Part shown: piece by piece, positions 1 through 64,000 of the stretch
Position numbering within the stretch: position 1 is the stretch's first letter
Layout of the letters: every line of letters begins with the position of its first letter
The notes under the pieces: generated by a model
What the model saw: the letters and a program-made list of their open reading frames with translations, nothing else
Database searches by the model: none
What the model was told of the DNA's origin: nothing
Translations under genes and position numbers: made by a program
Assembly (NCBI GenBank): GCA_041612255.1
Contig: JBFJJN010000009.1
Span: 33,640-97,639 of the forward strand
Length of the DNA: 64,000 nucleotides
Origin: Methylophilaceae bacterium
Lineage (GTDB): Bacteria; Pseudomonadota; Gammaproteobacteria; Burkholderiales; Methylophilaceae
Reading direction: 5' to 3'

Positions 1-374
1 ATAATAAACACGACAAGACCCACAGCATAATTGCCACCAATTAAGAAGTGACCAAAAGCTTCAATCACTTTACCTGCGGCAGCAGGACCAGTATGACCTT
101 CTGTTAACACCACGCGAGTAGAGGCAACGTTGAGTGATAAACGGAGCATGGTGGTAACTAATAGCACGGTCGGGAATGCAATAAAGTCGAGCGCTCTTTT
201 AGTTTGTAAGCCAATGAGCAAGACTAATATGGATAAAGCAATATTGAAGCTAAAAAAAACATCTAAAGCGATAGCTGGTAATGGCAATATCATCATGGAT
301 AGCAACATGATGATAATGATTGGCCCAGCTAGTGCACGACCATTGGAGCCACTTAGCCATGTGAAGTTATTCAT
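1..374 (-). CDS. flhA: Flagellar export gate protein FlhA, N-terminal part (gene continues beyond the left edge)
   Basis: Not listed in the ORF track. My own minus-strand translation from the ATG at 374-372 gives MNNFTWLSGSNGRALAGPIIIIMLLSMMILPLPAIALDVFFSFNIALSILVLLIGLQTKRALDFIAFPTVLLVTTMLRLSLNVASTRVVLTEGHTGPAAAGKVIEAFGHFLIGGNYAVGLVVFII. This matches the conserved FlhA N-terminus. ATGA start/stop overlap with flhB. Confidence 0.85.
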   Translation of the reverse strand, partial: MNNFTWLSGSNGRALAGPIIIIMLLSMMILPLPAIALDVFFSFNIALSILVLLIGLQTKRALDFIAFPTVLLVTTMLRLSLNVASTRVVLTEGHTGPAAAGKVIEAFGHFLIGGNYAVGLVVFI

Positions 375-1552
375 GATGCAAACGCTTCCGTATTGACAGA
401 GTTAGCAACAGGTAAAAGGCTATATGGATCAAGCTCTTCAGGCACCAAGGTTGATGCTGTTGGTACATCAGGTTGAAGACCGCCATGCTGTTTGAACAGG
501 CGCATTTGAAAAACATAGGCTAATATTTCAGCAACAGCAGAGTAGAGTGCTTCTGGAATTTCACGTTCAAGTTCGGCATGGGCAAATAAAGCACGTGCTA
601 GTTTAGGCGCTTCAAGTGTCATAATTTTATGCTCAGCTGCAATTTCACGAATCTTGAGCGCTAATACATCCGCACCTTTTGCCACTACAACAGGTGCGCG
701 CATACCACTTTCTTTGTATTTAATCGCAACAGCATAATGTGTTGGGTTGGTAATCACCACATCTGCATTAGGAATTTGCGACATCATTCTACGTTTTGAC
801 ATCTCACGTTGTTGTTGACGAATACGTGCTTTAATTTCAGGGTTACCTTCTGATTCTTTCATTTCTTGGCGGACTTCTTCTTTTGTCATTTTTAATTTGT
901 GCGCATATTGGTATAACTGATAAGGCACATCAATTGCCGCAATCAGAATCAATGCACTAACAATCGATAGAAAACCGTTTTGCATCAAATCAGCTACTTG
1001 TGCGATGCCTTCTTTTACTGGCAGTGAAGACAATGCCAAGATAGGATCAATATCATGCGAAATCACGCTGTACGAAACCATGCCTACTAAAAGTGTTTTT
1101 AGAATCGATTTAACCAGTTCCACTGCTGCGTTTTTAGACACTAAATTAGTAATGCCTTTGATTGGGTTTAGGCGATTGAATTTTGGCATAAATGCTTTTC
1201 CACTCATTAACCAACCACCAATCAAAGCAGGAGTTGCAAGTGCAACAATTAATAGTAAAAGTGCTAATGGAATAAAAGCAATTAATAAATCAATCACATT
1301 TTGCGACATGTTAATGAGCAAGTATGCTGGATCAAATGCGGTGGAGCGGTCAAAGGATAGTCCATTGCTGAATGCTTTTTTCAATGCGGTACTCAAATGT
1401 TCGCCCATCATGACCATGCCTAAACCAGCTGCTAATAGTAGCGTAACAGTACCAAGCTCGCGTGAGCGCGGCACATCGCCATCTTCCCGCGCTTTTTCAA
1501 GACGTTTGGAAGTGGCCTGTTCTGTTTTTTCCATATCGCTATCTTCAGCCAT
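371..1552 (-). CDS. flhB: Flagellar export switch protein FlhB
   Basis: 393-aa ORF with an N-terminal membrane domain and the FlhB/YscU autocleavage motif NPTH (VVITNPTHYAVAIKY). Immediately upstream of flhA. Confidence 0.93.
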   Translation of the reverse strand: MAEDSDMEKTEQATSKRLEKAREDGDVPRSRELGTVTLLLAAGLGMVMMGEHLSTALKKAFSNGLSFDRSTAFDPAYLLINMSQNVIDLLIAFIPLALLLLIVALATPALIGGWLMSGKAFMPKFNRLNPIKGITNLVSKNAAVELVKSILKTLLVGMVSYSVISHDIDPILALSSLPVKEGIAQVADLMQNGFLSIVSALILIAAIDVPYQLYQYAHKLKMTKEEVRQEMKESEGNPEIKARIRQQQREMSKRRMMSQIPNADVVITNPTHYAVAIKYKESGMRAPVVVAKGADVLALKIREIAAEHKIMTLEAPKLARALFAHAELEREIPEALYSAVAEILAYVFQMRLFKQHGGLQPDVPTASTLVPEELDPYSLLPVANSVNTEAFAS

Positions 1553-1853
1553 ACCTATTCCTAATCAATAACCCTTCTATTTGCTTTGTAAATTTTTAGT
1601 GTCAATCTTTTGCGCTTATTCAATGACCTGTTTATTGCATGAAGCTTTATTAATTGAACTACATTGAGTTAAAGCCATTATCAGATGGCGAATTGAAAAG
1701 GTATCGTTGGAATAAGAGGGTGAAAGTGCTCTTTTCTATTAACTATGTAGCTGATTAAGTGATTATTTAGGGGTTTTTTAGCATTTATTTAAATTAAATT
1801 AACAATTAAAACAATTACTTATAAATTAATTTAACTTTTTTTAAAGAAAGTCC

Positions 1854-1880
1854 TAAAGTTTTCTAAAGAGACGACGTTAT
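1854..1880 (+). promoter_or_regulatory. Sigma-28 (FliA)-like promoter box, copy A
   Basis: TAAAGTTT-N11-GACGTTAT against the enterobacterial consensus TAAAGTTT-N11-GCCGATAA. Exact -35 and spacing, 5/8 in the -10. Points toward flhDC. Confidence 0.3.
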
Positions 1881-2113
1881 GTATATATCCGTAATTGCAA
1901 AGTAAAAAGGCAACTATTAATTAGAACCAAGATTTAGATCTGTGATTTAAAACTGTGAGTTAGATTAAGCATTGATTGAGGCTTTATTAATTAAACCCAT
2001 TTAATCATGCAGCTGGTGATGTGATTATTGAGGGTTTTAAATATTTATTTAAAATATATTAATAATTAAAACAACAGCTTATCAATTAATTTAACTTTTT
2101 TTAAAAAAAGTCC

Positions 2114-2140
2114 TAAAGTTTTCTAAAGAGGTGACGTTAT
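2114..2140 (+). promoter_or_regulatory. Sigma-28 (FliA)-like promoter box, copy B
   Basis: Identical TAAAGTTT-N11-GACGTTAT element in the second repeat copy, about 300 nt upstream of the flhD ATG. Confidence 0.3.
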
Positions 2141-2266
2141 ATGAATATCGCTTATTACAAAGTAAAAAAGGTAACTATTATTTAGAACCGTGATTTAGTT
2201 TAAAAATTGATAAAAACTTTATTAATTAAAAGCATTTAATTTTTTACCTATATATAGGTATCCGAA

Positions 2267-2326
2267 GCCCTATGTAGGTGTTTGTAAGACAAACACCTAC
2301 ATAGGGCTGTCTGCGCGTCTTACAAA
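2267..2326 (+). promoter_or_regulatory. flhDC leader structure: perfect 18-bp hairpin plus a mutually exclusive 10-nt alternative pairing
   Basis: gccctatgtaggtgtttg (2267-2284) pairs with caaacacctacatagggc (2290-2307) across a 5-nt loop. tttgtaagac (2281-2290) is the exact reverse complement of gtcttacaaa (2317-2326). No U-run follows, so it is not a classical terminator. Confidence 0.45.
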
Positions 2327-2436
2327 AAAAACCGACAAACCCCAATGGCTCTTTCGTGATGATAGGTTCAAAGTACAACTCATGCGGCAAACAAAACGTT
2401 TAAAGCAGTTTAATTTAAGAATTTGGGAGAATTAAA

Positions 2437-2742
2437 ATGAGTGAAGCTGAAATGATGTCAGAAATTAAAGATGCTAATCTGAACTACTTAATGTTAGCAC
2501 AACAAATGATTCGTGCTGATAAAGTAACTGCAATTTTTCGCTTAGGTATTAGCGCAGATATTGCAGATTTGCTTGAAGGCCTAAGCAATTTTCAAATCCT
2601 TAAATTAAGCAGTAGCAATATGTTGCTAGCTCGCTTCCGTTTTGAAGATAGCGCAATTCTAAGTATGTTAACGGATTACACTAAAGATCGTTCACTTGCC
2701 AATGCGCATTCTGCGATTTTATTATCAGGACAACCTGCGTAA
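2437..2742 (+). CDS. flhD: Flagellar master regulator subunit FlhD
   Basis: 101 aa. DANLNYLMLAQQMIRADKVTAIFRLGIS...LLARFRF aligns with E. coli FlhD (INLSYLLLAQRLI..MFRLGI...CHFRF). GGGAGA RBS upstream. Confidence 0.9.
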   Translation: MSEAEMMSEIKDANLNYLMLAQQMIRADKVTAIFRLGISADIADLLEGLSNFQILKLSSSNMLLARFRFEDSAILSMLTDYTKDRSLANAHSAILLSGQPA

Positions 2743-2777
2743 TTCAATATTGATGTAAAACTTGATTGGAGAGAATC

Positions 2778-3347
2778 ATGAAACAGGCGAACGTAAAGAA
2801 AAGTGTAGTAAGTGAAGGTGAGCAAATTCAATTGGCCACCGAAATGATTAACTTAGGTGCGAGATTGCAATTATTAGAAGCGCAAACGACTTTATCGCGC
2901 GAGCGTTTGATTAAGCTTTATAAAGAATTAAAAGGTGCTTCACCACCTAAAGGTATGTTGCCATTCTCTACCGATTGGTTCTTAACTTGGCAGCCAAATA
3001 TTCACTCTTCAATCTTTTTGAATATTTATGATTACTTATTAAAATATGCTGGTGCTAGTGATATCACTGCAATTTTAAAAGCATACAGCTTATATTTACA
3101 GCAAGTTGGGCATGATTCCGAAGAAGAACCAGTACTTTCTTTAACACGTGCTTGGACATTGATTCGCTATGTTGATAGCAAAATGCTGAAACTTAAAAGC
3201 TGCAGCTGTTGCGAAGGTAAGTTTGTCGTGAATGCTTATGACTTAAATAATAATTATTTATGTAATTTATGCCATATTCCTTCACGTGCAGGCAAAACGA
3301 AAAAAGCAAAAGAACTTCAATACAAATTGGTCAGTGCGGCTGCGTAA
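2778..3347 (+). CDS. flhC: Flagellar master regulator subunit FlhC
   Basis: IQLATEMINLGARLQLLEAQTTLSRERLIKLYKELKGASPPKGMLPFSTDWF and the C-terminal zinc cysteines (CSCC...CNLC) match E. coli FlhC. The track ORF opens at TTG 2766. The ATG at 2778 follows a GGAGAG RBS and is preferred. Confidence 0.92.
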   Translation: MKQANVKKSVVSEGEQIQLATEMINLGARLQLLEAQTTLSRERLIKLYKELKGASPPKGMLPFSTDWFLTWQPNIHSSIFLNIYDYLLKYAGASDITAILKAYSLYLQQVGHDSEEEPVLSLTRAWTLIRYVDSKMLKLKSCSCCEGKFVVNAYDLNNNYLCNLCHIPSRAGKTKKAKELQYKLVSAAA

Positions 3348-3376
3348 TATAAAAGTATTGAAAGCATTGATTAGCC

Positions 3377-4162
3377 ATGCTGCAGTCTCATCAGTTTGAA
3401 GTAAAAAAAGTTAAGTTAGCGCCAGCAACATTGGCGATAGTGATACAAGTGGTTGCATTAATTGCTGTATTGCTCAGTGTAATAATCGTTAGTCATGTTT
3501 CAACGGTCAGATTCTCTCTCTGGACATTGGTGTTGTTGCAGTCACTCATTGCAACAGCACTCTGTCAATTTGCCGGTATGGCAATCTGGTGGCGCTGGAT
3601 TCACGCTATTTTCCCCTTCGCAATCTATGGCATGTCATTTTGGACAGTGCCAAATGAAGTTTATTTAATTGGCTTTTTAATTAGTCTCAGTGTGTTTTGG
3701 ACGACTTTTCGAAGCCAAGTTCCTTTTTTTCCTTCTCGTCCAATTGTTTGGCAAAAAGTTGCCGAGCTGATTCCACCAAACCAATCCATTCGTATGATTG
3801 ATGTTGGCAGTGGCTTAGGCGATTTATCTATGCATATAGCTAAAGCCAATACCCATAGCAAAATAGAAGGCATTGAAATTGCGCCTTTACCTTGGTTAGT
3901 CAGTGTGGTTCGTGCCTGGTGGCGACGGTCCTCTGCCCATTTTCATTTGGGTAATTATCATGAGTTAGACTTTGCACAATATGATCTTGTTTTTGCTTAT
4001 TTATCCCCAGCAGCAATGTCCGCCTTATGGCAAAAAGCACAGCAAGAAATGCAAAGTGGTAGCTTATTAGTTAGCTATGAGTTTGAAATTGAAGATGTTC
4101 CACCAACTTTTACCATTGACAATGGATCGCGCGCACCGACCATTTATGTTTGGAAAATGTAA
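3377..4162 (+). CDS. Membrane-anchored class I SAM-dependent methyltransferase (hypothetical)
   Basis: 261 aa. The N-terminal ~115 aa is hydrophobic with 3-4 predicted TM helices. The C-terminal part has the methyltransferase motif I MIDVGSGLGDL followed by IEGIEI and LVFAYL strands. Sits 30 nt after flhC and before motA. Confidence 0.6.
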   Translation: MLQSHQFEVKKVKLAPATLAIVIQVVALIAVLLSVIIVSHVSTVRFSLWTLVLLQSLIATALCQFAGMAIWWRWIHAIFPFAIYGMSFWTVPNEVYLIGFLISLSVFWTTFRSQVPFFPSRPIVWQKVAELIPPNQSIRMIDVGSGLGDLSMHIAKANTHSKIEGIEIAPLPWLVSVVRAWWRRSSAHFHLGNYHELDFAQYDLVFAYLSPAAMSALWQKAQQEMQSGSLLVSYEFEIEDVPPTFTIDNGSRAPTIYVWKM

Positions 4163-4335
4163 CCGTTAATTCCTCTTATTTCTTACCTCTAAACTGCGGT
4201 GTTTGCATAACAAATAGAGCGTAAAGATTGAGGAAAATCCCTTTATTCGAGCAATTGATTGTGCGTCAATGTTGTTATTCTAGCGACATATCTAATTGAA
4301 CATGAAAGTTAGACTTTCAATTAAGGCGTTTAAAT

Positions 4336-5196
4336 ATGTTTGTCATTATCGGATACATCGTTGTTTGCGGCACCATTTTTGGTGGTTATGCAATGGCAGG
4401 TGGGCATTTGGGTGGGCTGTGGCAGCCATTAGAAGTGTTGATGATTTTTGGTGGTGCAATTGGTGCTTTTATCGTCGGCAATGATGCCAAAGCACTCAAG
4501 GCAACCGTCAAGTCATTGCCCACTTTGTTTAAAGGTTCAAAGTACAATAAAGCCTTATATTTGGATTTACTCTCTTTGATGTATGAGATTTTAACCAAAA
4601 TCCGCAAAGATGGCATGATGTCCATCGAAAATGACATCGAGAATCCAGAGTCGAGTCCTTTATTTAGTAAGTATCCAAAAATTCTACACGACCATCATGT
4701 TGCTGATTTTATTTGTGACTATTTGCGCTTGATGGTGTCGGGTAATATGGATGCTTTTCAAGTAGAAAATCTAATGGACAACGAGCTTGAAACGCACCAC
4801 ATGGAAGGCCATGTACCAGCGCATTGTATTGCAAAATTAGGCGATGGATTACCTGCTTTCGGTATCGTGGCTGCGGTGATGGGCGTGGTGCACACGATGG
4901 AGAACGTGGCCTTGCCACCTGCTGAACTCGGTATTTTGATTGCACATGCGTTAGTCGGTACTTTCTTAGGTATTTTACTGGCTTATGGTTTTGTTGGTCC
5001 TTTGTCTGGTTTATTGGAGCAAAAGCTAGAAGAAAGCTCCAAAATGTTACAAACAGTCAAAGTCACGTTGCTCGCTAGCTTAAATGGCTATGCGCCAGCG
5101 ATTGCAGTTGAATTCGGACGTAAAGTTTTATACTCAACTGAAAGACCCGGCTTTAGTGAGTTAGAAGAGCATGTTAAACAAGCTAAAAATAAATAG
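4336..5196 (+). CDS. motA: Flagellar stator protein MotA
   Basis: 286 aa. MFVIIGYIVVCGTIFGGYAMAGGHLGGLWQPLEVLMIFGGAIGAFIVGN is close to the E. coli MotA N-terminus. C-terminal TM3/TM4 block present. Confidence 0.93.
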   Translation: MFVIIGYIVVCGTIFGGYAMAGGHLGGLWQPLEVLMIFGGAIGAFIVGNDAKALKATVKSLPTLFKGSKYNKALYLDLLSLMYEILTKIRKDGMMSIENDIENPESSPLFSKYPKILHDHHVADFICDYLRLMVSGNMDAFQVENLMDNELETHHMEGHVPAHCIAKLGDGLPAFGIVAAVMGVVHTMENVALPPAELGILIAHALVGTFLGILLAYGFVGPLSGLLEQKLEESSKMLQTVKVTLLASLNGYAPAIAVEFGRKVLYSTERPGFSELEEHVKQAKNK

Positions 5197-5237
5197 ATTG
5201 CACATGATTAATTTTAATAGGCATCACGGAGCACATT

Positions 5238-6200
5238 ATGGCTGAACAGCCAGTCAGACCGATTATTGTTAAAAAGATTAAGAAGGTCAGTGGTGGTCAT
5301 CACGGTGGTGCATGGAAGATTGCCTATGCGGACTTTGTGACGGCGATGATGGCGTTTTTCTTATTAATGTGGTTGCTTGGATCGGCCTCAAAAGGACAGT
5401 TGGAAGGGATTGAATCATACTTTAAAACACCTTTAAAAGTAGCGATATTAGGCGGCCCTAGTGTTGGCGCCAGTGATTCTTTACTTAAAGGCGGTGGTAA
5501 AGATTTGACTAAAAAGCAGCTGCAAGTTAAACCAAAAGATGGTTCGAAAGAGAAAGAAAAATCACCTGATTTGAAAGAAGCACAGAAAGCATTAGAAGCG
5601 CAGGAAAAACAGAAGCTTGAAAATCTAAAAGCTAAAATTGAAAGCACAATTGATAGTAGTGCGACCTTGAAGCAGTTTAAAAAACAGCTTTTATTGGATA
5701 TTACTTCTGAAGGCTTGCGCATCATTATTGTTGATGAGCAAAATCGGCCCATGTTTAATTCTGCAAGAGCAGAATTGCAACCCTATGCAAAAAAAATCTT
5801 ACAAGAAATGGGTAAAATGTTAAATGATGTGCCAAATCGGATTGGCTTATCTGGACATACCGATGCAACGCCTTTTAGTACAGGTGAATCTGCTTATAGC
5901 AATTGGGAGCTTTCTGCAGATAGAGCGAACGCTTCTCGCCGTGAATTAATTGCGGGCGGTATGGATGAATTTAAGCTATTACGTGTGGTTGGACTTTCCT
6001 CATCGGCTTTATACGATAAAGAAAATCCTTTTAATCCAATCAATCGTCGTATCAGTATTATTGTGATGAACAAAAAAGCGGAAGAGCGTGTGATTGAGGA
6101 TGAATCTATGATTCCTGTATCGAATAAACAAGATGCAGCAAGTGTCATCGATGGGGTCAATGCCACAACAGCCACTGCGGAAGAGGCTGATCCATCTTAA
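5238..6200 (+). CDS. motB: Flagellar stator protein MotB (OmpA-like peptidoglycan anchor)
   Basis: 320 aa. WKIAYADFVTAMMAFFLLMWLL carries the conserved channel Asp. The C-terminus is OmpA-like (LSGHTD...NWELSADRANASRREL). Unusually long Lys/Glu-rich linker. Confidence 0.9.
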   Translation: MAEQPVRPIIVKKIKKVSGGHHGGAWKIAYADFVTAMMAFFLLMWLLGSASKGQLEGIESYFKTPLKVAILGGPSVGASDSLLKGGGKDLTKKQLQVKPKDGSKEKEKSPDLKEAQKALEAQEKQKLENLKAKIESTIDSSATLKQFKKQLLLDITSEGLRIIIVDEQNRPMFNSARAELQPYAKKILQEMGKMLNDVPNRIGLSGHTDATPFSTGESAYSNWELSADRANASRRELIAGGMDEFKLLRVVGLSSSALYDKENPFNPINRRISIIVMNKKAEERVIEDESMIPVSNKQDAASVIDGVNATTATAEEADPS

Positions 6201-6300
6201 TGATAATGCAATAAATCAATCCTTACGCAATCATTGTTTTATCAATCACAAGACTAAATTAGTCTCGATATTAGCTTCAACTATTTTTATCCGATGTCGA

Positions 6301-8784
6301 CTAAGAACATACAGAACGTACTTGCGCAATATCGGTCTTGCCTTGTAATACTTTCGCAATACCATCCTGTTTCAATGTCACCATGCCATTTGATAATGCT
6401 TCCCGCACTAACTCAGGTACTGGCGCACGCTTCTGAATTAAATGTCTCAAGTTAGGTGAAATTGTCATCAACTCATATAAACCAATGCGGCCACTGTAAC
6501 CAGTATCGTTGCAAGATTTACAGCCTTTAGCTCGGTAGATAACAATCTTTTTGTTTTGAGCATATTGTGCGTGCCAATCCGCTAGCACAGTCTGCGCATC
6601 AATATCTGTATTCAACACGTATTCATCAGCTAATGATTGAAGTTCATCTTGTTTTGCCTCATCCGCTTCTTTACAATGCGGACATAGTGATCGTGCCAAA
6701 CGCTGTGCCAAAATACCCAATAATGCATCAGCAAAGTTAAACGGATCCATACCCATATCGAGCATCCTGACAATACTTTCTGGCGCACTATTGGTATGCA
6801 ACGTTGATAATACAAGGTGGCCTGTTAATGAAGCTTCAATCCCCGTTTTGGTCGTCTCTTCATCACGCATCTCACCAACCATAATCACATCTGGATCGGC
6901 ACGTAAAAAGCTGCGCATCGCACTGGCAAATGTCCAGCCAATTTTTGGATTGACTTGCACTTGTCTTAAGCCCGCTTGGGTAATTTCAATCGGATCTTCT
7001 GCCGTCCAAATTTTACGCTCGGGCGTATTGATATGACCGAGCAAGGAATGTAATGTTGTGGTTTTACCTGAGCCTGTAGGACCGCAAGTCAAGATTAAAC
7101 CGTATGGCTTGTTCACCATGCTTTCTAAAGAAGCAAGCGCCTTATCGCCTAATCCAAGATTCTGCAACGGTATTGGTTTGCTAGAAGAAAGCACGCGCAT
7201 CACAATATCTTCCATCCCGTTGGAGGTTGGAATCGTGGCTACGCGTAACTCTACTTTGTGAGGACCAAATTGTTTAAAGTCTAATTTGCCATCTTGTGGT
7301 TTTCGACGTTCAGAAATATCAAGCTGACACATAATCTTAATGCGAGAAATCAGCGCACTACAAAAGTTGGCTGGAATTTTAAGATAAGGCATCAGCACGC
7401 CATCTTTACGGAAACGCACCACGGTATTCTTTTTGCCAGGATACGTTTCAATATGGATATCCGATACTTTGCCTTTCACCGCATCCATTATCATTTTATT
7501 CACCAGTTGTACCAATGTGCTATCTGACTCCGCAATTGGCTCATCTTCGGTATCGGCAGCACTGGTTTTATCTTCTTCAAACAACCTGTTTGCTAAATCA
7601 TCGCCAGAGCTTTGCATCAGATTAAAATCAAGCGAGTCATCTTCATTGCCATTTGACGAACTGAGATCATCTCTATCCCAACTCATTGAAGGTGAGTAAA
7701 ACTCATCCATCGCGCGATGAATATCTTCACTGGATGCCATTGCTGGCAATACATTCATTTGCGTCACAAAGCGCACTTCATCAATGGCTTTGATATTCAA
7801 AGGGTCTTCAAAGGCAACCACTAACATCCCATCATGAATACAAAGTGGTATCAAGGTATATTTTCTAACGAGTGTCGCATCAATCAGTCTGATCGCGTTG
7901 GGATCGAAGTTGAATTGAGCTAAGCTTACGTAAGGGAAGCCCAGTTTTTTCGCTAACGTGCCTTTTAAAGTGCGCTCGTCGACAATACCCATTTCAACAA
8001 GGATTTCTCCTAAGCGAACACCACGATTCTCTTTTTGTTTGTTGAGGGCTGTTTCTAGCTGCTGGTCTGTCAGTAAGTCTAATTGTTTTAGTGCTTCGCC
8101 TAACTTTAATACAGGCAGGCTTTTTTGTAACGTAATTGCTTGATGTAATTGTTCTGTTGAAATGATTTTATTCTCATTCAAATAATCACCAATGCGTTGT
8201 GCCTTTAATGCTTTTTGGTGAATAACTGCGGCGTCAATATCATCTGTAGAGACAAGGTTATCCTCAACCAACAAGTCGCCAATTTGTGAACCAATTTGAT
8301 GCTGTTGGATAGATTGGCTAGGAATGAAATGTTTTTCTACTTTGTTATCATTTAACAAATGAAAAAGGTACAAACCAGATGCGTTATTCACATAGCTAAT
8401 GGTTTCACCATTGACGGTTGTTCCATCGGTAAAATTGATTTGATAACTTTGCTTCTCAGAGGCTGGAAATACTTCTACTGCACGCGTTTCTAAAAAGCTT
8501 GGTGAAGGTACTAATGCCGTTTTCCAAAGTAATTGCAAACTTCTAATTTGGTTGAATTCAATCATTTGCTGCGCATCGCTACCCAAGCGTTGGAATAGAA
8601 CTTTGGATTGTTCAGGCGAAAATCGAATAAGTAGGCCCACTAATGGCGATTTTTGACCTAACATTTCAATAATACAACTTTCAGGGAATGGCTTCTTATC
8701 ATCCTTGACGAAATTGTAATAAGGCGGCTTAGGCCACTCGAAAGTGCTGATTTCACTCATTTTATTTAAATCCAGATTGCCCAT
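6301..8784 (-). CDS. GspE/PilB/MshE-family secretion ATPase with an extended N-terminus (orphan)
   Basis: 827 aa. Walker A GPTGSGKTTT, Asp/His boxes and a tetracysteine zinc motif (CPHC...CKSCNDTGYSGR). A T2SSE_N-like domain spans aa 281-362. Four MshEN-like 24-aa motifs lie at aa 167, 197, 227 and 257. Residues 1-166 are unassigned. No platform, pilin or secretin genes nearby. Confidence 0.85.
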   Translation of the reverse strand: MGNLDLNKMSEISTFEWPKPPYYNFVKDDKKPFPESCIIEMLGQKSPLVGLLIRFSPEQSKVLFQRLGSDAQQMIEFNQIRSLQLLWKTALVPSPSFLETRAVEVFPASEKQSYQINFTDGTTVNGETISYVNNASGLYLFHLLNDNKVEKHFIPSQSIQQHQIGSQIGDLLVEDNLVSTDDIDAAVIHQKALKAQRIGDYLNENKIISTEQLHQAITLQKSLPVLKLGEALKQLDLLTDQQLETALNKQKENRGVRLGEILVEMGIVDERTLKGTLAKKLGFPYVSLAQFNFDPNAIRLIDATLVRKYTLIPLCIHDGMLVVAFEDPLNIKAIDEVRFVTQMNVLPAMASSEDIHRAMDEFYSPSMSWDRDDLSSSNGNEDDSLDFNLMQSSGDDLANRLFEEDKTSAADTEDEPIAESDSTLVQLVNKMIMDAVKGKVSDIHIETYPGKKNTVVRFRKDGVLMPYLKIPANFCSALISRIKIMCQLDISERRKPQDGKLDFKQFGPHKVELRVATIPTSNGMEDIVMRVLSSSKPIPLQNLGLGDKALASLESMVNKPYGLILTCGPTGSGKTTTLHSLLGHINTPERKIWTAEDPIEITQAGLRQVQVNPKIGWTFASAMRSFLRADPDVIMVGEMRDEETTKTGIEASLTGHLVLSTLHTNSAPESIVRMLDMGMDPFNFADALLGILAQRLARSLCPHCKEADEAKQDELQSLADEYVLNTDIDAQTVLADWHAQYAQNKKIVIYRAKGCKSCNDTGYSGRIGLYELMTISPNLRHLIQKRAPVPELVREALSNGMVTLKQDGIAKVLQGKTDIAQVRSVCS

Positions 8785-8871
8785 TGTTGTCCTAAATATT
8801 CATCTTATGTCGTTTATAATCAGTTGGTTATTAGGTATAAACGTCATGTTTTAACGATTGGTATATACTAG

Positions 8872-8898
8872 ATAACGGCACAATTAAATGAAAGTTTA
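8872..8898 (-). promoter_or_regulatory. Sigma-28 (FliA)-like promoter upstream of the orphan ATPase
   Basis: The minus strand reads TAAACTTT-catttaattgt-GCCGTTAT: 7/8 and 6/8 matches to TAAAGTTT-N11-GCCGATAA with exact N11 spacing. The -10 element ends 87 nt upstream of the ATG at 8784. It shares the CGTTAT -10 core with the boxes at 1873-1880 and 2133-2140. Confidence 0.45.
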
Positions 8899-9087
8899 GG
8901 ATTGTGCGGTATTTTAGTGATGCATTAAAGCCATCAGTTCTGTCCATTAATCAAACGCATAAATAAGGGGTGATAAGTCATCTTATTGTTATATCAGGTG
9001 ACTTGCCAATCTTGTCTAATAGAGGGATTACAAATTAATGTAGAGCGTTCAGCATAGCGCGCTTTGGAAAGTGTAGAGGTAAGTACC

Positions 9088-10182
9088 ATGAATCTTGATT
9101 TTTGGAAAGATAAACGCGTTTTTATAACGGGACACACAGGATTTAAAGGTGCTTGGCTTTCAATGTGGTTGCAATCATTAGGTGCGCAAGTAACGGGATA
9201 CGCATTAGGTGTGCTTAGCGAGACTAATTTGTTTGAAGTTGCTAATGTTGAAAAAGGCATGCAGTCTATTCATGGTGACATCACGGATGTGAGCGCTTTA
9301 GAAAAGGCGTTATTTGAAGCTAGGCCCGAGATTGTTTTTCACTTGGCCGCGCAGTCTTTAGTCTTTCAGTCATACGAAAGCCCAGTTGATACCTATCGTA
9401 CTAATGTAATGGGTACGGTTAATTTGCTAGAAGCGATACGCCAATGTGACTCTGTTAAATCTGTTGTGGTCGTGACCAGTGATAAATGCTATGACAATAA
9501 AAATTGGCATTGGGGCTATCGTGAGAATGATGCCATGGGTGGTTTTGATCCATATAGCAGCAGTAAAGGATGCGCAGAATTGGTCACGGAATCTTATCGA
9601 CATTCATTTTTCAACCCTGAGCAATATGAGGAGCATGGTGTGGCGATTGCCAGTGCGAGGGCGGGCAATGTGATTGGCGGTGGGGACTGGGCAAAAGATC
9701 GATTAATTCCAGATGTGATTAATGCCTTTACGCATCGTGAAGCTGTCGTGCTAAGGAATCCACAATCAACACGTCCTTGGCAACATGTATTAGAGCCATT
9801 GGGAGGATATATCTTACTGGCAGAACGTTTGTTTGATAACGGTAAGGGGTACGCAGAGGCATGGAATTTTGGCCCTAATGAGGTTGATACAAAACCGACA
9901 GGTTGGATAATTAATCTGTTGGCTTCTTATTGGAAAGAAGACGCGCGCTCACTGATTCAAGAGAATAATGAGGCGCAACGCGAAGCCGTGTATCTTAGGT
10001 TGGATTGCTCTAAAGCACATAGCAAACTAGGCTGGTATCCGATTTGGACCATTGAAGAGACGGTTGCGAATGTTGCTGATTGGTATCTTGCTTATCAAAA
10101 CAAAGAAGACATGCACCAATTTTCACTTAAACAAATACAACAATACCAAATAAAGTGGGATAAAAAATGGATGATTGCGTAA
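9088..10182 (+). CDS. rfbG: CDP-glucose 4,6-dehydratase
   Basis: FWKDKRVFITGHTGFKGAWLS...TSDKCYDN..WGYRENDAMGGFDPYSSSKGCAEL...RAGNVIGGGDWAKDRLIPD...RPWQHVLEPL is collinear with Salmonella RfbG. The track ORF opens at TTG 9064. ATG 9088 after AGAGG is preferred. Confidence 0.88.
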   Translation: MNLDFWKDKRVFITGHTGFKGAWLSMWLQSLGAQVTGYALGVLSETNLFEVANVEKGMQSIHGDITDVSALEKALFEARPEIVFHLAAQSLVFQSYESPVDTYRTNVMGTVNLLEAIRQCDSVKSVVVVTSDKCYDNKNWHWGYRENDAMGGFDPYSSSKGCAELVTESYRHSFFNPEQYEEHGVAIASARAGNVIGGGDWAKDRLIPDVINAFTHREAVVLRNPQSTRPWQHVLEPLGGYILLAERLFDNGKGYAEAWNFGPNEVDTKPTGWIINLLASYWKEDARSLIQENNEAQREAVYLRLDCSKAHSKLGWYPIWTIEETVANVADWYLAYQNKEDMHQFSLKQIQQYQIKWDKKWMIA

Positions 10183-10285
10183 TTGTTTAGACGTTTCGCG
10201 CAGCGCGAATAAAAAGTTAGTCTAGCATTCAGTGTAAATCAAGATGATGCTATTCTTGAGGCTACTAACAAGATAGAAGCAGGTT

Positions 10286-10963
10286 ATGGAAAACAGCACT
10301 AAGAAACATCAAATTAAAAAACATATTCTCTTTGATTTAGATGGTACCTTAATTGATTCAGCCCCCAGTATTTTAGAAAGCTTTGCTTATGCGTTCTCTG
10401 CTCTTGGGATTACGCCATGCAAAGCGATTACCCCTGATGTCGTTGGGCCGCCGTTGATGCCAACATTAGCAAGTCTAGCAGGAAAAGAGGATGCGGACTT
10501 GCTACAAAATTTGGCCACTCAGTTTAAAATGCATTATGACAGTGAAGGTTATAAGAAGGCGACGGTTTATGCAGGGATGGCAGCGCTGCTAGAGCGATTA
10601 AAACAAACAGACGTGACGCTGTATATTGCAACCAATAAACGCGATTATCCAACGCAAAAGATTATGCAATATTTGGATTGGGCGCATTACTTTAAAGGCA
10701 TTTTTGCTTTAGATAGTTACACGCCAGCACTAAAGTCTAAACCTTTAATGGTAGCGCAGATCATGTCCGATTATCAAATTGATCCAGCACAGGCGATTTA
10801 TATTGGAGACCGCTATGAAGATGGATTAGCGGCAGATCATAATCAAATGCCATTTGCGATGGTCACTTGGGGTTATGCCGATAAGACGGCGACAGAATTG
10901 CGACCACATTGGTTGATTTGTCAGCATGCAAACGATTTAGCGCAGTTGCTTCTCACTCCATAA
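10286..10963 (+). CDS. HAD-superfamily hydrolase, phosphoglycolate phosphatase-like
   Basis: 225 aa with HAD motif I FDLDGTLIDS, motif II ATNK and motif IV GDRYEDG. Confidence 0.75.
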   Translation: MENSTKKHQIKKHILFDLDGTLIDSAPSILESFAYAFSALGITPCKAITPDVVGPPLMPTLASLAGKEDADLLQNLATQFKMHYDSEGYKKATVYAGMAALLERLKQTDVTLYIATNKRDYPTQKIMQYLDWAHYFKGIFALDSYTPALKSKPLMVAQIMSDYQIDPAQAIYIGDRYEDGLAADHNQMPFAMVTWGYADKTATELRPHWLICQHANDLAQLLLTP

Positions 10964-10981
10964 CTGACTGAATCGCTTTGC

Positions 10982-12175
10982 TTATGCTGCCATTTCATCC
11001 CGTGTTTCGCTAAAGGCTTTAATTGCTTTATCTAAATCTGCGAGCGTATGTTTAGCTGAAATCTGCGTTCTAATGCGCGCTTTGCCTTTTGGCACAACAG
11101 GAAAAAAGAAGCCAACGGCATAAATGCCTTTTTCAAGTAGACGTTTGCTCATATCTTGAGCCAAATTCGCATCGCCTAGCATCACTGGCACAATCGGGTG
11201 GTCGCCATCATCAACCGCAAAACCAGCCGCTTGCATGCCTTTTCTAAAGTAATGCGTATTTTTTTCTAATTGGTCGCGCAGTTCTGTCGAATGCTCAAGC
11301 CGTTCTAATACCGATAGTGAAGCCGCGCAAATAGACGGTGCAACCGTGTTGGAAAATAAGTAAGGGCGTGACCGTTGGCGTAGCATGTCAATGATTTCTT
11401 TGCGACCTGAGGTGAAACCGCCAGATGCCCCACCTAGTGCTTTGCCAAAGGTGCTGGTGATTATATCGACTCTATCCATCACCCCGCAATACTCATGCAC
11501 GCCGCGACCCGTTTTGCCCATAAAGCCTGTGGCATGACAATCATCATGATGCACCATGGCATCAAACTCATCAGCTAAGTCGCAAATTTTATCTAATTGC
11601 GCCACTGTTCCATCCATTGAAAAAACACCATCAGTGGTAATTAAAATACGTCGTGCATTATTGGCTTTAGCTTCTTCTAGCTTGGCTCGTAAGTCTGCCA
11701 TGTCATTATTGTTATAACGGTATCGTGCTGCCTTACATAATCGCACACCATCAATAATGGAAGCATGATTGAGGGAGTCTGAAATCACTGCATCTTCAGC
11801 GCTTAAAATCGATTCAAATAAACCGCCATTGGCATCAAAACAAGCCGCATAAAGAATGGTATCTTCCATGCCTAAAAAGTCGCTGACTTTTTGCTCTAAC
11901 GTTTTGTGCAAGGTTTGTGTGCCGCAAATAAATCGCACAGAAGCTAAACCAAAACCCCATCTATCTAAGCTATCTTTGGCTGCTTGAATCACATCTGGAT
12001 CATTGGCTAATCCAAGATAGTTGTTGGCACACATATTTAGCACTTCGCTGCCGTTGGCTAATGTAATCAGGTTCTTTTGATCAGAGCTGATAAGGCGCTC
12101 TGTTTTCCATAAGCCAGTGGCTTTAATTTCGGCTAAATCGGCTGCAATACTGGTTTTTGCACTATTAAAACTCAT
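10982..12175 (-). CDS. kbl: 2-amino-3-ketobutyrate CoA ligase (glycine C-acetyltransferase)
   Basis: 397 aa alpha-oxoamine synthase. NNYLGLA, the [10 protein letters not shown] and [15 protein letters not shown]-lysine blocks, and pairing with tdh. Confidence 0.9.
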
Positions 12176-12191
12176 GTTCTACCTTTGATGA

Positions 12192-13226
12192 TTAATCTTC
12201 CCAATTCAAGATGACTTTGCCAGAATTGCCAGAGCGCATCACATCAAAACCTTGTTGGAAATCGGTGTAATGAAAGCGATGCGTTACAATTTTCTCTAAT
12301 GGCAATCCGCTTTGCACCATCATCGACCCTTTATACCAAGTCTCAAAAATCTCACGGCCGTATATGCCTTTAATCGTTAGGCCTTTAAACACAACCATAT
12401 CCCAATCAATGCCAGAACCTGCAGGCATAATCGCTAACATAGCAATATGGCCGCCATTGATCATTTTACTTAACATATCGCCAAATGCTTTGGGTGAGCC
12501 AGACATTTCTAAACCCACATCAAAGCCTTCAAAAATCCCTAAAGCGTCCATCATTTCTTTAGTGATACTTTCTTTAGAAACATTGACCGTAATGACCCGT
12601 GGCAAAATACTTTTAATCAAATCTAGGCGATATTGATTCATATCGGTAATGACTATATTTCTTGCGCCAGCGTGATTAGCCACTAACGCAGCCATGCTGC
12701 CAATTGGGCCAGCACCCGTAATCAGCACATCTTCACCGACCATATTAAATGATAATGCGGTATGGACTGCGTTACCGTAAGCATCAAAAAATGAAAGTAA
12801 ATCGGTATCAATTGGGCGGCTAGGTTTGAATACATTTTTGGCAGGAATGACTAAATATTCCGCAAAAGCACCATGTCGATTAACGCCAACGCCAATGGTA
12901 TTAGGGCACAAATGGGTTCGACCACCTAAGCAGTTACGACAATGTCCACAAGTCAAATGTCCTTCGCCAGAGACAATGTCACCAATCTGAAGCCCGTCCA
13001 CATTGGAACCAAGCTCAGCAATTTCTCCAACATATTCATGGCCAGTAATCATTGGCACGGGGATTGTTTTTTGCGCCCACTCGTCCCAGTTATAAATATG
13101 AATATCAGTGCCACAAATGGCTGTTTTTTTAATTTTGATTAAGACATCATTGTTGCCCACAAATGGCATGGGCATGTCTTCTAACCACAATCCTTCTTTT
13201 GCATACTTTTTGACTAAAGCCTTCAT
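12192..13226 (-). CDS. tdh: L-threonine 3-dehydrogenase
   Basis: 344-aa zinc alcohol dehydrogenase fold ([29 protein letters not shown]), 16 nt upstream of kbl. Confidence 0.9.
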
Positions 13227-13307
13227 TGTATAACCTCAATAATTGAGCAGATTGATTAACATAACATTAGCAGATACTAAAGTAAATGTGGGTTTAATGT
13301 CATTGAA

Positions 13308-14612
13308 TTAGTGAGTATTTGTTATCGCTTTTAATGATGATTCTATGATGTCAATACCTTCGTTCAGCACCGCATCACTGACGGTTAGTGGCACCATAAT
13401 GCGTAAAACATTGCTATAAATACCGCAGTTTAATAGCAGCAAGCCTCTTTTTGCCGCTTCTGTTTTTAACGCATTGGCGATGTCAGCCGCTGGTTTGTGA
13501 GGGTCATTGTCATGGCAGAACTCAATGCCAGTCATTGCGCCTAACTGTCTAATTTCACTGATGAAACTAAATTGATTTTGCATTTGTTTAAAACGCATAT
13601 TGAGCTGCTCACCTATTTGCATAGAGCGTTCAAGCAGATTTTCTTCTGCCATCACATCTAATACCGCATGAGCAGCCGCAACAGTAATTGGGTTGCCTGC
13701 ATAGGTGCTACCAAGTCCGCCAGGTTGAGCGGCATCCATTACGTGCGCTTTGCCGATAACGGCTGATAAGGTGAACCCGCCGCCTAAGCCTTTGGCCAAT
13801 GTAATGATGTCTGGCTCAATATCGGTATGTTCAATTGCAAATAACTTGCCGCATCGACCGATGCCTGTCTGTACTTCATCCGCTACCATCAATATGCCAT
13901 TCTCGTCGCAAATGGCTCTAATGCGTTTTAGAAATGAAGGTGTAGCTGGTATATAGCCGCCTTCACCTTGCACAGGCTCAATAAAAATTGCGGCTACGCG
14001 CCTAGCTTCTATGTCATATTTAAATAAATGGTGTAAGCCAGCAATCGCATCATCTTCACTAATGCCATGTAGCGGATAAGGAAATGGCGCGTGATAAACC
14101 TCAGCAGGGAAAGGACCAAAGTCTTTTTTATAAGGATCAATTTTTCCCGTCATTGCTACTGAAAACATGGTGCGACCATGGAACGCACCGTTAAAGGCAA
14201 TAATGCCAGAACGACCTGTTGCTGCACGTGCCACTTTGACCGCGTTTTCAATTGCTTCAGCACCTGAATTCATAAAAAATGTTTTTTTAGGCGTGTCACC
14301 TGGTGCTAATTGATTTAGACGTTCCGCTAGGCTGACATAACCTTCATAACCAACCACCTGAAAGCAAGTGTGATTAAATTGCTTTAATTGCGCTTCAACA
14401 GCTGCCACTACTTTTGGATGGCAATGGCCTGTATTGACCACGGCAATACCTGCACAAAAATCAATATAGCGCTTGCCTTCTATATCCCAAATTTCGGCAT
14501 TCAGTGCACGTTCCGCAATAATGCTGTGCGCATAACTAATGCCACGTGGCAGTGCTTCTGCACGTCTTTGCATAATGGCGTCATTTGTTTTAATTGATGC
14601 TGTATCTTTCAT
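13308..14612 (-). CDS. gabT: Class III aminotransferase, 4-aminobutyrate aminotransferase-like
   Basis: 434 aa with NSGAEAIENAVK, DEVQTGIGRCGKLFA and TLAKGLGGG. Its start directly abuts the gabD stop (TAA-ATG). Confidence 0.8.
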   Translation of the reverse strand: MKDTASIKTNDAIMQRRAEALPRGISYAHSIIAERALNAEIWDIEGKRYIDFCAGIAVVNTGHCHPKVVAAVEAQLKQFNHTCFQVVGYEGYVSLAERLNQLAPGDTPKKTFFMNSGAEAIENAVKVARAATGRSGIIAFNGAFHGRTMFSVAMTGKIDPYKKDFGPFPAEVYHAPFPYPLHGISEDDAIAGLHHLFKYDIEARRVAAIFIEPVQGEGGYIPATPSFLKRIRAICDENGILMVADEVQTGIGRCGKLFAIEHTDIEPDIITLAKGLGGGFTLSAVIGKAHVMDAAQPGGLGSTYAGNPITVAAAHAVLDVMAEENLLERSMQIGEQLNMRFKQMQNQFSFISEIRQLGAMTGIEFCHDNDPHKPAADIANALKTEAAKRGLLLLNCGIYSNVLRIMVPLTVSDAVLNEGIDIIESSLKAITNTH

Positions 14613-16070
14613 TTAGCCAATATCCATACACATATATTTAATTTCGAGATAATCATCAATGCCGTATTTAGAGCCTTCGCGACCAAGACCTGAAGATTTA
14701 ATACCGCCAAATGGCGCGACTTCACTGGAAATTGCACCTGTATTGATACCAATCATCCCATATTCCAATGCCTCACCTACGCGCCATACACGTTTTATAT
14801 CACGCGCATAGAAGTAAGAGGCGAGCCCATATTCAACACTATTGGCTATCTCAATCGCTTCTTCTTCTGTTTTAAAACGAATCAGTGGTGCGACTGGACC
14901 AAAAATTTCTTCACGCGAAATCAGCATGTCGCGTGTTACATCTGTTAATACTGTAGGCTCAAAGAAAGTGCCACCTAGCGCATGGCGCTCGCCTCCAATA
15001 GCGACTTTTGCGCCATTGTTTTTGGCATCGGCAATAAAACTTTCTACCTTGTCTACTGCGTTACCATCAATTAAAGGGCCTTGTGTGCTGGTGGCATCTA
15101 AGCCATTACCAATTTTTAATTTTGCAACGGCATCAACCAGTTTTTTGGTAAACACATCATAAACGCTATCTTGAACCAAAATGCGATTGGCGCAAATACA
15201 AGTTTGACCTGCATTTCTGAATTTACTGAGCATTGCGCCTGCGACAGCGGCATCAATATCGGCATCATCAAACACAATAAACGGCGCATTACCACCAAGC
15301 TCCATCGATGTTTTTTTAACGGTAGGCGCGCATTCTTTTAATAGTTGAACGCCCACTTCTGTCGAACCAGTAAAGCTGAGTTTACGCACAATCGGGTTGC
15401 TGGTCATTTCACCACCAATAGCCCTAGCAGAACCCGTTACAACCGATAAAACACCTGCTGGAACACCTGCGCGCGTCGCAAGCTCAGCCATCGCTAGCGC
15501 AGTTAGAGGTGTTAAGCCTGCGGGTTTAATCACAATACTACAGCCAGCTGCTAATGCTGCGCCTGCCTTGCGAGTAATCATTGCTGCTGGAAAGTTCCAA
15601 GGCGTAATCGCTACGCAAACACCAATGGCTTGTTTAATTACAATCACGCGCGCATCAGCCCGAGGTGAAGGAATAATGTCGCCATAAACACGCTTACCTT
15701 CTTCGGCAAACCATTCAATAAAAGAAGCCGCATAGCCAATTTCACCACGCGATTCAGCAATGATTTTGCCTTGCTCGCTGGTCATGATTAAGGCTAAATC
15801 TTCTTGGTTTTCTAAAATTAGCACATACCACTGGCGCATAATTTTTGCGCGCTCACCAGCAGTTTTAGCCTGCCACTTCTTTTGCGCGATTTCTGCTGAT
15901 TTAATCGCTTGTCTTGTTTCATCTGCGCCCATATTGGGAACAGTAGCAATCGTTTCGCCGGTTGCAGGGTTGTTCACATCAATGACATCTTTAGAAGTCG
16001 CGTTGCGCCACTCACCATTGATTAAGCATTGTTGACGAAGCAGGCTAGAGTCTTTAAGTGTTAGTGTCAT
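14613..16070 (-). CDS. gabD: Succinate-semialdehyde dehydrogenase (NAD(P)+)
   Basis: 485-aa aldehyde dehydrogenase with MELGGNAP and FRNAGQTCICANR. The N-terminus LINGEW...V.NPATGE is typical of GabD. Confidence 0.82.
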   Translation of the reverse strand: MTLTLKDSSLLRQQCLINGEWRNATSKDVIDVNNPATGETIATVPNMGADETRQAIKSAEIAQKKWQAKTAGERAKIMRQWYVLILENQEDLALIMTSEQGKIIAESRGEIGYAASFIEWFAEEGKRVYGDIIPSPRADARVIVIKQAIGVCVAITPWNFPAAMITRKAGAALAAGCSIVIKPAGLTPLTALAMAELATRAGVPAGVLSVVTGSARAIGGEMTSNPIVRKLSFTGSTEVGVQLLKECAPTVKKTSMELGGNAPFIVFDDADIDAAVAGAMLSKFRNAGQTCICANRILVQDSVYDVFTKKLVDAVAKLKIGNGLDATSTQGPLIDGNAVDKVESFIADAKNNGAKVAIGGERHALGGTFFEPTVLTDVTRDMLISREEIFGPVAPLIRFKTEEEAIEIANSVEYGLASYFYARDIKRVWRVGEALEYGMIGINTGAISSEVAPFGGIKSSGLGREGSKYGIDDYLEIKYMCMDIG

Positions 16071-16124
16071 TCGTACATTCCGCTATCGTGATAATTATTA
16101 TGACTAATAAAGCGTCAAGTTAGT

Positions 16125-17615
16125 TTAGGCCAATTTAATCCAGGTCGTTTTTATTTCAGTGTATTTTTCTAAGGCATGTAGTGATTTATCACGCCCATTG
16201 CCCGATTGCTTATAACCACCAAAAGGCACAGTAATATCATCTTCATCATAGCAATTCACATGTACGGTTCCCGCGCGCAAGGCTTTAGCTGCTAAATGTG
16301 CTTGGCTGATATCGCGTGACCAAACTGAAGCCGCTAATCCATAAGGCGTATCATTGGCAATGTTAATTGCTTCTTGCGAGTTCTCAAATGCAATGACTGA
16401 TAATACGGGACCAAAAATTTCTTCACGTGCAATTTTCATACTATTGTTAACATTATTGAAAATGGTTGGCGTGACATAATAGCCACCACTTTCTTGCAAT
16501 ACTTGCTCGCCACCCGTTACACAGTTTGCACCTTCTGCTTTACCTGCTTCAATATAGTGCATCACATTTTTCAGTTGAATATCATCAACAATCGCCCCCA
16601 TCGTGGTGTCATTGATTAATGGGTTGGCAGGCTGAAAATTGGGCATTAAACTTAATGCTTTTTCAATAAATCGATCTTGAACAGATTGGTCGATAATCAC
16701 GCGCGAGGGCGCGTTGCAGCTTTCACCTTGATTAAAGAAAATCCCATTAATACAGCTTTCTGCCGCGGCTTCAATATCGGCATCAGCAAACACTATAAAT
16801 GGAGACTTTCCACCAAGTTCAGTCCACGCGCGTTTTAAATTAGATTGTCCTGCGTATTGCATAATCTTTTTACCAACGTTAGTGGAGCCAGTAAACGCAA
16901 TACAATCAATATCCATATGCAAGGCAAGCGGGCTACCAACTTCTTCACCATAGCCTGGTAAGACATTAAAAACACCTGCTGGAATACCTGCTTCTACAGC
17001 AATTTCAGCCAGTTTTAGTGCCGTTAGCGGAGACTTTTCTGATGGTTTTAAAATCACACTATTACCAGCTGCCAAGGCAGGCGCAATTTTCCATGCTGCC
17101 ATGATCATGGGGTAATTCCAAGGCACAATTGCGGCCACAATGCCCATGGCTTCGCGTGTGATTAATCCTAAAGCATTATCTGCAGTTGGTGCGATTTCGT
17201 CATAAACTTTATCAATACATTCGCCATACCATTGCACTGAATTGGCTGCTGAATTAACATCGACAGTTAGGCTATAGTTCACGGGTTTCCCCATGTCTAA
17301 TGTCTCCATTAGGGCTAGCGTTTCGGCATTTTCACGAATAAGACGACTGAAATTAATCAGAATATTTTTACGATCTTTAGGCGATTTTTTCGTCCATCTG
17401 CCATCTTCAAAAGCAGTTCTTGCGGCATTAGTCGCCAGCTCTACATCATGCGCTCCGCAACGGGCGATCTCAGCAATTTTTTGCCCATCAATCGGTGAGA
17501 TGCAATCAAACACTTGACCACTGGCAGCAGTAACGCGTTTACCATCAATAAAGGCGCGACCGTCTAATGTTAGGTTGTTACGTAGATTTTGCCAATTAAT
17601 TATATTGTTCGACAT
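16125..17615 (-). CDS. Aldehyde dehydrogenase, PuuC/PauC-like (gamma-glutamyl-aminoaldehyde dehydrogenase candidate)
   Basis: 496-aa ALDH with TELGGKSP and FFNQGESCNAPSR. Context with the GS-like and GATase genes. Confidence 0.65.
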   Translation of the reverse strand: MSNNIINWQNLRNNLTLDGRAFIDGKRVTAASGQVFDCISPIDGQKIAEIARCGAHDVELATNAARTAFEDGRWTKKSPKDRKNILINFSRLIRENAETLALMETLDMGKPVNYSLTVDVNSAANSVQWYGECIDKVYDEIAPTADNALGLITREAMGIVAAIVPWNYPMIMAAWKIAPALAAGNSVILKPSEKSPLTALKLAEIAVEAGIPAGVFNVLPGYGEEVGSPLALHMDIDCIAFTGSTNVGKKIMQYAGQSNLKRAWTELGGKSPFIVFADADIEAAAESCINGIFFNQGESCNAPSRVIIDQSVQDRFIEKALSLMPNFQPANPLINDTTMGAIVDDIQLKNVMHYIEAGKAEGANCVTGGEQVLQESGGYYVTPTIFNNVNNSMKIAREEIFGPVLSVIAFENSQEAINIANDTPYGLAASVWSRDISQAHLAAKALRAGTVHVNCYDEDDITVPFGGYKQSGNGRDKSLHALEKYTEIKTTWIKLA

Positions 17616-17639
17616 AATGACAATCTTTAAAAGAAATGT

Positions 17640-19022
17640 TTAAACATGCAGCAACAAGTGACGACGCTCCCAAGGGCTAATCACTTTCATATATTCTGTA
17701 TATTCTTGCCGTTTAACTGACAGATATAGCTTAATAAAGCTTTCCCCAAGCACTTCGTGTAAATCGGGTACCGACTGTAATAAATCCATTGACTCAAGCA
17801 AGCTTCTTGGCAATTCCTGCGCATGTGAATAAGCGTTGCCTTTTAATTCAGGTTGCGGTTGGATTTTTTTTATCATGCCGAGATAACTACAAGCAAGCGA
17901 AGTGGCTATCGCAATATATGGATTTGCATCGACGCCAGGCAAACGGTTTTCAATCCGTCGCGCTTCTTTGTTGGCTTCTGGGATGCGAATGCCAACCGTT
18001 CGATTATCACGCCCCCATTGCACATTGATGGGGGCTGCATTATCGCGTACTAAACGACGGTAAGAGTTGACGAATGGCGCCATTAATACCATGGCTGGCG
18101 GCAGATATTGCTGGAAACCACCAATGGCATGGAAAAATAAATCACTATCAGAGCCATCGGCATTGGCAAACAAGTTCTCACCTGTTTTAATATCAATCAC
18201 ACTTTGATGAATATGCATGGCGGAACCAGGTTGATCAGCCATTGGTTTGGCCATAAAAGTGGCATACATCTCATGCCTAAAAGCCGCTTCACGAACAGTT
18301 CGTTTGAATAAAAAGACAGAGTCAGCTAATTGCAATGGATCGCCATGCATGAAGTTGATTTCCATTTGGCCGGTACCGACCTCATGAATGAGCGTATCAA
18401 TTTCTAAATTTTGTTGATCACAATATTCATAAATATCTTCAAACAGTGGATCAAATTCATTCACTGCATCAATGCTATAGGCTTGGCGACCAGACTCTGC
18501 ACGACCACTACGACCAATCGGCGCTTGCAGTGGCATGTCTGGATCAGTATTGCGCGCTAAGATATAAAACTCTAATTCTGGCGCAATGACCGGTTTCCAG
18601 CCTTGTTTAGCATATAAATCTAAAACTTTTCTTAACACAGAGCGTGGCGCATATTCGACCAACTCGTCTTTAAAGGTAAAACAATCATGAATCACTTGTG
18701 CTGTTGGATCAATCGTCCACGGCACCATGCACACGGTGTCAGGGTCAGGGCGCAACACCATGTCATTGTCAGTTTCACGGATAACGGTGTGAAACACATC
18801 ATCATCTGGATACTCACCAGTCACCGTCATGCCCAAGACCGATTCAGGTAAACGCATGCCTTTGTCTGAGTGAAATTTTGTACGCGGGAGAATTTTGCCA
18901 CGTGGAATACCAGTCATATCTGGCACTAAGCATTCAACTTCAGTAATACCTCGATCATTGAGCCATGCGCCCATTTTTTCAAAGCCAGCTTTTTCTTCCT
19001 CAATTATTTTTTTGCTATCCAT
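17640..19022 (-). CDS. Glutamine synthetase-family gamma-glutamyl-amine synthetase (PuuA/PauA-like)
   Basis: 460-aa type I GS catalytic fold (PELEFYIL, HHEVGTGQMEINF-like block, SAMHIHQS, NSYRRL, NRTVGIRIP, RIENRLPG..NPY). Confidence 0.72.
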   Translation of the reverse strand: MDSKKIIEEEKAGFEKMGAWLNDRGITEVECLVPDMTGIPRGKILPRTKFHSDKGMRLPESVLGMTVTGEYPDDDVFHTVIRETDNDMVLRPDPDTVCMVPWTIDPTAQVIHDCFTFKDELVEYAPRSVLRKVLDLYAKQGWKPVIAPELEFYILARNTDPDMPLQAPIGRSGRAESGRQAYSIDAVNEFDPLFEDIYEYCDQQNLEIDTLIHEVGTGQMEINFMHGDPLQLADSVFLFKRTVREAAFRHEMYATFMAKPMADQPGSAMHIHQSVIDIKTGENLFANADGSDSDLFFHAIGGFQQYLPPAMVLMAPFVNSYRRLVRDNAAPINVQWGRDNRTVGIRIPEANKEARRIENRLPGVDANPYIAIATSLACSYLGMIKKIQPQPELKGNAYSHAQELPRSLLESMDLLQSVPDLHEVLGESFIKLYLSVKRQEYTEYMKVISPWERRHLLLHV

Positions 19023-19073
19023 TTTTGCTATCCACTCTTCATTTCGTTTACTGATTGTGTTTACGTTTAATTA

Positions 19074-19814
19074 TTATTTGCATGCTTTTCCAAAAGCACT
19101 AAATAATGCAATGGACTGATTATTTTCAGTGGCTTTCCACTCAGGGTGCCATTGCACCGCTAACGCAAAGTTTTTTGCAGTTGAGACAGCAATCGCCTCC
19201 ACTAAGCCATCAGGTGCTGTTGCCTCAATAGTCAAATGATTACCGAGCTGGTCGATGCCCTGACCGTGAACTGAGTTTACCGTGATTTCATCAGCATACG
19301 CAAATAATTGCTGTAATAAGCCATTTTTGGTGAGCTTGACTTGATGGGCAGGACCATATTGATTATCTAAACTACCTGGTTTTTCTCTGTGATCCATCAT
19401 GTTAGCTTGCTCGTGAACAGCTTGATGCAAGGTGCCACCCATCGCTACGTTGAGTTCTTGAAAGCCTCTACAAACACCGAGTAAAGGTTTGCCTGCGTTA
19501 AGCACGGCATCAATAAGTGGAAAGTTTGTTGCATCACGCGACTTATCTAATAATGTGTCTGGATTAATTAAAGGCTGCCCATAGCGTTGCGGCTCTACAT
19601 TAGAAACTGCACCCGTTAAGAACAAACCATCAATTACTGACAAAATATTAGCAATATCTTGTCGACTGCCAATGGCGGGGAGCAAAATAGGCGTACATTC
19701 AGCGACATTGACAATAGCATCAATATATTTAGTGCCAACCACGTTAAATGAATGTTCTCCTAATTGTTTAACATCGGCTGGTATGCCGATAATAGGGCGC
19801 TTTCGCTGATTCAT
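19074..19814 (-). CDS. Class I glutamine amidotransferase / peptidase C26, gamma-glutamyl-GABA hydrolase (PuuD)-like
   Basis: 246 aa. The nucleophile elbow GVCRGFQ, the VNSVHGQ block and the HPE triad motif (QWHPEW). Confidence 0.72.
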   Translation of the reverse strand: MNQRKRPIIGIPADVKQLGEHSFNVVGTKYIDAIVNVAECTPILLPAIGSRQDIANILSVIDGLFLTGAVSNVEPQRYGQPLINPDTLLDKSRDATNFPLIDAVLNAGKPLLGVCRGFQELNVAMGGTLHQAVHEQANMMDHREKPGSLDNQYGPAHQVKLTKNGLLQQLFAYADEITVNSVHGQGIDQLGNHLTIEATAPDGLVEAIAVSTAKNFALAVQWHPEWKATENNQSIALFSAFGKACK

Positions 19815-20193
19815 GTTGACTCTCTAGACATGTTAAATAGTTAATCAATCATAAACCAATGCTGCAATATTAGTAATAGTGTCTTAATCTGCATTAAGCC
19901 CATTTTTCAGATGTGTCTCTTCATCTATTACATTTATTAGAGCTAAGGTCTAAGTGCGCGCATCGGATACTGTTTGTCACCAAAGCCTATGTGCAACCTT
20001 ACATTATGTTCAATCAATACTGGACGACAGTCGAGGGTTAACAAAGAAACACCATTTGGCTTAAGGTCAATGCAATACCCATGATTCTTTATCTTGTTAT
20101 GCTGAATAAGCATAATTGATCAGCGCTATGACCTTATGAAAATAAGCTTGCAGAAATGTAAGAGAAAGCAGCCCAAAACTAAAAAATAGAACG

Positions 20194-21771
20194 TTAATTT
20201 TTTCTGATAGCCAATACCGCTTGATTGCGTAATGTCTTGAGTAAACTGAGGCTTTTAGATTTTTCATCAAAGCCATTAGTGGTTTGCATGTCGGCATAAA
20301 AGCAGCCAACCGCTTTTTTATTAATCATGACTGGCAGTAGTAAAAAGCTTTTTGCAGTGGATATTTTTTTGTACCAATCAGGAATTTTAGATGAAATTGG
20401 ATTGGCTTGTGTGTCAACAATCACAATATCAATGCCTTTGTCGACGGAAAGATGAAAAACATCTGGCGCATAATCCAGAGGAAATTTAAAAGCGGGCAAT
20501 ACGGCTTGTATATCACTACCATAGCCAGAGCGTGCCTGCATCATATTAGTTTTGCCGTCACGAATAAACAATAGTGCCCGATGGCAATGCAAACCGCGGT
20601 ACATGGTTTCTAAGATGATTTGCATAACCTCATTCACATTATATTCACCCACAAGAGAGTCAATGACATCTTGGATACCTGCTTGCAAAATACTTTCACC
20701 GTCTATTTTTTCATCCGCTGTGGTCGATTCATTTGCTTTTTCAGGTGGCGGACTTTTAGTTAACGTGCTATCGGTTGTCTCTTCAGCTTCACTGTTTGCA
20801 TCAATCGGCTTTTCCTGTTTTTTAGTCGGAAGCGTTTCATTGGTATAGTCAGCCACACGTTTCAACCAAACTGTCTTTTTAGAAACTAAATTAAGTATAT
20901 TGGCGTGCGTAGCGATTTCGGTTAACCCTTGATCTAACGCCTTTTGTAACATTGAGGCATCAATACGAATGGATTTTTTATATTTATTAACCAAATCCTG
21001 AGTTGTTTTATATTTTTCTGCCACACTGGTATTTGCAGCAACAGTCGTTAATTCAACTGCTAAATTCGTCGTTATTCTCAGTTGGTCGATATCGTTTTTC
21101 ACCTCTATTACTTTATCGTTAGTAAAAGCTTGCATGCCGTGAATTAAACGATCAGGCAATTGCCAACTTTTAGCAACTGCAACACCGAATGCATCGTAAG
21201 AAACGCCAAGCACTTTTTGAGACGCTTTAGTTTCAGACATGCCGCTATTTATTAATGCATTGACTTGCTGACACTCATCATAAAAGTAAAAGAGTGACAA
21301 CAGGCGACCTAGGTGATGAAAAATGCCACAAATCATAGCCTCTTCATAATTACGTGCTTGTAAGTTAATCGTTAATTGACGGGCGATAAGGCCAATAAAA
21401 TAAGTCGAAAGTACTTGGTCGCCTATTTGTTCAGCTTGCGATTTGTTTTGGATGAAATTAAGTAGCACCAGAGTGGTTGCGATATTCCTGACAACATCAA
21501 AACCGAGAATGACAACGGCTTTGGAAATGGTACTAATCCTGCCTCCAAACTGACCATAAGAAACGGTGTTGACCACTTTTAACAAATTATTAGTCAGCGA
21601 AAAATCTTCTAATATCGTATTGGTTAAGTGTTGAATAGACGAGGTGTCAGAGCTCACCACGTTGTTAATTTGAATAATAGTGGTCGATAGCGCAGGAAAA
21701 TCAGCACTATTTTGCAAGTATTGCAAACGGGATTCTAAATCCGTCAAATTGTGTATCTCTTCATCAGGCAT
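20194..21771 (-). CDS. HDOD domain - GAF domain signalling protein
   Basis: 525 aa. N-terminal HDOD signature (FPALSTTIIQIN...ILEDFSLTNNLLKVVNTVSYG...ISKAVVILGFDVVRNI...GIFHHLG), an acidic Ser/Thr-rich linker, and a C-terminal GAF-like fold. Confidence 0.7.
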   Translation of the reverse strand: MPDEEIHNLTDLESRLQYLQNSADFPALSTTIIQINNVVSSDTSSIQHLTNTILEDFSLTNNLLKVVNTVSYGQFGGRISTISKAVVILGFDVVRNIATTLVLLNFIQNKSQAEQIGDQVLSTYFIGLIARQLTINLQARNYEEAMICGIFHHLGRLLSLFYFYDECQQVNALINSGMSETKASQKVLGVSYDAFGVAVAKSWQLPDRLIHGMQAFTNDKVIEVKNDIDQLRITTNLAVELTTVAANTSVAEKYKTTQDLVNKYKKSIRIDASMLQKALDQGLTEIATHANILNLVSKKTVWLKRVADYTNETLPTKKQEKPIDANSEAEETTDSTLTKSPPPEKANESTTADEKIDGESILQAGIQDVIDSLVGEYNVNEVMQIILETMYRGLHCHRALLFIRDGKTNMMQARSGYGSDIQAVLPAFKFPLDYAPDVFHLSVDKGIDIVIVDTQANPISSKIPDWYKKISTAKSFLLLPVMINKKAVGCFYADMQTTNGFDEKSKSLSLLKTLRNQAVLAIRKN

Positions 21772-22101
21772 TGTTGTCGGCTTATTCTTATTATGTATAG
21801 CAGACAGTATGAATCAGCAGACCTATGAGATATCGAATAATTAGGCGCAATAAAAGACCTTAGTTTAGATTTAATACACGATTTGATTTCAGTTTTAGAT
21901 GACTCATCGTTTAATTTGCTTAACTAAGCGGTCTAATCATCATACGATTTCATGGTAATCGTTGTAAGTATCCGCCTACATTAAAATCAGAATATGGCGC
22001 GCATTCCTCACTTTTGTAATTGGGTACTATTCTATTGTGTTTCAGACTGTTGTAGTATCTGAATGCAAATCATCTATTAACGTAACTGAGAGGAAATAAA
22101 A

Positions 22102-22311
22102 ATGAACGCAAAAAAAACATCACTATTTATTATTCTATTAACACTGGCACTTGGCTTAGCGGCTTGTAGTCAAGATGGACCTGCAGAAAATGCGGGCGAA
22201 AAAATTGACAATGCGGCAGAAGATTTAGGGGATTCAATGGAAGATGCAACTGATGATGCAGGTGATGCGCTAGAAGAAGCTGGCGATGCAGTGGAAGATG
22301 CTACTAACTAA
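22102..22311 (+). CDS. Small acidic lipoprotein (hypothetical)
   Basis: 69 aa with a signal peptide and lipobox LGLAAC. The mature part is acidic repeats (AEDLGDSMEDATDDAGDALEEAGDAVEDATN). AGAGGA RBS upstream and a terminator downstream. Confidence 0.6.
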   Translation: MNAKKTSLFIILLTLALGLAACSQDGPAENAGEKIDNAAEDLGDSMEDATDDAGDALEEAGDAVEDATN

Positions 22312-22344
22312 ATCACCATCAGATAAATAAGTTAGCATAACCAA

Positions 22345-22383
22345 CAAAAAAGCAGCGCTTAGTCAGTAAGCGCTGCTTTTTTA
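22345..22383. terminator. Bidirectional rho-independent terminator
   Basis: A-run, stem agcagcgctt / aagcgctgct with a 7-nt loop, then a T-run. Lies between convergent genes. Confidence 0.8.
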
Positions 22384-22414
22384 TTAGCTAGAGAAATATT
22401 GATTGATCGCGAGA

Positions 22415-22792
22415 TTAAGCTCTTTTTGCTTCATTTTCAATGGTAAGAATCGCTTCTTCAAACTGCATGGATTTGTCAAAAAAGTATTGAATGCCAAAGT
22501 TTTTAGCCAACTGTTTATAATAAGCATTGTCATGATTAGTGAGCATTACTGCTGTGGGCGCTTTGTAGAGATAGTCAGGTTGTTGTGTATGTTTAACGAC
22601 TTCAAAGCCATTGCCTTTGGCCAGCTCAATATCAACAATCATCATATCGAATTGTTTTTTATCGAGTAAATCAATCGCATCTTGCTGTGTTTCAGCAAAC
22701 TCTTCTACGAAAATATTCTCGCAACCACTTAACATTTCCTTTATTGATTCGCGCAATATAGGCGAATCCTCTACTAATAACACTTGCATCAT
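22415..22792 (-). CDS. Stand-alone response-regulator receiver protein
   Basis: 125-aa REC fold (LLVEDSP...MMIVDIEL). No output domain. Confidence 0.75.
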   Translation of the reverse strand: MMQVLLVEDSPILRESIKEMLSGCENIFVEEFAETQQDAIDLLDKKQFDMMIVDIELAKGNGFEVVKHTQQPDYLYKAPTAVMLTNHDNAYYKQLAKNFGIQYFFDKSMQFEEAILTIENEAKRA

Positions 22793-22879
22793 ATTTATCT
22801 CATTTCAATATCAACCGCACATTAACTTTACCTCATCATTTTGTCTGTCAGGCTAATTCCTACAAAACAGCCTTCATGG

Positions 22880-23512
22880 TTAATCTAATAGCGCATGTTT
22901 AATAGCATAGTAAGTTAAGTCAGCGTTGGTTTTTAAACACATTTTTTCCATTATTCTGGACCGATAAGTACTAACAGTTTTAATACTTATATTCAGTTGT
23001 TCAGCAATTTCTGTTGGACTAAGACCGCTAGCAAGTTTAAAAAACACTTGAAACTCACGTTCAGAAAGCATTTCATGTAGCTGTTTGTCGGACGGGTGAC
23101 TTAGTTCGTTTGTCATTAGCTCTGCTAATTCAGCAGAGATGTATTTTTTGCCAGAGGCAATTTTTTTGATGGCTTTGATGATTTCATCAGACTCTGCATT
23201 TTTGGATAAATAGCCATGACAGCCGCTACGCATTAAGTTAAGTGCATATTGCTCTTCAGCATAACCACTTAATACCAAAACGGGTAGATCGGGCGCAATG
23301 TGCTTTAAATCATGCAAAGTATCAATGCCATTTTTATCTGGCATTGATATATCTAAGACAACCACATCGTAGGTGTTATTACGGATAAGTGATAAGGCCT
23401 CAGTTCCCGAGGCCGCCTCGCCAGCAACTTCAATGTCGCTTTCAAGATTAATTAAATTCTTTAGACCGTCACGTACAATTTTATGGTCATCTACTAGCAA
23501 TATTTTTTTCAT
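22880..23512 (-). CDS. NarL/LuxR-family response regulator
   Basis: 210 aa. REC (ILLVDDH...VVVLDISMPDKNG...LVLSG) plus a LuxR-type HTH (LSEREFQVFKLASGLSPTEIAEQLNISIKTVSTYRSRIMEK). Confidence 0.9.
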   Translation of the reverse strand: MKKILLVDDHKIVRDGLKNLINLESDIEVAGEAASGTEALSLIRNNTYDVVVLDISMPDKNGIDTLHDLKHIAPDLPVLVLSGYAEEQYALNLMRSGCHGYLSKNAESDEIIKAIKKIASGKKYISAELAELMTNELSHPSDKQLHEMLSEREFQVFFKLASGLSPTEIAEQLNISIKTVSTYRSRIMEKMCLKTNADLTYYAIKHALLD

Positions 23513-23567
23513 TGAAGCATTCTATCTAATGTATTGCGTGATTATATAAGAAGTCATTCTTCTCGAT

Positions 23568-24005
23568 TTATTTATCAGCGCTTTCATCAGCACCGTGTCT
23601 AAAAGCATGCCAATCGTGCGCAATCAATCTTGTTGACTCATCTGCAAATGGTTTGTTTTTCCATTGTTTTGTGGTTCTGATCAATAACACAGCTGAAATA
23701 ATTAACGGTAATAAAATTAATGCAGCGAGTATTAGTTCGCGATTGGGCTGTTCAGCGATAGCTGAAAACAGCCAGAATAGTGCAATAAGGCCACTAAAAA
23801 CAGCCGCGAAAAAAATACCTAAATAAATAAAGAAACTGTTCACCGCCCTTTGTAAATCGGACTGCAAAGTATACTTAATAAATATAGCTCGGCTTTCTAC
23901 ATAGTCGGCAGCACTCTCTTTGATATTACCCAAAGAGCTTGTTTTGCTAGAGATGCGATTATTAAGATAGTAAAGCACTAAATATTTAAGTATTTTTGCA
24001 AACAT
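23568..24005 (-). CDS. YqjE-like (phage-holin-family/DUF1469-type) membrane protein
   Basis: 145 aa. An amphipathic N-terminus, two TM helices and a charged tail resemble E. coli YqjE, and it sits directly after a YqjD-like gene. Assigned from memory of the family, not a search. Confidence 0.45.
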   Translation of the reverse strand: MFAKILKYLVLYYLNNRISSKTSSLGNIKESAADYVESRAIFIKYTLQSDLQRAVNSFFIYLGIFFAAVFSGLIALFWLFSAIAEQPNRELILAALILLPLIISAVLLIRTTKQWKNKPFADESTRLIAHDWHAFRHGADESADK

Positions 24006-24083
24006 GGTGAACAGTCTCCCTTATCATTATTATGAGTTAATTTATTTTGGCTTTGTTTGATTAAGGCCTAGCTTAATTACAGC

Positions 24084-24500
24084 TTAGTTTGATGATTGCT
24101 TAGATCCTAAGATGTAGCCAAGCAATAAGCCTGTACCAGCTGCCAGCGCTAACGTGCCTACTGGATGATTCTTAACTGATTCAACCGCACGTTCTTTACC
24201 AACACCGTAAGCATGACTGATTTCATCGCCCACTACCTGTTTAAGTGCTGTTGCTCGTTCTAAAATTTGCTCTTTCATGTTGTTTCCTTTCGTTGTGTTT
24301 GCATGGTTATTAATTAAATCCCTAAGGCCGTTAATGAGTGCTTCTGCCTTGTCTTCTGTTTGATTTGCTGTTTTATCAACTACACTATTAGCTTTGTTAG
24401 CAGATGATTTTAATTCGCGAGAAGCTTTGTTCAGGCCGCTTTTAGCTTCTTCAGCAAGCGTATTAGTTGTTTCTTGAATTGTGTCTTTAGTGTTTAGCAT
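24084..24500 (-). CDS. ElaB/YqjD/DUF883-family membrane-anchored stress protein
   Basis: 138 aa. Hydrophilic helical body with a C-terminal anchor NHPVGTLALAAGTGLLLGYILGSK, matching the family pattern ENPW.G.G.GAA.G..LG.LL. Confidence 0.62.
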   Translation of the reverse strand: MLNTKDTIQETTNTLAEEAKSGLNKASRELKSSANKANSVVDKTANQTEDKAEALINGLRDLINNHANTTKGNNMKEQILERATALKQVVGDEISHAYGVGKERAVESVKNHPVGTLALAAGTGLLLGYILGSKQSSN

Positions 24501-24561
24501 GGTTAGCTCCTTTTTAGGTTAGTTAAAAGTTTCTGTAAAAATCATTTAGTTTTTAAACCAT

Positions 24562-24717
24562 TTACTTTCTAGATTTTAAGAAAGAAATAATGGTGAGTAT
24601 TAAAAATACAAAAAAAAGTATTTTTGCAATACCGGCTGAACCTGCTGCTATTCCGCCGAAGCCAAGTGCAGCAGCAATTAACGCAATAACAAAAAATACA
24701 ACGGTGTAATATAGCAT
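24562..24717 (-). CDS. UPF0391/DUF1328 small membrane protein (YtjA-like)
   Basis: Below the ORF-track size cut-off, so translated by me: [51 protein letters not shown] (51 aa). The [10 protein letters not shown] core is the hallmark of the family. Confidence 0.7.
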
Positions 24718-24946
24718 TCGGTTTCCCCTTACTTGTTTATGAATATTTTTATTCGATGAAGCAATTGTAGCTAGTGAAGGGTTAAAGATAAGTAAGGCAT
24801 TCCTTATTTAAATGTAAGATAATACTTACACCGCTTGATTCAGGTATCAGCGGCAACTCTTAATATAGCTTTTGTTATTAAAGAGGATAATCACTTTTGG
24901 TAACAACAATACAACAACTTATTTGAGTGAAGGATCTAGTTTCAAC

Positions 24947-26368
24947 ATGCGAGATTTTTTTGATAAGCTCGACGCTGCGTTTGAGCGTATTTCATTGCGG
25001 TTTGGAAGTAAAAACATCTTATTGCTAGCCATGGCTTTGTTGGTTGCCATGTTAACTATCATTGTGAGTGACTACTGGATTAATAAAATTCAGAAGCAAA
25101 ATGCGCAAATATTGATCCTTAGAACCAATATTATTGAAGTGAATCAATTGAAAGAAAATGTGTTTAGGGCAGAAAGTGCGCAACGTGCCTACTTGATTAC
25201 AATGGATGAGAGTTTCGCATTGCCGTTTGACTATGCAATTGATAGTGCGAGAAAAAATATCGATGCGGTACAAACGAGCATTAGTCATGTGCTCAGTGGC
25301 GATGTGCAAATGAAAGCACTCGATGTCGTTCGAGATATGTCATCCTCATTAGAAGCTAAAACGGCAGAAATGACATTAACACTCAATTTGGCTAAAAATG
25401 GAAAGTTAAAAGAAGCGCAATCAATTGTTAAATTGGGTGATGGGCTGGATGAAGCGGAAAAGCTGGTAGCACTCAGCGAAGGATTTATTAACACCGAAGC
25501 ACAATTGGTCACTATTCTTGAAAAAAGTCGAAAACAGACCATCTTATACACGCGAATTGCCATTGTCTTTGGCTCAATTATTCTTATCTCTCTGGTTGTC
25601 TTGGTCATTAGTCAGCAATTAAAGGAGTTGTCTATTCGTGGTGAACTGCATGACAAGTTGACGGCTGAAAATGAGCGATATGAAAATGAAATTAAAAAGC
25701 AAAGAAAACTTTTATATTCGATGGCGCTTGACCACCAAACGGATGCTGAGCGAGAAAGGCAAAAGCTAGCCAGAGAGTTACATGATGAACTTGGGTCTAT
25801 TTTGACAGCGGCAAAAATGGATATTGCATGGACCATGAAAAAAGTCAGTGAACAATTTCCTGATGTGGCAGATAAACTCAAAAAGACGAATAAATATTTA
25901 GACCAAGGTATCGAGTTTAAAAGACAAATGGTGCAAGATCTTCATCCGTCTATGATTGCATCATTCGGATTTTGGCCTGCCATTCAAAACTTTATTCAAG
26001 AGGCTGCTGCCAGAAATCAATGGAAGCTCAACCTTGAATTACCTAGTGGCGAGCCACAGCTGAATGAAACTATTAGTTTGATTGCCTATCGCGTTATACA
26101 AGAAAGTTTAAATAATGCGAGCAAGTATGCAAAGGCGACCAATGTGTCTGTATATCTAATGCAGGATGAAAAATATTTAAAAATTGAAATTGTTGATGAT
26201 GGAGTGGGCGCGGATTTAGAGTCGGTTGGTGAAACTACGCATGGACTTTCTGGTATGCGCCATCGCGTATTGGCAATTGGCGGACATTTTGATATTGCCA
26301 GCAAATCTGGTCATGGTATGTCTACGCAGGCGCTGCTGCCATTAGATATTAGTAAGTATGATTATTAG
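24947..26368 (+). CDS. CHASE3-domain sensor histidine kinase (HisKA_3/NarX-type)
   Basis: TM helix, CHASE3-like periplasmic region (RAESAQRAYLITMDESF), second TM helix, coiled coil, H-box ARELHDELGS and HATPase_c (N, G1, G2 boxes). The track ORF opens at TTG 24872. ATG 24947 after AAGGA is preferred. Divergent from the regulator operon. Confidence 0.85.
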   Translation: MRDFFDKLDAAFERISLRFGSKNILLLAMALLVAMLTIIVSDYWINKIQKQNAQILILRTNIIEVNQLKENVFRAESAQRAYLITMDESFALPFDYAIDSARKNIDAVQTSISHVLSGDVQMKALDVVRDMSSSLEAKTAEMTLTLNLAKNGKLKEAQSIVKLGDGLDEAEKLVALSEGFINTEAQLVTILEKSRKQTILYTRIAIVFGSIILISLVVLVISQQLKELSIRGELHDKLTAENERYENEIKKQRKLLYSMALDHQTDAERERQKLARELHDELGSILTAAKMDIAWTMKKVSEQFPDVADKLKKTNKYLDQGIEFKRQMVQDLHPSMIASFGFWPAIQNFIQEAAARNQWKLNLELPSGEPQLNETISLIAYRVIQESLNNASKYAKATNVSVYLMQDEKYLKIEIVDDGVGADLESVGETTHGLSGMRHRVLAIGGHFDIASKSGHGMSTQALLPLDISKYDY

Positions 26369-26518
26369 CTTTCATGATTGCTAGTATTGTCAGCATCTTC
26401 TGACAAAAGAATCAGCAGAAATATGACTTTAACCTCACCGTAATTTTCCTATGATGTGTTTCATCAAAGCAAGACAGAAACGCTTACTTTGTTACTTATA
26501 TCAATTTAGGAGAATTAC

Positions 26519-27031
26519 ATGAAACAGTTAAAACAAAATTCAGCAGTAGTCGTTGCTTGCATCATCGCAATTGGATCAACCAGTGCAATGGCGTTTGATA
26601 CCGATAACGTTAAAAATGAACAGACACCTTTAGCGAGTGAGTTTGTGAGTCTTGATGTTTCTGCAAACGGTGAATTAACTGCAAAAGAAGCGTCTACCGA
26701 TAAACTATTTACTTACAACCATTTTGTTAAGGCGGATGTGGATAAAAATGGCACGCTTAATCAAAATGAGTATGTCACTTATAAATCAGCACAGCAGCAA
26801 AAAACAGTTGCGCGCGTCATTGATGACAGCGTGATTACAACTAAAGCGAAAGCAGAGTTACTCGCAGAGAAAGATCTAAAAAGCGTGCAAATTAGTGTGG
26901 AAACACACAAAGGTAACGTTATCTTAAGTGGTTTTGTCGACAATTTGGCAACAAAGAAAAAAGCGGAGCAGGTTGTTGCCAAAATCGAAGGCGTAAAATC
27001 AGTTAAAAATGGTTTAGTTGTTAAAGGCTAA
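26519..27031 (+). CDS. Periplasmic EF-hand pair + BON domain protein
   Basis: 170 aa. Signal peptide (..STSAMA), two canonical EF-hand loops DVSANGELTAKE and DVDKNGTLNQNE, and a C-terminal BON domain (VQISVETHKGNVILSGFVDNLATKKKAEQVVAKIEGVKSVKNGLVV). Confidence 0.75.
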   Translation: MKQLKQNSAVVVACIIAIGSTSAMAFDTDNVKNEQTPLASEFVSLDVSANGELTAKEASTDKLFTYNHFVKADVDKNGTLNQNEYVTYKSAQQQKTVARVIDDSVITTKAKAELLAEKDLKSVQISVETHKGNVILSGFVDNLATKKKAEQVVAKIEGVKSVKNGLVVKG

Positions 27032-27068
27032 ACTATGCTTCACCTCTAAAGTTTTACTTAAAGTTTAA

Positions 27069-27102
27069 AGCCATATGCACAAAAATGCGTATGGCTTTTT
27101 TT
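27069..27102 (+). terminator. Rho-independent terminator
   Basis: agccatatgc / gcgtatggct stem followed by T7. Confidence 0.75.
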
Positions 27103-27221
27103 ATTATTTACATACTTTGTAATCTTATTCTTACAACAATATCAGCGAACCACCGACTATTTAGATTGCATCAATTGCGTAGAATAGCAATTGTAGGTTC
27201 AATTCAGATTATTAAGAGGGA

Positions 27222-27710
27222 ATGAAAATCATGAAAAGCTATTTAATTAATTTAACAATATTAGCAGCAGCAATGGGTGTCAGTGCTTCATACGTATCAG
27301 CAGAGGGAGAAACATATTCTAACGACTGGCAGAGTCCAATCGTTAAAGAGTTTAATCAATTAGATACTTCTGGTAATGGTTTGCTTTTACGCAATGAAGC
27401 GTCGAAAAATAAGGCTTTTACTAGTAAAACGTTTGATCAAGCTGATCTTAACAAAGACAATTATATCGATGTTGATGAGTACATTTATTTTAAAACAGGT
27501 AGTCGTCCAACTATCCAAGATAAAATTAATCCAACAGTTCAAAATCAAGTTGAGCCGATGCAAGTAGAGCCAATGACGGAAGAACAAGTTGAGCCTACAA
27601 TGGAAGATCAGGTTGTGCCAATGATGGAAGATGTAATGGAAATGGATAACGATAGCGTTTCTATGTTATATGATGGTAGTGAAAGACCTCAAAAGAAACT
27701 CTATATTTAA
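27222..27710 (+). CDS. Periplasmic EF-hand pair protein with a Met/Glu/Pro-rich repeat tail
   Basis: 162 aa. Signal peptide, EF loops DTSGNGLLLRNE and DLNKDNYIDVDE. The N-domain is paralogous to 26519..27031. Tail is VEPMQVEPMTEEQVEPTMEDQVVPMMEDVMEMD. The start could be ATG 27231. Confidence 0.7.
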   Translation: MKIMKSYLINLTILAAAMGVSASYVSAEGETYSNDWQSPIVKEFNQLDTSGNGLLLRNEASKNKAFTSKTFDQADLNKDNYIDVDEYIYFKTGSRPTIQDKINPTVQNQVEPMQVEPMTEEQVEPTMEDQVVPMMEDVMEMDNDSVSMLYDGSERPQKKLYI

Positions 27711-27757
27711 CTTATAAGTTGCAAGCTAATCAGCTTATATGATTTAGCAGTGTATTT

Positions 27758-27790
27758 AAAAGGCTTACAGTCAATCTGTAAGCCTTTTAA
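27758..27790 (+). terminator. Rho-independent terminator
   Basis: aaaggcttacag / ctgtaagccttt stem with a 5-nt loop and a short T-run. Confidence 0.6.
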
Positions 27791-27814
27791 ATTTCTGCTT
27801 TATTTAATTAATTT

Positions 27815-28033
27815 TTAAAAAGTTTTAGAGATGGCGAAAATAGTCCTGGTATCAATGCTTGATTTCTGATCAGGCCTGCCATACAAGTCATGACTGCCTT
27901 TTTTAATGTCGGTATCGTGGTAGCTTAAATCAACATTAAATCCAAACACCTTGCGGCTTAACGTCAAGTTCCAATGCGTCCAACCCAAGTCTTCAGAACC
28001 ATCACAGTTATATGAATCGCCCCAATTTCGTAG
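27815..28033 (-). pseudogene. C-terminal remnant of a Gcw_chp (TIGR02001-like) outer-membrane beta-barrel gene
   Basis: My translation: LRNWGDSYNCDGSEDLGWTHWNLTLSRKVFGFNVDLSYHDTDIKKGSHDLYGRPDQKSSIDTRTIFAISKTF*. No start codon, and it is preceded by two stops. The alternating beta-strand pattern and the ...ISKTF terminus match what I recall of that family. Family assignment is from memory. Confidence 0.4.
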
Positions 28034-28234
28034 TCACTAATCAGCCATCGTTGTAAGTTGATTCTCGTAGCCTATCGGAGAAAGCAAGTTAATGGATGTT
28101 GAGTGTATTAACAAATTGATTAAGTTGGCCAGTCAAGATTTCAAGCGTTCATGCAACACGAAGAAGGGGAACAAAAGTCCTAGCGATGCGACAAAGTGGG
28201 ATGAATTAATAAAGTTTGATACTATTCAAAACTC

Positions 28235-29629
28235 ATGCTGCCAATCATCACCTATTTAGATTTAGAAACCACAGGCGCAACGCCTTTAAGAGATCGGATC
28301 ACTGAAATTGCCCTAGTGCGATTTGAAGGCGGTATTGAAGTGGCGCGTTGGCAAACATTAGTGAATCCTGAAACCTCTATCCCACCGTTCATCCAGCAAT
28401 TAACAGGTATCTCCAATGACATGGTGCAAGAAGCGCCTACTTTTGCACAAGTTGCAGATAAGTTAGCTGCATTTTTAGAAGGTTCTGTCATGGCTGCACA
28501 TAATGTGCGATTTGATCATGGCTTTTTAAAAAGCGAATATAGACGACTCGGTCAAACTTTACGACAGCGCGTTCTATGCACAGTGAAATTATCACGTAAG
28601 CTTTACCCAGAACACAGAGGCCATGGTTTAGACGCAATCATGCATCGACATCAGTTAACCACTGAAATGCGGCATCGTGCCATGGGCGATGTTGAGTTGA
28701 TGATTGGATTTGTTAAGTCAGCTCAGAATGAATTAGGCAATGAATATGTTGCTGAAGCGGCCAAAGAGCTTTCTAAAAAGCCAAGTTTACCAGCCAATAT
28801 TGATAGTCATTTAGTCGATGATATCCCCGATACGCCAGGGGTTTATTTCTTCTATGGTGAGAATGATTTACCGCTTTATATTGGCAAAAGTGTTAAGTTA
28901 CGCGATCGAATTATGTCTCATTTTAGTGGGGATCATGCCTCTTCCAAAGAAATGCGAATATCACAAGAAATTAAACGCATAGACTGGATTGAAACCGCAG
29001 GAGAATTAGGCGCTTTATTACTTGAGTCAAAGCTAGTCAAAGAACGTCAGCCTATCCATAACAGACAACTAAGACGAGAGCGACAGCTTTGTACTTGGCA
29101 AATAGCCGATAATCCTGAAGAGATGCCGCAAGTAAAGCTGATAAGTGCAGCTGAAATAGAAACTAATATGCTAGGCAGGCTATTTGGTACATTCAGATCA
29201 AAAAGTAAAGCAATAGAAGCGCTACGTGACCTTGCAGAAGTACACCAGCTATGTCCAAAAGCACTAGGGTTAGAAGCTGGGAAAGGGCGCTGTTTTGCTT
29301 CGCAGTTGCATAAATGTAAAGGTGTTTGTGAGGGCAAAGAACCTAAAGCAATCCATCATCTAAGATTGCTGCAAGCACTATCAGCTCATAAACTCAAAGC
29401 ATGGCCTTATCAAGGTAAGATAGCCATAAGAGAAGTGTGCGAATTAACGGGTAGAACAGCGATGCATATTTTTGATCAGTGGTGTCATCTCACCACTGTA
29501 GACAATGAAAATGATTATGCGGAAGCGTTAAATGATAAGACTATTTTTGCATTCGACCATGACACGTATAAGCTACTTTTGAAGGCGATAAATAGTAACA
29601 AACATCATTTAATAGAAATAAATGCTTAG
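28235..29629 (+). CDS. DnaQ-like 3'-5' exonuclease fused to a GIY-YIG (Cho/UvrC-N-like) nuclease
   Basis: 464 aa. DEDDh exonuclease motifs (YLDLETTG, AHNVRFD, HRAMGDV) then GIY-YIG (GVYFFYGENDLPLYIGKSVKLRDRIMSH...E) and a UvrC-like Cys-containing segment. Confidence 0.8.
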   Translation: MLPIITYLDLETTGATPLRDRITEIALVRFEGGIEVARWQTLVNPETSIPPFIQQLTGISNDMVQEAPTFAQVADKLAAFLEGSVMAAHNVRFDHGFLKSEYRRLGQTLRQRVLCTVKLSRKLYPEHRGHGLDAIMHRHQLTTEMRHRAMGDVELMIGFVKSAQNELGNEYVAEAAKELSKKPSLPANIDSHLVDDIPDTPGVYFFYGENDLPLYIGKSVKLRDRIMSHFSGDHASSKEMRISQEIKRIDWIETAGELGALLLESKLVKERQPIHNRQLRRERQLCTWQIADNPEEMPQVKLISAAEIETNMLGRLFGTFRSKSKAIEALRDLAEVHQLCPKALGLEAGKGRCFASQLHKCKGVCEGKEPKAIHHLRLLQALSAHKLKAWPYQGKIAIREVCELTGRTAMHIFDQWCHLTTVDNENDYAEALNDKTIFAFDHDTYKLLLKAINSNKHHLIEINA

Positions 29630-29727
29630 CACTAATACCAGTCGTTTAATGCAATTGTATGAGTGAAATATAAGTCTAGTCATTTTACAGTACATCCATG
29701 AGTGTACCCATGGATGTATAAAACCAA

Positions 29728-29767
29728 AAAGGCCTACAGTGATTAAACTGTAAGCCTTTGATTTTTT
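29728..29767. terminator. Bidirectional terminator between the nuclease gene and tRNA-Arg
   Basis: aaaggcctacag / ctgtaagccttt stem. T-runs follow on both strands (gattttttt on +, tttttggtttt on -). Confidence 0.65.
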
Positions 29768-29844
29768 TGGTACGCCCGAAGAGATTCGAACTCCTGACCC
29801 CTTGGTTCGTAGCCAAGTACTCTATCCAGCTGAGCTACGGGCGC
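29768..29844 (-). tRNA. tRNA-Arg (anticodon ACG)
   Basis: Reverse complement: gcgcccgtagctcagctggatagagtacttggctACGaaccaaggggtcaggagttcgaatctcttcgggcgtacca. It folds as a cloverleaf, is near-identical in its D and anticodon arms to E. coli tRNA-Arg(ACG), and encodes the CCA. Confidence 0.93.
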
Positions 29845-29968
29845 GTTGAGGCGTGCATTATACAATTAAAAAAGAATCATGTTAAGTGTTTATTCTGCAT
29901 AGATTGATAAATATATTTGTGGAATAATTCACGACTGGATAATTCATTACTTTTCTTGGAGTAAACGC

Positions 29969-31387
29969 GTGCTTATTTGGTTTGTAATCGCTTATATCAT
30001 GGTTTCTGTAGCGATCGGTTTGCTGGCTGCGAGACGTGTCCATAACGTAAAAGATTATGCGATTGCTGGCCGGCATTTGCCTTTGCCGATTGTGATTGCA
30101 ACGGTGTTTGCCACATGGTTTGGCGCTGAGATTGTATTTGGCGTGTCTGCAACCTTTGTGCAAGATGGTCTGAATGGGCTTGGCGCTGATCCATTTGGCG
30201 CTAGTATGTGTTTGATTATTGCCGGTGTATTTTTTTCGCTTAAGTTTTATAAGTTAAATATTATTACCTTAGGCGACTTCTACCGGATGCGCTATAACCG
30301 CACGGTAGAAATTTTGACGACAATCGCCATCGTTATTTCTTATTTAGGTTGGGTTGCAGCACAAATTACTGCGCTTGGTTTGGTTTTTAATTTATTGACG
30401 CAAGGTGCAATGAGCCAGGAGGTGGGCATGGTGATTGGGACTTTGGTTGTATTGACCTATACAACATTAGGAGGGATGCGTTCGATTGCCGTATTAGATT
30501 TTGTGCAGATGATCGTGATTGTCGCGGGTTTGCTTTATATTGCCAATATAGTGGCTAGCATGACTGGTGGCGTTGCGCCAGTTGTGGCACATGCGCAAGC
30601 GGCTGGGAAGTTAGACTTCTTTCCTGATGACGCAGATGCAAGTGTGTATTTAACGTTTATCGGCGGTTGGCTAACGTTAATGCTAGGCTCTATCCCGCAG
30701 CAGGATATATTCCAACGAATTACCTCAGCAAAGAGTGTGAAAGTTGCGTTGTGGGGTTCGGTTATTGGCGCAACGCTTTACTTTTTTGCAGCTTTTATCC
30801 CGATGTTCATTGCGTATGCAGCAACCATTATTGATCCTACTGTATTTGGTCAGTTAGCAGCGGATGACTCACAGCGCGTTTTACCAACCATCATTTTGCA
30901 ACATACACCTTTATTCGCGCAGGTTATTTTTTTTGGTGCGGTGATCTCTGCCATTATGAGTACCTCTTCAGCGACATTGCTAGCGCCTTCTGTGACATTC
31001 GCTGAGAATATAGTGAAAGACTTTATGCCTAATATGACCGATAAAGAAATGCTTAAAGTCATGCGGTTTAGTTTGGTCGGTTTTGCTATTTGCGTTTTAA
31101 TCTATGCGCTCAATTCTGAGCTTTCTATCTTCGGGATGGTGGAGTCTGCTTATAAAGTAACCTTGGCTGGTGCCTTTGTGCCTTTAGTATTTGGTGCTTT
31201 TTGGAAGCGATCGACTAGCCAAGGTGCATTATTGGCGATTATATGTGGTGTTGGTAGCTGGTTATTAATTGAGTCGCTATTGGGAGAAACATTGCTGATT
31301 CCAGCTCAATTGTTAGGATTGGTTGTCAGTATCATTAGTATGATACTCGGCTCATTGTTGCCACAGCTTATTTTTAAAGAAGATTAA
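29969..31387 (+). CDS. Sodium:solute symporter (SSF) family transporter
   Basis: 472 aa, about 12-13 TM helices. The N-terminal pattern (..RRVHNVKDYAIAGRHLPL..ATWFGAE) is typical of SSF. GTG start as in the track. Confidence 0.8.
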   Translation: MLIWFVIAYIMVSVAIGLLAARRVHNVKDYAIAGRHLPLPIVIATVFATWFGAEIVFGVSATFVQDGLNGLGADPFGASMCLIIAGVFFSLKFYKLNIITLGDFYRMRYNRTVEILTTIAIVISYLGWVAAQITALGLVFNLLTQGAMSQEVGMVIGTLVVLTYTTLGGMRSIAVLDFVQMIVIVAGLLYIANIVASMTGGVAPVVAHAQAAGKLDFFPDDADASVYLTFIGGWLTLMLGSIPQQDIFQRITSAKSVKVALWGSVIGATLYFFAAFIPMFIAYAATIIDPTVFGQLAADDSQRVLPTIILQHTPLFAQVIFFGAVISAIMSTSSATLLAPSVTFAENIVKDFMPNMTDKEMLKVMRFSLVGFAICVLIYALNSELSIFGMVESAYKVTLAGAFVPLVFGAFWKRSTSQGALLAIICGVGSWLLIESLLGETLLIPAQLLGLVVSIISMILGSLLPQLIFKED

Positions 31388-32140
31388 TTTTGGATAATGC
31401 TTGTCCAGTGTGTGACCTGGTTTCTGTCAGATTCTTTTGAAGTATATAAAGCGCTATCGGCATAATCAATTAAGTTCTCAATTGAGTTAGCACCAGAGTT
31501 AATCGAGGCGACCCCAAAGCTGATTGTAACTGGCTTTATTTTTAGCGTGCGGATTGATTGATTTGCCGTTTCCTCAACTGTTTTTCTGATTCGTTCACAG
31601 ATTTCGCTGACTTTTTCATAAGAAAGGTCGGTGAGCAGTAGGCAAAACTTCTCACCAACATAGTGACCATAAATATCGTTAATGGATTTAAAGAAATAAT
31701 AAGACGGTAGGTGCAAGATAACGGTGCGTACAGAACAAGCCAATACAATAAGGGGTTGAAATCTGGGGTATGCAACGCTATTCAGTTTATTTAACTATTT
31801 TGATGGATTGCAGAGTGGAAGTTTAATGGCAAATGGATTGAGATAAGACTTCTGCTTTTGTCTGGCGCGACTGTCACGTCGTTTAAATAAGCCTTCAGTA
31901 TCGGCAATGTCTTTGTATTGTAGAAGCTCTTGCCGACAAATTTTTTCTATTAATAAATAAATGACTTAATTTTGAGTCGGTTCGTTATCTTTTTTGTCTG
32001 GCAAAACAGCACTCCACACATGTTGAACAGTTGGCTTGCCGTTGCAGCGACCAATAAATTGATAAGCGGTTGTATTAATACGGTGTTGATGCCCAACCAT
32101 TTTATCAGCAAGAGTTAGAGTTTCTGTAGTAGCAGAACAC
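31384..32140 (-). pseudogene. Decayed PAS-GGDEF diguanylate cyclase gene
   Basis: One reading frame carries a PAS-like C-terminus (FIGRCNGKPTVQHVWSAVLPDKKDN), stop TAA (31966-31968), DTEGLFKRR (cf. D.LTGL.NRR), stop TAG (31795-31797), then NDIYGHYVGEKFCLLL (GGDEF degraded to VGEKF) through to the domain end (track ORF 31384..31743). No plausible start codon. Confidence 0.6.
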
Positions 32141-32397
32141 TTACTCAGTGTTTAACAATAAGCAGCTGCTGTTAAAGTATTCAACTCTTAGGATGAAAAT
32201 GAGATTTTAGGTTTTAAGTTGGCTGTATTAGAATGAATTTTGTGGTGCTTAACTAGCGTTTCTAGATTGGTTAGCAAGGAGTATGATAATTTCTATTCGT
32301 GGAGCAACACGCAGTAATGTCTCAATTTACAATAATTAACTAGCTATATACCATCGATTATATTAACTAGTAGTTAACTAGTTGGAGTACAAATTAA

Positions 32398-35300
32398 ATG
32401 CTAACTAATTACAAAGAGCTCAAAGACAAGCTAAAAAGTAATTTATTTTTAGCTTCATTGGCGATTGCGATATGTTATTTTATTGCTGCACGTTTAAGTT
32501 TGATGCTGGCTTATGAAGGTAGCAATGCATCGCCAATCTGGCCACCATCAGGTATTGCAATTGCCTCCATTTATATTATTGGATTTCGTGTTGCACCCGC
32601 AATTGCAATTGCGGCCTTTATAGCAAATATCTTATCGTTGATGACCGGAGAAGGTGTCAACTTAAACAGTACGCTTGTTTCACTTGCCATTGCTTTAGGC
32701 AACACAGCTGAGGCCATTCTAGCTACAGTTTTGCTCAGGCGAACATTGTTAAACGCCAGTCCATTTGCCAACCCTCAAAATGTCTTCAAATTTTTAATCG
32801 TGGTGACTCTGGCTTGCGCAGTAGCCGCAAGCATAGGAACATTTAGCTTATACGCAGGAAGTCTTATTTCAGCATCAATAGCTCCGGCGGTATGGCTCAA
32901 TTGGTGGCTGGGTGATGTCGGCGGTGTGATGGTTGTTACGCCATTGATTTTGGCTTGGTTGCCAGCATTGAAGCAGCAATTAACAAAGCGAACGGTATTG
33001 GAAGTGCTCATGACTTCTTTACTGGTCTGCATCATCACTGTTGCTATTTTTAGCGGATACTTTGCAAATAATCATATTGATAGAGTATTGGTCTACTTAT
33101 CTATTTTAGCTATTGCTTGGATTGCATATCGTTTTGGACTAGCCGAAGTTACGCTAGCGATATTGGTATTCACTGCTGGTGCAATATGGGCAACGATTCA
33201 TCATTTGGGTCCTTTTAGCACAGTCGAACTTAATGACTCACTGATTTTGCTTGTTAGCTTTATCATCATGCTAGCGTTGACTGGTCTTTTATTATCTGCG
33301 GATATTGTTCACCGTTATCAAACACTCACCACACAGAGAAAATTACCCCGGTTGGAATGGACAACATTATTAAGCCTACTTGGAATGACCATTATCAGCT
33401 GGCATTTGGCTTCACTTGAGACCGCAAAGTTGAGTGAAAGTCAGTTTGCACTATCAATCAATCAAGTTCAGCTGAGAATCCAACAGCGCATGAAAATCTA
33501 TGAGGAAGTGCTGAAAGGCGGGGTTGCCTTATATGCTGCATCAGATAACATCACCCATGATGACTGGTATGCCTATTGTGAAACATTAGACTTACAGGAA
33601 AGCCTGCCAGGCATTCTAGGTTTTGGTTATGCTCAAATGCTTAAGTCATCAGAGAAAGACGCTTTTGTAAATGAGATGCGTGCTGTGAAGCCAGACTACG
33701 AGGTTAAGCCAAGTGGGCATAGAGAGTATTACGGCGCAATTAAATATCTTGAGCCAGAGGATGAGCGCAATATTGAAGCAATTGGATATGATATGTATTC
33801 AGAAGCGTCACGCCAATTAGCCATGAAGACGGCTGCGTTAAGTGGTGAAATGTCGTTGTCTAAAAAAATCACTTTGGTGCAAGAAATTGATGAAGATGTG
33901 CAAGCGGGCATTTTGATGTATTTGCCGCAATACAAAAAAGGGGTAAAGCTAAATACAACTGCTCAGCGATGGAAAGCGTTAGAAGGATTTGTTTATGCTC
34001 CTTTTCGTATGCAAAACTTATTGAACGGTATATTAAGCTCGACTTTAGTTGATATCCGATTGCAACTATTCGATGGAGATTCAACGCGGCCCGATGATTT
34101 AATGTACGACAGTCATGCCGATTTGCCTATGCAAACCGATGTGCTGGGTAGCCTTGCTAGAAAGACCTTATTTGATATTGGCGGTCATGCTTGGACGTTA
34201 AGTTTTCAGACTTTGCCATCATTTAATGAAAGAGTGGATCAACAGAAAGCACAGATTATATTGCTCTCCGGACTGCTGCTCAGTTTGTTGCTATATATGT
34301 TGGTGCGTTCGCTCAGTGTGAATCGTGAGGCAGCGCTTAATCTTGCTAAAGAGATGGCCTCAGCATTACGCGGCTCAGAAGAAAAGTTTAAATCTTTGAC
34401 GGATTCTTCCAATACTGGGATTGTAGTCACCAATAGTGATGAAGAAATTATTTATTGTAATCATGCAATCACCCTCATTTTTGGGTATTCGGATGATGAG
34501 ACACTAGGTCAAGACTTTGCATTCTTAATGGGGGGGGCAACGAAAGGCCAGCACAAAAAGGGAGAGAAGGTCAGTTTTAACCTTAGTCAATATGTTGGTA
34601 AACAATTTGATGATACAGGGATGAACAAAGCCAACCAGGCCATTCCTATCAACTGTTCTGTGAGTCAATGGGAAGATCAAGGCGAATGGTTTTATGGTAT
34701 CGCCATACAAGATATTACTGAACGAAAATTGGCAGAGACGAATTTAAAATCACTTGCCAGTCGGCTTAAATTGGCAACAGAAGCAGCTGAAGCTGGCGTT
34801 TGGGAGCTCGACGCGACCACCAAAACCATGAAGTGGGATAAAAAGATGTTCAAAATGCATGATTTAAAACTAGAACCAGATCCCAATATAAATGTCTATG
34901 ATGATTGGTTAAGTACGATTGATGCTAGCTATCGTAAAGGCGTGTTATCACAAATTAAAGCATCTTTAGACCATGCAACTTCATTCAAAAGTGAGTGGAA
35001 GAGCATAAATGGGCGAGTTTTTAGATCATTTGGATTAATCAGCCATAGTGAAAAAGACAATGCTCCTTTGCTTGTGGGGATTGACTTCGATATCACGGAG
35101 CAGCGCAACCAAGAGTTGAAAATCAAAAACGCATTAGAGGAGAAAGAAACACTACTTAAAGAGGTGTATCACCGCGTTAAAAACAACCTGCAAGTGATTA
35201 CTAGCTTATTTAATTTGCAAAGCAGATCCTTGCCTGATGGAGAGTCCAAAAATGTAATAGCCGATGCATCGTCTCGGGTTTTTTCGATGTCTCTAGTTCA

Positions 35301-35760
35301 TGAAAAACTGTATCGCTCAAAAGAACTTTCATCCATTCAACTGAATGAGTACATTCAAGATTTGTGTATAAACTTTTCACAAGCGTCTGGTCTGTCGAGC
35401 AAAAATATTAAATTTCAGTTGTCTGTACAGCCTTTATCTGTCGATTTAGATACCGCTATACCTTTAGGTTTGATTTTGAATGAGTTGATATCAAATTGTC
35501 TGAAACATGCTTTTAAAAATCAAACAGAAGGTGTTATTAGCATTACTTTAAATAACACCAACGACCACAAAGTGGAATTAACCGTTTCAGATAACGGTCA
35601 AAATGATTTGGTTAATACACCGCCTAACGGTAAGACGCTTGGACTTCAGTTAATCAATAGTTTGTGTAATCAATTAGATGGTGAGATACATCAAGAGATT
35701 AATAATGGAACAACAGTGCGCATAACCTTTAAAGAAAAAACGTTACAAAGTAGTTATTAA
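32398..35760 (+). CDS. MASE1 - CHASE - PAS - PAS - HisKA_2 sensor histidine kinase
   Basis: 1120 aa. About 8 TM helices with MASE1-like motifs (ASPIWPPSGIA, WWLGDVGGV). CHASE-like periplasmic domain (PGILGFGYA...EYYGAIKYLEPEDERNIEAIGYDMYSE). Two PAS domains. The kinase core EVYHRVKNNLQVITSLFNLQ is the HisKA_2/HWE type, followed by HATPase_c. Confidence 0.85.
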   Translation: MLTNYKELKDKLKSNLFLASLAIAICYFIAARLSLMLAYEGSNASPIWPPSGIAIASIYIIGFRVAPAIAIAAFIANILSLMTGEGVNLNSTLVSLAIALGNTAEAILATVLLRRTLLNASPFANPQNVFKFLIVVTLACAVAASIGTFSLYAGSLISASIAPAVWLNWWLGDVGGVMVVTPLILAWLPALKQQLTKRTVLEVLMTSLLVCIITVAIFSGYFANNHIDRVLVYLSILAIAWIAYRFGLAEVTLAILVFTAGAIWATIHHLGPFSTVELNDSLILLVSFIIMLALTGLLLSADIVHRYQTLTTQRKLPRLEWTTLLSLLGMTIISWHLASLETAKLSESQFALSINQVQLRIQQRMKIYEEVLKGGVALYAASDNITHDDWYAYCETLDLQESLPGILGFGYAQMLKSSEKDAFVNEMRAVKPDYEVKPSGHREYYGAIKYLEPEDERNIEAIGYDMYSEASRQLAMKTAALSGEMSLSKKITLVQEIDEDVQAGILMYLPQYKKGVKLNTTAQRWKALEGFVYAPFRMQNLLNGILSSTLVDIRLQLFDGDSTRPDDLMYDSHADLPMQTDVLGSLARKTLFDIGGHAWTLSFQTLPSFNERVDQQKAQIILLSGLLLSLLLYMLVRSLSVNREAALNLAKEMASALRGSEEKFKSLTDSSNTGIVVTNSDEEIIYCNHAITLIFGYSDDETLGQDFAFLMGGATKGQHKKGEKVSFNLSQYVGKQFDDTGMNKANQAIPINCSVSQWEDQGEWFYGIAIQDITERKLAETNLKSLASRLKLATEAAEAGVWELDATTKTMKWDKKMFKMHDLKLEPDPNINVYDDWLSTIDASYRKGVLSQIKASLDHATSFKSEWKSINGRVFRSFGLISHSEKDNAPLLVGIDFDITEQRNQELKIKNALEEKETLLKEVYHRVKNNLQVITSLFNLQSRSLPDGESKNVIADASSRVFSMSLVHEKLYRSKELSSIQLNEYIQDLCINFSQASGLSSKNIKFQLSVQPLSVDLDTAIPLGLILNELISNCLKHAFKNQTEGVISITLNNTNDHKVELTVSDNGQNDLVNTPPNGKTLGLQLINSLCNQLDGEIHQEINNGTTVRITFKEKTLQSSY

Positions 35761-35782
35761 ACCGGATATTAAGGACTAAGTA

Positions 35783-38245
35783 ATGAAATTAATTAACCAA
35801 GAAAATAAAATTTATAGTGTACTCATTGTTGAAGATGAAGCCATCATCGCCATGGATTTGTCGTCGCAATTGGAAGGTATGGGTTATCAAATCTGTGCGG
35901 TTGCTGATAACGGTGAAGATGCCATTAAAATGGCTAAGCAGCATCATCCAGATTTAATCCTAATGGATGTTGTTATTAAAGGAGCAATTGACGGTATACA
36001 AACTGCTGAAAAAATTATTAAAGAATTAAAAATACCGATTATCTATCTCACGTCGTTTAGCGATGAGGATACAGTCAGACGTGCTTCAAAAACAATGCCT
36101 TATGGGTATATTTCCAAGCCTTTTTACAGCAAGGATCTGAATAGTGCAATCAAGATTGCCATTTATAAAGCCACTTTAGAGAAAAACTTAAGAAGTTCTG
36201 AACTTTGGTTTTCTGCAACTTTGAGCTGTGTATCTGATGCGGTCATCGCCACTAATACAGATTATAAAGTACATTTTATTAATCCTGCCGCTGAACTTTT
36301 GATAGAAGCAACATTAGAGGAGGTTGAGGGGCTGCATATCAATGATGTCTTTATGATTGAAGATGACATTAATGGAAGCAAATTCGAACTTAGTTCTGCA
36401 TTGCAAGACAATAAAGTTACCGATATATCATTTGGTAGCACTTTACATACGCTTAAGGGAAATAGAAGGCCGGTAGATTTTGCAGCTGCTCCAATCCGAG
36501 AGGATGGGAAGCCTTTAGGTTCTGTCATCGCTATGCGAGATGTTTCCAAACGCATTGCTTCTGAGGTGGCATTAAAAAACAGTCAAGAGCGCTTTAGAAT
36601 GGCGTTTGAAAATGCGCCTGTTGGAATGGCGTTAATCAGTCTTGAAGGATTTTATCTGCAAACCAATCATGCTATGAGCGACATTTTAGGGTTGGTAACT
36701 GGAGATTTGAATGGTGCTTTTGATAAGGATTATACCTATGCCGATGATGTAGAAATGGAGCGTGAAAATTTAAGAAAACTCATTTCTAATGAAACGGTAA
36801 GTGTTCAATTCGAGAAACGCTACGTTAATAGTGGCGGGGAGATAGTGTGGACGCTGGTGAGTGTTTCATTATTGCAGCAGGAAGGTGATCCTTTCTGTTA
36901 CCTCTATCAAGTGCATAACTACACTGATCATAAAGCTGCTGAAACGCATTTGAATTTCTTGGCGCATCACGACACGTTGACTGGGTTACTTAATCGCACT
37001 AAGTTCATGATAGAAGTTAAAAAATATCTCGCTTACGCTCAAGACAATAATGAAAATTTTGCAATCATGTTTATCGATTTGGATCATTTTAAAGATATTA
37101 ATGACTCACTAGGACATGATGTTGGCGATAAATTGCTAGTTGATGTTGCTGGTAAATTAAAAGAGTCTATTCGTGATGTTGATTTAATTGCTAGACTTGG
37201 TGGTGATGAGTTCACGATCATGCTAAGGGATGTCAATGTCGAGGACATGGTTCATGTGGTTGCTGACAAAATCCAAAGCAATTTATTTATACCACTGAAT
37301 ATTGAAAATAACAGTATTAGTTGTCAGTGCAGTATAGGGGTCAGTTTATTTCCAAAAGATGGTAATGATGTTAAGTCACTTCTAAAAAATGCGGATAACG
37401 CTTTATACCTCGCTAAACGGAAAGGTAGAAATAATGTACGATTCTATCATCCTGGACTCGGCTATGAGTTAACTAAAAAGCTTAGGCTCGATAAAGATCT
37501 CAGAACAGCAATAGCAGAAACCCAGTTTGAGTTATATTACCAACCAATTGTTTCTAATCGGACTGATGGGCAGTTTGCTTGCGAGGCATTAGTCCGTTGG
37601 AACCATCCTTCCCGCGGATTAATCATGCCCGCAGAGTTTATTTCTGCGGCAGAGGAATCTGGCTTGATTGTTGAAATTGGAGCTTGGGTTTTAGAAACTG
37701 CTTGTTTTCAAGCTGCAAATTGGCAGAAAAGTATGGGGGACATGCAAGTTTCCGTAAACGTTTCGCCAAAACAATTTTTTTCTGGCGATATCTATAGAAC
37801 GATAAAGAACGCATTAGAACGCAGTAAGTTAAACCCTCATTTGCTTACAGTAGAAGTGACAGAGGAGCTCTTTTTAAAAAACACTACAGTCAATTTAGAT
37901 CTCATTAATAAAATAAAAGAAATGGGGGTCAAAATTTCGATAGACGATTTTGGTATCGGCTACTCATCGTTAAGATACATTAAACTGTTTGGTCCGCATA
38001 AAATTAAGATTGATCGTTCGTTCATTCGAGACATTGATACGAATCCAGAAAGTAATGCTATCGTCAATGCGATTATTGCGATGGGTAAGGCGTTAAATAT
38101 TGAGTTGGTTGCTGAAGGAGTCGAAAGTTTAGAAATTAATACGATGTTGCAATCACTCTCTTGCGATTCCGTACAAGGCTACTTTTATAGCAAGCCACTT
38201 CCATTAAGAGATTTTGAAGATTGGTTTAATCAGTTTAAAAATTAA
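35783..38245 (+). CDS. Response regulator REC - PAS - PAS - GGDEF - EAL (c-di-GMP turnover)
   Basis: 820 aa. REC (VLIVEDE...LILMDV), two PAS domains, an intact GGDEF (RLGGDEFTIML with upstream DLDHFKDINDSLGH) and an intact EAL (CEALVRWNHP...DDFGIGYSSL...KIDRSF). Confidence 0.9.
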   Translation: MKLINQENKIYSVLIVEDEAIIAMDLSSQLEGMGYQICAVADNGEDAIKMAKQHHPDLILMDVVIKGAIDGIQTAEKIIKELKIPIIYLTSFSDEDTVRRASKTMPYGYISKPFYSKDLNSAIKIAIYKATLEKNLRSSELWFSATLSCVSDAVIATNTDYKVHFINPAAELLIEATLEEVEGLHINDVFMIEDDINGSKFELSSALQDNKVTDISFGSTLHTLKGNRRPVDFAAAPIREDGKPLGSVIAMRDVSKRIASEVALKNSQERFRMAFENAPVGMALISLEGFYLQTNHAMSDILGLVTGDLNGAFDKDYTYADDVEMERENLRKLISNETVSVQFEKRYVNSGGEIVWTLVSVSLLQQEGDPFCYLYQVHNYTDHKAAETHLNFLAHHDTLTGLLNRTKFMIEVKKYLAYAQDNNENFAIMFIDLDHFKDINDSLGHDVGDKLLVDVAGKLKESIRDVDLIARLGGDEFTIMLRDVNVEDMVHVVADKIQSNLFIPLNIENNSISCQCSIGVSLFPKDGNDVKSLLKNADNALYLAKRKGRNNVRFYHPGLGYELTKKLRLDKDLRTAIAETQFELYYQPIVSNRTDGQFACEALVRWNHPSRGLIMPAEFISAAEESGLIVEIGAWVLETACFQAANWQKSMGDMQVSVNVSPKQFFSGDIYRTIKNALERSKLNPHLLTVEVTEELFLKNTTVNLDLINKIKEMGVKISIDDFGIGYSSLRYIKLFGPHKIKIDRSFIRDIDTNPESNAIVNAIIAMGKALNIELVAEGVESLEINTMLQSLSCDSVQGYFYSKPLPLRDFEDWFNQFKN

Positions 38246-38524
38246 CATCCGCTTTATTTATATGATTTTAATTGGTTGGTGAATATATTGCTCTTGAACA
38301 GTATCTAATGCATTAGGCTATATACTCTACTTGCAAAGTTGTTTTGTTGTGGTGGAGCTGCGGGGCAGCTCCTCATATGGGTGCTCTATCCTTAGGCTTT
38401 GACTCAGATCGCATCGTATACTCACAGCGTCCAACAGAGTAGTGCTTTGCGAGTCAAACCCAAAGAGTGAGCTTTTATGCACTTTCATCAAACAAAAAAG
38501 TACCCCAAAGGGTGCTTTAATCTT

Positions 38525-38617
38525 TGGCGGAGAGCGAGGGATTCGAACCCTCGATACAGGTCTACCCCGTATGCTTCCTTAGCAGGGAAGTGCCTTCGAC
38601 CACTCGGCCAGCTCTCC
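38525..38617 (-). tRNA. tRNA-Ser (anticodon GCU)
   Basis: Reverse complement: ggagagctggccgagtggtcgaaggcacttccctGCTaaggaag...long variable arm...gagggttcgaatccctcgctctccgcca. Class II tRNA with CCA encoded. Confidence 0.92.
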
Positions 38618-38689
38618 GTTTTATGCTTTTTACTACGCTATAAGGGCGCGATATTACGCGAAACTTGTATTTAAATCAATGAAAAAGAT

Positions 38690-39925
38690 TTAGGCTTCTT
38701 CTAATTCAAATGCTTGATGTAAAGCGCGTACAGCAAGTTCCATGTATTTTTCTTCGATAACTACCGCAATTTTTATTTCACTGGTAGAAATCATCTGTAT
38801 GTTAATGCCTTCTTCTGACAGTGTGCGAAACATTTGGCTTGCTACGCCAACATGTGACCGCATACCTACGCCAACGACAGAAACCTTAGCAATATTACCA
38901 TCGCCTTTTATTTCACGCGCATGAATGAGCGGTTGTACTTTGTTGCGCAAAATCTCAAGTGCTTTATTCATTTCATTTTTATGAACAGTAAACGTGATGT
39001 CAGTTGTACCATCGGCACCTTGGTTTTGAATAATCATATCAACATCAATGTTGGCATCTGCCACTGGACCTAAGATCTGATAAGCAATTCCTGGTGTATC
39101 TGGTACACCTAGTATGGTGAGTTTTGCTTCATCACGATTAAATGCGATACCAGAAATAAGAGGTTCTTCCATATTGTCGTCCTTACTATCTTCTTCAAAT
39201 GTAATAAGTGTGCCTTCGCCATCCTCTTGGAAGCTTGAAAGCACACGTAATTTAACTTTATATTTACCCGCAAATTCTACAGAGCGGGTTTGTAAAACTT
39301 TGCTACCTTGTGAGGCAAGTTCTAACATTTCCTCAAATGTAATTCTGTCTAATCGTCTTGCCTCTGGCACGACGCGCGGGTCAGTTGTATAGACGCCATC
39401 AACGTCGGTATAAATTTGGCACTCGTCTGCTTTAAGTGCGGCTGCTAAAGCAACACCTGTTGTATCAGAGCCACCACGTCCTAGCGTTGTGATATTACCT
39501 TTTGCATCACAACCTTGGAAGCCTGCAACGACAACGACATAGCCATCGTCCAAATCTTTTTGCATATGATGACCATCAATGTCGATAATGCGCGCTTTAC
39601 CATATGACTCGTCAGTTAGAATTCTTACTTGTGAACCTGTATAGCTTTTTGCCTTAAAGCCAAGCTCTTGTAAGGCGAGACAAGTTAAGCCTATCGTCAC
39701 TTGTTCACCAGTGGAAATAATCACATCCAGTTCACGCGGATCAGGTGTCTGTGTTACTTCATGAGCTAATGCGATTAAACGATTAGTTTCACCAGACATG
39801 GCAGAAACGACCACCACAATTTGATGTCCTTTTTTCTTGAAACGCCCAACTCTGCTCGCTAGATTACGAATACGATCTGCATTCGCAACTGAAGTCCCAC
39901 CATATTTTTGTACAATTAATGCCAT
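38690..39925 (-). CDS. lysC: Aspartate kinase
   Basis: 411 aa. VQKYGGTSV, VVVSAM, GRGGSDT and two C-terminal ACT domains. Confidence 0.92.
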   Translation of the reverse strand: MALIVQKYGGTSVANADRIRNLASRVGRFKKKGHQIVVVVSAMSGETNRLIALAHEVTQTPDPRELDVIISTGEQVTIGLTCLALQELGFKAKSYTGSQVRILTDESYGKARIIDIDGHHMQKDLDDGYVVVVAGFQGCDAKGNITTLGRGGSDTTGVALAAALKADECQIYTDVDGVYTTDPRVVPEARRLDRITFEEMLELASQGSKVLQTRSVEFAGKYKVKLRVLSSFQEDGEGTLITFEEDSKDDNMEEPLISGIAFNRDEAKLTILGVPDTPGIAYQILGPVADANIDVDMIIQNQGADGTTDITFTVHKNEMNKALEILRNKVQPLIHAREIKGDGNIAKVSVVGVGMRSHVGVASQMFRTLSEEGINIQMISTSEIKIAVVIEEKYMELAVRALHQAFELEEA

Positions 39926-39947
39926 GATTTACTATCTAAATAATAAG

Positions 39948-42587
39948 TTAATGTTGTATTTTCTCTTTTACCCAGTCTTCTACACTGGCTAATGCTTGTG
40001 GTAATTGACTTGCATCTGTGCCGCCAGCCATTGCCATATCTGGTTTCCCGCCACCTTTGCCACCAACTTGTGAGGCAACATGATTGACTAAATCACCCGC
40101 TTTAATCGCGGTGATTAAGTCTTTAGTTACCCCTGCGACTAGACTTACTTTTTCGTCGTTGACGGAAGCCAGTACAATGGCAGCAGACTTCAGCTTATCT
40201 TTTAATTTATCCACGGTGTCGCGCAAAGTATTGGCATCGGCGCCTTCTAAAGTGGCCGTTAATACTTTAATGCCATTAATATCAATCGCTTGTGTGGCTA
40301 AGTCATCACCTTGTGATGAAGCCAGTTTGCCTTTAGCAGTTGCTAACTCACGTTCTAGCTTTTTGATTTGATCAATGAGTCCGTCCACACGGTTAGGTAC
40401 ATCAGCGGGTAACACTTTCAATGTGCCGGCGACGCCACCTAAGGTCGTTTCCATGCCCTGCAAATACAGTAATGCATTTTCTGCGGTTACTGCCTCAATG
40501 CGTCGAACACCAGCAGCAACGCCACCTTCTGCGATAATAGTAAATAAACCAATATCGCCAGTTCGGTTAACGTGTGTGCCACCACAAAGCTCGATAGAAG
40601 AACCAATATCTAAAACGCGTACTTCGTCGCCATATTTTTCACCAAACAGCATCATTGCGCCTGTTTCTTTGGCCGCATCAATCGACATCACACGCGATTG
40701 TGTTGCTACATTAGCAAACACTTCAGTATTGACAATTCGCTCAACTTCACGAATTTGCTCGTTCGTCATTGGCGCATGATGCACAAAGTCGAAGCGAGTT
40801 TTTTCCATATCCACTAAGCTGCCTTTTTGTTGTACATGCTCTCCCAATACTTCACGCAATGCTTTATGCATTAAATGTGTTGCAGAATGGTTACGCATGG
40901 TTGCCGTGCGGGCTTGCAAATTCACTTTTGCAGTCAGCGTGTCCCCAACTCTCAATGTGCCAGTTTTTAGTATGCCGTGATGTCCAAATACGGTTGCTTG
41001 TACTTTTTGCGTGTCTTCTACTGCAAACAGTCCGCTACCAGATTTGAGCTCACCACAATCACCAACTTGACCGCCAGATTCCGCATAAAAAGGTGTATTG
41101 TCTAAAATAATGACACCTTGATCGCCTTCAGATAACTGTTCAACAGATGTGCCATCCTTATACAATGCAGTGATATTGCCTTTGGTTTCTAATTGGTCGT
41201 AGCCATGGAAGGTAGTGGCAATGCCAGCGTATTCTAAATTAGCCGCCATTTTAAATTTACCAGCCGAACGTGCTTGTTCTTTTTGACGTTTCATCGCAGC
41301 ATCAAAACCAGCCGTATCCATCATCACATTTCGCTCGCGGCAAATATCTGCAGTCAAATCTAAAGGAAATCCATATGTGTCATGCAGTTTAAATGCGGTT
41401 TCACCATTAAAGATTTCTTTAGTGCTTTTAAGCTCAGCTTCTAAAATTGCCATGCCATTTTCAATCGTTTCAAAAAATCGATCTTCTTCTTGTTTTAACG
41501 TGGCTGCGATGCGTTTTTGTTCTGAGATAAGCTCTGGATAAGCCTCACCCATTTCGCTCACTAAATCAGGCAACATTAGATAGAAAAAGGCTTTTCGAGC
41601 GCCAAGCTTATAGCCATGCCGAATCGCACGGCGAATAATGCGGCGCAACACAAAACCACGACCTTCACTGCCTGGAATGACGCCGTCTGCAATTAAGAAT
41701 GAACATGCACGAATATGATCCGCTAATACTTTAAGACTAGGTGTCGCTAAATTGGTAGTTCTTGTCTCGCGTGCTGCAGCTTTAATCAGTGTTTGAAATA
41801 AATCAATCTCATAGTTAGCATGCACCCCTTGCAAAATAGCCGAAATACGTTCCAAACCCATGCCAGTATCTACGCTCGGTTTTGGCAAAGCGTGCATGAC
41901 GCCTGCTTCATCGCGATTAAATTGCATAAATACATTATTCCAAATTTCAATAAAGCGATCGCCATCTTCGTCTGGACTGCCTGGAGGGCCACCAGGAATA
42001 TGTGCGCCATGATCATAGAAAATTTCGGAACACGGACCGCAAGGGCCAGTGTCACCCATCATCCAAAAGTTGTCAGACGCATAGCGTGCGCCTTTGTTAT
42101 CGCCAATGCGAATGATTTTGTCAGCTGGTACGCCGATTTCTTTAAGCCAAATATCATAGGCTTCATCATCTTCTGCATAAACAGTAACGAGTAGTTTTTC
42201 AGTTGGTAGTTTGTAAACTTCCGTTAGTAATTCCCACGCATATTGAATAGCCTCGCGTTTGAAGTAGTCGCCAAAGCTAAAGTTACCTAACATTTCAAAG
42301 AAGGTGTGATGACGTGCTGTGTAGCCGACATTTTCTAAATCGTTGTGTTTGCCACCTGCGCGTACACATTTTTGACTAGTCGTTGCGCGCGTGTAAGCGC
42401 GCTTATCAAAACCCAAAAATACGTCTTTGAATTGATTCATGCCGGCATTAGTAAAGAGCAGAGTAGGGTCGTCATGCGGCACCAGCGAACTAGATGCAAC
42501 AGCGGTATGCCCTTTAGAAACGAAAAAATCTAAAAATGCTTTTCTAATGTCATTACTACTTGGATTGTTAGTTAATTTAGTCGTCAT
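39948..42587 (-). CDS. alaS: Alanine--tRNA ligase
   Basis: 879 aa. [18 protein letters not shown], the editing domain HxxxH (HSATHLMH) and CGGTH, and a DHHA1 C-terminus. Confidence 0.97.
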
Positions 42588-43062
42588 TATCTTGTTTACT
42601 GAGTACTTTTTTTATCGTATCGAAGCCAAAGCCACGGCTTTGTAAGAATCTTGCTTGTTTTGCCCATTCTTCGCGGTTGTTTGCCACATCTTTAAATTTC
42701 TTACGCCAAACTTCGGTCGCATATTCCAATTCATTTTCTTTTATTTCAGCTACTGCACTAGCGATTAAATCATCTGCAATGCCTTTTTCTCTTAATTCAT
42801 TTGCTACTTTTGCGCTTCCAAACTTTACTTTTCTGGCATTAATCATTTGAGCAGTAAATCGTGCATCAGACAGCCAGCCTCTCGCTTTAAAATCGGCTAA
42901 TAGTGCAGGAATGTCATCCGATTCATCCGCATAAGCTTTAAGCTTTTGCCCCAGCTCAACTGTAGAGTATTCACGCTTACCTAAATACTCAAGCGCACGT
43001 TGCCGCAACGATTTCTGCTGAGGCTGTTTCAGCTTATTCGTCACCTTCTTCGCGCGGCGCAA
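42577..43062 (-). CDS. recX: RecA regulator RecX
   Basis: 161 aa, [19 protein letters not shown] helical repeats, position between recA and alaS. The exact start is uncertain because the ORF overlaps the recA end by 29 nt. Confidence 0.8.
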
Positions 43063-44065
43063 TCATTCCATCAAGTAATACTTTAGAGTTGCTGCGAATT
43101 TTTGCATCAATCTCATTGGCAATATCTGGATTTTCTTTTAAAAATTGACGTGCATTGTCTTTACCTTGGCCGATTTTTTCACCGTTGTAGCTGTACCAAG
43201 AGCCTGCTTTTTCAACAAACTTCAAGTTGACGCCTAGCTCAATGATTTCACCTTCACGTGAAATGCCTTCGCCATACAAAATATCAAACTCAGCCTGCTT
43301 AAATGGCGGCGCCACTTTGTTTTTAATGACTTTAACGCGCGTTTCTGAACCAACGACTTCATCTCCACGCTTAATTGCACCTGTGCGGCGGATATCTAAA
43401 CGAACAGAAGCGTAGAACTTAAGCGCGTTACCACCCGTTGTCGTTTCTGGATTACCAAACATCACGCCAATTTTCATACGGATTTGGTTAATAAAAATAA
43501 CCAAGGTGTTGGTGCGTTTAATGTTGCCCGTTAGCTTACGTAAAGCCTGGCTCATTAAGCGTGCTTGTAAGCCCATGTGTGAATCACCCATATCGCCTTC
43601 AATCTCAGCGCGCGGAGTTAATGCTGCAACCGAGTCAACCACAACAATGTCCACAGAGCCAGAACGTACTAGCATGTCGGCAATTTCTAATGCTTGCTCG
43701 CCAGTATCTGGTTGAGAAATCAATAAATCAGGTACATTAACGCCTAATTTGGCGGCATATTGTGGGTCTAATGCATGCTCCGCATCAATAAAAGCAGCGG
43801 TGCCACCGGCTTTTTGCATTTGCGCGATAACTGATAAAGTTAGCGTTGTTTTACCTGAAGATTCTGGACCGTAAATTTCCACCACGCGACCACGCGGCAA
43901 ACCACCAATGCCAAGTGCAATATCTAAGCCTAGTGAACCAGTTGATACGGATTGAATATCAGCATCAATCTCACTATCCCCCATGCGCATAATGGAGCCT
44001 TTACCAAATTGTTTCTCAATTTGAGAAAGGGCTGCTGCCAGTGCTTTGCTTTTATTATCATCCAT
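43034..44065 (-). CDS. recA: Recombinase RecA
   Basis: 343 aa. [10 protein letters not shown], Walker [11 protein letters not shown], and near-identity to canonical RecA throughout. Confidence 0.98.
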
Positions 44066-44282
44066 GTGCTTTTCCCTTTGTATGAGCCTTTAAATTAACT
44101 TGTAATTATTTCACAGTTTGCCATTTAAGGTAAGGGTTAAGGTTGTGTGTTGATGGCTTATTGTGAGAAGATTACTTAACTTAAATGAGTCGTTCAATGA
44201 GTTAAAAGAAGAATGTCAACGTTATCCATGTTTAACCGTTGATTGCCAATAGGGGAGTAACGTTTTACAAGGAGTACAACAG

Positions 44283-44627
44283 ATGAAAGTTATTAAAATC
44301 ATCATTGCAACAGTTGCTATGGTCGCTGCAACAGCGACAACTGTACAAGCGCGAGATTCATTTAGCATAGGTGTGAATATTGGTGGAAATAATCATGGCC
44401 ACGGATATTCGACACATTCGATCGGAACGCACCGTCATGCACCAGCCTTTTATGGCTATTATGGCGCGCCTACGGTTTATTATTCTCCGCAACCGATTGT
44501 TTATTACGCGCCACCAATCCGATACAACCATTACCAGCCATATGCCTATGACAGGCGAGATGTTCGTCGACATAACGGCGATAGGCATCACAATCGTCAC
44601 GATGATGGGCGTCGCGGTAGACGCTAG
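44283..44627 (+). CDS. Secreted His/Tyr/Pro/Arg-rich low-complexity protein (hypothetical)
   Basis: 114 aa. AAGGAG RBS 8 nt upstream and a signal peptide (..TVQA/RD). The mature part is HGHGYSTHSIGTHRH, YYxxP repeats and an RRHNGDRHHNRHDDGRRGRR tail. Chosen over two overlapping alternative-frame ORFs because of the RBS and signal peptide. Confidence 0.55.
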   Translation: MKVIKIIIATVAMVAATATTVQARDSFSIGVNIGGNNHGHGYSTHSIGTHRHAPAFYGYYGAPTVYYSPQPIVYYAPPIRYNHYQPYAYDRRDVRRHNGDRHHNRHDDGRRGRR

Positions 44628-45139
44628 TTGAAGTTTGAGTTGTTGAATAACTCCATCAGTCCGTTAAACAGTTGAATAACGGACTGATGGCGAATTTGTT
44701 GGCGATTGCCGGTGAATAGTTTGGTTGTGGTAATGACGCGGCCACTTTTATTGGCAAAAGCAAAGCAAACGGTGCCGATAGGTTTATCTATTGATCCACC
44801 TGTTGGACCAGCGATGCCAGTAATGCTGCCTGCAATATCGGCAAGGCTATAATTAAGTGCGCCGATTGCCATTTCTTTCGCGGTTTCTTCGCTGACAGCA
44901 CCATATTCAATGAGTGTTTTTTCGGATACATCTAGCATGCTTTGTTTGGCTTCATTCGTATAAGTAACAAATCCACGATCAAACCAAGCAGAACTCCCAG
45001 CAACATCCGTAATAGCGGCAGAAGCTAAACCACCCGAACAAGACTCAGCTAGTGCAAGGGTAAAGTTCTTTTCTTTGAGGGCCAGACCAAGCTGCGTGCT
45101 CAGTTTTAAGAAATCATCCATAGCAAACCTTTTAAACAA
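44624..45139 (-). CDS. pncC: CinA C-terminal-domain protein / nicotinamide-nucleotide amidohydrolase PncC
   Basis: 171 aa. LALAESCSGGLASAAITDVAGSS..F.RGFVTY.NEAK is the CinA_C signature. Common neighbour of recA. Confidence 0.85.
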   Translation of the reverse strand: MFKRFAMDDFLKLSTQLGLALKEKNFTLALAESCSGGLASAAITDVAGSSAWFDRGFVTYTNEAKQSMLDVSEKTLIEYGAVSEETAKEMAIGALNYSLADIAGSITGIAGPTGGSIDKPIGTVCFAFANKSGRVITTTKLFTGNRQQIRHQSVIQLFNGLMELFNNSNFN

Positions 45140-45597
45140 ATCATGGCATAAATGGCGGCTAGCAAATCATCGAACATGACGCCGAAGCCGCCTTTTAATT
45201 GCGCATCGCATTGGCGAATGGGAAAAGGCTTCCATATATCAAATAGCCTAAATAAGAAAAAAGCCACTAACCACCATTGCCATTGACTAGGCGCAATAGT
45301 GAGCACCAACATCATTGCCACAATTTCATCCCAAACAATACTGCCATGATCGCTGACGCCTAATGCTTTTCCCGCTACATCGCAAAAATAAATACCAATA
45401 ACAAAAGCAATTGCGATGATCGCTAGCTGAACATTCGCTGGGTAAGTTGATATGAGGTAAAACACTGGCAAACCAACAAGTGTACCGAATGTGCCAGGTG
45501 CTTTTGGTGCTAGACCGCTGCCAAATCCTAGCGCTAAAAAGTGTGCAGGATGGGCGAATAAAAAGGCAAGGTTAGGTTGTTTAGGCAAAGTGGTCAT
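45106..45597 (-). CDS. pgpA: Phosphatidylglycerophosphatase A
   Basis: 163 aa. LGFGSGLAPKAPGTFGTL...DHGSIVWDE...FDIWKPFPI. Confidence 0.88.
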   Translation of the reverse strand: MTTLPKQPNLAFLFAHPAHFLALGFGSGLAPKAPGTFGTLVGLPVFYLISTYPANVQLAIIAIAFVIGIYFCDVAGKALGVSDHGSIVWDEIVAMMLVLTIAPSQWQWWLVAFFLFRLFDIWKPFPIRQCDAQLKGGFGVMFDDLLAAIYAMICLKGLLWMIS

Positions 45598-46588
45598 ATC
45601 CTAGTGTAGAGATGTTGATAGCCTGTTGTTCAAACTGCACCGATAATTTGCCTGTTGCATTCGTTTCGCCGATACGGGTTAAATTGACCTCTAATTGTTT
45701 AGCCAGCGATAAAATTGTCTGGCGTTGCTGAGGATGCGCGGTAAAACAAAGTTCATAATCATCACCACCAGTTAATATCGCTTTTTGTATATTCGGCTCT
45801 TGTAGACGACTTTTGAGTACGGCTAAGCAAGGTATGTTTTCTAACTGTAGTGAGGCGCCCATGACCTTGGTGTCACTTAACTCACTCGCATTTAAATTAT
45901 AGGCATTTACATAAGAGCCAGAGGCTTTAAGTATATGACTTAAATCCGCTAGTAAGCCATCAGAAATATCAATGCAACTATGCGCAATCTCACGTAAAGC
46001 CAAGCCAACAGAGACGCGTGGCTGCGGGTGATGCAGTGCGCGTAATGCAATATCACGCAACTCGTCTTCCAATACTATTTTTTGTTGCAGAAAAGCTAAT
46101 CCTAACGCCGCATGTCCTAAATGACCACTTACCCAAATATCATCGCCAACTTGCGTTTCACTTCGTTTTAGCGCTTTACCAATAGCGACTTCACCCATGA
46201 TGGTGACGCTAATATTCAGCGAACCTCTCGTGGTATCGCCGCCGATTAAATCGACGTTGAATGCATTCGCGCAAGCAAAAAAACCAGCTGAGAAAGCGCT
46301 CAACCAATCTTGATTGATGTCAGGCAAAGCGATGGATAATGTTGCCCATTTAGGTTTCGCACCCATGGCGGCCATATCGGAAATATTCACCGCAAGCGAC
46401 TTCCAGCCAATGTCATAAGGTGCGGCATCTGGGTAAAAGTGAGTGCATACTACTGACATGTCGCTTGATATTGCTAATTGATGGCCTGCAGATACTTGGA
46501 TAAGCGCAGCATCATCGCCGACGCCTAAATCAGTGTGAGTAGTCAGACGCGTAAAGTATTGTTGAATGAGGTTAAACTCGGCGGACAT
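45581..46588 (-). CDS. thiL: Thiamine-monophosphate kinase
   Basis: 335-aa AIR-synthase-like fold: GVGDDAALI, NISDMAAMGA, GGDTT, GGDDYEL. Confidence 0.88.
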   Translation of the reverse strand: MSAEFNLIQQYFTRLTTHTDLGVGDDAALIQVSAGHQLAISSDMSVVCTHFYPDAAPYDIGWKSLAVNISDMAAMGAKPKWATLSIALPDINQDWLSAFSAGFFACANAFNVDLIGGDTTRGSLNISVTIMGEVAIGKALKRSETQVGDDIWVSGHLGHAALGLAFLQQKIVLEDELRDIALRALHHPQPRVSVGLALREIAHSCIDISDGLLADLSHILKASGSYVNAYNLNASELSDTKVMGASLQLENIPCLAVLKSRLQEPNIQKAILTGGDDYELCFTAHPQQRQTILSLAKQLEVNLTRIGETNATGKLSVQFEQQAINISTLGYDHFA

Positions 46589-46943
46589 GAGGTTGTGACA
46601 ATCGGTTATAAATGTTGATTAAAATGGCACATAACAATACACCAGCAATATCTGCTAACCAATCACCAATGCTCGCAAGGCGAGTTTGAGTGAAAACGCC
46701 TTGTAGGATTTCAGTGATTGCCCCGTAAGTGATGATGCCTAAGAAAAGCCATTTGCCATGTTTAGCATAAGCCAAATAACCAATAGCCGTTAGCGTGGCA
46801 AATATGATGGCATGCATTACTTTATCGACATGCGGGAATAGAGGCGTTGATTTGCTTTGTTCAATTAATAGAAATAAGGTGATTAAACTAATCAGTAGCC
46901 AAAATAAAACAGGTGAAAAGCGGGTCAAGTAATTCGACATCAT
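46572..46943 (-). CDS. VanZ-family membrane protein
   Basis: 123 aa, 4 TM helices, DKVMHAIIFATL motif. Confidence 0.65.
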   Translation of the reverse strand: MMSNYLTRFSPVLFWLLISLITLFLLIEQSKSTPLFPHVDKVMHAIIFATLTAIGYLAYAKHGKWLFLGIITYGAITEILQGVFTQTRLASIGDWLADIAGVLLCAILINIYNRLSQPHVRRV

Positions 46944-46948
46944 TAGCG

Positions 46949-47524
46949 CTACTTATTCTTAGGGCGAAACGCTTGAACAATTGTTTCATTTGTTTCAATG
47001 AAAGGTGCGCCAATTAAATCTAAGCAATAAGGCACCGCGGCAAAAATACCGTGTACTTGGATCTTGCCCACATCATCTTTTAATCCTTCAAGCGTTTGCG
47101 CGATGGCTTTCGGTTGTCCAGGTAAATTAATGATTAAACACTGCTTACGAATCACAGCTACTTGGCGCGACAAAATAGCCGTTGCTACAAAGTTTAAGCT
47201 AATTTGACGCATTTGTTCACCAAAGCCTGGCATGACTTTGTCGCCGACAGCTAGCGTGGCTTCTGGCGTGACATCACGTAAGGCAGGACCTGTGCCGCCA
47301 GTGGTCAGTACCAAATGACAGTTTGATACATCTACTAATTCAATCAATGTTGTTTCTATCGTATTTTGATCATCAGCAATTAAACGTGTTTCGATTTGGA
47401 ACGGCGATATTAACGCTTGTTTAAGCCAAGACTCCAAACTTGGAATGCCTTTATCTTCATAAATGCCTTGGGAAGCGCGATCGCTAATGGAAACTAAGCC
47501 GATTTTGATTATTTTGTCTTGCAT
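46949..47524 (-). CDS. mogA: Molybdopterin adenylyltransferase MogA
   Basis: 191 aa. IGLVSISDRASQGIYEDKGIP...LVLTTGGTGPALRDVTPEAT. Confidence 0.82.
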   Translation of the reverse strand: MQDKIIKIGLVSISDRASQGIYEDKGIPSLESWLKQALISPFQIETRLIADDQNTIETTLIELVDVSNCHLVLTTGGTGPALRDVTPEATLAVGDKVMPGFGEQMRQISLNFVATAILSRQVAVIRKQCLIINLPGQPKAIAQTLEGLKDDVGKIQVHGIFAAVPYCLDLIGAPFIETNETIVQAFRPKNK

Positions 47525-47597
47525 GTGAATTGTTTGTTTAATATTGTGTCAATAACATCATTAGATTATCACGATAAACATTCAAGGACTTGGAACT

Positions 47598-48329
47598 ATG
47601 ATGAAAAAAATGCTGTGTGTGGCTTTGGTGACGTTTTGCATTCAAACGGTACAAGCCGCTGAAAACTTATATGAAAAAAATTATAAGGAGCAGAATAATA
47701 GCAACTTACAATCGATGCAAGCCAGTCTAGACACTAAAATGTATGTCAGCAATCACTTTGATGACGACAACATTAGCATGTTAGAAAGTGGTTATGACAT
47801 GATGGGTAGCAGCGGTTTTGAAGCGGGTAGTATTGCACCTGATTTAGCGTTAGAACATGCTAAATCAATCAAAGCAGATGTAGTGCTGGTTTATAGTAAA
47901 TATGCTTCAAAAAAATCATCACTCTCAACTTTGCAAATCATCAAAGAGGCTGCAAAAAAAACCGGTGAAATTGATGCGGATTTGCTAAAAGGCGATGAGG
48001 AACAGTATAAATACTATGCGAGCTATTGGGCAAAATTACCAATGCCATTGCTAGGTTTACATGTCATTAAATTAAAACACAAAGAAAAAGACAGCACTGA
48101 AGTGATTGAAGATGACGGCTTAAAAGTATTAGCGGTAATAAAAGGCTCGTCAGCGTTCAAAGCAGGCTTAAAACGAGGCGATGTTTTGTTAAAAATAGCG
48201 GGTGCTGAGACACAAACGCCAGCGCAACTTTCGCAGGCAGTTGGTAAAAATAAAGGTAAAGAAGTAAAAATCAGCTACAAACGGAATGATAACTTAGCAC
48301 AAACTAGCGCTAGATTGATAGCTGAATAG
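47598..48329 (+). CDS. Secreted PDZ-domain protein (hypothetical)
   Basis: 243 aa. Signal peptide and a C-terminal PDZ (GLKVLAVIKGSSAFKAGLKRGDVLLKIAG...). Confidence 0.6.
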   Translation: MMKKMLCVALVTFCIQTVQAAENLYEKNYKEQNNSNLQSMQASLDTKMYVSNHFDDDNISMLESGYDMMGSSGFEAGSIAPDLALEHAKSIKADVVLVYSKYASKKSSLSTLQIIKEAAKKTGEIDADLLKGDEEQYKYYASYWAKLPMPLLGLHVIKLKHKEKDSTEVIEDDGLKVLAVIKGSSAFKAGLKRGDVLLKIAGAETQTPAQLSQAVGKNKGKEVKISYKRNDNLAQTSARLIAE

Positions 48330-48416
48330 TTCCTCAACCTTCGTCAGACGCTGTTAGGACAGATGTTATTAAAATAAATGAAGCGTTAAAAAGAAATAGT
48401 CAGTTGACTTTGCTGA

Positions 48417-48938
48417 CTATTTTTGAGCAGCTTCTGTTGTTTCGCGTAATAGCTTGAATAACTCTCGTGTACTTTTGGGCGGCTTATTATTACTTATTTC
48501 TTTATGCGCATTGCGACACAAAGTGCGGATGAGCTGTACGTCAGCATTCGGGTAGGTTGTGAGGAACTCTTGTAGCGCATCGGATTGTGGGGCAGGTGAC
48601 TCGTCAATAAGACGGTCGCGCCAGCGCTCCAGTAAATGGAAGCGCGCATTCTCTTCAATATTTTTACCTTCCCAGCGAGCGAGCTGCTCTTCAATTGGTT
48701 CAATATCAGTGTCACGCATGAGTCGACCAATATATTGTAGTTGACGACGGATAGCGCCATTTGCAGAGAGTCGCTTAGCTTCCATGACAGCATCATGTAA
48801 ACGCTCTTCAAGCTTTAATTTATTAATTTGGTCTTTGGTTAATTCAATTAACTTTTTACCCACCAATTGCTGCGCATCAGCTTCCGCTTTGCGTTTGGTT
48901 TTGCTAATAAACTCTTCTTCTACATCTTTTTCTTGCAT
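48417..48938 (-). CDS. yjgA: Ribosome-associated protein YjgA/DarP (DUF615)
   Basis: 173 aa. RRQLQYIGRLMRDTDIEPI...LERWRDRLI...NKPPKSTRELFKLLRE is collinear with E. coli YjgA. Divergent from pmbA, as in E. coli. Confidence 0.85.
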   Translation of the reverse strand: MQEKDVEEEFISKTKRKAEADAQQLVGKKLIELTKDQINKLKLEERLHDAVMEAKRLSANGAIRRQLQYIGRLMRDTDIEPIEEQLARWEGKNIEENARFHLLERWRDRLIDESPAPQSDALQEFLTTYPNADVQLIRTLCRNAHKEISNNKPPKSTRELFKLLRETTEAAQK

Positions 48939-49031
48939 GTTTTTAATAGACTTTGCTTAAGATACTACTGATGCACGGTATGATAACAGTTTTAGCGATT
49001 TACGATAATGGATTGCTGTAATAAATGAGGC

Positions 49032-50357
49032 ATGATGAAACAAGACGCTTTAAAACAAATTAGTGAAGATGCACTTAAAGTAGCCAAACAAGCTGGCGCA
49101 TCGGCTGCAGAAGTGGATGTGAGCTTTGGCACAGGACAAACCGTTTCTGTACGGAAGGGCGAAACTGAAAATATAGAATACAACCGCGATAAAGGCATTT
49201 CCGTGACCGTCTTTTTCGGGCACAAAAAAGGCTATGCGAGTACTTCAGATTTTAGTCCGCAAGCGATTAAAGACACTGTTGAAGCGGCTTGTAATATTGC
49301 CAAATTTACAGCAGAAGATCCATTTTGTGGGTTAGCAGATGCCAGCTTGATGGCGCAAACAATACCTGATTTAAATTTATATCATCCTTGGGTACTAACA
49401 GTAGAAGAGGCTGGCGAGCTTGCCAAGCGTTGTGAAGCGGCTGCATTGGCAGTCGATAAAAAGCGGATCACAAACTCGGAAGGGGCAAGTGTCTCAATCA
49501 GCGAAGGTCAGTTTGTTTATGCCAATACGCATGGATTTTCTGGTGGCTATCCTACTTCTCGACATAGCATCAGTTGCTCAGTCATAGCAGAAGCTGCAGG
49601 CGCTATGCAACGTGATTACTGGTACAGCTCTGCTAGAGATGCCAATGATATGCGTACGCCTGAATATGTAGGTCAGCTAGCGGGTGAGCGTACTGTGCGA
49701 CGTTTAGGTTCGCGCACGATTAAAACAGGGCAATACCCAGTGTTATTTGAGGCGCCTTTAGCCAGCGGGATTATATCTTCATTAGTGAGTGCTATTTCTG
49801 GCGGTAATTTATATCGAAAATCCTCGTTTTTACTCGATAGTATGGGTCAAAAAGTAGCTTCTTCGCTCTTGAATATTGAAGAGTTGCCACACCTTGAAAA
49901 AGGATTAGCAAGTACTCCATTTGATAATGAAGGTGTATTGGCAAAGCCACGTATGCTGGTGGAAAATGGCGTTTTACAAGGCTATCTATTGTCTAGCTAC
50001 TCGGCCAGAAAATTAGGTTTGCAGACCACAGGTAATGCGGGAGGTGCTCATAACTTAGTCATAAAGCATACACAACAATCATTTGCAGACTTATTGGCAA
50101 TGATGGGGACTGGTTTGCTAGTAACTGAGCTATTAGGACATGGATTGAATATGGTCACTGGCGATTACTCCAGAGGCGCTGCGGGTTTTTGGGTGGAAAA
50201 CGGCGTGATTGCTTATCCAGTAGAAGAAATTACCATTGCTAGCAATATGAAAGAGATGCTCAATCAAATTATTGCCGTTGCTGATGATGCTATTATGCCT
50301 AGCTCAAAACAAACTGGGTCTATCTTAATTGAGAAGATGACGGTTGCGGCAGCTTGA
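49032..50357 (+). CDS. pmbA: Metalloprotease PmbA (TldE)
   Basis: 441 aa, PmbA/TldD fold. Ends ..GDYSRGAAGFWVENG...GSILIEKMTVAA. Confidence 0.88.
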   Translation: MMKQDALKQISEDALKVAKQAGASAAEVDVSFGTGQTVSVRKGETENIEYNRDKGISVTVFFGHKKGYASTSDFSPQAIKDTVEAACNIAKFTAEDPFCGLADASLMAQTIPDLNLYHPWVLTVEEAGELAKRCEAAALAVDKKRITNSEGASVSISEGQFVYANTHGFSGGYPTSRHSISCSVIAEAAGAMQRDYWYSSARDANDMRTPEYVGQLAGERTVRRLGSRTIKTGQYPVLFEAPLASGIISSLVSAISGGNLYRKSSFLLDSMGQKVASSLLNIEELPHLEKGLASTPFDNEGVLAKPRMLVENGVLQGYLLSSYSARKLGLQTTGNAGGAHNLVIKHTQQSFADLLAMMGTGLLVTELLGHGLNMVTGDYSRGAAGFWVENGVIAYPVEEITIASNMKEMLNQIIAVADDAIMPSSKQTGSILIEKMTVAAA

Positions 50358-50403
50358 GTTATTTGGAATTAGCGCTAAAACTATATAGGTAATAGAAGAT
50401 AAG

Positions 50404-50432
50404 AAAAAAGCCTCTAGAAAGAGGCTTTTTTC
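50404..50432. terminator. Bidirectional rho-independent terminator
   Basis: aaaaaagcctct-agaa-agaggctttttt between convergent pmbA and mlaA. Confidence 0.8.
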
Positions 50433-50471
50433 TTGCAGTAAGATTGTAATTAAAGCAGTCTGAATGAAGCT

Positions 50472-51233
50472 CTATTTTTCTTCAACTGGGATATCTACAT
50501 CTTCATCAGCTGGCTCAAACGAGTCTTTGATGAATTCATCTGGCACCAAACCATCTTGCACTTGGCTTGCACGGCGCTGTAAATAAGCATCACGCGTAAA
50601 CGCATATGCATCTAAAGAGGCATCGTCTACAAAGTCTTTCGCATCGAGTAACTCAGTGCGCTTGTCTAAGAACTGCATCGCCCGTAATTGATTGTGTAAG
50701 CGTATTTCACCAATGTTGTGCGTGTAAGTGATTGGATCTGTAGTTGTTGTGTCAACTACAAAACCCGTTGTATCGCGCACTGTGCTTGGACCAATAAATG
50801 GCAAGACTAAATATGCGCCATTACCTACACCCCAATGACCGAGTGTTTGACCAAAGTCTTCAGTATGCGTTGGGATACCATCCATGCTAGCAACATCAAT
50901 GAAGCCAGCTAAACCAAAAGTTGAGTTAATAACAAAGCGCCCTGCATCAGTAAATGCATGAGCGAATTTTAACTGCAGTATGTCGTTAACTACCGTTGTA
51001 ATTGATCTTAAATTATTAAAGAAGTTGTTAATGCCTTTGCGTATTGGCGAAGGTGTGACTGCTTTGTATACTTTTGCTACTGGTTTGAACACAGCATTGT
51101 CAGCTGCATCATTAAATTGATAAACACCACGGTTAACAGTTTCTAGTGGGTCTTTATTGTCTAATGTTGCGCAACCTGTTGCCAACATCACTAGTAAGCA
51201 GCTAAATAATAATTTAATGAGTTTGAACTGCAT
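50472..51233 (-). CDS. mlaA: Outer-membrane lipid asymmetry lipoprotein MlaA (VacJ)
   Basis: 253 aa. Lipoprotein-type signal (..LATGC), DPLE..NR.VY.FND and GPS..RD motifs. Confidence 0.88.
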   Translation of the reverse strand: MQFKLIKLLFSCLLVMLATGCATLDNKDPLETVNRGVYQFNDAADNAVFKPVAKVYKAVTPSPIRKGINNFFNNLRSITTVVNDILQLKFAHAFTDAGRFVINSTFGLAGFIDVASMDGIPTHTEDFGQTLGHWGVGNGAYLVLPFIGPSTVRDTTGFVVDTTTTDPITYTHNIGEIRLHNQLRAMQFLDKRTELLDAKDFVDDASLDAYAFTRDAYLQRRASQVQDGLVPDEFIKDSFEPADEDVDIPVEEK

Positions 51234-51461
51234 ATTGAGTCGCTATCTTTATTTATAATTTTCGTTAAAGGCGGAACGGTTGAATTCACGCATATTCCCT
51301 ATAATAAATGCATTATCCCTAATAGTGCTGTCACTGTCTATTAAATAAATTCGCACTAATTTTATCGACTCATGGCTGTTGTAAAAAAACAACTTTAAAG
51401 CAATTTTTACTACGATTGACGACTATTGATAAATTTTTTTGAGTCATTTGTGACTGTTTAT

Positions 51462-52886
51462 TTAACTGCTTGCTTCTTTGTATAGTTGCAATACCAGTGT
51501 GCGCTGAGCGCTGTGGTCAACAATTGGTTCTGGGTAGTTTTCTCCAATGATGATTTCGAGTTCACTTTGACGTGAAGACGCCATTTTCCAAGGCTCATGG
51601 ATTTCTTTATCATTGCATTTTTCTAGTTCTGGCACATATTTTCTTATAAACCTTCCTTTTGGATCAAAGCGTTGGCTTTGCGTGGTTGGATTGAATATAC
51701 GAAACCAGGGTTGCGCATCGCAACCAGTTGAGGCAGCCCATTGCCACCCACCGTTGTTTGCGCTGAAATCAAAGTCGATTAAGTGTTCCGCAAAATAACG
51801 CTCACCCCAGCGCCAATCAATGAGCAAATCTTTTACCAGAAAACTAGCAACAATCATGCGCAACCGATTATGCATATAACCAGTTTCATTGATTTGTCGC
51901 ATTGCCGCATCCACTAGCGGAAAACCTGTTTTTCCTGCACACCAGGCGGCAAACTGTTGCTCGTTATTGGGAAACACTAATTGATTAAATTGTGGATTAA
52001 AAGTATGGCCTGATGCAAGCTGTGGATTGTGATGCAAAATTTGAAAATAAAAGTCACGCCAAATCAATTCATTTAACCAAGTTTCAGCGCCAGCATTACT
52101 CATATTGCGTGCAGTTCTCGCTAAGTGACGGATAGAGACTGTGCCAAAGCGCAAATGGGTTGATAGATAAGACACTCCTTTGACTGCGGGAAAATCTCTT
52201 GCCATTTTATATTGGTCGATGCGGGTGGTGAAATCTGCTAATAATTGCTTACCGCCTGCCATGCCAATTGGTAATGGCATATTAGTTAAGTTAGTTCGTT
52301 TGAACCCAATGGTTTCTAAGCTTGGTAACGCCGTTGCTGACACTTTAGCTAAATGATTGATATAGGAGTCGACTGGATAAGTCTTTAAGTAAAAATCATC
52401 CAGTTTTTTAAGAACAGCGTTGCGATAAGGTGTAAATACACGGTATGGCTTATCGCTTAAATTGAGTATTTCATCTTTTTCAAAAATGACTTGGTCTTTA
52501 AAACTGTGATAATCAATTTTTTTTGCATTTAATGTAGCTTTAACTACTGCATCACGCGCAATTGCGCTGGGCTCGTAGTCGTGATTAACAAATAAAGCTT
52601 CAATAGAAAGTTGATTAGCTAATTTCGGTATTATTTCAGTGGCTTTTTCATGTTGCACTAACAAATCACCGCCGTGTTGCTGAAGTGCTAATTTTAGTTC
52701 TCGCACACTTTCCCAAATAAACTCAACACGTCTGTCAGCCTTATTCGTTAAAGCATCTAAAATATCGGTATCAAAAACAAACACGCAGTACACTTTTTTT
52801 GATGTTTTGAGCGCGTGATAAAGCGCCGCATGATCAAAGTCGCGCAAATCTCTGCGAAACCAAACTAAGCTATTAACATATTGCAT
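51462..52886 (-). CDS. phr: Deoxyribodipyrimidine photolyase / cryptochrome-family flavoprotein
   Basis: 474 aa. LVWFRRDLR N-terminus and the FAD domain WQWAASTGCDAQPWFRIFNPTTQSQRFDP. Confidence 0.88.
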   Translation of the reverse strand: MQYVNSLVWFRRDLRDFDHAALYHALKTSKKVYCVFVFDTDILDALTNKADRRVEFIWESVRELKLALQQHGGDLLVQHEKATEIIPKLANQLSIEALFVNHDYEPSAIARDAVVKATLNAKKIDYHSFKDQVIFEKDEILNLSDKPYRVFTPYRNAVLKKLDDFYLKTYPVDSYINHLAKVSATALPSLETIGFKRTNLTNMPLPIGMAGGKQLLADFTTRIDQYKMARDFPAVKGVSYLSTHLRFGTVSIRHLARTARNMSNAGAETWLNELIWRDFYFQILHHNPQLASGHTFNPQFNQLVFPNNEQQFAAWCAGKTGFPLVDAAMRQINETGYMHNRLRMIVASFLVKDLLIDWRWGERYFAEHLIDFDFSANNGGWQWAASTGCDAQPWFRIFNPTTQSQRFDPKGRFIRKYVPELEKCNDKEIHEPWKMASSRQSELEIIIGENYPEPIVDHSAQRTLVLQLYKEASS

Positions 52887-52903
52887 TTATTTAATGCGTG
52901 AGT

Positions 52904-53371
52904 TTACTCACGGTGATATGGATGATTCTGTATGACTGTGTAAGCGCGATAGAGTTGCTCAGACAGTAGCACGCGCACAAACGCATGTGGCATAGTCAGT
53001 TTAGATAAAGACCAACAAAAATCTGCTTTTTGAATAAGCGACGGATCCAAGCCATCAGCGCCGCCAACCAGAATGCTGACATCGCGCCCCATTTCTTGCC
53101 ATGATTGCATCATGCTCGCTAAATCGACGGTTGTTTTTTCTTTACCATGTTCGTCGCAGGCAATTAGCCAATCTTTATTGGCTGCTTTAAGAATGCGCTC
53201 TGCTTCTGCAGCTTGCACGGCCGGATTCTTTTTGCCATCAGCGCGTTTATCTGGTTTTATTTCAATAATTTCAACCGTCAACTCACGTGGCATCCGCTTA
53301 ATATATTCTGCACATGCGGTTTCAACCCAGCTAGGCATTTTGTGCCCAACTGAAATGATTTTAAGTTTCAT
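52904..53371 (-). CDS. rlmH: 23S rRNA (pseudouridine1915-N3)-methyltransferase RlmH
   Basis: 155-aa SPOUT fold. ILVGGADGL...LSLSKLTMPH...EQLYRA, following rsfS. Confidence 0.9.
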   Translation of the reverse strand: MKLKIISVGHKMPSWVETACAEYIKRMPRELTVEIIEIKPDKRADGKKNPAVQAAEAERILKAANKDWLIACDEHGKEKTTVDLASMMQSWQEMGRDVSILVGGADGLDPSLIQKADFCWSLSKLTMPHAFVRVLLSEQLYRAYTVIQNHPYHRE

Positions 53372-53389
53372 GCGTTGGAAGTGCGGGCT

Positions 53390-53758
53390 TTATACTGAAG
53401 CTGCGTTTGGCTTACCAGTAGTGACATGCTTACCTTCGCCGCCCCATAATTGCTCGAGGTTGTAATAGGCGCGTGTCGCTGGAATCATGATATGCACAAT
53501 GGCTTCGCCCAAATCAACCAACACCCACTCGCCTTCTTTTTCACCCTCTAAACCGCGCGGATGGTAGCCTTTAGCTTTTAATTCTACGTAGATATTATCG
53601 GCGATAGCCTTGGTTTGACGTGATGAATTTGCACTGCAAATAATCATGTAATTAGTCATAGAAGTGAGTTTTGAAACATCTAAAACAGTAATATCAAAAC
53701 CTTTGATATCTTCGATTGCGTTTACGACCGCGTCTTTCATTGCGATTAAATCTGACAA
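53390..53758 (-). CDS. rsfS: Ribosomal silencing factor RsfS
   Basis: 122 aa. DIKGFDITVLDV...DYMIICS..S.RQ..AIADNI...EG....W.L.D.G..IVHI. Confidence 0.88.
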   Translation of the reverse strand: MSDLIAMKDAVVNAIEDIKGFDITVLDVSKLTSMTNYMIICSANSSRQTKAIADNIYVELKAKGYHPRGLEGEKEGEWVLVDLGEAIVHIMIPATRAYYNLEQLWGGEGKHVTTGKPNAASV

Positions 53759-53781
53759 GTGATTACCTTTAAAATAGAGAG

Positions 53782-54162
53782 TTAAGCAGCTTGCGCTGGG
53801 ATTTTACTTTTGAGTTCTTTGATGCGATTAAAGTCATCAACATAAACCAGTGTTGGAGCAAACGTTTCCAACTCGGCGGCATTATATTGCGCATAAGTCG
53901 CGATAATAACAATGTCATCTGGCTTTGCTTTATGTGCGGCTGCGCCGTTGGTCGAGATGATACCTGAATGACGCTCTGCGCGAATAGCATAGGTTGTAAA
54001 ACGCTCGCCATTTGTTACATTATAAATGGCAATCTTTTCATATTCGCTAATATCAGCGGCTTCCAATAGCGCCTCATCGATCGCGCAACTGCCTTCATAA
54101 TGAAGCTCGCTGTGCGTGACATGGACACGGTGAAGTTTGGATTTAAGCATCGTTCTTTGCAT
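53782..54162 (-). CDS. panD: Aspartate 1-decarboxylase
   Basis: 126 aa. [26 protein letters not shown] includes the Gly-Ser self-processing site. Confidence 0.95.
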
Positions 54163-54201
54163 TCAGTATAGCCATTCAATCTTACAAAGGTAGCATTGTA
54201 A

Positions 54202-55077
54202 TCAATTCAAGGGTTTAGCGCAAAACTCAATATTGTCAATTAGGCGAATATTGGCTAAGGTGGCGGCGGCTAGAATCACTAATTGGACATCGTCTTGTTG
54301 AGCAGGATTAAGTGAAAGCGCATTTCTAATGGAGACATAATCGACCTGCCAGCCTTGTTTTGTAAGCTGTTCAGCTGTTTGCTTTTCAATATTGTTAAAG
54401 TCAGAATGTGGCGATTGTGCCGCTTTGACTGCCATATTAAGCGCTTGATTAAGTTGTGCTGCTTGCTCTTTTTGTTGTAAATTAAAATGACCATTACGCG
54501 AACTCATGGCAAGTCCGTTGTCTTCGCGCACAATATCAGCGGCAATAATCTCGACGGCAAAGTTAAATTGTTTAACAAGCTCACGAATAATCGATAGCTG
54601 TTGAAAGTCTTTTTTGCCAAATACCGCAATATTAGGCTGCACAAGATTAAACAGTTTTGCCACAACCGTTGCAACGCCCGCAAAATGTCCAGGTCTGCTA
54701 GCGCCGCAGAGCTCATCTGCAATAGGAGGCGGTGTGATTGTCATGCTTTGATTGAATGATTTTCCATCAAAATCGGGATACATTTCTTCAATAGTCGGCG
54801 TAAAAACAATCGTTTCACCCGCTTTTTCTAGCAGCGCGCAATCTGCATCTAATGTTCGCGGATATTTTTCTAAATCAATCGCTGAATCAAACTGTAATGG
54901 ATTCACAAAAATACTGACAACAACACATTCCGCGTGTTGTTTTGCAATATTGACCAGTGCTATGTGACCAGCATGTAAGTTGCCCATGGTTGGTACAAAA
55001 GCAATGTTGGGATGATCTTTTAAGGCATCTTTTAACGCCGCGCTGGAATGAACAACTTGCATCTTTTTGGCTTGCAC
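54202..55077 (-). CDS. panC: Pantoate--beta-alanine ligase
   Basis: PTMGNLHAGH, VSIFVNPLQF. The start is either a GTG overlapping the panB stop by 1 nt or the ATG at 55062. Confidence 0.93.
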   Translation of the reverse strand: MQAKKMQVVHSSAALKDALKDHPNIAFVPTMGNLHAGHIALVNIAKQHAECVVVSIFVNPLQFDSAIDLEKYPRTLDADCALLEKAGETIVFTPTIEEMYPDFDGKSFNQSMTITPPPIADELCGASRPGHFAGVATVVAKLFNLVQPNIAVFGKKDFQQLSIIRELVKQFNFAVEIIAADIVREDNGLAMSSRNGHFNLQQKEQAAQLNQALNMAVKAAQSPHSDFNNIEKQTAEQLTKQGWQVDYVSIRNALSLNPAQQDDVQLVILAAATLANIRLIDNIEFCAKPLN

Positions 55078-55907
55078 TAGTAGCTGTGCTCTTTCGCAGG
55101 GAAGGACTGGTCTTTAACTGCTTTGCTATAAGCTACAACCGCATCTTGAATACTGTCATTGTCTTTTAAAAAATTACGCACAAAGCGAGGTAGTTTGAAA
55201 TCGCTAGGCGCCTTATTCGCTGGGCCGGTATAAATACCAATCAAGTCTTGCAGCACCAATACTTGCCCGCTACAATCAACACCAGCACCAATGCCAATAG
55301 TCGGCGCATTGATTAATTTAGTAATTTGAGCAGCTAATGTTGCAGGTACCATTTCTAATACAATCATACTGACCCCTGCTTCGTCCATGGCTTTAGCATC
55401 ATTGATGATTTTTTGGGCAGATTCTTCTGTTTTACCTTGAATTTTGTAGCCGCCCAATTGGTTAACCGATTGTGGAGTAAAACCTAAATGCGCACACACA
55501 GGCACGCCATGCGCAACTAAATAACGCGCTGTTTCAACACGTTGGCCACCGCCTTCAAACTTCACCATGCTAGCGCCAGATTTAATGAGCCACTGCGCAT
55601 TCTTAAGCGCGGCTTCATTATCATGCTCATAACTGCCTAATGGCATGTCAGCAACAATCAGCGTATTAGGTGCACCAGCGGCAACACTTTTAGTGTGATA
55701 AGTCATGTGATGCATGCTAACGTTAAGTGTGTTTTCTGCGCCCTGCAACACCATGCCGAGTGAGTCGCCAACTAACAATACATCAATACCAGCTAGTTCC
55801 ATTAGTTTAGCAAACGTCGCGTCATAGCAAGTGAGCATGACGATTTTTTCGCCTGCGGAACTGAGTTTGCTTAAATGGTTTAGCTTGTTGGTTGAGTTTA
55901 ATTGCAT
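55077..55907 (-). CDS. panB: 3-methyl-2-oxobutanoate hydroxymethyltransferase
   Basis: 276 aa. MLTCYDATFA...LLVGDSLGMV...VVADMPLGSY...KFEGG. Confidence 0.94.
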   Translation of the reverse strand: MQLNSTNKLNHLSKLSSAGEKIVMLTCYDATFAKLMELAGIDVLLVGDSLGMVLQGAENTLNVSMHHMTYHTKSVAAGAPNTLIVADMPLGSYEHDNEAALKNAQWLIKSGASMVKFEGGGQRVETARYLVAHGVPVCAHLGFTPQSVNQLGGYKIQGKTEESAQKIINDAKAMDEAGVSMIVLEMVPATLAAQITKLINAPTIGIGAGVDCSGQVLVLQDLIGIYTGPANKAPSDFKLPRFVRNFLKDNDSIQDAVVAYSKAVKDQSFPAKEHSY

Positions 55908-55912
55908 GCAAT

Positions 55913-56566
55913 TTATTCGAAATTAGGATTGAAATATTCACGACGACCTTGGAATTGGCCAATGCGTTCGACTAATAAATTAAATGCCGCTTCATCTTTA
56001 ATAATATTGAGTTTTTCATTATTGACAATCAGCACTGGTGCCGCATCATAACTATGAAAATATTCACTGTATGCATTTGATAAACGCTCAATATATTGCG
56101 GCGGCATATTTGACTCATACTCTATATTGCGTTCTGCAATACGTTCCGTTAGAGAGCTTAAAGGTGTTTGTAAATAAATGACCAAATCCGGCTTGGGGGA
56201 TTCTAGTTGCAAGTGATGATAAATCTGATGATAAAGTGCATATTCTTCATCATTTAAGTTTAAGCGCGCAAATATCGGATCTTTTTCCAAAAAGAAATCG
56301 GCGGTAATTGGTTGTGAAAATAGATCAATTTGACTGATATCAGCAATCTGTCGTGCACGCTGAAACAAGAAAAATAGCTGTGTTTGCAGAGCATAACGTT
56401 TAGGATCTTGATAAAAGCGAGCTAAAAAAGGATTTTCTTCTGCTTTTTCGGACAGTAGTTGCGTTGAAAACTTTTCAGACAGCATACATGCTAAAGTTGT
56501 TTTTCCGCTGCCAATAGGTCCTTCTACAACAATAAATGGATATTTATTAAAAATGTTCATGCTCAA
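55913..56566 (-). CDS. Deoxynucleoside kinase (dCK/dGK family)
   Basis: 217 aa. P-loop EGPIGSGKTT and the ERS/DR-type blocks (..FLFQR..., IYLQTPLSSLTERIAERNIEYE). Confidence 0.72.
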   Translation of the reverse strand: MSMNIFNKYPFIVVEGPIGSGKTTLACMLSEKFSTQLLSEKAEENPFLARFYQDPKRYALQTQLFFLFQRARQIADISQIDLFSQPITADFFLEKDPIFARLNLNDEEYALYHQIYHHLQLESPKPDLVIYLQTPLSSLTERIAERNIEYESNMPPQYIERLSNAYSEYFHSYDAAPVLIVNNEKLNIIKDEAAFNLLVERIGQFQGRREYFNPNFE

Positions 56567-57069
56567 TGATTGCTCAGTTTTTTAATGCCTTGGTTTCGGA
56601 AAGCTTCTGCTAATTTTACAACATTATTATGTTTAGAAATAACATCATCCTGATGGCTAATCACCAAGTCTGGCGCAATCTCGGCCAGTGGTAATAAAAC
56701 AAAACCGCGCAAATGCATACGTGGATGCGGTAAGGTCAGAAAGTCAGTTTTTTGTACGATACGGTCATACAACAGTAAATCTAAATCAAGAATACGTGGC
56801 GCGTTGGGAAAAGGGCGCTCACGTCCAAATGTTTGCTCAATATCCAATAGCGCCGTCAATAAAGATTCTGGTGTTAAATCCGTTTCAATCTCAGCAACCG
56901 CATTAATAAAGTCCGGTTGATTATCATAACCAACAGGTTCTGATTGATAAAGACTAGAGCATTGCAACACGGTCGTTTTTGGCGCTTCAGCTAGTGCGGA
57001 TAATGCATTTATGACCTGTAAAGCAGGGTCGCATAAATTGCTACCCAAAGCGACATAGGCTTTATGCAC
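56563..57069 (-). CDS. folK: 2-amino-4-hydroxy-6-hydroxymethyldihydropteridine diphosphokinase
   Basis: 168 aa. AYVALGSNL...SSLYQSEPVG...RILDLDLLLY...LTLPHPRM. Confidence 0.92.
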   Translation of the reverse strand: MHKAYVALGSNLCDPALQVINALSALAEAPKTTVLQCSSLYQSEPVGYDNQPDFINAVAEIETDLTPESLLTALLDIEQTFGRERPFPNAPRILDLDLLLYDRIVQKTDFLTLPHPRMHLRGFVLLPLAEIAPDLVISHQDDVISKHNNVVKLAEAFRNQGIKKLSNH

Positions 57070-58435
57070 TGCCAGCTTCCTTAACTTCAGGTTTTTTTGG
57101 TTTGCGTTTACGTCTTTTTTTAGGTGTTAAATCTGGCAAAAGCATGGCAGCACGTTGTTCAGTGCTTGCATGGGCAAAGGTGGTCCACCACTCACCAATT
57201 TCAGTTGCAATTTCGCCTGATTCAGCCCGCAACAACATAAAATCATAAGCAGCACGATAGCGCGGATGTGTAATCAACGCAAAAGGGCGCTTGCCAGCGC
57301 GTTGTTCAAAACGTGGTTGCATCGCCCAAATTTCTTTCATGGTCGAGACAAAACGGTTATGAATAGCTAATTTATTTGCTTGCAATTGAACCACTTCATC
57401 CATCGCGTTGTATAAAGCGGGAATCATCGGCGCGTGTTTTTGCTCAACTTGCCATGCTTTTAATACTTCGTGCCATAGCAATGCGGCGAATAGAAAACTA
57501 GGATTCGATGACTTGCCTTCCATGATGCGGTCATCTGTATTTTTGAGCGCTAGCATGACAAATTTCTCGCCCAGCGGTTGCTCTAACACCACATCAAGTA
57601 ACGGCAATAAGCCATGATGCAAATGTTGTGCACGTAAAATATTGATACTTTCGATGGCGTGACCAGATAAAAAAAGTTTTAACATTTCATCAAACAAACG
57701 GCTTGGTGGCACATCCTGCAATAAATGCGCTAACTCAGCGATTGGTTTCTCGGTTGCTTTATCAATCTTTAAGCCTAGCTTAGCGGATAATCTAACGGCG
57801 CGTAACATGCGCACTGGATCTTCTTTATAGCGCGTGACTGGTTCGCCAATCATGCGTAATAAGCGCGCATTTACATCAGCAACACCATGATGAAAATCCA
57901 ACACCTCTTGTGTTTTTGGGTTGTAATAAAGTGCATTGGCAGTAAAGTCGCGTCTTACTGCATCATCTTCCAAACTGCCGAAAATATTATCGCGCAAAAT
58001 ACGGCCAGTATCGTTGGTTGAGCCATCGCTTTTATTCGGATTATTATCATGGTGACCGCGAAAAGTCGATACTTCGATCGTTTCTCTGCCCCATAGCACA
58101 TGGACTAAGCGAAAACGTCTGCCGATAATGCGCGAGCGGCGGAATATTTTATTGACTTCCTCTGGCTCGGCATTAGTCGCAATATCAAAATCTTTTGGTT
58201 TAAAATTTAACAGCAAATCTCGCACAGCGCCGCCAACTATATAAGCATCAAAGCCTGCATTTTGTAAGCCTTCACAGGTTTTAATCGCCGCTGAACTGAT
58301 TAAATCTTGATTGATTTTGTGCTTTTTAAACGAGATGGTTTTAGCTGTGCTTGACAGGCTTAACTCGGCTTCATTGATTGAAACTTCTGCTTTTGCACGT
58401 TTACTAAAGACTTTGTTAAGAAATTTTTTAATCAT
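57062..58435 (-). CDS. pcnB: Poly(A) polymerase I
   Basis: 457 aa. YIVGGAVRDLLL..PKDFDIAT, RDFTANALYY, and a basic C-terminal tail. Confidence 0.92.
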   Translation of the reverse strand: MIKKFLNKVFSKRAKAEVSINEAELSLSSTAKTISFKKHKINQDLISSAAIKTCEGLQNAGFDAYIVGGAVRDLLLNFKPKDFDIATNAEPEEVNKIFRRSRIIGRRFRLVHVLWGRETIEVSTFRGHHDNNPNKSDGSTNDTGRILRDNIFGSLEDDAVRRDFTANALYYNPKTQEVLDFHHGVADVNARLLRMIGEPVTRYKEDPVRMLRAVRLSAKLGLKIDKATEKPIAELAHLLQDVPPSRLFDEMLKLFLSGHAIESINILRAQHLHHGLLPLLDVVLEQPLGEKFVMLALKNTDDRIMEGKSSNPSFLFAALLWHEVLKAWQVEQKHAPMIPALYNAMDEVVQLQANKLAIHNRFVSTMKEIWAMQPRFEQRAGKRPFALITHPRYRAAYDFMLLRAESGEIATEIGEWWTTFAHASTEQRAAMLLPDLTPKKRRKRKPKKPEVKEAGSA

Positions 58436-58983
58436 CGATTGGCCGTATTATTCCAAAGCACATCATTAATCCCTGCTTCCTGATTTAATACACGACATAA
58501 GACAAACAGCAAGTCTGAGAAGCGATTGATATATTGTAACGATATGGCCGTTAGCTTTTCTTCAGCATCAAGCGCATGCATTGTACGCTCGGCGCGCCGA
58601 CAAACAGTTCTGGCCAGATGGCAATAAGCCGCTCCACGACTGCCGCCTGGTAAGATAAATTCTTTTAGTGGCGTCAGTTTGTCATTCCATGCATCTAACT
58701 GTGATTCTAATGCATCAATACGCTCTGCTTTTATAAGCGACATATCAGGTATGCAAATCTCGCCACCGAGATTAAATAAATCATGTTGAATTGCGATGAG
58801 GCAAGTTCGAATACTTTCTGAAACAGGCTCTGTTAACAGTATGCCAATCACCGCATTTAGCTCATCAACATCACCCATTGCTTGAACGCGTAAGCTGTTT
58901 TTTGCCACTCTTGTGCCATCGCCTAGCCCCGTCGTGCCATCATCACCAGTGCGCGTGTAAATCTTACTTAATCGATTACCCAT
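58432..58983 (-). CDS. PduO-type ATP:cob(I)alamin adenosyltransferase
   Basis: 183 aa. IYTRTGDDGTTGL....V.K...RV.A.GDVDELN. Confidence 0.85.
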   Translation of the reverse strand: MGNRLSKIYTRTGDDGTTGLGDGTRVAKNSLRVQAMGDVDELNAVIGILLTEPVSESIRTCLIAIQHDLFNLGGEICIPDMSLIKAERIDALESQLDAWNDKLTPLKEFILPGGSRGAAYCHLARTVCRRAERTMHALDAEEKLTAISLQYINRFSDLLFVLCRVLNQEAGINDVLWNNTANR

Positions 58984-59019
58984 AACTTACGTTTCTAATA
59001 TAATGGGATATTATAAATC

Positions 59020-59844
59020 ATGCATAACAATTTATTGAACAATAAACCATCATATTCGCTTCCGATTGGGATGATGGACTCTGGTGTCGGCGGCATTTCC
59101 GTTTTAAATCACATTCGCCAGCTGCTGCCGCATGAAAGCATCTACTATATTGCGGATAGTTTATATGCCCCGTATGGCAATAAAACGTCCACAGAAATTA
59201 CCGAGCGTTGTTTTGCCATTAGCGATTTTTTGATTGCACAAGGAGTTAAAGCGATTGTCGTGGCCTGCAATACAGCAACCGCTGCTGCCATTAAATCCAT
59301 GCGTGCGCGCTACAGCATCCCTATTATTGGTATGGAACCGGCGGTTAAGCCAGCCGCTATGGCCAGCAAAAATGGCATTATCGGTGTTCTAGCCACAGTG
59401 GGCACCATCAAAAGTGCGCAATATGCAGCATTGCTTGAAACTTATGGCGCTGGCGTTACGGTTTTAGCACAAGGCTGCGATGGCTTGGTTGAACGTGTAG
59501 AGAGTGGTGCGCTAGCAGATGGCGCAACGCGGCATTTACTCAATCAATATTTGGCACCATTGCTAGATGGCGGAGCAGATACGATTGTTTTAGGCTGTAC
59601 CCATTACCCCTTTTTGCGCCCGTTAATCGCAGAAATTGTTGGCTCTCACATAGCGGTGATTGATACAGGGAAAGCAGTTAGTGCGCAATTGCAGAAAAAG
59701 CTGTTCGAGGCTGAATTATTAGCAAGTGAAACGCAGCAGGCAGACGTATTATTTTGGACGAATAGTCAGTCCAATGAAGCGAGTAAAGTGATACAGCAGC
59801 TTTATGGAGACGCAGTGGAAGTTAAGCAATGGTCTGGGTCATGA
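59020..59844 (+). CDS. murI: Glutamate racemase
   Basis: 274 aa. DSGVGGISV, CNTATA and GCTHYP catalytic-cysteine motifs. Confidence 0.93.
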   Translation: MHNNLLNNKPSYSLPIGMMDSGVGGISVLNHIRQLLPHESIYYIADSLYAPYGNKTSTEITERCFAISDFLIAQGVKAIVVACNTATAAAIKSMRARYSIPIIGMEPAVKPAAMASKNGIIGVLATVGTIKSAQYAALLETYGAGVTVLAQGCDGLVERVESGALADGATRHLLNQYLAPLLDGGADTIVLGCTHYPFLRPLIAEIVGSHIAVIDTGKAVSAQLQKKLFEAELLASETQQADVLFWTNSQSNEASKVIQQLYGDAVEVKQWSGS

Positions 59845-59887
59845 TGAAAGCTGTTCATCGGCTTAATAACCTGATGTCATTAGACGA

Positions 59888-61255
59888 TTAGCCTGATGCA
59901 TCCTCTTCATCAATTAACTCAGTGATTATTTTTTCGATATTCACTCGACCAATATGATGATCTTCAATGCTTAATACGCTAAATCTATAATCTCTGTCTT
60001 CTATCATGTCTTTAACTTTAGGCATGCGTTGTAATTTATTCAAAAAGAGGCCTGAGATAGTATTGGCATCCATTGTGTCATCAGGACGATAGCCCGTCGC
60101 ACGGCCTAAATCGGTAATAGAGACTAACCCATAAGCCTCCCATACGTTATCTGCGATATTTTGGATGTCAATATTATTTTCTTCAGTATCGGTCTCATCA
60201 TGAATCTCGCCAACAATTTCTTCTAGCAAATCTTCCAATGTCACTATGCCACTGAATTCACCATATTCATTCACCACGAAAGCCATGTGGGCTTTGCGTG
60301 TGCGCATTAACTCAAATAATTTGGATACGCGTTGTGTTTCAGGAATTACCAATGGATCACGACAGTATGTTGCAAGATCGCTCCATGGCTCTTTAACGCC
60401 ATCCAGTAAGGCGTTGTAGATATCTTTAACGAGCAAAAGGCCTTTGATTTCATCATTGTTATTGCTGTCAATAACAGGATAGCGCGAATGCCCAGATTCA
60501 CGAATAATCCTCAGGTTTTCATCTTTATCATTGGCTAAATCAAGGCTGTGACTAGCGCTTACAGGAATCATTACGCGCCCAATCTGGCGTAGATCAAATT
60601 CAAAAAGATTATGCAACATGCGAGCCTTACCAAACTCAATTTTCCCATGCTCGCGCGAAGCCTTCACTAAGCCTTTAATTTCATCACTGGATAAAATTTC
60701 ACCATGACCTGCTTCTTCAACGCCAAATTTTTTCAGAATCCAGCCAGATGCTTTATTGAGTAGCCAATTAAATGGAAAAACAGCGATATAAGACCAGTGT
60801 AACGGGTACGCAACGATGAGCGACATGGCTTCAGGTTTGCGGATGGCAAAGGTTTTAGGCACTTGCTCGCCAATAATAATGTGTAAAGACGAAAAGATTA
60901 GGAAACCAGTTAGAAAGGCGATGGTATGAATCATGGCGGCAGGTAAACCAAATGAAGATAATACCGGCTCTAATAAGGCAGCCACCGTCGGCTCGCCGAC
61001 CCAGCCAAGTCCTAATGAGGCCATTGTAATACCTAATTGGCAGGCGGCTAAATACGCTTCAAGATTCTGCTGTATTTTCTGCGTCATCTTGGCTGACTTA
61101 TTGCCTTGTTCGGCAAGCTTATCAATTCTAAATCCGCGTGCTTTAACTAAGGCAAACTCTGCTGCGACAAAAAAAGCATTGGCCGCTAGTAAAAAAACAA
61201 CAGAGATTAAACTGAGAGTGGTACCCATGGCATTACCTTTATAAAATAACTTCAA
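59888..61255 (-). CDS. HlyC/CorC-family (CNNM/DUF21-CBS-CorC_HlyC) transporter
   Basis: 455 aa. Four TM helices of a DUF21 domain, a CBS pair and a CorC_HlyC C-terminal domain. Confidence 0.85.
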   Translation of the reverse strand: MKLFYKGNAMGTTLSLISVVFLLAANAFFVAAEFALVKARGFRIDKLAEQGNKSAKMTQKIQQNLEAYLAACQLGITMASLGLGWVGEPTVAALLEPVLSSFGLPAAMIHTIAFLTGFLIFSSLHIIIGEQVPKTFAIRKPEAMSLIVAYPLHWSYIAVFPFNWLLNKASGWILKKFGVEEAGHGEILSSDEIKGLVKASREHGKIEFGKARMLHNLFEFDLRQIGRVMIPVSASHSLDLANDKDENLRIIRESGHSRYPVIDSNNNDEIKGLLLVKDIYNALLDGVKEPWSDLATYCRDPLVIPETQRVSKLFELMRTRKAHMAFVVNEYGEFSGIVTLEDLLEEIVGEIHDETDTEENNIDIQNIADNVWEAYGLVSITDLGRATGYRPDDTMDANTISGLFLNKLQRMPKVKDMIEDRDYRFSVLSIEDHHIGRVNIEKIITELIDEEDASG

Positions 61256-61427
61256 TCATTAAAAGTAGCGAAAAGCGACTTGATGTTTGTTATGAATATT
61301 TAATTATTGCTGTTAATAGCGCTTAATAGAAGTGACAATCACTCTATTTTTAATGCTTCTTTATAACATATAAATAGCGGTTAATATTGGCAACATTCAA
61401 GGGCTAATATTTACTGGAGCTAAACCA

Positions 61428-62768
61428 TTAGCTAGCAAACTGAATGGCTTGCAAGCGCTCGACAATCTCTGGGAAAAGAGGGCGCATTGAACTATTGCTA
61501 GCAACACAGTTTTTTTGTAATTGCCATAAGGCATGGTAGGTTTTGTTTTTTAAAGGGCTGCGCATCAGTAATTCTGTTAGCAACGTGCCAAATGCACTAG
61601 ATTCAATTTGTTGTAATTGAGTCGCTAACGATTCGTCTAGTGGTAAAAGCGAGGCGCCACCTAAGTCGCTCAAGATGGCATTATGCTGATGCCATAAAAT
61701 ATTATGCGCATATAAATCGCCATGCATTAAGCCTTGTCGGTGTAAGTGCAGCATCGCATGCGCAATGCCATGAATAATAACGAACACCTCTGCAATGGTA
61801 AATGTTCGCAATGGCACATAGACATCGCGGCTGCAAGTCGCAAAATCAGGCGGACCGGCTAACACGGTTAAATTAGCCTCTAACAATGACATCACTAAGC
61901 CTAAGGTATTATCAGGATGATTGATGATTGTGCCTATCATACCGGTGAGATTCTTATGATTACCGGCGATTACATTGGCGTGCAGTTCACAGGTGGGCAA
62001 ACCATCGCTGGTTAATGCACCTTTAAATAATTTAACGGCTACTATTTCAGATGCCGCATTTGCATGAATTGGTTTTTCTTCATACAGCATCGCCTCAAAA
62101 ATAGTGCCAGATGCGCCTTCACCTAACACCTTTTTTAACTTAATGCGTTGCCAATCAATAGTTTGAATAGCATTGCTTGCCATCCGAGAATCTTCAACTA
62201 CGTTGCTAACTGGATTGCCCGCGTAGGCCAGCCATTTCAATTTTGGTAAATTAAATAGCCATGATGGTAATGATGCAAATTGATTAGCAGATATTCGCAA
62301 CAATTCTAACGCATGGCAATTAGATAATGATTCTGGCAAAGCGGACAATTGATTACCAGCCAGCATTAACTTTTGCAGATTTTTACATAAACCCAACGCC
62401 GAAGGCAGTTTAGTTAACGCGTTGTCGGTCATAATGAACCAGCGAAGATGCTGGGTTGGAATTGCCTGTTCGGCTATGTGATTAATCTGATTGGCTTTAA
62501 ACCCAATCATGCTCAAGCTAGTACATTTTCCTAAAACTTCAGGCAGGTATGTAAATTGATTGAATGAACAAAAAAGAATACGTAACTTTTTAAATCGATC
62601 AAAATCGTCAGGTAGTGCGGATAATTGATTGCCCGATAAATCGAGAATTTCTAAGGTATCGGTTAGGTTATAGATTTCTTCAGGGAAACTACTTAAGCCG
62701 CATGACAGCTTAAGTTGCTTACACCCAATCAGTTTGCCCGCTTTTAATTGCGTGTAGGTTGAATCCAC
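61428..62768 (-). CDS. Leucine-rich-repeat protein fused to a eukaryotic-type protein kinase domain
   Basis: 446 aa. About 7 LRRs of the LxxLxLxxNxLxxLP type (LEILDLSGNQLSALPDDF, LQKLMLAGNQLSALPESL, LELLRISANQFASLPSWL). The kinase has a Gly-loop GEGASGTIF, VAVK lysine, catalytic loop HGDLYAHNIL and DLG in place of DFG. Confidence 0.8.
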   Translation of the reverse strand: MDSTYTQLKAGKLIGCKQLKLSCGLSSFPEEIYNLTDTLEILDLSGNQLSALPDDFDRFKKLRILFCSFNQFTYLPEVLGKCTSLSMIGFKANQINHIAEQAIPTQHLRWFIMTDNALTKLPSALGLCKNLQKLMLAGNQLSALPESLSNCHALELLRISANQFASLPSWLFNLPKLKWLAYAGNPVSNVVEDSRMASNAIQTIDWQRIKLKKVLGEGASGTIFEAMLYEEKPIHANAASEIVAVKLFKGALTSDGLPTCELHANVIAGNHKNLTGMIGTIINHPDNTLGLVMSLLEANLTVLAGPPDFATCSRDVYVPLRTFTIAEVFVIIHGIAHAMLHLHRQGLMHGDLYAHNILWHQHNAILSDLGGASLLPLDESLATQLQQIESSAFGTLLTELLMRSPLKNKTYHALWQLQKNCVASNSSMRPLFPEIVERLQAIQFAS

Positions 62769-62798
62769 TGAACGTATATGTCTGTTTAATCCAGTAAT

Positions 62799-62987
62799 TT
62801 AGTGGTGTGAAACCACTTCGCCCGCTTTTAATTTATATTTGGTACCGCAGTAAGGGCAAGCAACTTCACCCGTCTTGCTAATATCTAAAAAAACGCGCGG
62901 ATGTGATGCCCAAAGCGCCACTTCATCCGTTGGGCAATGGAGTGGCAATTGTTTTGCCGTTACTTCAAACTCTTTAACATCAGACAT
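62799..62987 (-). CDS. Small zinc-finger (zf-CHCC-type) protein
   Basis: 62 aa. LHCP...CPYCGTKY, immediately downstream of ilvE. Confidence 0.7.
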   Translation of the reverse strand: MSDVKEFEVTAKQLPLHCPTDEVALWASHPRVFLDISKTGEVACPYCGTKYKLKAGEVVSHH

Positions 62988-63043
62988 CTACAATCCTTTT
63001 ATAACAACTTAATTTATAACAACTTAGTTTATAACCACTCGGT

Positions 63044-63976
63044 TTAAACTAGTGTTAACCAATGCGCGTGTTTAGGTGATCTGCCTTTAACTGCATCAAA
63101 ATACATCGCTTGGAGTTTTTCAGTAATTGGTCCACGCGTTCCGTTGCCAATCGCGCGATTATCTAACTCGCGAATCGGCGTTACTTCAGCTGCGGTGCCC
63201 GTAAAGAAGGCTTCATCAGCACTATAAACTTCATCGCGTGTGATGCGTTTTTCAACTACTTCTAAGCCAATTTCGCCAGCAAGCTGAACAATCGTATCGC
63301 GGGTAATGCCTTCTAATGCACTGGTCAAGTCTGGTGTATATAGTTTGCCATGACGGACAATGAAAATATTCTCGCCAGAACCTTCAGCTACAAAACCATC
63401 AACATCTAATAATAATGCCTCTTGGTAACCATCTTGCGCTGCTTCTTGATGCGCAAGAATGCTGTTCATATAGTTACCATTTGCTTTGGCTTTACACATG
63501 GTGATGTTTACATGGTGGCGTGAGAAAGAGGATGTTTTAACGCGAATACCTTTAGTAATGGCTTCTTCACCCATATAAGCGCCCCAGCTCCAAGCTGCGC
63601 AAATGACATGAGTAGATAATGTTTTAGCAGAAATACCCATCGCTTCAGAACCATAAAAAGCCATTGGACGAATATAAGCAGAAACTAATTTATTTTCACG
63701 CACCGCTGTTTTTTGCGCTTCTGAAATGGTCGCTTTATCAAATGGCATTTTCATACCCAAGATATGCGCACTGCGGAACAATCTATCTGTATGATCTTGC
63801 AAACGGAAAATCGCCGTGCCTTTATCGGTTTCATAAGCACGCACGCCTTCAAACACGCCCATACCGTAATGCAAAGTATGTGTTAATACGTGAGTGGTCG
63901 CATCGCGCCAGTTGACTAATTTGCCGTCGTACCAAATAAAACCATCGCGGTCAGACATTGAGGTTGGTATTGCCAT
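63044..63976 (-). CDS. ilvE: Branched-chain amino acid aminotransferase
   Basis: 310 aa. DRDGFIWYDGKLV..W.DA..HVLTH.LHYG..VFEG.RAY, and EGSGENIF. Confidence 0.94.
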   Translation of the reverse strand: MAIPTSMSDRDGFIWYDGKLVNWRDATTHVLTHTLHYGMGVFEGVRAYETDKGTAIFRLQDHTDRLFRSAHILGMKMPFDKATISEAQKTAVRENKLVSAYIRPMAFYGSEAMGISAKTLSTHVICAAWSWGAYMGEEAITKGIRVKTSSFSRHHVNITMCKAKANGNYMNSILAHQEAAQDGYQEALLLDVDGFVAEGSGENIFIVRHGKLYTPDLTSALEGITRDTIVQLAGEIGLEVVEKRITRDEVYSADEAFFTGTAAEVTPIRELDNRAIGNGTRGPITEKLQAMYFDAVKGRSPKHAHWLTLV

Positions 63977-64000
63977 GTTGCTACCTTAAAAATTCACAAA

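Follow-up and report, generated by a model that had tools for sequence, protein, structure and literature searches.

The window (the whole 64-kb stretch of DNA that was analysed) encodes an 827-residue protein that, judging by its sequence, is an accessory member of the PilB/MshE/GspE hexameric ATPases. From the N terminus, it consists of a DUF6982 domain, two MshEN_N-type four-helix units, an MshEN_C subdomain and the ATPase core, and the family to which it belongs, not described before, comprises about 420 clusters at 50% identity. The reading I favour, at a probability of roughly 45%, is that the protein is an accessory pilus-type motor, equipped with a predicted c-di-GMP sensor, that has been recruited into the late flagellar regulon. 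The association of a FliA-type promoter with a pilus-type ATPase suggests that swimming and attachment to surfaces are connected. That ATPases of the MshEN type act as c-di-GMP receptors is established, and they are known from pilus and secretion operons, whose resident motors they are. The present family departs from these motors in being widespread and almost always encoded alone; it also has an N-terminal module not yet characterised and a sensor unit in two copies, and in one lineage the gene stands behind a well-conserved FliA promoter.

A complete PilB-like motor core

The gene and its features lie at the following positions of the window, (-) denoting the reverse strand.

6301-8784 (-): coding sequence of the 827-residue DUF6982-MshEN-PilB-like ATPase (ORF list, ATG start)
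8872-8898 (-): sigma-28 (FliA)-type promoter, TAAACTTT-N11-GCCGTTAT, with 87 nt between its -10 element and the ATG
8287-8784 (-): N-terminal domain, DUF6982, residues 1-166 (AF2 model and Pfam matches of orthologues)
7945-8286 (-): four MshEN-type 24-residue motifs, residues 167-190, 197-220, 227-250 and 257-280 (motif scoring, NF053729)
7684-7944 (-): MshEN C-subdomain/T2SSE_N (N1), residues 281-367 (Pfam PF05157, E 2.9e-19)
7531-7683 (-): acidic linker, residues 368-418, of low confidence in the model (pLDDT <50 at 375-393)
6319-7530 (-): hexameric-ATPase core (N2 + CTD), residues 419-822 (Pfam T2SSE, E 1.6e-122)
7060-7083 (-): Walker A, GPTGSGKT, residues 568-575 (this and the rows below from motif positions)
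6985-6999 (-): Asp box, residues 596-600
6862-6897 (-): Walker B, residues 630-641
6790-6825 (-): His box, residues 654-665
6673-6684 (-): tetracysteine CPHC, residues 701-704
6511-6522 (-): tetracysteine CKSC, residues 755-758

A protein 100% identical to that of the window is present in the public collection (P0001), which also contains hundreds of orthologues that are 57-90% identical to it. An earlier note on this DNA had described a complete ATPase core of the GspE/PilB/MshE type, and the description holds, all catalytic and zinc motifs being intact. As a member of the superfamily, the protein scores 409 bits against Pfam T2SSE (PF00437, cut-off 24.9), has all four boxes (Walker A, Asp, Walker B and His) and contains the tetracysteine zinc-binding motif of extension-type ATPases. 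All four cysteine columns are almost invariant in the 53 family members compared, and the motor core, zinc site included, is under purifying selection across the DUF6982-MshEN-ATPase family.

Both HMM scores and matches to PDB sequences place the core nearest to PilB. The best HMM score was obtained with the PilB equivalog (TIGR02538, 548.3 bits over residues 227-825), and the best PDB sequence matches of the core are PilB entries (3jc8, 5zfr and 5tsg, E ~1e-112). The PilB score is nevertheless below the equivalog cut-off of 675.65 bits, and the same is true of the GspE model (TIGR02533, 479.5 bits against a cut-off of 630.25) and of the TfpB model (NF053534, 421.9 bits against 850).

Duplicated MshEN-type repeats and the predicted c-di-GMP sensor

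The four 24-residue repeats reported earlier at nucleotides 7945-8286 were recovered, with starts at residues 167, 197, 227 and 257 and hence an exact period of 30 residues. The motif has been published as RLGxx[LVI][LVI]xxG[LVI][LVI]xxxxLxxxLxxQ, and the repeats were scored against the relaxed form of Wang et al. 2016 (PMC5013675), which constrains 11 positions. The fit claimed for the repeats is perfect for repeat 4 (11/11) but looser for repeats 1, 2 and 3 (9/11 each), the deviating positions being 1 (Q167), 7 (N203, K233) and 10 (N176, K206, D236). These two deviations per repeat count against the predicted c-di-GMP site. By analogy with a characterised array (PMC11731258), K227 in repeat 3 is tolerable, and a residue other than arginine at the start of repeat 1 (Q167) does not necessarily disqualify the site. 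A further point against the site is that family members vary in the residue that opens repeat 4.

An MshEN unit spans 53 residues and contains two of the 24-residue motifs (NCBIfam NF053729, c-di-GMP_motif, cut-off 38 bits). Repeats 1+2 and 3+4 score 45.6 and 54.2 bits, respectively, but the shifted pair 2+3 also passes, with 46.9 bits, and the pairing register is therefore ambiguous. In the AF2 model the repeats form four helix hairpins (helices 168-281), and the top Foldseek match of the modelled N-terminal half is MshE with c-di-GMP (5htl, E 5.5e-8, TM by target 0.69). The four-motif array is kept in 111 of the 142 full-length family members and is, with DUF6982, a conserved hallmark of the family.

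Comparison with two characterised motors shows what is particular to this arrangement. Vibrio cholerae MshE (the MSHA pilus extension ATPase, 5HTL) belongs to the same ATPase superfamily and forms its c-di-GMP site from the same 24-residue motif pair; residues 227-367 of the window protein align to its MshEN residues 9-115 (E 6e-11). The window protein differs in having about 225 extra N-terminal residues, namely DUF6982 and the second motif pair, in a core that is nearer to PilB than to MshE/GspE by HMM score, and in being encoded outside an msh operon in the window. Among PDB sequences, the repeat region is matched best by Thermus thermophilus PilF (6F8L, 8PDK; E 2.4e-45), and repeats 2-4 align to the three motifs of GSPII-C in PilF. 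The statement that the motif normally occurs as one pair overlooked this protein, in which multi-motif arrays were already known: of its three GSPII/MshEN domains two bind c-di-GMP, and PilF is thereby an established case of a pilus ATPase whose c-di-GMP sensor has several sites (PMC11731258). PilF, however, repeats whole GSPII domains (N plus C subdomains), whereas the window protein duplicates the 53-residue N-subdomain unit only. PilF also lacks DUF6982, and it serves as the principal motor for pili and DNA uptake and is not an orphan, whereas the window gene is an orphan within the window.

The N-terminal domain

The first 166 residues, which the earlier note could match to nothing, correspond by homology to DUF6982, and they are as uncharacterised as it held them to be: no paper mentioning DUF6982 was found in the literature, and comparison of the model with the PDB by Foldseek gave no fold match at E <1e-3. 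PF22478 (DUF6982) matches at E ≤1 in 14 of 17 orthologous N-domains (best E 1.1e-8), and P0059 scores 30 bits against the cut-off of 24.5. The copy in the window gives no match to PF22478 at E ≤1, and its membership is predicted through homology to these orthologues. A word-index search with the N-domain alone found no relatives, while an exhaustive profile search recovered 421 clusters (at 50% identity).

The domain opens with an invariant WPxPPY (residues 17-22), which is followed in the AF2 model (pLDDT 85.9, pTM 0.79) by two small five-stranded beta-barrels (residues ~35-93 and ~112-164). The two similar halves that had been proposed are therefore apparent in the modelled structure, but their similarity in sequence is at best marginal: hhalign of the halves (E 0.023, probability 2%) is not significant, and an internal duplication of DUF6982 by sequence was rejected. 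At noise level, Foldseek returned tandem Tudor, SH3-like and YcgR-type folds, the last (YcgR, MotI and PP4397; 5y6f, 5vx6 and 2gjg) at E 0.02-0.1 and TM ≤0.21. The N-domain profile run against PDB sequences gave an LSm/EDC3 hint alone (E 0.05). A PilZ/YcgR-like identity was rejected, the fold matches being at noise level; there is no PilZ Pfam match, and both the RxxxR and the D/NxSxxG motifs are missing from residues 1-166. Elsewhere, the DUF6982-MshEN module is joined to a REC domain that replaces the ATPase (P0207), and DUF6982 is joined to ankyrin repeats (P0168, P0223).

A conserved sigma-28-type promoter

Compared with the FliA consensus TAAAGTTT-N11-GCCGATAA, the site upstream of the gene has three mismatches at 16 consensus positions. 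Since a scan tolerating up to three mismatches gives three matches in the window against 1.0 expected, the site is not significant alone; it is its conservation in relatives that makes it so. All 16 related species loci that include upstream sequence have the promoter at fixed spacing, 71-110 nt ahead of the start codon (14 by pattern and 2 by eye), and the sequence flanking both elements has diverged among these loci. The pattern T[AC]AAnTTT-N11-GCCG[AT]TA[ATC], for which the promoter site is the sole match in the window, has 19 occurrences when both strands of 774 kb of loci are scanned. Fourteen of these occurrences lie about 100-140 nt upstream of the start of the ATPase gene on the same strand and two are upstream of flagellin genes, fliC being preceded by the pattern in L045 and L038.

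The sigma-28 promoter proposed from the window is thus strongly backed by comparison, and a promoter of this type is, as far as sequence can tell, conserved before the gene in a clade of the Methylophilaceae. Two loci (L017 and L023) retain it though motAB is not adjacent. By contrast, the motif is missing in members at ≤62% identity (Methylotenera, Methylovorus and relatives), and the FliA link is therefore not a family trait. No sigma-28 motif was found upstream of motA, and an Rfam scan of the 5' region of the ATPase gene at E ≤1 revealed no c-di-GMP riboswitch or other known RNA.

Genomic context

The absence of a platform, pilin or secretion partner gene from the 64 kb was confirmed in three ways: no window ORF of at least 150 residues is a pilus or T2SS gene by Pfam domain, the pilin N-methyl motif was not found in any frame of the window, and tblastn of the window with MshG and pilin queries gave no match.

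Related loci were collected with a 300-residue alignment, a search that reaches the Methylophilaceae only. The convergence on motAB that had been pointed out is real, motB being convergent and adjacent in at least 12 genomes, counted at species level, with identities of 64-90%, but the adjacency is confined to one clade and lost in members at ≤63% identity. Since the genes converge, the ATPase gene and motAB are not co-transcribed; no intrinsic terminator was found between motB and the ATPase gene. In ~16 of the 44 species loci the ATPase gene is flanked by GGDEF/EAL genes, and two-component genes of the HisKA_3/NarL type are repeatedly found next to family members. Other members are found beside mxa genes or two-component genes, after prkA-yeaH-spoVR or, in another clade, 7 kb from fliC-flaG-fliD. 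In nearly every context examined the gene is encoded alone.

In two closely related genomes among ~44 (L049 and L052), the family gene lies directly upstream of an mshE-mshG-mshF-pilin operon that has its own MshE. These are the only loci where mshEGF and pilin genes adjoin it, and adjacency to MSHA genes (mshIJKLMNEGF/BACD) is absent from the 64-kb window. A canonical MshE coexists with the family protein in L049, its identity to the window protein being just 33%. MshG orthologues are common in the Methylophilaceae, and the msh operons of Methylotenera carry their own MshE. An msh operon deprived of its ATPase, of which this gene would be the displaced orthologue, was not seen. No paper linking Methylophilaceae, pili, flagella and c-di-GMP was found in the literature.

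Which machine does the ATPase serve?

The earlier note had favoured a role in the flagellar regulon rather than as a pilus motor. The evidence speaks against this opposition, as the core scores best against PilB and two genomes place the gene upstream of an mshE-mshG-pilin operon; action on a pilus machine encoded elsewhere is more likely than action on the stator. The pathway that I envisage is as follows. FliA-dependent transcription would stock motile cells with the protein, whose MshEN units would bind one or two c-di-GMP and gate engagement of the ATPase. The protein would then serve, as a second motor or a regulator, a type IV pilus machine whose genes lie elsewhere, most likely an MSHA-type system, common in the Methylophilaceae, that keeps its own MshE. 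DUF6982 may be the partner-binding or targeting module. A rise of c-di-GMP in a flagellated cell would in this way lead to pilus deployment, that is, to a swim-to-stick switch.

Such an arrangement would resemble that of TfpB beside PilB in Acinetobacter, where two extension motors serve one pilus (PMC8213720, PMC11656802). Acinetobacter baylyi TfpB, an extra and phylogenetically distinct PilB homologue, may be viewed as a functional analogue of the accessory motor proposed here, but the window protein is not its orthologue (422 bits against the equivalog cut-off of 850). Neither DUF6982 nor FliA control is known for TfpB.

Genomic context weighs against the accessory pilus motor. Adjacency to msh genes is seen in only two closely related genomes of ~44, and family members that mostly stand alone in unrelated contexts fit a filament-independent role equally well. 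The protein could accordingly be a stand-alone c-di-GMP receptor, a signalling ATPase whose nucleotide state would be read via DUF6982 by other partners, in processes such as exopolysaccharide production or stress responses. The solitary gene, the recurrent GGDEF/EAL and HisKA_3/NarL neighbours, and the REC and ankyrin fusions, which mark DUF6982 as a portable signalling or interaction module, all point in that direction. There is also a precedent in Myxococcus xanthus PilB, which bears an MshEN domain and has been proposed to relay its nucleotide and c-di-GMP status to a different pathway, EPS regulation (PMC5544727); M. xanthus PilB, however, is a bona fide pilus motor encoded in a pil cluster, whereas the window gene is outside any such cluster within the window. 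A complete motor core and zinc site under purifying selection, as for a working motor, and the msh operon next to the gene in L049 and L052 argue against a pure signalling role, which I consider doubtful.

A c-di-GMP-gated ATPase acting on MotAB or the switch complex (for example as an ATP-driven brake, a clutch or in stator remodelling), with DUF6982 as the docking domain, is unlikely. Such an effector would suit the convergent motB neighbour, the conserved FliA-type promoter, the proximity to fliC-flaG-fliD in another clade and the two-barrel proteins YcgR, MotI and PP4397 among the fold matches of DUF6982. The c-di-GMP effectors YcgR and PdeH of Escherichia coli, which belong to the FliA class 3 regulon, provide a precedent, with a shared logic: a c-di-GMP-responsive protein (here a predicted one) expressed from a sigma-28 promoter with the late flagellar genes. 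YcgR, however, belongs to the PilZ proteins and binds to the motor itself, whereas the window protein is an ATPase with neither PilZ motifs nor a PilZ domain. The fold matches (E 0.02-0.1, TM ~0.15-0.2) are at noise level, alongside tandem Tudor domains. The link to the stator rests solely on adjacency in one clade, between convergent genes and with a motA that has no promoter motif. The protein, moreover, retains the full PilB-type N1, N2, CTD and zinc module, the part that in known systems contacts the platforms of pili or of the T2SS, and the gene adjoins an msh operon in two genomes. The more specific proposal of a filament-independent, c-di-GMP-triggered motor, in the FliA regulon here, whose direct target would be the flagellar motor or the stator (for example ATP-driven stator removal or a clutch), with DUF6982 docking, seems improbable.

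A displaced housekeeping PilB, MshE or GspE orthologue behind a chance promoter-like match, an idea that has the clearly PilB-like core in its favour, is very improbable, being already contradicted by scores below the equivalog cut-offs (PilB 548 versus 676, GspE 480 versus 630, TfpB 422 versus 850), ~225 extra N-terminal residues exclusive to the family, the coexisting canonical MshE of L049 and of the Methylotenera msh operons, and a promoter conserved at 16/16 related loci.

Implications

If the window protein is an accessory pilus motor, flagellar gene expression, c-di-GMP and the deployment of pili would be connected through a concrete molecule open to test, and TfpB would be joined by a second case in which pili are served by two extension-type ATPases. 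Should the family work independently of filaments, or with the flagellar motor as its target, the ATPase fold would have been put to a new use, and a direct effect on the flagellar motor would define a new class of flagellar regulator derived from a pilus ATPase. With the accessory pilus motor, the preferred reading, what would come within reach is the swim-to-stick decision of environmentally abundant methylotrophs.

Catalytic core and class of the DUF6982-ATPase

The ORF listing gives a single long frame with an ATG start for the DUF6982-ATPase, and the complete ATPase core that the earlier note had read in this PilB/MshE/GspE-type protein is borne out: Pfam recognizes both a T2SSE and an MshEN/T2SSE_N domain, the Asp box, Walker B and His box are all found, and Walker A and both CxxC pairs are in place.

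Features of the DUF6982-ATPase
6301-8784, - strand: ORF, 827 aa
residues 281-367, - strand gene: MshEN/T2SSE_N domain (Pfam)
residues 419-822, - strand gene: T2SSE domain (Pfam, E 1.6e-122)
residues 568-575: Walker A, present
residues 701-704 and 755-758: two CxxC pairs, present

The core is that of an intact extension-type motor, nearest PilB, and the protein falls below all three equivalog cut-offs, for PilB, GspE and TfpB. It is a T2SSE superfamily member with MshEN units, best described as an uncharacterised subfamily with the architecture DUF6982-2xMshEN_N-MshEN_C-ATPase. Full-length relatives number in the hundreds (805-832 aa, 57-90% identical).

A doubled MshEN_N unit

The four repeats claimed from the sequence alone begin at residues 167, 197, 227 and 257, with an exact 30-residue period (nt 7945-8286). 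Scored at the 11 constrained positions of the relaxed motif of Wang et al. 2016 (PMC5013675), repeat 4 fits at 11/11 and repeats 1-3 at 9/11 each. Both pairs, and the shifted register, exceed the cut-off of the NCBIfam c-di-GMP_motif model.

Scores against the c-di-GMP_motif model (53 residues, cut-off 38 bits)
repeats 3+4: 54.2 bits, above cut-off
repeats 2+3 (shifted register): 46.9 bits, above cut-off
repeats 1+2: 45.6 bits, above cut-off

In an AF2 model of 400 residues (pLDDT 85.2, pTM 0.73), residues 168-281 form eight helices arranged as four hairpins, and the best PDB match of the model is the c-di-GMP-bound MshEN 5htl (E 5.5e-8, TM by target 0.69). Four motifs at 30-residue spacing are found in 111 of 142 full-length family members, the motif fit often being better in distant ones; the four-motif array is a hallmark of the family, and the double MshEN_N unit is conserved. 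The motif had been thought to occur normally as one pair, but a multi-motif array has a precedent in Thermus PilF, whose three GSPII domains include two that bind c-di-GMP, and a non-Arg first residue can even increase affinity (PMC11731258). PilF is the best PDB sequence match of the repeat region, the three motifs of its GSPII-C aligning with repeats 2-4; the difference is that in the DUF6982-ATPase only the N-subdomain unit is duplicated.

The N-domain is a portable module

The window copy of the N-domain (residues 1-166) has no Pfam match of its own; of 17 orthologous N-domains, 14 are recognised by PF22478 (DUF6982; best E 1.1e-8), and a literature search found no paper mentioning DUF6982. 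The AlphaFold2 model built from the 17-sequence alignment is confident (pLDDT 85.9, pTM 0.79); in it an invariant WPxPPY comes before two small five-stranded barrels, which span roughly residues 35-93 and 112-164. The two similar halves described earlier are therefore recovered in the modelled fold, while their likeness in sequence is not significant. Foldseek against the PDB gave nothing at E < 1e-3. Weak matches to tandem Tudor and SH3-like proteins and to the two-barrel PilZ proteins MotI, PP4397 and YcgR, with a TM of about 0.15-0.2, were taken as noise; PilZ motifs are absent from the domain.

An exhaustive search of 1.84 billion cluster representatives with the N-domain profile yielded 421 clusters at E <= 1e-3, in which the domain is N-terminal almost without exception. 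Nearly all matches are collinear with the DUF6982-ATPase, full-length members having 770-940 aa and 27-47% identity; the short matches are fragments ended by contig edges. Two of the proteins found, P0168 and P0223, fuse ankyrin repeats to DUF6982, and in P0207 a receiver (REC) domain replaces the ATPase behind DUF6982-MshEN. The N-terminal part of the family is therefore a portable module.

A predicted sigma-28-type promoter

8872-8898, strand of the DUF6982-ATPase gene: TAAACTTT-N11-GCCGTTAT, 87 nt before the ATG

Allowing 3 mismatches, a scan with the FliA (sigma-28) consensus gave 3 matches in the window versus 1.0 expected, so that taken alone this match is unremarkable; it is noteworthy because of comparative data on related loci. 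The pattern T[AC]AAnTTT (at least 6/8 positions), N11, GCCG[AT]TA[ATC], scanned on both strands of 774 kb of fetched loci, has 19 matches, 14 of which lie about 100-140 nt upstream of a DUF6982-ATPase start on the same strand; its sole window match is 8872-8898. An alignment of the loci anchored at the -10 shows the two promoter elements and their 11-nt spacer retained amid diverged flanking sequence, with 71-110 nt between the end of the -10 and the start codon. Of two apparent exceptions, locus L013 carries the promoter as a GCCGTAAT variant, and L025 retains the -10 and is missing the -35, its contig ending just upstream of the -10. Two of the five other matches (L045, L038) are perfect TAAATTTT-N11-GCCGATAA sites with a flagellin gene some 120 nt downstream, which validates the consensus for this family. 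Together with retention of the site in related loci, they back the earlier sigma-28 reading: a predicted sigma-28-type promoter is conserved before the gene in this clade. The site is absent in family members at 62% identity or less.

The window's only other 3-mismatch matches lie between flhB and flhD.

Elements of the flhB-flhD region
1790-1880 and 2050-2140, + strand: segment of about 260 bp in tandem duplicate
about 2246-2261: palindrome TACCTATATATAGGTA, preceding the inverted repeat
2267-2307, + strand: perfect 18-bp inverted repeat GCCCTATGTAGGTGTTTG-TAAGA-CAAACACCTACATAGGGC, upstream of flhD (ATG 2437)

Each 260-bp copy ends TTAACTTTTTTTAAA..GTCCTAAAGTTTTCTAAAGAG(AC/GT)GACGTTAT, a sigma-28-like TAAAGTTT-N11-GACGTTAT. 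These sites may be FliA-dependent promoters directed at flhDC, or they may drive small transcripts; the duplicated region has no Rfam match. The inverted repeat in the flhDC leader may act as a terminator or be bound by a regulator.

Gene neighbourhoods

The window order is flhB, flhDC, a conserved 261-aa ORF, motAB and the DUF6982-ATPase gene, which converges on motB as the earlier note had it and has sugar-nucleotide and aminotransferase genes on its other flank. The 64 kb were also rightly said to contain no gene for a platform protein, pilin, secretin or prepilin peptidase: Pfam found no pilus or T2SS component among window ORFs of at least 150 aa, all of which were scanned, the pilin N-methyl motif is absent from all frames, and MshG and pilin queries had no match within the window.

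Other window genes
3377-4162, + strand: 261-aa ORF between flhC and motA, kept in every syntenic locus (60-83% identity)
20194-21771, - strand, and 32398-38245, + strand: further c-di-GMP-related signalling genes (HDOD-domain protein, MASE1-CHASE-PAS histidine kinase, REC-PAS-GGDEF-EAL protein)
61428-62768, - strand: 446-aa protein with leucine-rich repeats and a Ser/Thr/Tyr protein-kinase domain

The 261-aa ORF belongs to the flhDC-motAB cluster and is uncharacterised; it has only weak SAM-methyltransferase Pfam matches (E about 4e-4, under cut-offs). The leucine-rich-repeat/kinase combination is out of the ordinary for a betaproteobacterium.

Among relatives, GGDEF/EAL genes flank the family gene in many Methylotenera and Methylophilus loci, an enrichment that is only suggestive; in Methylovorus MP688 the gene is adjoined by mxa and two-component genes, and in distant members (30-32% identity) a prkA-yeaH(DUF444)-spoVR stress operon immediately precedes the gene, an arrangement seen on two contigs independent of each other (L007 154-4362; L057 3165-10448). 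That the protein has a signalling role independent of any filament is rather unlikely.

At least 12 species-level genomes (64-90% identity) share the arrangement in which the gene converges on a neighbouring motB, with flhDC and the 261-aa ORF farther along; two of these genomes have a GGDEF-EAL gene inserted between motB and the ATPase gene. In one Methylophilaceae clade the gene has a glycosylation island beside it, with fliC-flaG-fliD 7 kb away. L017 and L023, two loci with no motAB close by, retain the promoter site, and the pattern has no match upstream of motA. An effector of the flagellar motor or stator, as proposed in the earlier note, seems to me improbable.

In L049 and L052 the gene immediately precedes a gene set made up of a canonical mshE (574 aa), mshG, mshF and five genes for pilin-like proteins. 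In Methylotenera, a typical msh operon includes an mshE of its own, and no DUF6982 gene adjoins it. MshG orthologues of at least 70% identity are common in Methylophilaceae.

MSHA-type operon regions (gap of about 170 nt between the DUF6982-ATPase gene and the operon start)
L049: 12602-19626
L052: 12676-19752

The msh operons examined retain mshE, and the DUF6982-ATPase is therefore an additional ATPase; the displaced orthologue of an ATPase-less msh operon, named in the earlier note as a refuting scenario, is not what these operons show.

A weaker sigma-28-like site, with -10 GACGTTA(A/C), lies upstream of the ATPase gene in L049 and L052. A divergent HisKA_3 histidine kinase and NarL/GerE-type response regulator adjoin the gene in three different clades (L001 5545-9685; L049 7644-9825; L059 7702-9841); a similar pair is found in the window at 22880-23512 and 24872-26368, 14-18 kb away.

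Proposed function

The reading I favour is that the DUF6982-ATPase would be transcribed in dependence on FliA, would bind c-di-GMP and would act as a second motor or regulator of pilus machinery whose genes lie elsewhere, the MSHA type being the likeliest, with DUF6982 as a possible adaptor. For this proposed accessory pilus motor as a whole, I would put the probability at roughly 0.45. The E. coli FliA regulon includes YcgR and PdeH, and its regulatory logic is the same as that proposed here. The action of TfpB with PilB offers a parallel to the proposed two-motor arrangement (PMC8213720, PMC11656802). Swimming cells equipped with such an accessory motor would be pre-loaded with a c-di-GMP-triggered attachment device.

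Follow-up and report, generated by a model that had tools for sequence, protein, structure and literature searches.

The VsrA/VsrD two-component system of Ralstonia solanacearum is a regulator of virulence, EPS and motility that acts with PhcA on xpsR (PMC11960443, PMC13532016). It is also needed for cold tolerance, H2O2 tolerance and biofilm (PMC11960443), and its signal is not known (PMC13532016). A second point of reference is GacS/GacA (BarA/UvrY), for which a GacA box with the consensus TGTAAGN6CTTACA has been described (PMC3171408, PMC8523701).

The third comparison is with the RpoS-type genes of E. coli (yqjD-yqjE, elaB, ytjA and osmY), which are scattered and have no adjoining two-component system. 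In the locus described here, by contrast, proteins of these families (DUF1328, BON and, tentatively, PF07332 and the C-terminal anchor of DUF883) are encoded beside such a system, behind one site and one promoter layout. Membership of these families had been proposed in an original prediction, and the E. coli proteins YqjD and YqjE were checked directly.

The locus lies in a 64-kb window, by which we mean the whole stretch of DNA analysed. An ORF check of the window found all eight genes of the original prediction (8/8) at the coordinates given there. That prediction had set the limits at 22415-27710; the module, however, reaches further left, to a lipoprotein gene with its own upstream box. 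Its genes and terminators are as follows.

22102-22311, plus strand: acidic lipoprotein, 69 aa, lipobox LAAC; newly added member outside the earlier range
22346-22383, both strands: bidirectional intrinsic terminator in the gap between lipoprotein and receiver genes (-23.4 and -25.2 kcal/mol, z -7.3 and -8.4)
22415-22792, minus strand: receiver-only response regulator, 125 aa (Response_reg, 63.2 bits)
22880-23512, minus strand: VsrD-like NarL/LuxR-family response regulator, 210 aa
23568-24005, minus strand: YqjE-like two-TM membrane protein, 145 aa (PF07332, the former DUF1469)
24084-24500, minus strand: ElaB/YqjD-like tail-anchored protein, 138 aa, whose N-terminal part is long and amphipathic
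24562-24717, minus strand: DUF1328 (YtjA-like) membrane protein, 51 aa, first gene of the five-gene operon
24947-26368, plus strand: VsrA-like sensor kinase, 473 aa (TM, periplasmic CHASE3, TM, HisKA_3, HATPase_c)
26519-27031, plus strand: secreted protein with an EF-hand pair and a BON domain, 170 aa
27067-27098, plus strand: intrinsic terminator 3' of the EF-hand/BON gene (-18.1 kcal/mol, z -5.6)
27222-27710, plus strand: secreted EF-hand pair protein without a BON domain, 162 aa, with a repetitive Q/V/E/P/M-rich tail
27754-27792, plus strand: intrinsic terminator closing the module (-22.3 kcal/mol, z -7.7)

The hairpins at 27067-27098 and 27754-27792 bear out the earlier statement that both EF-hand genes have terminators of their own.

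A conserved cassette with a VsrA/VsrD-type system

Methanol-using Methylophilaceae share this locus as a conserved gene cassette, with a two-component sensor encoded beside small membrane and periplasmic proteins of the stress type. It is kept in practically all of the 80 Methylophilaceae genome loci that have enough flank, and the genera that carry it include Methylotenera, Methylophilus, Methylobacillus and Methylovorus. When the search was begun from the EF-hand/BON protein, not the kinase, the cassette was recovered in 3/3 places. The linkage of the genes far exceeds chance. The gene set is thus a conserved unit around a dedicated two-component system, as had been suggested, and the gene-neighbourhood check establishes that the linkage is real beyond the source strain, across the Methylophilaceae.

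A smaller core extends to other families. The regulator, the lone receiver, DUF1328 and the palindromic box described below recur in Cupriavidus, Paraburkholderia and Pandoraea; among 22 high-GC loci, the regulator and lone receiver are kept in 22/22 and DUF1328 in 16/22. The EF-hand proteins are absent from this core in the other families' loci examined, and are best read as a Methylophilaceae-specific addition to it. Related loci carry further stress-type cargo, namely Dps, an entericidin-like lipoprotein, CsbD and a dual-BON lipoprotein.

Contrary to the earlier impression that no characterised system shows this linkage, the two-component system has a studied relative in the VsrA/VsrD family. 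The regulator aligns with R. solanacearum VsrD (Q45416) over 210/210 residues without gaps, at 56% identity and 79% positives. The kinase matches the Ralstonia kinase beside vsrD, which is likewise CHASE3/HisKA_3/HATPase_c, end to end (30% identity over 458 aa, from TM1 to the ATPase domain), and its phospho-His position falls within 2 residues of the published H258 (PMC11960443). Furthermore, a receiver-only gene adjoins the regulator gene in Ralstonia and here, which supports common descent. The two loci nevertheless differ: the host here is a free-living methylotroph, not a pathogen; the kinase gene is divergent from the receiver and regulator genes here and convergent with them in Ralstonia; and the Ralstonia locus examined is without DUF1328, the box and EF-hand/BON genes.

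The ATG start of the kinase is backed by alignment. Its CHASE3 domain (PF05227, 52.5 bits against a cut-off of 28, residues 87-215) sits between two TM segments and keeps the AESAQRGYL motif, and HisKA_3 (40.5 bits) and HATPase_c (36.4 bits) are also above cut-off. In this plain CHASE3/HisKA_3 architecture it differs from GacS, an unorthodox HisKA-REC-Hpt kinase. The nearest curated NCBIfam family of the regulator is UvrY/GacA; membership of the curated UvrY/SirA/GacA family was rejected at 180.1 bits against a cut-off of 280 (NF007018), with 35% identity to E. coli UvrY. The recognition helices of the two proteins are similar, and the helix KTVSTYRxR is invariant among the regulators compared.

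The lone receiver, which the original prediction had counted as an extra receiver of the system, retains every phospho-acceptor residue: E8, D9, D54, T85 and K107 are invariant among 67 orthologues. It adjoins the regulator gene in 22/22 distant loci. Judged by these residues, the receiver is chemically competent.

Membrane and periplasmic proteins of the cassette

Family assignments were made by profile search, with Pfam matches judged against curated cut-offs. The 51-aa protein belongs to DUF1328 (PF07043, 56.1 bits against 27; NF010226, 77.6 bits against 59). The 145-aa protein scores 26.9 bits on PF07332, below the cut-off of 28.4, and its hhalign match to E. coli YqjE, which itself scores 75.8 bits on PF07332, is weak (probability 41%); 15/16 of its orthologues, however, match the model (best E 4e-9). 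The 138-aa protein scores 16.6 bits on DUF883_C (PF19029, cut-off 27, E 0.006). Its orthologues match DUF883_C in 16/19 cases (best E 6.6e-9), and hhalign aligns its C-terminal 42 residues with YqjD (probability 93%, E 3e-7). The N-terminal domain of DUF883 (PF05957) gave no match in the 138-aa protein and reached E<0.01 in 1/19 orthologues; the domain is recognised in the counterpart from Cupriavidus (27.5 bits against 25.4).

Thus, of the families first proposed, DUF1328, CHASE3/HisKA_3, BON and the EF-hands hold, and the YqjE-like (DUF1469) assignment is borderline but holds in orthologues. DUF883 applies at most to the C-terminal membrane anchor, where the window protein itself is below cut-off, and not to the N-domain, in which respect the 138-aa protein also departs from its E. 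coli counterparts. The adjacency of YqjD-like and YqjE-like genes is shared with E. coli yqjCDEK. We know of no established biochemical function for DUF1328, DUF883 or YqjE. As for the acidic lipoprotein, its profile matches are limited to weak ones with Entericidin and Ala-zipper lipoprotein, and both the gene and its box are kept in the closest relative (L007).

The BON domain of the 170-aa protein scores 66.8 bits (PF04972, cut-off 27) and superposes on OsmY (8rjx) with an rmsd of 1.0 over 69 columns (Foldseek E 4.3e-7), the structural alignment giving 43% identity. The protein carries an EF-hand pair in place of a second BON domain; OsmY equivalog status was rejected (64.5 bits against a cut-off of 174). 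Kbp (YgaU), the K+-binding BON-LysM protein of E. coli, also appears among the structures matched by the BON domain and likewise joins BON to an ion-responsive function, but it is a cytoplasmic K+ binder that lacks EF hands, whereas the protein here is secreted with a canonical Ca2+-type EF pair.

The EF-hand Pfam scores of the EF-hand/BON protein are below cut-off. In the structural model the EF pair has a pLDDT of 88-92 and matches calmodulin lobes. Across both loops of 74 orthologues, position 1 is D in 74/74 and position 12 is E in 73/74. By its loop ligands (positions 1, 3, 5 and 12) and modelled helix-loop-helix fold, the pair is of the Ca2+ type, with putative metal binding. The second EF-hand protein scores above cut-off (EF-hand_5, 30.5 bits) and is paralogous to the first over the EF pair (40% identity, E 1e-12); its gene contains a tandem repeat at 27561-27632.

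PQQ methanol dehydrogenases require Ca2+ or Ln3+, and the EF-hand/BON family is apparently confined to this family of methylotrophs. The locus might therefore be imagined to serve periplasmic calcium or lanthanide sensing and buffering tied to methylotrophy, with the EF-hand proteins as its core and the membrane proteins as accessories. The strong conservation of the EF-loop ligand positions would suit such a role, as would matches to the lanmodulin model, but the latter are weak (25.9 and 13 bits against a cut-off of 135), and lanmodulin itself was rejected: the proteins have two EF hands, not four, and at loop position 2 the lanmodulin Pro is absent, the residues being T/K/V or V/K/I. Moreover, the core in other families exists entirely without EF-hand proteins, and Mfla_0816/0817, the M. 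flagellatus pair that responds to La3+, is a system distinct from this one. We regard this explanation as improbable, and favour a stress-related regulon under the VsrA/VsrD-type pair.

A shared palindrome and a fixed promoter layout

An 18-bp palindrome, TGT(A/C)AG-N6-CT(G/T)ACA, which is the GacA/UvrY-box consensus, heads four transcription units in one fixed promoter layout.

21963-21980: regulator box 1, TGTAAGTATCCGCCTACA, facing the lipoprotein gene; 1 mismatch; AATCAG at +22 and TACTAT at +62..67, matching the family profile
22025-22030, plus strand: TACTAT, the putative -10 hexamer of the lipoprotein gene's promoter; its position fits the anchored profile
24765-24770, minus strand: TACAAT, the putative -10 hexamer of the promoter serving the DUF1328 operon; in register with the profile at +61..66, counted from the box
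24813-24830: regulator box 2, TGTAAGATAATACTTACA; exact match to the GacA/UvrY box
26388-26405: regulator box 3, TGTCAGCATCTTCTGACA, upstream of the EF-hand/BON gene
27118-27135: regulator box 4, TGTAATCTTATTCTTACA, upstream of the second EF-hand gene; 1 mismatch; TATCAG at +22, GACT at +37 and TAGAAT at +62..67

Besides the exact box at 24813-24830, three sites lie within 1 mismatch of the degenerate form. The 64-kb window holds 4 matches against 0.57 expected, and 4/4 stand in front of module units; the intergenic regions proposed beforehand as regulator targets (24718-24946, 26369-26518 and 27103-27221) do carry the shared site. Across loci, 140 sites were counted in 466 kb of cassette DNA against 4 in 634 kb of flanks, a density about 48-fold higher within cassettes, and the flank density of 0.006 per kb compares with about 0.009 per kb expected by chance from window shuffles.

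Anchored on the box (0-17), the layout comprises AaTCAG at 22-27, GACT at 37-40 and TAa.AT at 62-67, and recurs at 51 EF-gene and 62 DUF1328-operon promoters; towards the kinase gene, no conserved promoter layout was found in the anchored profile across loci. In Cupriavidus, at 65% GC, this layout precedes DUF1328, which is followed by DUF883, and in the high-GC loci (n=22) 12/14 boxes adjoin DUF1328. At the Paraburkholderia phymatum locus no box turned up even with 2 mismatches allowed and, as noted, the Ralstonia locus yielded neither DUF1328 nor box, so the wiring is not universal in the family. Unlike the GacA boxes that front Csr/Rsm small RNAs, the boxes here lead at a fixed distance into protein-coding genes; an Rfam search of the window gave no family match.

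That the VsrD-like regulator binds the palindrome is a prediction from sequence, and GacA-type boxes are recognised by several NarL-family regulators; another regulator might accordingly occupy the site, or the element might be unrelated to this two-component system. We consider this most improbable: the site accompanies this regulator in genomes ranging from 40% to 65% GC, fronts the regulator's own operon, and fits the consensus of UvrY/GacA, the regulator's nearest curated family (PMC3171408, PMC8523701).

Proposed control and the reach of the regulon

We think it probable that the locus holds the form which a betaproteobacterial VsrA/VsrD-type two-component system takes in the Methylophilaceae, along with the small adjoining regulon that it controls. 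Its best reading is an autoregulated envelope or general-stress module. The kinase would sense, through its periplasmic CHASE3 domain, an extracytoplasmic or envelope condition, which is the stimulus that we infer, and would phosphorylate the VsrD-like regulator through its HisKA_3 transmitter. The phosphorylated regulator would then bind the palindrome, whose midpoint lies about 56 bp upstream of that of the -10 hexamer, with the weaker conserved element AATCAG ... GACT extending into the -35 region. The direction of regulation is presumably activation, and would involve four units: the DUF1328 operon, the EF-hand/BON gene, the second EF-hand gene and the acidic lipoprotein gene. Since the regulator gene lies within the activated operon (DUF1328, ElaB/YqjD-like, YqjE-like, regulator, lone receiver), positive autoregulation would follow. 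The co-transcribed lone receiver most likely competes for kinase phosphate, as a sink or brake induced alongside the response.

The products resemble RpoS-controlled E. coli proteins of osmotic and stationary-phase stress, and the system probably serves to protect the envelope when the cell meets osmotic, ionic or starvation stress; to this the EF-hand/BON proteins may add a Ca2+-dependent periplasmic function. The stress theme is thus an analogy drawn from the annotation of E. coli homologues; calcium and dormancy are, as we infer, possible further themes.

The extent of the regulon bears on another explanation. EPS, motility, secondary metabolites and AHL production all fall under VsrAD in Ralstonia (PMC11960443, PMC13532016), and the relative of VsrAD here could be a similarly pleiotropic global regulator, with the neighbouring stress genes a small, incidental share of a large regulon and not a self-contained module. 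A regulator constrained by many targets is expected to be far more conserved than its kinase, and within the Methylophilaceae the regulator is 76-95% identical and the kinase 41-82%. Furthermore, the box counts are confined to cassettes and flanks, which leaves room for a regulon far larger than the cassette. Yet the 634 kb of flanks show no excess of boxes over chance, and the cargo genes stay with the system from one family to the next, and we judge such a global role rather unlikely. The global and local readings are not mutually exclusive.

With the VsrA/VsrD-type local regulon as the preferred reading, the shared site and the link to a studied relative are new here, and the cassette points to the original targets of this poorly understood regulator family.

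A further parallel is with LiaFSR and VraSR of Firmicutes, which also pair a HisKA_3 kinase with a NarL-family regulator and whose autoregulated operons induce small membrane-associated proteins, as predicted here. Sensor domain, phylum and effector families differ, and the LiaS model score of 82 bits is far under its 450-bit cut-off; the resemblance is a functional analogy only. The best solved-structure match of the regulator is VraR.

Gene families and relationship to VsrA/VsrD

All open reading frames of the original prediction were present at the coordinates given, and curated Pfam cut-offs were exceeded by DUF1328 (56.1 bits), by the CHASE3 (52.5 bits), HisKA_3 (40.5 bits) and HATPase_c (36.4 bits) domains of the kinase, by BON (66.8 bits), by the second EF-hand protein (EF-hand_5, 30.5 bits), by the regulator as Response_reg plus GerE, and by the lone receiver as Response_reg without any other domain. 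Two assignments were weaker. First, the 145-aa protein, called YqjE-like, scored 26.9 bits against a PF07332 cut-off of 28.4, on a model where E. coli YqjE reaches 75.8 bits; 15 of its 16 orthologues match that model, the best with an E of 4e-9. Second, the 138-aa ElaB/YqjD-like protein showed a below-cut-off match to the C-terminal glycine-zipper anchor of DUF883 (E 0.006) and none to the rest of that family. The anchor was matched in 16 of 19 orthologues and the N-domain in only one, and profile comparison with E. coli YqjD gave a probability of 93%, confined to the C-terminal 42 residues. The strong hairpin terminators predicted at the ends of both EF-hand genes were recovered, as was the paralogy of the two proteins over the EF pair. 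By folding, the strongest terminator of the region is a perfect 10-bp GC-rich hairpin at 22346-22383, flanked by A and T runs; it is absent from the listing of the consensus terminator scan.

The original prediction was also aware of no characterised system with such links, and here the outcome was different. Distant kinases, traced into metagenomes, led to high-GC Burkholderiales, and cluster look-ups of these relatives returned Cupriavidus, Ralstonia, Pandoraea and Ottowia, as well as Paraburkholderia. VsrD of Ralstonia solanacearum (Q45416) falls in the Ralstonia cluster. It is 56% identical to the window regulator in an ungapped alignment, and the kinase adjoining vsrD, with the same CHASE3, HisKA_3 and HATPase_c build, is 30% identical to the window kinase over 458 residues. 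Together, these alignments place the window system, at the level of sequence, in the VsrA/VsrD family.

For thirty years, work on VsrAD has treated it as a regulator of virulence in Ralstonia. According to reviews, the signals it senses are unknown (PMC13532016), and neither a defined DNA site nor a conserved direct target was found in the literature searched, although a VsrD site may have been mapped earlier. Three testable items come from the present locus and its relatives: an 18-bp candidate site whose promoter layout is fixed, candidate conserved direct targets (the DUF1328, ElaB/YqjD-like and YqjE-like proteins) and a conserved partner receiver. The cassette matters less in itself than for the access it gives to the signal and direct targets of the VsrAD family. 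Nothing was found in the literature searched on the cassette, on the EF-hand-BON protein, or on DUF1328 or DUF883 as VsrAD-type targets. Proteins of the DUF1328, DUF883 and YqjE types are common and obscure in function; they would gain a dedicated regulator and tractable genetics in culturable methylotrophs.

Conservation of the cassette in Methylophilaceae

Homologues of the kinase number in thousands, an exact-sequence look-up of the window kinase gave no match, and a scan limited to one genome per species yielded 545 relatives, of which the best 80 served for locus comparison. The sensor domain itself forms a narrow family: of 1.84 billion representatives, 30 reach E<=1e-10. The best 80 are labelled Methylotenera, Methylophilus, Methylobacillus, Methylovorus or Methyloradius (Methylophilaceae), or belong to unspecific or apparently mis-binned MAGs; the closest of them is a Methylophilaceae MAG with a kinase 82% identical, where the neighbouring HDOD and lipoprotein genes are also kept, which assigns the window to this family.

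The linkage proposed in the original prediction extends well beyond this strain. Using the window proteins in tblastn, the receiver, regulator, kinase and EF-BON genes were found together in practically all loci that had sufficient flank, the regulator being 76-95% and the kinase 41-82% identical across Methylophilaceae. The same gene order was seen on metagenome and MAG contigs by gene calls with Pfam labels, and an independent start from EF-BON homologues arrived at the same cassette in all three places. The cargo differs between clades: DUF1328 is absent from Methylophilus, and YqjE-like and ElaB-like genes were not detected by tblastn in the Methylobacillus/Methylovorus clade, where M. flagellatus nonetheless shows an ElaB-like ORF.

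Several further features of these loci were recorded. Two tandem DUF1328 paralogues occur in many Methylotenera and Paraburkholderia loci (at 6365-6523 and 6657-6830 in locus L009; also in L002, L169 and L170-L172). A gene for a Blc-type lipocalin recurs directly 3' of the EF-BON genes in Methylotenera; in E. coli, Blc is a stationary-phase and osmotic outer-membrane lipoprotein. In Methylobacillus, a gene for a DUF2490 protein is inserted between the kinase and EF-BON genes, beside a copy of the palindromic box described below.

Inserted or adjoining genes in related loci
L002, 11368-11946, Blc-type lipocalin gene
L170, 6585-7154, Blc-type lipocalin gene
L172, 6588-7157, Blc-type lipocalin gene
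L066, 8415-9113, minus strand, DUF2490 protein with signal peptide (180 bits); also in L057, L062, L063 and L067

For the regulator of M. flagellatus KT there are two protein accessions 144 apart, ABE49213 and ABE49357; the cassette is therefore apparently present twice in that genome, probably within one large duplication. Mfla_0816/0817, the La3+-responsive pair of M. flagellatus (PMC9988556), was considered as a possible match to the cassette and rejected: the cassette regulator and kinase are separated there by two genes, and the KT regulator has a gene index above about 940, as estimated from where the KT accessions begin. Locus L085 (CALRJH020000006.1), from a MAG labelled Acidovorax caeni, has a cassette indistinguishable from those of Methylophilus, in the same order and with 42% kinase identity, and its label is probably a binning or labelling error. 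In the window, the module is followed by a 464-aa ORF (28235-29629, plus strand), whose N-terminus looks by eye like a DnaQ-type exonuclease and which is not conserved beside the cassette elsewhere, and then by a tRNA-Arg(ACG) gene (29768-29844, minus strand).

A shared palindrome and promoter layout

Enumeration of dyads and k-mers in intergenic DNA from about 75 non-identical loci brought out a single dominant palindrome, TGT(A/C)AG-N6-CT(G/T)ACA. The 64-kb window holds four sites within one mismatch against 0.57 expected, a number reached in none of 100 shuffles, and each fronts a transcription unit of the module.

Box sites in the window
21963-21980, predicted regulator site before a 69-aa acidic lipoprotein gene (22102-22311) outside the originally predicted gene set
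24813-24830, predicted regulator site (box 2)
26388-26405, predicted regulator site
27118-27135, predicted regulator site

Over all loci, 140 boxes lie in 466 kb of cassette DNA against 4 in 634 kb of flanks; of the latter, two stand before the lipoprotein gene. Furthermore, promoters aligned on the box share a fixed layout, with the box at 0-17, AaTCAG at 22-27, GACT at 37-40 and a -10 hexamer TAnnAT at 62-67. This layout is present in 51 EF-gene promoters and 62 DUF1328-operon promoters, and fits all four window promoters; no conserved layout emerged in the divergent region in the direction of the kinase gene. In Methylotenera loci with long divergent regions, as in the Methylotenera-like locus L009, each of two DUF1328 paralogues has its own box.

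This palindrome equals the GacA/UvrY box known from the literature, TGTAAGN6CTTACA (PMC3171408, PMC8523701). UvrY/SirA/GacA is the best NCBIfam family of the regulator, and E. coli UvrY is 35% identical to it, with similar recognition helices. We rejected a true GacA orthologue acting via small RNAs in a Gac/Rsm cascade, since the family score is 180 bits against a cut-off of 280 and the kinase is of the wrong type; a search for small RNAs in the window gave no Rfam match. The box reappears in the high-GC relatives. We compared 22 high-GC loci whose flanks measured 3.5 kb or more in both directions: a VsrD-like regulator with a receiver-only gene beside it is found in all 22, DUF1328 is kept in 16, and a box lies within 600 bp of DUF1328 in 12; in 285 kb of high-GC DNA, 12 of the 14 boxes are those adjoining DUF1328. 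The Cupriavidus promoter has the same layout (box TGTAGGACTTGGCTGACA, AATCGG at +22, TACGAT at +62..67) and fronts DUF1328, followed by a protein with matches to the N-terminal DUF883 model and, just under cut-off, to the C-terminal one. The pattern is not universal among family members. The Ralstonia locus is without DUF1328, and no box within two mismatches was found in the Paraburkholderia phymatum locus, where the site seems to have drifted. General-stress genes of other kinds are present in related loci: those for a Dps-like ferritin and an entericidin-like lipoprotein in P. phymatum, and those for CsbD, an acidic lipoprotein and a dual-BON lipoprotein elsewhere.

Three observations concern individual sites. 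On the DUF1328 side of box 2, at a distance of 22 bp, is a degenerate copy, AGTAAGGCATTCCTTATT (24791-24808), which shares bases with the conserved proximal element and may serve to bind a second dimer of the regulator. In locus L056, one of the few boxes outside a cassette, about 3.7 kb upstream of the kinase, fronts a 77-aa glycine-zipper lipoprotein (Rick_17kDa_Anti family, OsmB-like). Divergent from the box-driven lipoprotein gene of the window is a 525-aa HDOD plus GAF signalling protein (20194-21771, minus strand); the box layout faces away from its gene, and no relative but the closest one (L007, 89%) keeps that gene beside the cassette.

Lone receiver, EF-hand proteins and a proposed mechanism

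The lone receiver should be a working phospho-acceptor, because E8, D9, D54, T85 and K107 are kept in all 67 orthologues. Similarly, the EF-BON loops are, by their residues, of the canonical Ca2+ type: position 1 is D in 74 of 74 orthologues, position 12 is E in 73 of 74, and positions 3 and 5 are D, N or S. In the structure model (mean pLDDT 75; 88-92 over the EF pair), an EF pair is linked to a BON domain. The EF pair matches calmodulin lobes, and the best match of the BON domain is E. coli OsmY (E 4e-7), ahead of DolP, Kbp and BonA. As far as our searches show, such a secreted fusion is undescribed, and its build suggests a calcium-dependent variant of the OsmY/DolP-type envelope proteins. 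A lanthanide role through lanmodulin-like EF-hand proteins, suspected from the methylotroph host, was rejected: scores are far below cut-off, loop position 2 has no Pro, and there are two EF hands only.

As the reading with the best support, we propose that the CHASE3 kinase would sense an envelope condition and phosphorylate the VsrD-like regulator. The latter would bind the box, whose midpoint is some 56 bp upstream of that of the -10 hexamer, and probably also the weaker proximal element, and would activate the five-gene operon that encodes it, the two EF genes and the gene for the lipoprotein; the co-induced lone receiver would most likely drain phosphate from the kinase. We infer this wiring from conservation, and the stimulus from the type of cargo and from Ralstonia vsrAD mutants, which are sensitive to cold and H2O2 and have biofilm defects (PMC11960443).

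A broader reading can be drawn, although we consider it rather unlikely. The VsrA/VsrD family may originally have served the response to envelope, osmotic or dormancy stress rather than virulence, with the small membrane protein DUF1328 as its constant direct target, usually alongside an ElaB/YqjD-like partner. In Methylophilaceae, secreted EF-hand-BON proteins may have been recruited that take up Ca2+ and exert feedback on the CHASE3 domain in the periplasm, for which CpxP feedback on CpxA is the model. If so, the kinase would respond to periplasmic divalent-cation status.

Finally, the second EF-hand protein of the window ends in a 24-nt tandem repeat of three copies (27561-27632), rich in Q/V/E/P/M. 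Relatives in L002, L170 and L172 (233-308 aa) have one or two BON domains where it has the repeat, and a replacement of the BON part seems to have occurred in the window lineage.
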